A program made the translations under genes and the position numbers. A stretch of 25,717 nucleotides of DNA from Psammoneis japonica (taxonomy: Eukaryota), in NCBI GenBank assembly GCA_008632985.1, contig QPGO01000024.1, positions 697,848 to 723,564 on the forward strand, in the 5' to 3' direction. Below the pieces are notes generated by a model. That model was not told the origin of the DNA, ran no database searches, and worked only from the letters and a program-made list of their open reading frames with translations. Numbering within the stretch: the stretch's first letter is position 1; each line of letters opens with the position of its first letter. Of this stretch, positions 1-25,717 are shown piece by piece.

Positions 1-117
1 TTGGAGAAGACAGTGACAGATAGAAAAACAAGAAGCCTATTCCCTTCGATAATTCACCAATTCTAGGACCACTTGGAATTTTTCCCCGAGTCTTTCTCGT
101 TACTGCCAACTCTAGAC

Positions 118-1230
118 TCATTCAATCTTTCGAATGGTGTCTTCCAGTTTCTTTTTGCCACTCACAACGTCCTCCCACTGTCCAAAGTCGACTAATGAAA
201 AATCAAAACCGCTCCTTGCCACCTCCTCGAGATACCGCGACAATCCCACCAACTCCACATCACGCTTGCCTCGAGACTTTTTTCGAAAGTACGCCGTCAC
301 TTTGAGACCGCTATTCAAATTGAGTGCAAAATTTCGAGACAAGTCATCCAAATGAATGGTATTTTTCCCAGACCACTGGGGAAACTTGGTCCAGATGATT
401 TGAAGAGGCTTGACGTGATGCTTCAAACTCGAGCCGTCTCTTTTCTGAGACTTGATTGCAAACATGCTAGTCTTGTCCAACACAAAGCAAAACTTGTATC
501 CAGCGTTTGTCAACATACCGAGTTCTGTAAGCTTCGTTTCTAGCCATCGCCAAGAGGTCTGAGACCAAACGACCAGGTCGTAGTTGCAATAGGCTGTAGT
601 GAGAAACTCGTCCATAAATGGACGCTTCATACGAGCTGCAGCAGAAGCTAAGTTGTGATCTTGTTCTTGTTGAAGACTTCTACTGGAAAAGTCCAGCAAT
701 GTGTGATCCAGATCCAGAACCATTAGCGGTTTGTTTGGCCTAGGCGGATTCATAATGTGCACCGTTGTGGATTCGGTAAATTTCTTCAAGTTCTCGCCGT
801 TTGCCACGTGGTTGATCCACTCTTCCGAACCAGCCGAGAAGTCAAGCTCAAAGTCATCAATTACGTCCGGGAGATCATCCTTGTCGGAAGGATCCACAAA
901 GATATGCTCTTCTGGTGTACCCATTAATATAAAAGAATGTGTAATTGTCGGTCCACCGGCCTTCTTTGGTTGGCGAAGTTGAGCCAGTTCCACCTGATCT
1001 GTCAATGTCTGCTTCTTCGCAGCCATGGATAAACCAACGAGTTTTTGTCGTTTGGGCAAAACACCTGTTTGATCTGTAATCATAGATTTGACTTGGCCAA
1101 TTGTGGTAGAGGGTGATAGATCAGACAACGTGATGCGTTCTTTGCCCCACTTGGCGACTAGCGTAATGCTCGTGGGCGGCGAAGCGTTGACGGCGTCATT
1201 CATGACTTCTTCCTCTTTGTTTTCAGCCAT
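118..1230 (-). CDS. UBLCP1: Ubiquitin-like domain-containing CTD phosphatase 1 (proteasome-associated HAD phosphatase), 370 aa
   Basis: N-terminal ubiquitin-like domain (KWGKE...TIGQVKSMITDQTGVLPKRQKLVGL...LMGTPEE) followed by an FCP/NIF phosphatase domain with the DxDxT motif (LMVLDLDHTL), KRPFMDEFL, VWSQTS and TIHLDDLSRNF. Start placed at ATG 1230 (MAENKEE); the upstream part of the ORF-track call looks non-coding. Confidence 0.92.
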   Translation of the reverse strand: MAENKEEEVMNDAVNASPPTSITLVAKWGKERITLSDLSPSTTIGQVKSMITDQTGVLPKRQKLVGLSMAAKKQTLTDQVELAQLRQPKKAGGPTITHSFILMGTPEEHIFVDPSDKDDLPDVIDDFELDFSAGSEEWINHVANGENLKKFTESTTVHIMNPPRPNKPLMVLDLDHTLLDFSSRSLQQEQDHNLASAAARMKRPFMDEFLTTAYCNYDLVVWSQTSWRWLETKLTELGMLTNAGYKFCFVLDKTSMFAIKSQKRDGSSLKHHVKPLQIIWTKFPQWSGKNTIHLDDLSRNFALNLNSGLKVTAYFRKKSRGKRDVELVGLSRYLEEVARSGFDFSLVDFGQWEDVVSGKKKLEDTIRKIE

Positions 1231-1686
1231 TTTCGTCCATGAGTTCGACGTCAAAACGTGTATATGGGTCGACCAGTAGCAAAAAGATGGATTTGGACTT
1301 GGAAGTTGAGGTGATGAATGGCAAATGACATTGGTTGATGCGTTGTCGTTTCTTGTCGTTGCATCGGTCGCATCATGCGAACAAATTCTCAGCGAAAACC
1401 CTAACCCTACTGCGCAGCGAGTCACATAACATTCTATTCGCTCTATCTCATCTCTCACTACTGTATGGAAATAGACAATGAGTAAGGCCAAATTTATCTG
1501 TAGCTACAAGCACGAGAAGCTTCTTGCGTCGACAAGCGAAGTAAAGCACAAGAACTGCTTCAACTTTACATAAACACCATACTGTGAACTGGCTAGTAGA
1601 TGCAACTATCTTTTGTAACAAAGTTCTAATGCTAAATATTTCTTCCGTTCTGTCTGTCAGGCTTGCCGAAGTCTTATCCAGAGTTT

Positions 1687-3646
1687 TCACATGTCTTTCC
1701 GTTCATTCTTTACTGTCTGGCTTCTTAAATTCTTGGTTACTAAGAATCCAATGAAGAGAAGAACTAGTAGAAGAGCGCAGTTGTCCCCAAAGCGTGAGTC
1801 GGAAACAACTCTAGGAAGGCTAGACTCATCTACTTGCAACCTCCTTCCGAGAGCAAAGCGCGTGCTTGGAATTCCTTCATCTGGCCAGTACCACGTAGTG
1901 AGGAATTTGAGTATGAGTTCTCTGTCCCAATTTGCCATCTTGTTGTCGCGCCAACACGCTGGGCACATTTTGCGGGTTGGAAACTTGGAGGAAAGAATCT
2001 CTTGGTCGGAAACTTCTCGTCCCTCCCTTGCTGCGCTCTCTTTCATGAGACGAGCATTCACACTATTGTGCACTTCCCACAGCCACATTGGGAGTTCCTT
2101 CTGAAGCTTGTCAGATGCCAACGGATCACTTCCGTCGTTTCTAGGTGCTAGACTTGGCATGATACCCAGAAGTCGATGGCAATGGTCATGTCCGCAATTC
2201 TGATACATGTCTTTGAAGTTGAATCGGCAGACATCGCATGGAAAGAATTGAATGATGAATCTTGTTATGATCTGAGCTACATCTCGAGGAGACGTCAATG
2301 AACCAGATCGGAAGCCGTAGACCTGCTGGCTCGGGAGAGTGGAACCGATGGTCAATATGTGAAACAAATCCCACAACCCGCAAGTCAAGCCCATGCCTCG
2401 CTCTCCGTGAGTGCATGCTTCAGTCCACTTGCTGTTCTCTCGAATCAAATGTACCGCGTTGGTTGATGCTACCTTTCCAAGTGGCACATCACCTCCTAAT
2501 CCCAGTACAACGTGTCGTTGCTGTGGCGCTACCAAACCGCCCCACAAGCCTCCATTTGCATCAGTTGCCTGATGCTTTTCCACAAGAGTAACGAGCTTTA
2601 TCGTACCGTTGACAATTCCAGCCATATTGTCTCGTACGTCGGCAACCAAACCGGTACGGACATGCCAAGAGCGTGGCGTCGCCCAGTCAAACAAGTCAAG
2701 GAAGTCCTTAAGAGCAAGAGCCCGCCGATTGCTCAAAGTGTTTTGCTGATCAATGAAAACTGCGTTCTTGAGAACATACGCCAAGCTGGCTGCTGCATTG
2801 TGGTAGCGCTCATTCGTGTTGGACCGATATTGGTGCCATTTCAGCTTCATGTTTGCGGCCTCTTTCCCCTTGAGAATCAAGCTCTTGTTGAACTCTCTTT
2901 CATCAGCACTATCAGTAAAGTTGAAGCTCTGGATATCCTTGTCTTCGTGAGCTAATGTGATTTCAAGTGCTTCTGCTATACTGTCGGCAGTCATGGGCTG
3001 CTGATTGGTTGGGTTTAGTTCGATGCCCTCCTCTTCCCAGGGCAATGAGCCAACAGGCCATCCATATACAATTGGGAAGCCATTTATCCCATAGGCCCGA
3101 CAAAGGGGCCGATACAAAGCGCAGGAGACTGCATGGAATTCGACTTGTGTTTCAATTGTTCGACGAGTAACTTCACGTGCGATATCAACATACTCGTACT
3201 TGAAGTGCTTACAGTGCCTACAAACAAAAGATGTATTTCAAAATGTGAGTTTTCTCGGTGAGGTGGATGAAAACAAAAACGACATCGAGCAAATACAATA
3301 CTTACGGACAATATGGCGAGTAGAACTCTACAACGTGTGCGGTTTTTGCCGTGTCAAGGTCAAGAAATACCAACTCCTCATCCTCGGGGGCGTCCTTGTC
3401 AAGGTCTACGATCGACCGTTCACCGGTGTCAATGAGGCTATATTGCATGTCGGTTTTCTCTTTCTTTGGTTTTTCAAGAGAATTTGCATTGGAGTCTGTC
3501 CACTCGGGCTTCAGGTAATAATACTCCTGGACTGGCTCCGAGTTTTCCTCATCATCCAAATAGAACATCTGTGCAAGCTCGTCATCGGTAAAGTCGTGAG
3601 AGTAATCGCCAAGTTCATCTTCTTCTTCTTTTCGGTCTTTCGACAT
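1687..3646 (-). CDS. Quiescin/QSOX-like sulfhydryl oxidase (thioredoxin + Erv/ALR FAD domain, C-terminal TM helix); exons 3646-3306 and 3217-1687
   Basis: An 88-nt GTAAG...TTTGTAG intron (3305-3218) joins VEFYSPYC-P to HCKHF and rebuilds the thioredoxin CPHC motif in frame with the 1687-3117 ORF. Erv motifs: GLTCGLWDLFHILT, FFPCDVCRFNF, WLWEVHNSVNARL, FPTRKMCPAC. Hydrophobic ALLLVLLFIGFLV near the C-terminus. The start codon (aaaaATG at 3646) is uncertain. Confidence 0.85.
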
Positions 3647-3782
3647 TTTTGGGGGGAGGGAGCAGTTTGAGATGACCTGTGAATCGTTACAGCTGAACCG
3701 CACGAGTCACTGCGGAATGAAAGGCTCGCGACTGGATCAGATAATCCAGTGTTGGAATACCTCTCGAGCAAAGCGACTAGGG

Positions 3783-3800
3783 CTAGCTACATGTAGCTAG
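3783..3800. repeat. Perfect 18-bp palindrome CTAGCTACATGTAGCTAG
   Basis: The sequence equals its own reverse complement. It lies in a CTAG-rich tract upstream of the QSOX-like gene. Confidence 0.9.
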
Positions 3801-4109
3801 AAGTGCTTGTAGTCTTGACCACAACGCTAATCGATGTTAATCCCGACACCCCAACATGCGTCTTCTCAACTGACTGCGATGGGATGGATGGAGAAATCTG
3901 AAAATCAAAAATCCAACGCACCGACTATGTGGGAAAAAAGGAAAAACAGGACTGGTTGTGTCGTGAAACGCGATCTTCCGCTATATTCAATAAATCGGTT
4001 CGTGTATATGGATACAGCACATCTTCTGTGCTGTGCACTGTGCACTGACGTAGAATCAGTACTGGCGCCTACAGAGCATACTATAGACCGAAGTACACGT
4101 CACGCGTGG

Positions 4110-4158
4110 TCGTGGGTAGTCGTGGTATTGATCGTACCTGGTCGTACTTGTAGTCGTA
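4110..4158. repeat. Array of five TCGT(G/A) motifs with 10/12/10/12-bp spacing
   Basis: TCGT begins at 4110, 4120, 4132, 4142 and 4154. Confidence 0.6.
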
Positions 4159-4297
4159 GAAAAGCAACGGAGGCACTGCGCTCACCAGAATTGAGAGTCG
4201 CTCGTCGAAACGCGAACGAGTGAAGCACGGCGCGATACCACTGTAGACAATGATGAACAACGCTATGTATTTCTATGTATTGGTAAGTCCTGTCCTC

Positions 4298-6406
4298 TTA
4301 CAGTTTTGCCATATCGAATGTAGGCTTGTGATTGACACCCTTGTTGCACGTCCTGAACTTTGACAGGGGCCCAGAATTCTCTTGCAAAAAACAATCAACC
4401 TTGCCGTCGCAGCAGTCGTCAAGGCACTGTACGACCCTAGCGGCTCGATATGCAAAGCTTTTGATAGGATCTTCCAAGGACTTACCGGCGCGCACCTGAT
4501 CTTTCACGTCCTGGCATGCATCCACAAATACCTGAACCTTGGTAGCAGCGTCCTTGGTGGATTTAAATTCAGATTGGTGGTCACGATCAAACTGTACGAC
4601 GGCATCACCTGTGGACTTGGTTTTTTTGGTGTTCCTTTCATCTTGAGCTGGGTCAGTAGCAGCTCGCTTCTCCCTTGCACTGTTGGCATTGGTGAGTACT
4701 TCAAAAGTTGTAGACTGTGCAGCACGCACTCTTTCTGCAGCCGACTTGTCGTGCATTCGCATCACCACCTCTGCCTTGCTAGATCCAAGCTCACGAATCA
4801 AGAACTGCTTCATTTCTTCTTCATCAGACAAGTCCGGGGTGTATGATGTAGCTTTTGTGAACAGCTGCTTGACAGTCAATAAGTTGCTCTGCTGCACACC
4901 AAGCAGTTCCGTCACGCACCAATCAGCAAGTTCTGGTAGAGGCTTGCGGTACCTGGCAGAGTCTACCATGACGGATGCAAATGAAGAAAGATGCTTCATA
5001 TGGATGGGCTCCCATTTACCAACACGGTGAGCATCCTTGTCCTTTTCCCTATCAACTAGAGCCTTCAGTGTGCCACTGTCAGAAAGGTAAGTCGCGGCAC
5101 TTGACACATTCTTGTGACGAGCGCTCAGCAACATGTTCGCTTCGGCCATCTCACCCAGCCGCCCTCCGTCACGCGTAGAGCCCCATTCAGCAAACGCAAA
5201 GCCAGTCCTTCGAAGAATGTGTGTTCCAATGATTTCAGTTGACATCTTGTCAATGTCTCTTCCCAGAATGGTTTCGCAAGCAAACTTGAAAAAATCCAGG
5301 AGCGAGTCGCATGGAAAATTTTCGTCGTGATGTTCCTTGTTGAGCTCCAACTCGTCTCTAGTGGGAAACAACTTGCCCGACTTGATGCCAGAATAATGCA
5401 TCCAAAGGAGAATGGCAATAGTTCCTGAGAATTCAGGACATTCTTCATCGTCCCAAATCATGAAATGAAGATCCTTCTCGTCACGCTTGCCACGGATTTT
5501 GGTGCAGAGACCCTTGACGGCATTTTCCGACACTTGGAAGTACTCGGTGACAAACTTTTCAACCGTCATCTCCAAAACTTCTTCACAGCGTAGAAATGAC
5601 TTTGTACCAACAACAATGATAGTCCAAAGCATTAGATGATGCTTGTCATTATGTGACAAACAGCAGTCTCGAATAGCCCGCACCTCGCCCGGCAAGAATG
5701 CAAAAGCACTTCTAGCTTCGCAGCAGTTTGATGCGCAGTCTTGCCATTGGTCAATTGCAGCCTTGAAATCTTCATGTTTGGTGGCATTTCCACGACGCCA
5801 GAAATGGGGATCACCAGGGTGTTTGCGGCATCCAGTGCCCTTTCGGGCTTCCTCCTCGCCAATCTCATGACAAGCAGTGCACATTTCTCGGTGTTCGCCA
5901 TTGGTCGTTTCGCAGTGCTTGTGAAGCTTGCTCATGGCAGTGCGGAAGAGCCCAATGGAAGAATGACCTTTCCAATCACCAATGCAGGTGATAGGGTTTC
6001 CATACCGGTCCTTTACAGGAGCGTTCGTGCGGTTGTGAAGTAGTGGTTCGCCTTTTTGTTTTGTCCTGAACTGAGCAAACTGGATTGCTGCATCCAAATT
6101 CGAAGGAAAAGGATCTGATGGACACAAGTCACGTGCCGGCAGCATGGCACTTTCAGAATCATCAATCAGGTAGCAGAAGTCACGAAAAAGCCTCCATATG
6201 GGTTCATGCCGTGCAATAGAACTAGTCGCAACAGCGTCAGTGCCCACTTCGCCGGTCTTTTTGTTCTTTCCTGTAATTGCAAGTTTTGGTGACGTTGTGT
6301 CAAGCTTGTACTTCTTCAGTGTCTTATTCAAGCTCGACTCACCAAGAGAGCGGGTTTGCTGCGTTATTTTGAATCCGCCGCCCTTCAAAATAACGTAAGA
6401 TGTCAT
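4298..6406 (-). CDS. Tyrosine recombinase/integrase of Crypton type, 702 aa from first ATG
   Basis: Catalytic residues in canonical order: FLR(C)EE (Arg, codon 5590-5588), KIRGKRD (Lys), GTHILRRTG (HxxR), SARHK (His), AATYL (Tyr, TAC at 5089-5087). Also a CxxC...CxxH cluster upstream. The ORF track starts at a TTG (6505); the first ATG is at 6406. Confidence 0.85.
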   Translation of the reverse strand: MTSYVILKGGGFKITQQTRSLGESSLNKTLKKYKLDTTSPKLAITGKNKKTGEVGTDAVATSSIARHEPIWRLFRDFCYLIDDSESAMLPARDLCPSDPFPSNLDAAIQFAQFRTKQKGEPLLHNRTNAPVKDRYGNPITCIGDWKGHSSIGLFRTAMSKLHKHCETTNGEHREMCTACHEIGEEEARKGTGCRKHPGDPHFWRRGNATKHEDFKAAIDQWQDCASNCCEARSAFAFLPGEVRAIRDCCLSHNDKHHLMLWTIIVVGTKSFLRCEEVLEMTVEKFVTEYFQVSENAVKGLCTKIRGKRDEKDLHFMIWDDEECPEFSGTIAILLWMHYSGIKSGKLFPTRDELELNKEHHDENFPCDSLLDFFKFACETILGRDIDKMSTEIIGTHILRRTGFAFAEWGSTRDGGRLGEMAEANMLLSARHKNVSSAATYLSDSGTLKALVDREKDKDAHRVGKWEPIHMKHLSSFASVMVDSARYRKPLPELADWCVTELLGVQQSNLLTVKQLFTKATSYTPDLSDEEEMKQFLIRELGSSKAEVVMRMHDKSAAERVRAAQSTTFEVLTNANSAREKRAATDPAQDERNTKKTKSTGDAVVQFDRDHQSEFKSTKDAATKVQVFVDACQDVKDQVRAGKSLEDPIKSFAYRAARVVQCLDDCCDGKVDCFLQENSGPLSKFRTCNKGVNHKPTFDMAKL

Positions 6407-6545
6407 CGTCGAGTGTGTGTTTTCTCTCTCGCGAACGAGAAATGCGAGTTTTTGATGATTTTCTTTTGGCGCGCCCCTCGAGTTTTCGAATGACCCTTTG
6501 GACAAAGCTACTTAGGGACGAAAGAAAGTCAAAAATTACTTATCA

Positions 6546-6592
6546 GTGCACCGCTGTGCACCGGAAACTATGCCAGTGCACTTGAAGTGCAC
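6546..6592. repeat. Array of four GTGCAC palindromes (two more at 4033 and 4040)
   Basis: GTGCAC begins at 6546, 6556, 6576 and 6587 (spacing 10, 20, 11). Confidence 0.75.
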
Positions 6593-6792
6593 CGCCCCCT
6601 TCAACTAAGCACACGTCACTATCTCAAAATATCACCCCCCCTCTGGTGCCTATAGATACACTTGTCGCTCCGTCCGTTCGGAAACGCTATCGCGCACCGC
6701 ATGCAAGCACTCAATCAGGCACGCGGATTGCGTATTGCGTTGCGTTGCGCTTATCTTTACCCGCATGGGCACTGCCAGTTTCGTCATGATTC

Positions 6793-7956
6793 ATGATGTC
6801 CTTTCGATTCCTAGTTTCGATACTGAACACACTCTCTTGCTTTGGGTTGGTGAACGCGATTGAAAAGGTACGCGTAGTCTAACCGGAAGCAACAGGATTC
6901 CCAATCCCAACGAGGCACAGTAGCGGCTCAATTTCGATCCACGGAGCATGCAGGATACGCTCATGTTTTTTCGTTGTCGTTTCTTTTAAGGTTATGCCCG
7001 GCCACACATTGCAAAATGATCATTACAGCCCATTGCCTCATACATACATTGCGATGTCGGAACTTCCGGAATCATTCTTGGCGCCTTTTTTGACTGCATC
7101 GAGGAATCAACACATTCCTCAGTACTGTGGTTCTTGTTGGGCTCACTCGTCCACTAGCTCCTTGTCTGATCGATTAAATATCGCACGTAACTCAACACAT
7201 GGTCCAGAGATCAATCTTTCTATCCAGTTCCTCTTGAATTGTGGAGCAGAAATTGCAGGCTCTTGTCAAGGCGGATCAGCCACGGGAGCATACGAGTTTG
7301 TGAAAAAGAAAGGCTTCATCCCATACGACACGTGTCAGCCGTACATTGCGTGCTCCTCTGATTCTACCAATGGCTTTTGCAGTTTTGTTGACACGTCGTG
7401 CTCTCCACTTAATATCTGTCGAACGTGTACAAATCCGTCAAAGGGCGGAAAGTGTGTTGCGATCGCAAGGTTTCCCAACGCGACGGTCGCTGAGTATGGC
7501 ACTTATCACAATGATATTCACGCCATAATGGCAGAGATCTATGCGAGAGGTCCGGTGAAGGCTTCTATCAATGGCAAACAAATCGAGGCCTACAAGGGAG
7601 GTATCATTTATGATGATCCTGCCTTGAGGAATATGACACATAATCACGGTGTATCAATTGTTGGCTGGGGCAAAGAAAAGTCAACCAGCGTACAGTTCTG
7701 GATAGTCCGTAATTCTTGGGGTCAATATTGGGGTGAGATGGGTTTCTTTCGGGTTGAGCTCGGGAAAAATCTTCTTGGAATCGAAAACCACATTGCCTGG
7801 GCGACGCCGGGCTTTTATTCCACAAGCAATTTCCCCTGTGACGAGGATGGAAAGAATTGTGAGCAATGGCAATATGCCAAATACACCGATCCCTCTGCAA
7901 ATCTTGCCGCTGTGAAACGGCGTCTCCGGCTAGATCGAAAGCGAGGATTAGGATAG
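6793..7956 (+). CDS. Cathepsin Z/X-like papain-family (C1A) cysteine protease; exons 6793-6867 and 6991-7956
   Basis: RNQHIPQYCGSCWAH (cathepsin Z/X HIP mini-loop, oxyanion Gln and catalytic Cys), NHGVSIVGWG (His), VRNSWGQYWGEMGFFR (Asn). Exon 1 encodes a signal-peptide-like MMSFRFLVSILNTLSCFGLVNA-IEK, joined by a phase-0 GTACGC...TTTTAAG intron (6868-6990). Confidence 0.92.
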
Positions 7957-8172
7957 CTACCAGGCAGAGAGAAGACGAGGCAAACCATCGCTTGCCTACT
8001 CTCTCTACTAGCTAGCTAGTAGCTAGAGTAGAGACCTACCTCCTGATCCACAAGGTTCGGACAGATCGCCAGACGTGGATGATTACTGCGTTCCGCGTGG
8101 TATGCTATCCGCAATCATTCTTAATCATCGCATCAAACATCGAATCTTTCCTTCCCTGATGTAGTGGCAGTC

Positions 8173-9345
8173 ATGACTGCCGCTTGGGTACTGGTGCTCC
8201 TGTCTTCTCTTGTTATTCCTTTGGAAGCTTCGATTCAATCTGGCCCTTCTTTCTCTGCGTCAGCCCCGGCCTACCGACATCGATTAATTGATGTTCCGAA
8301 ACGCGACAAAATTACTCCCAGTTGGCGTGCGGCTGCTGTTGATGACTTTCGCAAGGACCATCACAACATTGCCGTTCCGTTACCGCTTCTTACTTGTACA
8401 CGCGGAGGTCAGGTGTCTTCTCCCCCCAATTTCGTCAATGCTGTGAACGCCTTCACCAATGTCATAATTTGTTTGGGCAAAATTCTGTTACCTCCGGTCG
8501 TGGCGTCTGTGCGACTCTTTGTAAGTGTTTACCGGACGCTCCCTGTTGATACAATTTGCTTACAGGTAGGCTTGGTGTATTGCTTTGCTGGTGGCTACTA
8601 TCCGGCTTTGTTCTCGGCTTTGCAAGCTGTGCAGCATTTTGGATTGCAGACAGTGATCAGTGCGATTGAAGATTTGACTGACGAAGCACTACGAATCATT
8701 GACGCCACCAGCATTGAAAACTCAAGGCCTGACGCCACCAGGGGACAGGTGTTTAGGGAGAAAACGAGCATCATAATGGCAACAGTGGACCCTTGGAAGA
8801 TCAATCAAGCTGCAGGAGCTTTGTACACTACATGGTTGGGTGTGTCAACTGTCTTGGAGAGAGAATACGTGCGAGTAATTACGCTCTCCATGACCATGGC
8901 TGGTGTGTTTGAACGCGCTGCCCGAATCGTCCTTGCACCTCCTGCATACTTGTGTGTAGAAGAAAAGTACCATCGATGGGTGCCAGTAGTTATTGGGTGG
9001 GGTTGCAAAGCCCTTGCCATGAATGTTGCTTGGCGTCTTCAACGGGTACTAACTGCGGGTACGAGTGCCATGACCGGTGGCTTGATGGTTTCGCGTGCTC
9101 TCGTGCGTATTTTATCGAAACGCGGTGTAAGAGTTCCGGGGTTAGTGAGAATTGATGAGCAAGAGCACCAGGAGTCGCCCTTCGATGAGGCGATTGGTAT
9201 CGTCGTTGGTGGATTAGGGTTCTTTACTCAAATAAAATCACAGTACAAGAGAGGATTCAGCTTCAAAGTTCCCTTTCCTGCAAACCTGGTCACGTGGCCT
9301 TTTGATTTAGCAGAACGATGGATTCAATGGCAGATTACTAGGTAG
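8173..9345 (+). CDS. Hypothetical multi-pass membrane protein with N-terminal signal peptide
   Basis: 390-aa ORF from ATG 8173, hydrophobic N-terminus (MTAAWVLVLLSSLVIPLEA) and several hydrophobic segments. No family that I can name. Confidence 0.75.
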   Translation: MTAAWVLVLLSSLVIPLEASIQSGPSFSASAPAYRHRLIDVPKRDKITPSWRAAAVDDFRKDHHNIAVPLPLLTCTRGGQVSSPPNFVNAVNAFTNVIICLGKILLPPVVASVRLFVSVYRTLPVDTICLQVGLVYCFAGGYYPALFSALQAVQHFGLQTVISAIEDLTDEALRIIDATSIENSRPDATRGQVFREKTSIIMATVDPWKINQAAGALYTTWLGVSTVLEREYVRVITLSMTMAGVFERAARIVLAPPAYLCVEEKYHRWVPVVIGWGCKALAMNVAWRLQRVLTAGTSAMTGGLMVSRALVRILSKRGVRVPGLVRIDEQEHQESPFDEAIGIVVGGLGFFTQIKSQYKRGFSFKVPFPANLVTWPFDLAERWIQWQITR

Positions 9346-9428
9346 TAAGTAAGACTAGAAAGTTTTAGATAGCTTAGAGGATATGCATAAGGTAGGAGAT
9401 CTTTGTTCGGTATTCACTGGTTCCGGTG

Positions 9429-10400
9429 TTACGCAATAGAGACAAAAATAGACGAACCAAGGCATGCTAGCGATCCCGCCCAGCACAGGTACTTCTGCAC
9501 GTTTGCTCCTGACTTGAGGGCGCTCTCTTCATCGTGACGCCCAGAGGCAAGACGCTTTTTCATTCCGTCCCCACAGGCTGCCAAAGCCCAAGCCAGGGTC
9601 AAACCGTACACAGGCGCGGATTGCATCAGAGTGACTCCAACACCAATGGCAGTAGCCGTCAATGCCGACGCATGTCCGAGGGCAATCACTGTTGAGTCCG
9701 AGGTGTCCTCCATCATGGCGACTGATCCGTTCAAGTTGACCAACGTCGCCGCCGTGGTCCACCCAAAGTGCAGCGTCATGGGTAAGAAATACCAAGAAAG
9801 CGATGCCGCTTGTGCAGAGCATCCAACAGCATGTACAAGCGACAGACTGTAGGCCGTTCCTCCGAGCATGAGGAAGCTGACGTACTTCCTCCAACCTTCG
9901 CTGTAGCTTGGGCGAAACGACGCACACCAAAGACTCTGCATGAGATTAGCAGCCATGAAGGGAGCAGTTACCTGTGGCAAGATGGACGCCATAGCTCCAC
10001 CATCAGTCGCTAGAAGTTGCCCGAGAACAAAAATCGATTCACCAGCATAGATTGGTCCCCAGATAGCAAAAGCCCAGCCAGATGGGTTTACCAAGGAACG
10101 GGTCCGAGCGACAGAGTAAGGTATCGTCGTGGTGGTCGAATCGGAGGTGAGTGGAGTTGCTTCCGTTGTACCCGCATCTGGATTCAGAGCGCCTTGCCTC
10201 ATTGCCCGGTCTTGCTGCTCATCGATTCGGCCGGGGACTGACACGGCTGTGACGTTGGCGAGAAACGAAACGGTATTTACGCACTTCAACAAAGGCACTG
10301 GCGCAGAGGAGAACAACATCTCGATAGCTGGAAGGCCCAACACAATACCAGCACCGGTGGCGGCGACAAGTGGTGGGGAGTTGAGCGCAGCGAAGATCAT
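9429..10400 (-). CDS. TspO-like (tryptophan-rich sensory protein-like) membrane protein
   Basis: 323-aa hydrophobic ORF with LVNPSGWAFAIWGPIY and LHFGWTTAATLVN motifs typical of TspO-related proteins. Confidence 0.7.
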   Translation of the reverse strand: MIFAALNSPPLVAATGAGIVLGLPAIEMLFSSAPVPLLKCVNTVSFLANVTAVSVPGRIDEQQDRAMRQGALNPDAGTTEATPLTSDSTTTTIPYSVARTRSLVNPSGWAFAIWGPIYAGESIFVLGQLLATDGGAMASILPQVTAPFMAANLMQSLWCASFRPSYSEGWRKYVSFLMLGGTAYSLSLVHAVGCSAQAASLSWYFLPMTLHFGWTTAATLVNLNGSVAMMEDTSDSTVIALGHASALTATAIGVGVTLMQSAPVYGLTLAWALAACGDGMKKRLASGRHDEESALKSGANVQKYLCWAGSLACLGSSIFVSIA

Positions 10401-10865
10401 GTTGTAAGTTGAAATCGTTGTTTGCTGCTTTGTGATGCTTTGAAATGATGCTTCAGGTGTTTCCAGGTTGGTGTTGCTGCTGTCACAGCAACGGTTGCTG
10501 TTGATTTGAGATTGTTGTTGTTGTTCTTTGTGTTCGCATTACTGAGATCCTTACTGTGTAGAGTTCAGAGTAGTAGAGTAGGGCCTAGGCCCTAGGTGTA
10601 TGGTATCTTCGAGTCGTCACCAATACGTGTCATTCTAGAGGTGGAATTCGGAATCTTTGTTGAGCTGTATGACGTCGTTTCGAAGGCAGGCGCTCTGCGC
10701 GGCGGCTTCGCGTGCACTCAAGTTGAGGTCAAATCTTTTTTCTACTACGCATCTACGTGGACCATACCGACGGCAAGATCATCGTCTTGTCGTATCGGCA
10801 ACCATGGAAGGGAATGCATTCAACACCAAATCTACGTCATTACCTCGTAATTTAGTAGGAAGAAG

Positions 10866-11755
10866 ATGAAGCTTGCCGTCGCCGCCCTCCTCCTAGGCTC
10901 TGCCGCTGCCTTTGCCCCTGCCCAGTCAGGCAAGGTATGTTGATCGGCGTGGTTATGTGTCCCATGTTGCTTTCGTCGCGGAGTGCGCCATTGTTGAACC
11001 GCGTTGCGCCGGTGTTTGTCCGTAAAGAATCCAAGGATTCGTGGTTCTTACCTCTTTGTCTGCTTTTCTCTTTACTAAAATCGCTAATCTGAACACAAAA
11101 CGTAGGCATCCACCGCCCTTAATGTCAATGAGCTTGAGCTTGGTGCCACCGAGCCCCTTGGTGTTTGGGATCCTCTTGGATGGATGACCTCGGAGCCGGA
11201 GGCGTTTGAACGTCGTCGTGCTGTCGAGCGTAAGCACGGGCGTATTGCTATGATGGCCGTTGTCGGAAACATCGTCCACAACAACCACATTGTTTTCGAT
11301 GGATACCTGTCCCCTTCCAATGACCTCAAGTTCTCCGACATTCCCACTGGTATTGACGGAATTTTCAGTGTGCCAAACGCCGGAATTGCCCAAATTGTCC
11401 TTTTCTGCGGATTTGTTGAGCTCACCTGGCTCCCTGCTTCCCAATACGACGGAGACTATGGCATCGGTTACTTTGGTGGCGATATCTTTGATCCCGAAGA
11501 AAAGGCACGCAAGCTCAACGCCGAACTTAACAACGGACGTGCCGCCATGATGGGCATCTTCGGAAACATGGTTGCCGAGAAGCTTACCGGCCAGACCATG
11601 TACGAACAGGTAGGAATCATCTCTTCCTCGTTTCCTTATGTGTGGTTTTACTGTTGCTGACGCTTTTTTCTTGTTTGTCTCGCTCCTGCTTCTTGTAGTA
11701 CGCCGCTGGACACTTCAACCCATTCAACGATGGACAGGGACCTCTTTTCAACTAA
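10866..11755 (+). CDS. Fucoxanthin-chlorophyll a/c binding light-harvesting protein (FCP/LHC, possibly Lhcq-like); exons 10866-10934, 11106-11609, 11699-11755
   Basis: Presequence MKLAVAALLLGSAAA-FAPAQSGK (ASAFAP-type), WDPLG, helix 1 ERKHGRIAMMA, helix 3 ELNNGRAAMMG. Two phase-0 GT-AG introns (10935-11105, 11610-11698); last exon YAAGHFNPFNDGQGPLFN-stop. Subfamily assignment is inference. Confidence 0.95.
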
Positions 11756-12684
11756 GTTCCATGCATAAGGAATGAACGGAAATAGACGCTTGTGGTAATA
11801 TATAGTAACCATTGGAAAAGTCTCTTGTTTATACCATTAGCAAGAATTTTTCATCAATTTGTTAGTATCAGTGGTCACTTAGAGTCTTGGCGTTCTACGC
11901 CGAAGAAGGTTTGAACAATTTCCTACATGTACCGTACTGAAGGCGCAACCGCACATGAAAGCAAAAAGATCCTAGAGAAATCCATTGTTGAGAAGGCCTT
12001 GCAAGTCCACTTCACAAGCGAAAAGAGCGGATCTCGCGTTGACTAAAAGATGCAGCCTTCAGGATAAAGAAGAAACGATCCCATCTTCATATGTATTGAT
12101 GCCCAATTCTTTAGGCAGTGAAACTCTTTTTGGACTGCTACCTTGTGCTACCAACACAACCGACAAACAAGAGTTGAGTGTTGAGTCCTCATCGAAAAAT
12201 GGTCTTTACAATGCCGTACTCTGGGTACTACATTAACACGTCACAAGCCTAATTATTAGATTGGTCATGACATTCCAACTGGGTGCATGCAGGCAGCATT
12301 CGTTGTCTTCACTGCCTCTATCTAGTTTAGAGTATTCTGTTCTGCGGTCCACTCTCAACTCTCTCTAGTAGTAGATAGAGGCTCTACTCTAGGGCTACTC
12401 TCCAGCTAGAGTAGGGCCCTCTAGAGCTACAATACGCAGCCCGGTAGGTCTACCGTAGTACCGTACTCTAGCTAGGGCCCTACCGGGACCAGAAATCAGG
12501 GCGATCGAATTGTTCGATTGCGCGTCTGTTGTACTGTACCTCGCGTTTTCTGAGATCTCAATCGTGGAAGAGGTGACACCTTCTGACACGATGACACAAA
12601 AAATTCCCGAACTCTGATGGATTTGGTGTCGATTCATCATTCTCATTCACGTTCTTACAATACATTTGTATCTCTCTTAGTATT

Positions 12685-13416
12685 ATGATGGAGACGACCA
12701 AACCCGAAACAGCAGCTGATGTCCTTGAAGGAGTTTCTCATGTGGACCATAGGACTCTAATCGAAAAAGCCGAAGATGTGCTGAGCTCATGGAAGAAGGT
12801 TGCGAACGCGGAGAAGGAAAAGGCAGAAGATCTGAGTTACTACGCGGAAGAACTTTGGCTCGAGGACAAGAAGCTTTGGGCGTCTGGGAAGCGCAGGGTT
12901 CTTCGCAAGGAGTGGACCGTCGAGCATTTCAATGAAGAAGCTAAAGCCCTGAAGAAGAAACAAGAACCCGTTTGGGACGAACTTGAGAAAAGGGCTGACA
13001 CTATCGTCTCTTCTCTCAATGATCCTTGGAATGACGTTGGTAAGGTTCACAAAGCCATCAAAGACGGGCTGCGTCCCAAGTGTGAAAAGTTCATCCATCC
13101 GGTGGTGAAGGTTTTCGGTGTCAAAGACACTGCGGAACAAAGCAAGCTTCGCCACCACTACCAGATGAAGTTACGCGAACAGTTCAGGGAGGCTGAGGAC
13201 GTTTATCAGATGTTTTGTGGGTATCCTGAAGGCTATCTGACGAAGCCCAGGTTGTTCAGGAAGAACGCTTCCGACGAACGTCGTCACATCATCGAGCTGA
13301 TCCACAAGGATGAGTACTGGCTCAGCCATGACAAAAAAGCTCCAGCTGAAGAGGCGGCACCAAAAGGTGAAGCTTTCGAGAAACCGATGGAAAAAGAAGT
13401 TCAACCGGAACAGTAG
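12685..13416 (+). CDS. Hypothetical charged, likely helical protein (243 aa)
   Basis: Uninterrupted ATG-initiated ORF with coding-like codon usage, rich in E and K. No recognisable motif. Confidence 0.7.
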   Translation: MMETTKPETAADVLEGVSHVDHRTLIEKAEDVLSSWKKVANAEKEKAEDLSYYAEELWLEDKKLWASGKRRVLRKEWTVEHFNEEAKALKKKQEPVWDELEKRADTIVSSLNDPWNDVGKVHKAIKDGLRPKCEKFIHPVVKVFGVKDTAEQSKLRHHYQMKLREQFREAEDVYQMFCGYPEGYLTKPRLFRKNASDERRHIIELIHKDEYWLSHDKKAPAEEAAPKGEAFEKPMEKEVQPEQ

Positions 13417-13646
13417 TGTTGTATTCATTATTGTGATTACTTCTACTTGTTCCAACGCAGGAGACTACCAATACATACAGGTGCATGTTAGCATCAGTTA
13501 AGCTTGATAGAGCACTGATATCTTAAGTGTCATTTTGTCAAACGCATTTGAATATCGATTACCGTTGTTGAAGGCGGAAACAATACAAGACGAAACCATA
13601 ATAGATATTCAATGTTTATCATTCCTTTGATGGAAATAAATCTCGT

Positions 13647-15599
13647 CTAGAGTGCTCGTATTGCGTCGTCGCAGTTTGGAATGAACCTTTCGCCCAGCTC
13701 GGTCAGGAGCACTCTAGAAGCTCGTAGCGACTTCTTCACACTACTGACCCATTTCCCCGCCGCTCTATCTTTCTGTGCATCATTGAGCAGATCCGTTGGA
13801 TCGCCACTTAAAAATTCATCATCAAGAATGCCTTCGCCCATAAAGGCGTTTATGAACATGTCCACGAAATCGGTCGCACAGAAACTGCCCATTCTGCCAA
13901 GCTTTTCCGAGAAGAAGACAGCCACGTCGTTATTGATGTTCGACCCTCTGCTCCCAATGATCTCGTTCCATTTCATGGCTTGCTGTAAGAGGCTCAACGA
14001 AACAAGGGCATCTCCTGGGTCCAGAATCCTTTTTTCGCCTCTAACTATTTTGGCACGAGAGTTGCTTAAATACCGTTCAAGTTTCTCGTCACCGAAGGGC
14101 TTCTTCGAAGAATCAATTTGTTTGAGTAAGTTGTTGAGACACCGCCTGTAGTTGCAGGTCACTTCAGCAAAGCCGATGGGGAATGGTCCTTTCGTTGTTT
14201 CACGGTCGGAATCACGCTTGCAGTCGACGCGAGGAAAAGATTTGCCCTCCCTTGTGATGAAAACAGTTGAATTCTTCAGACGTTCCTCAATTTCATCCGG
14301 AGTGATCGTTCCGTTGCTATCCTGAATAAGCAATGCAGCACATGCCGCTACGTGTGGTGAAGCCATCGAAGTTCCGCTTCTAGTGTTAGCGCCACCTCCA
14401 AGTTTCGAACCCATGATTGAGTTCCCTGGGGCAAAAAGATCAGTCTCCATGTTGCTGTTGGTGAAGAAGGAAGGGCTGTCGTCATCATTCGATGACGCAA
14501 CGGCAATCACTTGACTCAAGCAGCCGGGCCATCCAATTTCAGTTGTGCTCCCTTCGTTTCCTGTCGATGCAAAAGCAATCACTCCCTTATTGCGAAGAGT
14601 GTTGATCGCTTCTGCTCCCATCCTGCCGAATGATGTTGAAAAATCGCAAACGCCAGCGAATTGAGTGAACGTACCAACGCTCATGTTGATTATGTTTACT
14701 CCAAGCTGTGGGTTAGCAATAAGATAGTCCAAAGCAGCAACTATTTCTGAAGCAAAGAAGAAGAAACCTTCTCTGTTTGTCACTTTAATAGCAACAATAT
14801 TTGCATCGGGAGCCTATTGCCACAGAACAAGTGGAGGGCACGATAGCTTAGAAAAGCAAACGATAAACATTGCACAATTCAAAAAATTTGATAAGCTTAC
14901 CACTCCAACAGGTGCCTGTACCCCATTCGACGAAATGATGGAAGCAACGTGCGTCCCATGTCCATCGTCGTCTTCAGCAGCGCCCTTACCGAATTGTCGG
15001 TCGGAGCCGTTGGGACAATCGCCAGAACCATTCACGGTGCCGTCGTCGTCAAGAAAGCAAGCTTCGTGGATTAAGGTACCTTTACCCACCAAGTCTGGAT
15101 GGTCAGAATCATATCCTGAGTCAAGTACAGCGACAACAACACCATCTCCTCTATTTCCAACCTTCTGTCGCTGATCAGCATTTATGAGTGGCACGCTCTG
15201 AGCGAGCGAAACGGTTCCACCAACGTCCAAATCGACCATGGCAACATTTGGGTGTTTTTCGAGAGCTTTTACTGTGTCTTCGTCTTTGGTTGTAAGTACA
15301 AAACCCGCAACATTTTTGAACCTGTGCTTGACCTTAAACTTTCCCCGTGGGAGTTTTGAAATTACGTCTTCTTGTATTTGCTTGATGCTGCCGCTGTCAT
15401 GGAGGAATCCCGGGATGTCGACTCCTCCACCAGTTCTGCCTCTGAGGGCTACAATTAGCTGAGTGTTGCCTCTTCTCTTCAAAGAACGACGTACTTCAGG
15501 GGCTGCCTTTTTCTCAACAGCAATAGACTGATCCAATGAGTGAAAAAGAGCAAACGCAGTCAAAGCAAAGGCGGCAACTCTTCCCGGGTAGAGCTTCAT
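13647..15599 (-). CDS. Secreted subtilisin-like serine protease (S8), 621 aa; exons 15599-14901 and 14813-13647
   Basis: Signal peptide, I9-like propeptide, catalytic triad VAVLDSG / HGTHVAS / SGTSMASPHVA and oxyanion STGNEG. An 87-nt phase-0 GTAAG...AATAG intron (14900-14814) joins APVGV to APDANIVAIKV. Confidence 0.92.
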
Positions 15600-16117
15600 T
15601 TCATATCCACCACGAAATGAAGTTGTGTAACCGAAGCAATATGATGTTGATGTATACGAGTACTCTCAACTATCAATCGGCTCTATCGTACAGCCAGGTA
15701 GATGGAGAAAGAGAAAGAAAGGATGAATGAAGGTACTCTACAAAATGTGACGGCGCGTCCAACCATAATTGGTTGTGCAGTGGTCTATTTATGCCCAAGA
15801 GTTTCGAACCCTAAGTAGCAGCTGGGCATTAGTAATTATCTAGATAATGTCGAGTTCGTCAAATTCTGATGAATGTGAAGTCATTTAAGTAAATTGACAC
15901 GATTGACTTCTCCTGGATAATTATATTTTATTTATGCCCCTTCGATATTAAAATGTACAAAGTGTCTTACTGTACATACAGCGATGTCAGTAGTGAATGA
16001 CCACGCGATGCTCGAAGACGCGCGAAATAAACGAGAGGCCGATGCTGGGCCGATGGTGGTGGTGGACGATGGACGCTCTTACCGGACAGTATGAAGTAGG
16101 GTACATCTCTGCTCAAC

Positions 16118-17041
16118 ATGACGTCTGTCGAATCCGACTTTGTGTCGGAGCGTGCTCCAAAGTCACTGAGGGTGACCTGCTATGGCTCTTCTTCTAGCAA
16201 AACACCAGAAAAATATTTGTCGGAGGCGCGGTTGTTGGGATACACGCTGGCGAAGCGTGGACACGTGTGCGTCAATGGCGCTGGTTCTTTCGGATGTATG
16301 GCGGCTATGAACGACGGGGCTGCCGAAGGGAACGGCCACATTGTGGGCGTCATTCATGAAATGTTTGTAGTTGATGGCAGTGATTGGTGTACTCGTGATG
16401 GAGGTGCGCACAAAGTGTTTAGAAAAGAAACGAGCAACCAAAAAGGTCCGACACGCGAGTGCCTCGTGGCCGGAGGAGACGACCTGCAGGAGAGAAAGCG
16501 ATTGTTGGTTGAGGGAGCCGATGCTCTCGTGGTCTTACCCGGTGGTCCAGGCACATGGGATGAGCTCTGGGAGATGGCGTGTTCGCGCAACATCGGATTA
16601 ACGGACATCCCCATTGTTTGTGTCAATGCCGATGGTTACTATGAGAACTTTAGACTCATGCTGCAACGAGCGAGCGAAGACCAGCTAGTGTATACGGATC
16701 CAAATAATATCCTCCATTTTGAACCAACAGCGGAAGCAGCAGTGCAATGGATTGAGCAGCAGGTATCAAAAGCAGCACAGCGAACCGAGAAAAGCAGAAA
16801 GTTGATCAAGCGTCGTGATTCGGCCATTACGGTAGCAGGGAAAGGTTGGCTTTTTCGATCACTATCAAAATCTTTCTCGGAATTGTTTTCGAATCCAAGG
16901 TCATGGGAGGACGGAAAAATTGTAGATAAGGCTTCATGGAACCAACAAAAGTTTCGTCAGCTGGTAGTAACGTTCGCTGCTGGAGTAGCACTTGGCGTTG
17001 CTTCAGCTTACAGATTTGGACGCAATCGTCCGAAGACGTAA
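16118..17041 (+). CDS. LOG-family (cytokinin riboside 5'-monophosphate phosphoribohydrolase / 'lysine decarboxylase-like') protein
   Basis: VTCYGSSS, VNGAGSFGCM, ERKRLL, ADALVVLPGGPGTWDELWE (PGGxGTxxE motif), PIVCVNADGYY. Hydrophobic C-terminal tail. Confidence 0.88.
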   Translation: MTSVESDFVSERAPKSLRVTCYGSSSSKTPEKYLSEARLLGYTLAKRGHVCVNGAGSFGCMAAMNDGAAEGNGHIVGVIHEMFVVDGSDWCTRDGGAHKVFRKETSNQKGPTRECLVAGGDDLQERKRLLVEGADALVVLPGGPGTWDELWEMACSRNIGLTDIPIVCVNADGYYENFRLMLQRASEDQLVYTDPNNILHFEPTAEAAVQWIEQQVSKAAQRTEKSRKLIKRRDSAITVAGKGWLFRSLSKSFSELFSNPRSWEDGKIVDKASWNQQKFRQLVVTFAAGVALGVASAYRFGRNRPKT

Positions 17042-17220
17042 GAACATATAGGTACACCTGCAATTCGGTGACGAGCAATTCGCTAAATATCAATTGCTTT
17101 TACTTTGATTCCAATCTTTGGATGGCGTGCGTGAAAGAGATTCAGTGCAAATTCCAATGTTACTTTCCTCCTTTCCCGGAGAAATAGATAGTTGTTTGTT
17201 TTCAATATACAGCACATCTC

Positions 17221-17895
17221 TTACAATTCATTCGCGGGTTGTCTAGATTCCTCCTCACCTTTTATTTTTGTTCCTGGAATGAAATAGTGCAACTTGTCTT
17301 TCATTGTATCTGTCGGAGTTTTAAACGATGTGATATTCAAGCGCTTGAATTCTTTTTCTTTTATGCTTTCGATCTCTAGCGGTCCATCATTGAGTCCACC
17401 CGTTATCCGAACGAAACGTTTCCCCGGCCTAAGCGCTTTCGACTTGGTCATGAATTTTTCTGGGTGCTTCTTGATGAGCATCTCGGTAATCACTGCTGCA
17501 CGGGATGCAACGACTGCGCCCCCCGCAATGGCGGCCGCATCAATCACTACTCCATTCACTACCATTCCGCTTACTAAAGGTGCGAGAGCCAGAGATGGGC
17601 CTGTAAGAGCTCCAGCACTCGCTGCAGTAGCCAAAGCACCCAAGACAAAGGCGGCGGGAATCGCCGACACGGAAATTAGGTTCTTCACCGACTGTTTCCG
17701 ATTGGGGAGATTTCGTTCGTCTCCAATGACAGCGTGTATATAATAAGGCACAAGAATCCCTCCGGTCTGAAGCCTTGAAATATCCACTGCCTCACCAGGC
17801 CTCAGCACTTGCTTGTTGTAGAGGACACCTCGTTCTTGAAATACAACGATGGATTCATTTGTTTGATTAACGATGGTCGGACAATGCTCCATCAT
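17221..17895 (-). CDS. Hypothetical protein with central Ala/Gly-rich hydrophobic hairpin (224 aa)
   Basis: ATG-initiated ORF with a hydrophobic stretch from AIPAAFVLGALATAASAGAL to AAAIAGGAVV. No family recognised. Confidence 0.7.
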   Translation of the reverse strand: MMEHCPTIVNQTNESIVVFQERGVLYNKQVLRPGEAVDISRLQTGGILVPYYIHAVIGDERNLPNRKQSVKNLISVSAIPAAFVLGALATAASAGALTGPSLALAPLVSGMVVNGVVIDAAAIAGGAVVASRAAVITEMLIKKHPEKFMTKSKALRPGKRFVRITGGLNDGPLEIESIKEKEFKRLNITSFKTPTDTMKDKLHYFIPGTKIKGEEESRQPANEL

Positions 17896-18426
17896 GATGA
17901 ACTGAGACGACAGAGATTAGTTGCTGCTGGCTGCTTGTTGAAGAGAGTTAGTGAGTCCACACAAATGCAGTGACAGAGTTGGTGTCAACGGAGTTAGGAG
18001 TGTGTTCATGTCGGCGTGGAGGCGGGGAACGAAAGGGAAATTTATTTCGCTAAAAAGTGAGCGGCTATGCTTTTCCCTACTTTCAAATGTAATTTAAACA
18101 CCTCGTGAATGATAATGTATGAAATGACCATCATATATACTTTCCGTTGAGATTCTTATAATCATTGCATTTCCTACAGCTACAATAATAATTAAAGAAT
18201 ATTCTGAATACTTTTTATGCATCACCTTAGGCACAAGAATCATTAAATGACACGACCAAGCTGGGCCCACCGCCCCGCACAGCATGCAGCACTCGCGACC
18301 ATAGCCATGAGGCCTTGCTCGTATGGTATTTCTGTGTCTGTGGCTCACCGAAGGACCAATCGTTGCCAGCTGATCTCATCTCCATATGTGTAAGTGAACC
18401 GGTTAGATAGACACTAAGAAAGCACA

Positions 18427-21400
18427 ATGGCAAAGAAAGCAATTTTAGACGTGCTGGAAAGTACGATCGGAAAATACGTCAAGTCTCTCGACTCGGAGAG
18501 TCTCAATGTGGCCGTTTGGAAAGGAAACATCCAGCTTCATTCTCTTGAGCTCAACGTAGATGCTGTAAACTCAGAGCTGGATCGTCAGGCCGCCGAAGCA
18601 CCCAACCTGGCGCTTCCGTTTAGGGTTATGGATGGGGAGTTCAGCAGCCTTGAGGTCGTTGTACCGTGGTCAAGAATAACCAGTAAACCCGTCATACTGC
18701 GAGCGAGAGGATTGAAAGTCCTTGTTGAGCCATGCGATCGACTTTCGCAAAACCACCTGTATGATAAAAGCAGTGCGGATAAAACGGCAAAGAAGACAGA
18801 AGACGCTAGAATTCAATCGTTAAAGCGAGCCGACGCCGCAAGACTGCGGGCCAATGCGCTGCGAAATCTGGCCGATATTGACGTGGCAGCAGGGGACGAC
18901 GCCAATGTCGACTCTACAAACAAGCCAACATCGTTTGGATCCCGTCTCGTTCGAAGAATCATTGAAAATCTTCAGGTCGAAGTGAACGACGTGCATGTGT
19001 CACTCAAAGGTGCAGGATGCTCGGCTGGCGTCGTTTTGTCTTCACTTTCTCTCGTCACCACCGACAAGGATGGAAACAGAAGTTTTGTAGACCGCACGAC
19101 AGCTAGCAAGAATGTCGACAAATCCTTCCTTTACAAAGCGCTTCGTATTCAAGGTCTTGGAGTATATCTTGATGATGAAACCTCCAATTTTGCAATCCCC
19201 ATGTCTGTCCCGGAAGGGCGACAATCGGATGGTTCTGACTCGGTACAGCATTCGTATGTCTTATCTCCGCTATCCTTTGAGGCGAAGCTTCGACAGTCGG
19301 ATCAACTCGAATGTATCGATTTTCCGAAATACTTGCTGTCTTCGGAGCTCTCACAGCTCTCAATATTGCTGTCGCGGAATCAGCTGGAGTTGGGCAACAA
19401 GATTGCGGCGGCCATCAGGCCTTCTCAGAACTTCGCCATACCTCTTTTTCCACAGTATCGTCCCTTAAATAGGGTTAGCGAAGAAACAGCCAAAGAATGG
19501 TGGAGATATGCGGTGCGGTGCATTGGCAGGCTCAATGGTAGGCGCTCTTGGGTCGAGTTTCACACAGCTTTTCAAAAACGCAAGAAGTATATACCCCTTT
19601 ACAAGCGCCATGCTCATCATGAGACTTGCCCTTGGTTGAAGCCTTTGTCGATAGAAGAAGTGGAGACCGTGATAACCACAGAACAAGATCGTGCTATCTC
19701 TGTTGAAGGCATAATGACATGGCGGAACATTGCTGATGCACAAGTCGAACGAGAAAAGAAAAAACACGAATTGACGAAAAAGGTTTCAGATCAGGGCGCC
19801 AAAAAGTCGTATCTGCCGTCCTTTTTCGGGGCGTCAAAGGGCGAAGATGAGTCACCGGACGAGGAAGATCCTCCAATATCCTTGACAGTAGAAGAAATGA
19901 AAGAGCTCGAAGCAATTAGTCTCGAGCAAACCTCTGAATCGGAAGTCTCAACAAATTCAAAGCTTTACGATATCAAGTTTACTCTGGGTGCTTCAAAATC
20001 GATTTGATAACACATGGGATGAGACCTTTGGCGGCATTGGATATGGGCGCGGTGACAACCACATTTGATGCAGCTGCGAACGGATCCTTTCGTCTTTACC
20101 TTTGTATCTCCGGCCTCATGGTTCACGACAAGACTACCCTTAAGAGCCTGTTCCCTACTGTCATACGTAGCTTGCGGTACTCGTCACAAGAGGAGGGGGC
20201 TTCAACCACTGGTGCATTCAACGTTCGCTTGGAAAAGTCGAAGACCGGTGACCAGCAATTGATTCTGCGCATGGCAGCTTTTCAGATGGTGGCCTCATCG
20301 GTAATGTTGAAGGATGTAAAAGCCTTCTTCTCGCTTTCCAATACCGCATCAGTTTCCGCGTCGCAACACTTCAGGCAGAACCCACTCTTAGAAAAGTCTT
20401 TGAGTGGTTCGGTTGATCTTTTTTATGACGCCGGGGCGCATTCCATGGAGGCTGGGGCGGTGGACATTGTTGACGAAACAGCCGCAGCCGCGAGAGCAGC
20501 CAGTGCCGCAGTGTCGGACCAGCTATCTACTGCATTAGCAGATGCCTGGAAAAGTAAAATGAAGACAAAGACTACCTGGATAATTGATTTTGATGTCTAC
20601 GCCCCCATCATTATTCTTCCAGAGAGTTGTGTTGATCCGACTACCGATGTGCTGGTCTTTGATTTGGGTCACTTCAGTTTGAAATACGGCAAGATTGAGC
20701 CACCGCAAAGTATATTGGAATGGTTTTCAAGTCAACCGAAGCGAAGCACTGTGAAACCGGATCCTCTCATGGATTATGGCGAACTTGTGGTGTCTAATCT
20801 TATGTTTGTTACAGGGAAAACAGGTCAGTTGAACTGGGATGACTCTATGACAGAACTAAAGTTGCTTAAAGAAGAGCAGACTGAGGCTGTAATCGAGCCA
20901 CTCTCGCTCAACCTCAAAATGGGGGTAGAAACCGCTCCCAATGACGAGCGCCCCCGCATCTGTACGTTTGGCGTTCTACCTACGGTTTCGCTCCGGATAT
21001 CTCCAGCTCAGGTAAAAAGTACGGTGTCTGTTCTCAGTACTTGGCGAGATGTTCTAGAAGATATGGGTGCAAAGAAAAGTGTTGAAACTGTTGTGGATGC
21101 GGGCGGTATATCCATTCTCGATGAGGTCGAACGTGACGGAGGCCGTGATGCGAGTTCAACGTCAGTGACGAGCTCTATCTTGAAAAGGTCGTCAGCTGGG
21201 TTTCAAGGCACTTCGAAAGCAACAACCATAAGTGAAACACCCACAGGAATTGAGGGTGGTCTCGATGACCTTACTGTTCTGCACTTCTCTATCGCTTTGC
21301 ATCGGCTATCAATCTGTGCCGTCACTGATGACGGGGACGGTTTAGAGGCACACCTGGTTTCTGTGTCGTCGTCTGCGTCTTTGACGGGCGACGGAGGTGC

Positions 21401-24400
21401 TTCTTGTCGCCTGAAAATGGGATGGTTTTGGATTTTGGACCGTTTATCGAGTGACTTTCCACGGGAGCAGCGACTGCTGGCTCATTCAAACCTCCCAAAA
21501 CCAGCAGCGTCATTTGCGGAAAACGACGAGTACAATGTTTTTGCAGAATTAGAGAAGCTTGGTGCCTTTGATGACAGTTTCTCTGGCTCTACAGAACTTG
21601 CAGACATCACTTTGAAAATGTCCGGAAGAAGCTGTTCTAATTCAATCGAGCTGTCTGATCCACTGGCGGCACAATTTCGGAAAGAGAATGAAACCGTGGC
21701 AGTTAATTTTATCGATGCGACATTTTCGAGTTTATATGTTCAATGGAATCCAAAAGCAATCCAGGCAGTGACATCGGTACGGTCAAAATTCTCTCTGCCA
21801 CAGAAGCGGCTGTCGCTACCCGAGGTGTCGCCGCGGCTGTCTGTGATTGAGTCGCCATTAACTTCGCCTCGACGAGAATCTCTCATGAAAAGCTTCGAGT
21901 CTGATGAATTTTCGCTCTCGCAGACGAAAGCTCAGCTCTTTGTTTTGAAGGCCGAGATGAGGCACCTCGAGATATCCTTGAATTCCGCCATAGACGATCT
22001 ACCACTTTTTGAGATGACAATGTCTGACACAAAAGTGAGTTTTCATTCTTCAGAGAACGGCGAGCATAGCAATACGAAGGCCTCGCTTGAACTTGGGGAT
22101 GTTCGAATAGAAGCACCCACTAATGGGAAAACGCGGCAATCGTACAAAACTCTTCTTGGACTTGCCCCGCACCAGTCAACTAGTTTGCTCTCTGTTCAGT
22201 ACAGTATGGGCCGTCAAGCAATCCAATCATTATCACTTCAGGATGAGGGTGTCGATACCTGCGACGCTTGCGCGAAGATTAACCTATCACCCATGAGACT
22301 GGTCTATATACATTCGCAGGTCTTGACGCTGGTTGAATATGTTACGGAGGGCATTTTGGGCGCGCTTTTTGCGAAGGCTGCTTCATCGGCTAAAGATGCC
22401 GCCATTGAAATTGCCAGTTCTGTTATTGGCGGGAAGATTTTTGCCATAAGAGCCGTCGGCGCCGACCTCATCATACCGCAAGCCGCTTACTCTTCAGAAC
22501 ACCTTACCCTCCACGCTGGAGACCTCAACGTACGGTACCATTCTCCTCCTGGCCCGGGTGCTGTTTCAACAGCAAGTCTCGCGCTTTCAGAGGTGTCGCT
22601 GCAAGATGACGCTGGAAGGTCGATGGTAGAAACGCCGATCGCAATGGCTATCGACGTGGAACTGCCACCAATTGGCGAAGGGACAGCCGAACAACAGACT
22701 ATGCGTTTGGTTATAAGAATATCCCAAGCTTCATTTCTGATGTCGAAGGCTCAGTATGAACAGATGATGAATACGCTTGAGTTGAATATTGGCCAAAGTG
22801 ATTCATTTCTGCGCGGTGTTGGCGACCGCACAAGGCTCGTCGATGAAAATGAGGAACACCCTATTGAAATTGGAGCATCTAGCGCATCAACAAAAGTAGA
22901 CGTCGCACCTTGTGCGCATGAAAGTGGTCTCACGCAGGGCATTTCTCATGCTGGCGTTGTGGTAGTAGATAACCAGAGGCGTATCTATATCGATTTCTTG
23001 GTGGACGTCATGTCGCTCGAGCTTTGTGGCGATGATGTCGACGCCCGCATTGTACGATTAGCTGCGGTGAAGACGTCCATTTCATTTAAGATGATACCGG
23101 ACGAAGAAACAAAGCTCGTAGACATGAAATTGCTCAACCTCGTTTGCGAAGATCGAAGATTGAAGGCGGTTGATAGGGAATTCCGATCCCTTGTATCCCA
23201 GGTGGACAATCGCGAAGGCGACGTTGAAAATGACGTATTTCGACTTGCATACGTGAAGAAAGGGAGCAAATCAAGCGAACTCGATTTGCGCATTGGGTCA
23301 CCACGCTTTGTGTTCATTCCGGATGCAATTGCTGACGTGCTGGGCTTCGTATCACTTGAAAGCAGTGGCAGTCTCACGGAAGAGGGCAAGCTCACAGGTT
23401 CGGAAGACTCTTCGTACGACGAGAAAGAAATTGAGGTTCACTTCAACGAGCATGGGGAGGCTGTGGAAACGTCCTTTGTTCCTTCCAGAGAAGATGTTTC
23501 AACGTCTTCTATTTCGATATCCACCGGAAGTTGCAGCGTCGTTCTGGTTGATGTTGGATACTCCTCCAATGCAGTGAGAAGAGCATCGATGGTTCTGTCA
23601 ACTGCAGGGTCTACTGGGCAGGTGATGGAGGCGATCGTCCTTCAAGGAGCATGGAACGCCAAGATGTCTCGTGTGTCTGAAATCGATGGCGGCAGACTTC
23701 TCAGCACGGATATAGAAATGCATGGCGAAGGGATGGAGATATACAGTGCACATGGAAGGTTTCTAGAGAGTCCGTTGCAAATTGTAGAACCCGCAGAGGT
23801 GACTATGGTAGTCGCGATGAAGTCAAGAGCAAGGAATTCTACAGACGTTGACATCAAACTGGTCACCTTATCGCCGATATATATGGTGTTTTCAATGCAG
23901 AACGCAGCTCTCGTGAAAGCCATTAGTTCCGGGTTTTCACAATCTCTCGGATCGGAAGCCAAAGATGAGCAAGTTGTCCACATCAGCGAGCAAGAGGCAT
24001 CACGAATTGAACGACTGGCGCTACAACTTGAATCTCATAGTGGTATCGAAGTTTCGAGCGACGGGAAGGTGTTGCATAGTCAGCCGTCTGAGGCGGCGTT
24101 GTCTTCGGTGACATCGCCAGGTTCCCAAGAGAGTACTGCTTCGCTAAGTTTGGACGTAAAGATGACCATGCCAGAAACAACGATAACGTTCATCAATGAT
24201 CTACAAGGTATGGATGAAGCCCTGTTCAGAACAACAGCTAGGAGCTTTGTGGCCGGTGCTCAGGTCAGGAGCGGCGTTGTTCCTCAGGCTGGATCCACAC
24301 ACCAAGTTACCTTTGATTGTCATGTCAATACCTCTGTTCTGGCGGATTATTTTGATACTTCCACGAATATGTGGCAACAGCTTTTGGTGAAACCTTGGGA

Positions 24401-25717
24401 AATCACAATGAACAGCGCTCGAGGAGTCAGTCGGAGATTTAACTCTCAAAGAATGTCCACTACTGTGGACATCGAATCTTTCCCGTGTCACGTGTCGTTC
24501 TCAGAGCAATTCCTTGTCGGTATTGGCGCTGCAAATCGCATGTGGTCGGTCTATTCTTTGGCTTCCGCTGATGGTACCGCGGAAAAGATTTCGGCAGAAG
24601 CAAGAGAGAAGGTGTTGAGTTCGACTCGCTCTTTGATTACCACCCTACCGTACGCAATTGAGAACCATTCTGGGATTGATGCAATTTTATCTTTGAAGGG
24701 GGAGCGGGGCGTCGAACGCTCTTGCCCTAGTGGAACTGTACAGTACTTTCGATTTGAACCTCCTCGCCGTCAAGGTTGTGGCGGACTTCGGCGATACGGA
24801 CAGGATGTTTCCCAGCTAAAGGGTCTTGTTTTGATGCTGGGTGACAGAAGAATAGAAATAGAAAACATCGACGAGGAGATAAAACAGCCCAGGCACGCTC
24901 ACTCACTAGGATACGGGCGTTTTGTCACGATTCAGGTTGTGAAGAAGGCAAACTACGGTAGGTTTCAAGTGGACTCTAGCTTGCTCCGGATCGATATTTG
25001 TTTCTCCCGATCTCACAAGGTTCGTGTTTTGCATTCCTTGTCGAACCAGGTTCTGCATATCAGCAGTATGGTAGACATACGAAACAACTGCTCGACACCA
25101 ATCCATCTAGCCGTCTTAAAGGATGGCGAGACTCACGATATCGGCTTGTGCGAATGCGAGCACGGAGGCCGGCATAGTACGAGGCGTCGGCCATCCTCTT
25201 TTGCGTGAGTGACGCTCGTGATTCGGAAGCCAGCCGTAGGTTCGGGATTCCAGTTAATTTAGTTGGAAATAGCTGTGGCGGGTCGCTAAAAGAGGACACT
25301 AGTTCTCCTTCGTCACTACTGTTTTCCGCATCTTGTTGGGAAGATGAAAAACGGAGTTATGCGGAGAATCGACCTGTCGTTTTTGCATGAAAGCTTAAGG
25401 CGTGTTGGAGACGGCGCATCGCAACGATTCGAAGTTACGTGCCGGGGGCAGCCTCGTGACAGATCACTATGCGAAGGCTCCAGCGGTATCGTTGGTTACG
25501 ATTCTGATCCCTTTGTGGTGAGAGTGTGCGCTAAACTCCGAATGGTAGACAGAAGTCATCCATTCGTCGATTTAGTTGTTGAGCCAAGAGCGTTTCTCGA
25601 GAACAAGATGCCTGTCAGCATCTGCTGTCGTACTCCAATGCCTCATACTTCAGCACCTCGCGGAAACAAATGAGAAACGAGCAGGGAACCCGGACACCAC
25701 CGTCGACGAAATTCACG
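18427..25717 (+). CDS. VPS13: Vacuolar protein sorting 13 family lipid-transfer protein, 5' part, interrupted by frameshifts and presumably continuing past the window end
   Basis: Chorein-N start (LESTIGKYVKSLDSESLNVAVWKGNIQLHSLEL...VVVPWSRITSKPV...IIENLQVEVNDVH), QYRP...KEWWRYA, DVYAPIIILPE...VFDLGHF, YFDTSTNMWQQLLVKPW, and VAB-like PYAIENHSG and EPRAFLENKMPV. Spread over ORFs 18427-20007, 20004-25208, 25205-25390 and 25344-25673. Confidence 0.9.

Follow-up and report, generated by a model that had tools for sequence, protein, structure and literature searches.

We consider it likely that a young Crypton-type transposon family in a pennate diatom is being disabled by mutation that the host directs at TpA dinucleotides. 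The copy studied lies in a window of 25,717 nt (the whole stretch of DNA analysed). What is new is an early stage of mutation confined to the ORF, an RNA antisense to it and the repeated use of a short long terminal repeat (LTR) as insertion site.

The element and its recombinase

The preliminary description had placed the element at 4091–6619, but alignments of its copies set the ends at 4011 and 6659 (Table 1). The length was 2647 bp in copies L002, L004, L005 and L006, compared with 2649 bp in the window. A purine preceded the left GATAC in all seven printed copies with an intact left end. In the copy alignments the element ends were not complementary, and no terminal inverted repeats were found. 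A short (4–6 bp) terminal direct repeat, with neither terminal inverted repeats nor long direct repeats, is a trait of Cryptons. Close to the left end was an inverted repeat, whose loop was TC in most copies, GA (flipped) in L004 and L006, and 5 nt in the window; L003 was truncated within its left arm. The palindrome GTGCAC was concentrated at the termini, since six of the window's 11 occurrences fell in the 540 bp of element ends (0.11 expected), and these six are candidate binding sites for the recombinase.

Table 1. Features of the element and its surroundings (positions in the window)
Feature	Position	Strand	Basis
Erv1/Alr-family thiol oxidase gene, directed away from element	1687–3646	-	Pfam
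Left flank, 24 bp, missing with element in X1 allele	3987–4010		joint 3986–6720
Whole Crypton-type element, 2649 bp	4011–6659	-	alignments of the copies stop at GATAC, left and right
Left terminal direct repeat GATAC	4011–4015	+	copy alignments
Left-end inverted repeat, 8-bp arms	4014–4034		copy comparison
Two GTGCAC palindromes, left end	4033–4045		motif count
Spliced RNA antisense to recombinase ORF (extent of cover, not true ends)	4199–5597	+	two contigs, run X2
Antisense intron 1, 84 nt, GTAAGT...CAG	4283–4366	+	run X2 joints
702-aa recombinase ORF, 10 Tyr (21–22 in least-mutated copies)	4298–6406	-	protein alignment
C-terminal region with conserved C661, C/H665, C687; no Pfam family	4301–4609	-	family alignment
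Tract with the window copy's 27 TpA>TpG/CpA changes	4410–6245		copy alignment
Cre-like core-binding and catalytic domains, residues 36–446	5069–6301	-	Foldseek, VIA-align
Catalytic set R273/K307/H396/R399/H431/Y440	5087–5590	-	residue alignment
Antisense intron 2, 92 nt, GTAAGT...TAG; donor overlaps catalytic Tyr codon	5087–5178	+	run X2 joints
C176/C179/C193/H196 cluster, within Cre-like region	5819–5881	-	alignment of 124 proteins
Four GTGCAC palindromes, right end	6546–6592		motif count
Right terminal direct repeat GATAC	6655–6659	+	copy alignments, end pattern search
Right flank, 60 bp, also missing in X1 allele; one match in G000	6660–6719		joint 3986–6720
Papain-family (C1A) protease gene, directed away from element	6814–7956	+	Pfam

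As had been described, host genes (Erv1/Alr and C1A protease) stood on either side and neither reverse transcriptase (RT) nor gag was present. The named nearest relatives of a neighbouring host gene were from diatoms, pennates ahead, indicating a diatom host, probably pennate, and hence a stramenopile, as in CryptonS. Rfam gave no match at 3700–7000. The mobilising enzyme was a tyrosine recombinase (YR), DDE transposase being absent too, and no other ORF of at least 100 aa inside the element had a family match. The recombinase ORF (minus strand, 702 aa) contained no internal stop codon.

Profile searches, which had been proposed as a check, did not find a YR: the 702-aa protein had no match in Pfam and none of 21 relatives matched a Pfam YR family. 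A sequence search of PDB gave no useful match to the protein, and none to a YR. Only structure revealed the fold. An AlphaFold2 model built on a 21-sequence alignment (mean pLDDT 82) was compared by Foldseek, in which Cre ranked first (E 5e-5), and by VIA-align, in which Cre (Z 21.0 and rmsd 4.0 for 297 residues, within residues 36–442) was followed by lambda Int, integron Int, Tn1549 Int and XerH. The YR fold expected in the preliminary description was thus recovered.

Residue conservation was counted in 124 aligned family proteins of 500–900 aa. The catalytic residues were conserved in 124 (R273), 123 (K307), 118 (H396), 119 (R399), 123 (H431) and 122 (Y440) of them. All six were present in the window copy, with TAC as the Y440 codon (5087–5089), bearing out the R, K, HxxR, H and Y set with a TAC nucleophile codon read earlier from the 702-aa ORF. 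The set includes the R-H-R-Y tetrad of Cryptons. C176, C179, C193 and H196, conserved in 121, 119, 122 and 116 of the 124 proteins, respectively, form a probable zinc site. The C-terminal region was conserved inside the element's own protein family; modelled alone, this domain reached a pLDDT of 51. It had no match in an Atlas search, and the GCR1_C domain was found in none of 21 family members at E 0.1.

The recombinase family comprised 1765 clusters at 50% identity. Among the top Atlas clusters Oomycota or Bacillariophyta were commonest (score 0.96, a lead only), and the one named cluster among 20 looked up was a Bacillariaceae MAG. When the word search was repeated with a broader alignment, it recovered the 20 proteins already found, without any named sequence from an oomycete.

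Copies, insertion targets and an element-free allele

A genome search detected the element at ten loci with unrelated flanks. Besides the window copy there were six copies at 98–99%; single copies stood at 94% and 88%, a further one, half in length, at 92%, and there were fragments of greater age. The seven copies 98–99% alike, window included, are called young here, and L008, L009 and L010 are the three older ones. Searches with end patterns gave nine right ends and eight left ends, to which the variant left end of the window is added, with no head-to-tail or tandem copies among them. Separate searches with the two ends returned 12 and 11 matches, and no abundant non-autonomous derivative was found.

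L008, L009 and L010 were inserted at one same position of a ~47-bp repeat, and at L078, where only 23 bp of the element's left end remained, the target position was again the same. This repeat had 12 matches in the genome. Empty target repeats, paralogous to the filled sites, held one core, as Crypton targets do; this was GATAC in L077, GACAC or GATGC in seven and altered in four. Repeat copies occurred as pairs spaced by 1.4 kb in L053 and L078, and a G run stood before them or GGTTATGAGC after them, which we take to have the roles of polypurine tract and primer site. ORFs upstream of the repeat at three loci had no match in Pfam and matched Copia RT loci by tblastn (best E 8e-21). Thus, the ~47-bp repeat behaves as a very short Copia-type LTR. 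L009 and L010 lay in different variants of the repeat with different internal regions, indicating at least two independent insertions. By eye, and unscored, the target site in the LTR resembled the predicted junction of the element.

In public run X1, with contigs that departed from the window at four positions of host sequence, a contig joining 3986 to 6720 represented an allele without the element. The locus is polymorphic for the element. The search for an empty site succeeded in part: the element was absent, but 84 bp of flank were missing as well, so this was not a clean empty site. The copies, the targets and the element-free allele together indicate that the family moved recently. Recent activity, suggested from the sequence alone, was therefore supported, as was the assignment to Crypton-type YR transposons (by fold, copy number, GATAC repeats and empty targets).

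According to the Crypton model, the recombinase would join two GATAC cores and release a circle, which would integrate at another RGATAC, preferentially at junction-like sites such as the short Copia-type LTR. The excision and reintegration steps follow that model, no circle having been seen. A search for excised circles, suggested earlier, detected no back-joint in the contigs of three runs; contigs lose rare forms, so absence is unproven. Because the ends of the family are precisely known, along with a core site, a natural target that it prefers and copies whose frame is open, assays of the recombinase and PCR for circles can be planned directly from these data.

Mutation at TpA and its possible source

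With end columns and gaps excluded, 27 of the 30 substitutions in the window copy were A>G at TpA on either strand, as were 81/106 substitutions from the majority base in the seven young copies. Counted as distinct derived alleles, 52/71 were TpA changes. TpA adenines were altered at 52/216 sites, compared with 5/1160 for other adenines (P 1e-38). At 15 of 37 hit TpA sites both outcomes, CA and TG, occurred in different copies, and the double change CG was never found. In the ORF, rates per site and copy were 0.111 for TAC, 0.082 for TAT, 0.029 for TAG and 0.014 for TAA. After context correction the two strands had 49 hits (45.4 expected) and 30 hits (33.6 expected); this lack of bias does not favour editing of a one-strand transcript followed by copying back. 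The direction A>G was fixed because the tyrosines are conserved in the family and contigs of runs X1 and X2 restored TpA (in 24/40 of the listed differences from the window).

TpA hits are recurrent across copies: 127/253 pairs of shared TpA sites were incompatible with one tree, and 0/3 other pairs. The load per young copy ranged from 1 to 27, the window copy being highest. L001 and L002 shared 10 hits (6.5 expected, P 0.03), suggesting that some changes may predate a jump. Incompatible site pairs can also arise by gene conversion, or by assembly mixing, between copies. Non-synonymous sites were struck more (64 hits at 106 sites) than synonymous ones (15 at 54), so TpA changes showed no sign of purifying selection. 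In old copies nearly every TpA was gone, with CpG decay alongside. L009 retained 7 of 108 TpA (TpA ratio 0.05) and one tyrosine, and in L009 and L010 the ends were mutated too.

In four of the seven young copies the frame was open and none of the six catalytic residues was lost; the other three were L005 (Y440C), L006 (stop codon) and L007 (frameshift). The window copy, which its full catalytic set had made to appear intact, proved to be the most mutated of the seven, with Cys or His at 5/9 family tyrosine columns. The lost tyrosines included Y67, Y172 and Y366, which are kept in 87–94% of family members, and the window copy is probably impaired despite its catalytic six. An intact motif or open frame is no proof of activity here, because tyrosines are destroyed without stop codons.

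By its signature, the TpA process reaches beyond the Crypton-type family and includes Copia copies. The TpA ratio was 0.09–0.32 at 17 of 30 Copia loci and 0.71–0.80 at the other 13, and ranged from 0.30 to 0.62 in 12 host ORFs. In one young Copia copy, 21/29 single-copy changes were at TpA. Only four host SNPs were seen, one being a TpA loss. In another data set, P0019, an unrelated protein of the recombinase family, differed from its cluster-mate P0053 at 20/22 tyrosines (11 Cys and 9 His).

Contigs of run X2 skipped two host introns and were therefore taken as RNA. Two of them covered a spliced RNA antisense to the recombinase ORF, its strand being read from splice signals only. The ORF had been called intronless; this held for the sense strand but not for the opposite one, which carried two GT-AG introns. 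The RNA came from a less mutated copy than the window's, and its cover ended at 5597, while the TpA hits of the window extended to 6245. A 170-codon frame that splicing opens, in register with the sense codons, was considered as an antisense-encoded protein and rejected (no Pfam match; chance of such a gap, P 0.21).

In young copies the hits were unevenly placed: context correction predicts 28.6 TpA hits for the element ends, where 2 were found. After insertion, then, copies gained A>G at TpA on both strands in the order TAC > TAT >> TAG > TAA, within the ORF and scarcely in the ends. We favour the reading that a DNA adenine-deaminating or equivalent host activity, converting the A of TAY to G in either DNA strand, would be drawn first to the element body when it is silenced or doubly transcribed. 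A search for deaminases gave nine matches in the genome, none linked to the mutations; by their motifs, two of them would be TadA-like and dCMP-deaminase-like genes.

A passive by-product of chromatin, in which silenced (methylated) DNA is mis-repaired or mis-copied at TpA with neither a guide RNA nor a dedicated enzyme, is a possible alternative, though a doubtful one. TpA-poor blocks spanning whole repeat islands of several kb, and the CpG decay that accompanies TpA loss in old copies, are in its favour. However, TpA load did not track the neighbourhood: copies with one TpA-erased flank had 4–19 hits, and the most-hit copy, that of the window with 27, lay between host genes of ordinary TpA content. 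The strict TpA specificity and the TAY preference also look enzymatic. This alternative and the reading of an attracted host activity coincide on all but targeting.

A more specific proposal, which we put forward tentatively and hold to be rather unlikely, is an RNA-guided DNA adenine editor in diatoms, whereby sense and spliced antisense transcripts would aim A>G changes at TAY in the ORF and the promoter-bearing ends would initially be spared. If it were true, the element family would be a natural time series and a first handle on targeting.

The ends might also seem spared because a mutator strikes the whole element evenly and only copies with intact end TpA motifs keep jumping, with recombinase supplied in trans. 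The excess sharing of L001 and L002, hinting that a mutated copy moved again, and the mutated ends of old L009 and L010 agree with this. Yet 54/56 end sites would need to be essential, and single-copy hits alone were biased likewise (27/137 sites in the ORF, 2/56 in the ends, P 0.003). Non-TpA substitutions (six in 514 bp of ends, 13 in 2109 bp of ORF) and the L008/L009 divergence reached a density in the ends that equalled or exceeded that of the ORF; the ends were not spared these substitutions, so blanket selection on them is no explanation. We regard even mutation with selection on the ends as improbable.

Errors of sequencing, polishing or assembly could be suspected, since repeats are prone to mixed assembly and run X1 lacked most window-specific letters, but they are a very improbable source of the TpA differences: the same signature was found in L009 and Copia copies, in public-run contigs at 5993, 6015 and 6041 and in a protein of another collection, and host genes had normal TpA. 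A domesticated single-copy host gene, as might be suggested by an open frame that lies between host genes and keeps the full catalytic set, has next to no probability, being refuted by the ten loci with unrelated flanks, the element-free allele and the preponderance of TpA hits at non-synonymous sites.

Under the favoured reading of host mutation directed at TpA, a little-known, recently described mutational defence is caught early, at a stage whose targeting dead repeats cannot show, and hits in the ORF rather than in the ends constrain how the mutator is aimed.

Comparison with known systems

CryptonS is known from oomycetes and from Phaeodactylum tricornutum (Kojima and Jurka 2011, PMC3212892), the sole description of diatom Cryptons that was found in the open literature. 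In the passages of that paper dealing with the group, CryptonS resembles the present element in its stramenopile host, a single YR ORF, a size of about 2.5–3.5 kb, a terminal direct repeat of 5–6 bp, low copy number and a conserved C-terminal region other than GCR1_C (PMC3212892). The repeat here is (R)GATAC, whereas those listed for CryptonS are TATGG, TTACTG and TAATG, and CTGTAAG for the sole diatom element; TATGG termini, which the window element lacks, are a majority trait with exceptions (PMC3212892). The C48 peptidase of CryptonS is absent here, and the CryptonS passages speak neither of antisense splicing nor of a hairpin at the end or targeting of LTRs (PMC3212892). According to the same passages, Crypton transposition was unstudied when the group was described, and an excised circular intermediate was proposed but undemonstrated (PMC3212892). 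In host, size, length of the repeat and absence of GCR1_C the element fits CryptonS, and in the sequence of the repeat it departs from it; it is filed as Crypton-type and, on these traits, as probably CryptonS-like. It is an unusually well resolved new family belonging to a transposon type already known.

The recombinase shares the core-binding and catalytic fold and the R-K-H-R-H-Y set with Cre, lambda Int, XerH and Tn1549 Int. It has 12% identity to Cre, and differs from it by an extra C3H cluster (residues 176–196) and ~250 C-terminal residues.

RIP of fungi makes dinucleotide-specific transitions that are restricted to repeats and fall on both DNA strands. RIP turns CpA into TpA; here, TpA is destroyed and stop codons are not made.

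TpA hypermutation of integrated viral DNA has been described in Bigelowiella natans (Mettrop et al., bioRxiv 10.64898/2026.01.13.699255). That preprint, its supplements excepted, was all that the open literature yielded when searched for such hypermutation in diatoms, and its available text mentions neither diatoms, stramenopiles, antisense RNA nor trinucleotide context (10.64898/2026.01.13.699255). It reports de novo mutation in episodes, at a rate some 1000-fold over background, and proposes that the process reaches transposons (10.64898/2026.01.13.699255). As in the family described here, the changes reported there are A>G/T>C only at TpA and on both strands; the load is uneven between lines in B. 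natans and between copies here (10.64898/2026.01.13.699255). B. natans is a rhizarian in which de novo mutations were measured on viral inserts, whereas the diatom mutations were recognised by comparing copies, prefer TAY and spare the ends (10.64898/2026.01.13.699255).

Host genes around the insertion

The insertion of the Crypton-type element interrupts a short stretch separating two host genes that are transcribed away from each other, whose promoters it could affect. Downstream of the protease gene lies a simple repeat rich in CTAG/TAG, which matches numerous unrelated contigs of public sequencing runs X1 and X2. A subtilase-family gene, in two ORF pieces, adjoins a LOG/SLOG-family gene and a VPS13 gene; all three are ordinary host genes.

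Coordinates of features in the window and in genomic loci
Feature	Sequence	Positions	Strand
Interrupted intergenic stretch	window	3647-4010 + 6660-6813	
Left-end hairpin	window	4014-4034	
CTAG/TAG-rich repeat	window	7990-8035	
Subtilase-family gene	window	13647-15599	(-)
LTR-like repeats	L053	4744-4790 and 8822-8870	
Crypton left-end remnant	L078	150-173	
Older YR element, TpA-free	L089	~1000-5000	
Older YR element, TpA-free	L091	~2500-5000	

Left-end hairpin and target elements

The left-end hairpin was changed in four of the seven young copies, through three distinct events: a TC/GA flip of the loop (L004 and L006), a 3-bp expansion (the window copy) and a truncation within the hairpin arm (L003). 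Both template switching and action of the recombinase on the hairpin are possible causes.

The Copia-type elements (L053 and L076-L087) carried very short LTR-like repeats (~47 bp) and included 1.4-kb units bearing paired repeats. At L078, this LTR target site retained 23 bp of the Crypton left end, which may be the trace of a deletion or of an excision.

Deaminase genes

Among the deaminase loci L092-L095 and L093/L098, a gene pair was found with identical scores on two contigs of the assembly, C41 and C317, representing either a duplication or allelic contigs. L094 holds a gene that is TadA-like by its motifs.

TpA signature in other families

Older YR elements of other families (at L089 and L091) formed TpA-free blocks with sharp edges and normal DNA on either side. 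In the L089 element, a 662-codon frame was still open, with a single Tyr. When P0019, a recombinase-family member (~40% identity) from another data set, was compared with P0053 and P0057, 20 of 22 Tyr residues, including the catalytic one, were changed to Cys or His, indicating that the TpA signature (A>G at TpA on either strand) extends to a Crypton family other than the one in the window.

Follow-up and report, generated by a model that had tools for sequence, protein, structure and literature searches.

TpA-specific hypermutation as the likely origin of a tyrosine-poor transposon recombinase in a diatom-like alga

How can a transposon gene remain open along its whole length while many of its tyrosines appear to have been replaced by cysteine or histidine? 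The question is raised by a recombinase ORF (P0001, positions 4298..6406, minus strand) within the 25,717-nt stretch of nuclear DNA that we refer to as the window. The ORF is intact over 702 codons and forms what we interpret as the hypermutated body of a mobile element. Its protein contains 10 Tyr and 24 Cys, as the original prediction had stated, and the ratio of TGC to TGT among its Cys codons is 18 : 6, compared with 42 : 39 in host ORFs. That prediction proposed that TpA had been converted to TpG or CpA by a process aimed at mobile DNA and running in the opposite direction to fungal RIP. Comparison with homologues and with other copies of the element supports the core of this proposal, and we consider it likely that the copy in the window, a ~2.7-kb Crypton-like element, underwent TpA-specific hypermutation at the level of DNA.

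Judged by bulk composition, the TA depletion of the ORF is only a modest outlier and not exceptional. The predicted scarcity of TA was reproduced, with 13 TA in 5101-6000 against 38 in the 963-nt papain-like gene at 6994-7956, as were the two predicted TA-free stretches, of which 5176-5359 (183 nt) is the third longest in the window and 5713-5992 (279 nt) the longest. The observed/expected ratio (o/e) of TA is 0.38 in the ORF and 0.58 across the whole window. The 900-nt windows in the core of the ORF have the lowest TA o/e of 56 sliding windows (0.30, the next being 0.34) and the highest mean TG/CA o/e in the window (1.38-1.44), and CpG is still plentiful in the ORF, as had been noted, at an o/e of 0.76. 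The ORF as a whole has a value within the 0.31-0.63 of the other ORFs of the window. Codon phase likewise gives no separation of the element from host genes or from its relatives L001-L004: the three phase values (0.25/0.41/0.47) overlap with theirs, and the codon-boundary value (0.47) is no lower. Composition alone is thus insufficient to reveal the process, since the ORF sits inside the host range, and the signal appears compelling only once it has been polarised by homologues and other copies.

These figures give some encouragement to the view that no special process has acted and that we see neutral decay of a dead copy combined with codon usage or composition, or with a genome-wide mutability of TpA. 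TA is, after all, under-represented both window-wide and in the host ORFs, and depletion at codon boundaries is no stronger in the element than in host genes. A genome-wide process would, however, also erode non-coding DNA, yet TA is plentiful in the non-coding DNA beside and within the element (o/e 0.88-1.18, the lower value being that of positions 11701-12600), which argues against a general mutability of TpA. In agreement with this, the available text of the only diatom mutation-accumulation study describes a GC>AT bias with CG, CC and TG as mutagenic contexts, and no TpA effect (PMC6604790).

The protein itself is a tyrosine recombinase with, by structure prediction, a Cre-like fold. An AlphaFold2 model (pLDDT 82) has Cre recombinase as its top PDB match (E 5e-5, TMt 0.65; Cre entries TMt 0.62-0.67), followed by XerH, lambda Int and Flp. 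At the level of sequence, Pfam returned no match for P0001 or for any of the 21 aligned sequences, and a PDB sequence-profile search gave a chance match only (E 0.79). A protein search did recover 20 full-length homologues at 36-55% identity and one at 28%. Across the 21 aligned sequences R273, H396, R430 and H431 are invariant, R399 and Y440 reach 90% conservation or more, and P0001 retains the complete set R273, H396, R399, R430, H431 and Y440. The spacing of H431 and Y440 is 9, the same as that of W315 and Y324 in the numbering of Cre.

The element around this ORF extends approximately from 3987 to 6719 (minus strand, ~2.7 kb), its ends being placed approximately by contig word depth, which is ~55 in 3900-4000, 56-76 in 6728-6900 and 250-1100 inside 4001-6626. 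The other copies are represented by contigs from one sample of the same organism, here called X1 and X2; this sample may be the source of the window itself, so the contigs are not independent of it. The X2 contigs are probably RNA-derived. In the element region 105 X1 contigs map to the stretch, with 80-100% likeness and 5- to 20-fold depth. One X1 contig bridges 3986 to 6720, omitting 2733 nt, and may represent an empty insertion site, its shorter arm being only 30 nt. The element has a single ORF in its ~2.7 kb and no reverse transcriptase, and is multi-copy and Crypton-like, with the tyrosine recombinase as its only enzyme; its host is a diatom-like ochrophyte, where it sits in nuclear DNA. 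The original prediction also drew attention to two terminal direct repeats. A 13-nt direct repeat is present on the plus strand, at 4091..4103 (AAGTACACGTCAC) and 6607..6619 (AAGCACACGTCAC), and its sole mismatch is indeed TA versus CA; the repeat may nevertheless be a chance match, for which the rough odds between two 300-nt flanks are ~1 in 20. A TATGG motif at 4007, close to where the repeated part ends on the left, has no partner near the right end as approximately placed. Beyond this sample, a protein search for shorter fragments found no same-species copies and 1 match at 41% identity, none of 43 candidate stretches in viral_contigs held relatives of the element, and the metagenome loci L001-L007 show only 30-43% identity.

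The differences between the window and the other copies have a distinctive spectrum. Sequence context was available for the 40 best-supported of 364 listed differences. In 23 of these 40 the window has CA or TG where the copy has TA and in 6 the relation is reversed; the rest comprise 5 cases of CpG decay, 2 other transitions and 4 transversions. The signature is present in several copies. The predicted excess of exchanges between TA and CA or TG is thereby borne out, since they account for 29 of the 36 transitions among the best 40 of 364 (binomial p 5e-10, with an assumed chance share of ~30%), a proportion difficult to reconcile with neutral decay. Over all X1 places the changes number C>T 82, G>A 71, T>C 68, A>G 49 and transversions 93, and in the X2 contigs 8 of 9 differences have TA opposite CA/TG in the window. 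Footprints of CpG decay are present in the ORF body as well. The 23 sites span 4410..6245. Those at which the window has CA are 4410, 4603, 4687, 4917, 5098, 5105, 5107, 5132, 5310, 5614, 5664, 5721, 5724, 5736, 6076 and 6245; those at which it has TG are 4579, 5072, 5249, 5414, 5598, 5641 and 6208. Eighteen are non-synonymous, 10 of them being Tyr codons in the other copies, and the remaining 5 are synonymous, which indicates mutation and not amino-acid selection.

The original prediction had named individual residues as former Tyr, Ile or Leu. Nine of them (H67, C224, C228, C229, C248, C366, C497, H610 and S270) have the TA state in other copies. RM[H]DK and T268 (I->T) do not occur among the best 40 of 364 differences, and the proposal that the Cys of VDA[C]Q replaced a Tyr is unsupported, since Cys also occupies this position in P0005, the closest homologue.

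Copy differences alone, with CA/TG on one side and TA on the other, are silent on direction. They could equally arise if a RIP-like C-to-T process had acted at CpA in the other copies and the window held the unmutated one, and fungal RIP yields exactly CA>TA and TG>TA changes. The homologues point the opposite way. At all 11 informative codons the other copies have the residue of the homologue majority (Tyr at 67, 224, 229, 256, 366, 497 and 610, Ile at 265 and 425, Leu at 270 and Thr at 437) and the window state is the majority at none; the majority, which corresponds to TA, is drawn from as many as 20 homologues in other organisms. The 11 window-derived changes, together with residue 131 of the reverse class, are all T>C or A>G. 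At the conserved Tyr columns, moreover, 19 of the other 20 sequences have Tyr. TA is therefore ancestral and TG/CA derived, as the 20 homologues and the less-mutated copies of the same organism agree, and the predicted reversions of Cys/His to Tyr and of GTKSFLR to GIKLFLR are supported by both. Enumeration also separates the two directions. A RIP-like process would be expected to produce stops from CAA, CAG and TGG, yet the relatives are intact, whereas TA to TG/CA gives 0 sense-to-stop changes, as had been predicted. A RIP-like origin is accordingly one we regard as exceedingly unlikely. The parallel with RIP of ascomycete fungi extends to dinucleotide-specific transitions in repeated mobile DNA at sites that differ per copy; the distinction is that RIP makes CpA>TpA changes with stops, whilst TpA>CpA/TpG changes can give none.

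The loss of tyrosine can be quantified across the family. Thirteen alignment columns have Tyr in at least 60% of the other aligned sequences. At these, P0001 retains 4 Tyr and has 5 Cys, 2 His and 2 other residues, compared with zero Cys and one His each in three for the 19 other sequences left when P0019 is set aside (Fisher p 2e-8 for the Cys/His excess of P0001). Homologues sharing Cys or His at these positions would have spoken against the original prediction; 19 of 20 have none or one Tyr->Cys/His change. With the 10 lost Tyr restored, P0001 would have 20 Tyr, or 2.8%, where the family spans 2.3-3.7%. At conserved non-Tyr columns the retention in P0001 is 0.81, similar to that of other sequences, and this selective loss of Tyr to Cys/His at 7 of 13 columns whilst other conserved residues are kept is again not what neutral decay would give.

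The conversion is not confined to P0001. A wider survey took in 142 family members whose sequences cover at least 5 of 8 conserved Tyr columns; among them, more than 30% Cys/His occurs only in P0001 (5/8) and in the environmental relative P0019 (6/8), and 112 members have none. P0019 even has Cys in place of the presumed catalytic Tyr. Over the 514 columns at which its kin P0010 and P0013 agree, P0019 has 93 changes, including Y>C 11, Y>H 7, I>T 3, I>M 2, L>P 2 and L>S 1, compared with 0 Y>C/H among the 36 and 26 changes of the two kin lineages. At the protein level, P0019 thus appears as a second, independent case of the same conversion. It is encoded by none of the metagenome loci L001-L007.

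The footprint does not cover the whole element. The flank on the ORF-downstream (3') side, at 3987..4297, is not TA-depleted (24 TA, TA o/e 1.18, CpG o/e 1.35) and is near-identical between copies: an X1 contig covering 4027-4577 has 2 differences only from the window, at least 1 of which lies within the ORF. In this flank at most 1 of 20 TA sites is changed, whereas the ORF has 23 of its 76 changed (Fisher p 0.02). As to the proposed confinement of the process to the transposon, the footprint lies in the ORF body, and the 3' flank belonging to the element is rich in TA and shows hardly any change. Outside the element, one difference was seen in unique flank, at 6813, and it too is TA versus TG, a point in favour of neutral decay or general TpA mutability, and a host LHC gene retains 5 of 6 conserved Tyr, a control weakened by purifying selection. 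With the biased spectrum, the TA-rich non-coding DNA and the selective Tyr loss set against it, we consider an origin without any special process unlikely.

The changes might also be apparent only, arising if a modified base at the TpA sites of the element were misread as C or G in assembly or base calling. Modified bases do give systematic consensus errors in some long-read chemistries. The X1 contigs are nonetheless identical to the window over 4713-5050 and 6327-6638, including C at 4917 (with the proviso that X1 may be the source of the window), and since they hold both the TA and the CA/TG forms, both are real as sequence. P0019 comes from another source and has the same pattern, and the precedent in Bigelowiella natans described below rests, according to the available text, on Illumina data (10.64898/2026.01.13.699255). 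An artefact of this kind is hardly credible.

A further possibility is that the changes originated in RNA, through A-to-I editing of sense and antisense transcripts by an ADAR- or ADAT-like enzyme with a 5' U preference, and were fixed by reverse transcription. Both strands are hit, and a spliced antisense RNA overlaps the ORF: two introns of the form GTAAGT...AG on the antisense (plus) strand, one of 84 nt at 4282..4365 and one of 92 nt at 5085..5176, are each absent from an X2 contig, so dsRNA could form. The ORF also leans to A>G on its sense strand (16 versus 7 sites), a lean repeated at the protein level (Y>C 5 versus Y>H 2 in P0001 and 11 versus 7 in P0019), and the changes are limited to the transcribed body. 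ADAR/ADAT editing, including ADAR hyperediting of repeat-derived dsRNA, resembles the present case in its A>G changes and 5' U/T preference, and a sense/antisense transcript pair is present at this locus. Its substrate is RNA, however, whereas here the change is in the genomic DNA of an element with a single Cre-fold ORF in ~2.7 kb and no reverse transcriptase, and the copy is a full insertion that keeps both non-coding flanks. The probable RNA contigs (X2), moreover, have the unedited state, with A/T where the window DNA has G/C, the opposite of what editing would give. In B. natans, as far as the available text reports, the signature arises de novo in the DNA of a transcriptionally silent region (10.64898/2026.01.13.699255). 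We therefore think an RNA-level origin very unlikely.

As additional context, the mutated T more often has a G on its 5' side (T-A-C on the A strand; 14/23 versus 35/106 unmutated, p 0.017). This preference was set aside, being confounded by TAC as the commoner Tyr codon in the ORF.

Under DNA-level hypermutation, each conversion of TpA to TpG or CpA would amount to a single A:T to G:C transition, on one strand or the other, TpA being palindromic. Of the ~76 TA sites that the ORF body contains, about 23 would have been converted, with different TA sites hit in other copies. Codons for Tyr (TAY), Ile (ATA) and Leu (TTA) would turn into codons for Cys/His, Met and Ser, and in codons preceded by T, Thr would become Ala and Ile would become Val; the ORF would stay open because the change never creates a stop codon. 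Chemically, an enzyme may convert the base at TpA. The leading candidate, tentatively, is an ADAT2/TadA-like deaminase that turns adenine into hypoxanthine, and a mutagenic thymine modification such as 5hmU is a second, more doubtful one. The process would be targeted to silenced mobile DNA, and the spliced antisense RNA over the ORF body could serve as guide; the spared flank is a poor fit to a process that marks the whole element. Such an enzyme may act in genome defence. It is possible, if rather unlikely, that the process is an old and widespread defence of algae of the SAR clade (with a rhizarian and a stramenopile as its two cases), or of eukaryotes more widely, against transposons and integrated viruses, guided by sense/antisense RNA to the transcribed part of the invader, free of stops and erasing Tyr, Ile and Leu codons, including that of the catalytic Tyr.

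A mutator working in the opposite direction to RIP and APOBEC has one prior report, concerning viral inserts in one chlorarachniophyte, with no known enzyme. Its signature in a diatom-like alga and in an environmental relative suggests a process not peculiar to one species, extends the target range from viruses to transposons and shifts the question to a group with genetically tractable models. The combination of Tyr -> Cys/His at conserved columns with an intact frame offers a protein-level detector for genome mining, and a warning for annotation, as heavily mutated transposase ORFs can look intact.

Among known systems, the cytosine deaminases AID/APOBEC, which restrict retroelements and viruses, likewise represent hypermutation of mobile DNA by the host, through transitions within a short sequence motif. 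APOBEC makes C>U (G>A) changes in TC/CC contexts in single-stranded DNA, usually strand-coordinated, whereas the changes here are A:T>G:C at TpA with the strands interleaved (13 runs among the 23 sites versus ~10.7 expected by a hand count). As for the element, Cryptons, including CryptonS, are described as having a single tyrosine-recombinase ORF with a conserved C-terminal region and no reverse transcriptase; CryptonS hosts are stramenopiles including a diatom, and its termini are 5-6-bp direct repeats, mostly TATGG, according to the available text (Kojima and Jurka 2011, PMC3212892). The window element shares the sole tyrosine-recombinase ORF, the conserved C-terminal region, the lack of reverse transcriptase and the mobile, multi-copy state, and differs in that TATGG termini are not placed at its ends and in having no Pfam family match.

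The closest precedent is the TpA-only hypermutation of integrated viruses in B. natans (Mettrop et al., bioRxiv, 2026, 10.64898/2026.01.13.699255). As described in the available text of that preprint, of the 231 mutations that mutation-accumulation lines gained in two integrated viral regions, 230 were A>G or T>C, each of them on TpA, with integrated NCLDV and virophage DNA targeted at a de novo rate ~1000-fold over background that was active only in some lines. TpA-poor CDS were enriched for transposase and reverse-transcriptase domains. That text nowhere mentions diatoms, and our literature search found no prior description of a TpA-only signature in diatoms; the signature having already been described in B. 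natans, what appears new here is the diatom-like host and the transposon target. By analogy, we suggest that the two are the same kind of process. Both show A:T>G:C changes at TpA, giving TpG/CpA on either strand, in foreign or mobile DNA (host genes here being covered by composition and one LHC control), both show long-term TpA depletion with CpA and TpG enrichment, and both invite comparison with RIP. They differ in host, a chlorarachniophyte there and a diatom-like ochrophyte here; in target, single-copy viral inserts of 25-186 kb there and a 2.7-kb multi-copy tyrosine-recombinase transposon here; in evidence, a measured de novo rate there and a comparison of copies and outgroups here; and in extent, the footprint here ending within the element, with the ORF body hit and the flank spared.

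The ORF at 4298-6406 on the reverse strand encodes a 702-residue protein, P0001, for which a Pfam search matched no family. The family of P0001 is large, with 1765 cluster representatives at E below 1e-3; 19 of its 20 full-length homologues are 36-55% identical to it and one is 28% identical. The top structural match of the AlphaFold2 model (pLDDT 82) is Cre recombinase (E 5e-5, TMt 0.62-0.67), followed by XerH, lambda integrase and Flp. Since, in addition, R273, H396-x-x-R399, H431 and Y440 are kept in the family alignment, P0001 is a tyrosine recombinase. Its gene is the sole gene of a multi-copy element of ~2.7 kb. Runs of a single sample from the same organism contain 105 contigs that fall on 3900-6900 at 80-100% likeness, and contig depth rises from ~55 in the flanks to 250-1100 within 4001-6626. 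One contig of the set X1 from these runs joins 3986 to 6720 at single-copy depth, skipping 2733 nt, with just 30 nt on its shorter side. This junction may be an empty-site allele, in which case the insertion would be polymorphic. The anatomy of the element (a single tyrosine-recombinase gene, ~2.7 kb, multi-copy) fits a Crypton-like DNA transposon, and CryptonS elements are reported from oomycetes and one diatom (PMC3212892). TATGG termini were looked for and could not be placed at both ends of the element.

The genes next to the element are of ordinary eukaryotic nuclear types. The LHC exon at 11106-11657 shares 77-87% identity with proteins assigned by name to diatoms, Triparma and a dinotom, from which we take the host to be a diatom-like ochrophyte and not Bigelowiella. 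Two adjacent reverse-strand ORFs, 13647-14783 and 14814-15599, together make up a subtilase (Peptidase_S8) gene that is probably interrupted by a short intron. A VPS13-like gene on the forward strand comprises two long ORFs, 18427-20007 and 20004-25208, overlapping by 4 nt (Pfam VPS13_N at positions 6-487 and 516-723); the split at about 20004 could reflect a shifted frame, a small intron or a misassembly.

The original prediction, that TpA in the recombinase ORF had been hypermutated to TpG/CpA, drew partly on base composition, and its counts were reproduced: 13 TA in 5101-6000 against 38 in the 963 nt of the papain-like gene at 6994-7956; TA-free stretches of 279 nt at 5713-5992, longer than any other in the window, and of 183 nt at 5176-5359, third in length; and 10 Tyr and 24 Cys in P0001. 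The TA observed/expected ratio (o/e) is 0.38 for the ORF versus 0.58 for the whole window, falling in its core to 0.30, the minimum among 56 sliding windows of 900 nt. Its mean TG/CA o/e (1.38-1.44) is the window maximum, and its CpG o/e is 0.76. Because TA o/e is 0.31-0.63 in the other ORFs of the window, and because the values by codon phase (0.25/0.41/0.47) overlap those of host ORFs and of four metagenomic relatives, the bulk TA depletion is only a modest outlier, and composition alone is insufficient for a claim of hypermutation. The lowest TA o/e among host ORFs, 0.31, belongs to the Lys/Glu-rich ORF at 12685-13416 on the forward strand, which has no Pfam match; its TG/CA o/e of 1.08 is not elevated, and it therefore lacks the hypermutation signature.

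In the 21-sequence alignment, 13 columns have Tyr in 60% or more of the sequences other than P0001. There P0001 has Tyr at 4, Cys at 5 and His at 2, with other residues at 2; in 19 of the 20 other sequences Cys is absent from these columns and His occurs no more than once (Fisher p 2e-8). P0001 keeps a fraction of 0.81 of the non-Tyr conserved columns, similar to the other sequences, which makes the loss Tyr-specific. Where P0001 reads GTKSFLR the family has G-I-K-L-FLR, the residues to which this motif had been proposed to revert. In the host LHC, 5 of 6 conserved Tyr are kept and there is no change to Cys or His; as a control this is weak, since selection would purge such substitutions. A wider survey took in the 142 family members that have residues in at least 5 of 8 conserved Tyr columns. 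No Cys or His occurs there in 112 of them, and the Cys/His share exceeds 30% only in P0001 (5/8) and in P0019, an environmental relative (6/8).

P0019 is 75-77% identical to two other homologues, P0010 and P0013, and deviates at 93 of the 514 columns where these two agree. Tyr is converted to Cys in 11 of these differences and to His in 7; others are I>T (3), I>M (2), L>P (2) and L>S (1). The P0010 and P0013 lineages show no Y>C/H in 36 and 26 changes. P0019 keeps 1 of 12 conserved Tyr (Tyr content 0.5%) and has Cys at the Y440 column, the presumed catalytic Tyr. By these protein comparisons, P0019 is a second, independent hypermutated member of the family.

The window was also compared with other copies in the same organism. 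Among the best-supported 40 of 364 window-versus-contig differences, the contigs being from one sample, the window has CA or TG where the contigs have TA at 23 and the reverse at 6; a further 5 are CpG versus TpG/CpA, 2 are other transitions and 4 are transversions. TA<->CA/TG exchanges are thus 29 of the 36 transitions in these best-supported 40 of 364 (binomial p 5e-10, assuming a 30% background). Over all X1 places, C>T occurs 82 times, G>A 71 times, T>C 68 times and A>G 49 times, and transversions number 93, with contexts known for the listed 40 of 364. Against near-identical contigs of X2, a second set that is probably RNA, 8 of 9 differences are CA/TG in the window and TA in the contig. 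The other copies carry Tyr at residues 67, 224, 228, 229, 248, 256, 366, 497, 610 and 666, Ile at 265 and 425, Leu at 270 and Thr at 437. Restoring the 10 lost Tyr gives P0001 20 Tyr (2.8%), the family norm; its Cys codons are TGC 18 : TGT 6, compared with 42 : 39 for the host ORFs. Because 5 of the 23 changes are silent at the protein level, the pattern is a mutational one.

Wherever the homologues have a clear majority, it matches the state of the other copies (11 of 11 sites) and never that of the window, bearing out the predicted direction, with TA ancestral and CA/TG derived. Repeat-induced point mutation (RIP, the fungal CpA>TpA process) of the other copies, with the window copy unmutated, is contradicted by these outgroups, whose majority has the TA state. 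Of the sites at which the window shows TA against CA/TG in another copy, the one that is informative (residue 131) again makes TA ancestral; other copies have therefore also mutated, at other sites. That an assembly artefact produced the window's CA/TG states is unlikely, since contigs reproduce both states, though X1 may be the window's own source, and since the same pattern occurs independently in P0019.

Judged from these alignments, a TpA-specific A:T>G:C process is shown to have acted on DNA copies of the element, on either strand. Changes on the two strands are interleaved along the sequence: the 16 sites of the CA class and the 7 of the TG class form 13 runs, where about 10.7 would be expected (hand count). 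RNA editing, fixed in DNA by reverse transcription, would leave a similar A>G record but is unlikely: the element is without a reverse transcriptase and retains its flanks, and the probable RNA contigs bear the unedited state. Enumeration confirms the earlier argument that TA>TG/CA changes never create a stop codon, whereas RIP-type changes do, which explains how the ORF stays open yet degraded.

The 23 window-derived sites lie across 4410-6245. The element flank at 3987-4297 contains 24 TA (TA o/e 1.18, CpG o/e 1.35), and a contig over 4027-4577 has just 2 differences from the window; among 20 TA sites of the flank at most 1 has changed, compared with 23 among the 76 of the ORF (p 0.02). Nearby non-coding DNA at 11701-12600 is not TA-poor (TA o/e 0.88), which disfavours genome-wide TpA mutability. 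At 6813, in unique flank ~90 nt past the element, the window has A (CTAGT) and all X1 depth has G (CTGGT), a TA/TG difference for which spill-over, strain difference or chance could account. CpG o/e is 0.65-0.81 in three of four segments of the ORF body and 0.96 in 6101-6406; the element flanks (3987-4297, 6407-6719) are CpG-rich (1.21-1.35). The CpG-poor body, together with the five CpG-decay differences in the best-supported 40 of 364, suggests cytosine methylation of the interval that bears the TpA footprint. X2 contigs, of high depth across 4199-5597 (131-1790), skip 4282-4365 and 5085-5176, with GTAAGT...AG edges on the forward strand, antisense to the recombinase ORF. They suggest a spliced antisense RNA over at least 4199-5597, the kind of X2 being only guessed in its record.

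The process would be targeted to a silenced, bidirectionally transcribed element body, and its chemistry would be enzymatic. Foremost among the candidates is an ADAT2/TadA-like deaminase that would convert adenine to hypoxanthine; such enzymes naturally act on A34, which comes after the conserved U33 of tRNA. The main alternative would be a mutagenic thymine modification, and in dinoflagellates a 5hmU-forming enzyme silences transposons (PMC11572971).

The same kind of signature is described in a 2026 preprint on mutation-accumulation lines of Bigelowiella natans (10.64898/2026.01.13.699255). In two integrated regions, one of an NCLDV and one of a virophage, 230 of 231 mutations were A>G or T>C, all of these on TpA; the rate in these regions was about 6e-7 per site per generation, in some lines only. 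TpA-poor coding sequences were enriched in transposase and reverse-transcriptase domains, and the authors liken the process to RIP and name an ADAT2 homologue as candidate. The available text of the preprint does not mention diatoms, and in the available literature our search found the TpA signature reported nowhere else, and not for diatoms. In the one mutation-accumulation study of a diatom, the reported bias is GC>AT, with no TpA effect in its available text (PMC6604790). The present case is a further example of this very recently described kind of TpA hypermutation, to which it adds a stramenopile host lineage, a multi-copy DNA transposon as target class, a footprint confined to the ORF body and, in an environmental relative, a second instance.
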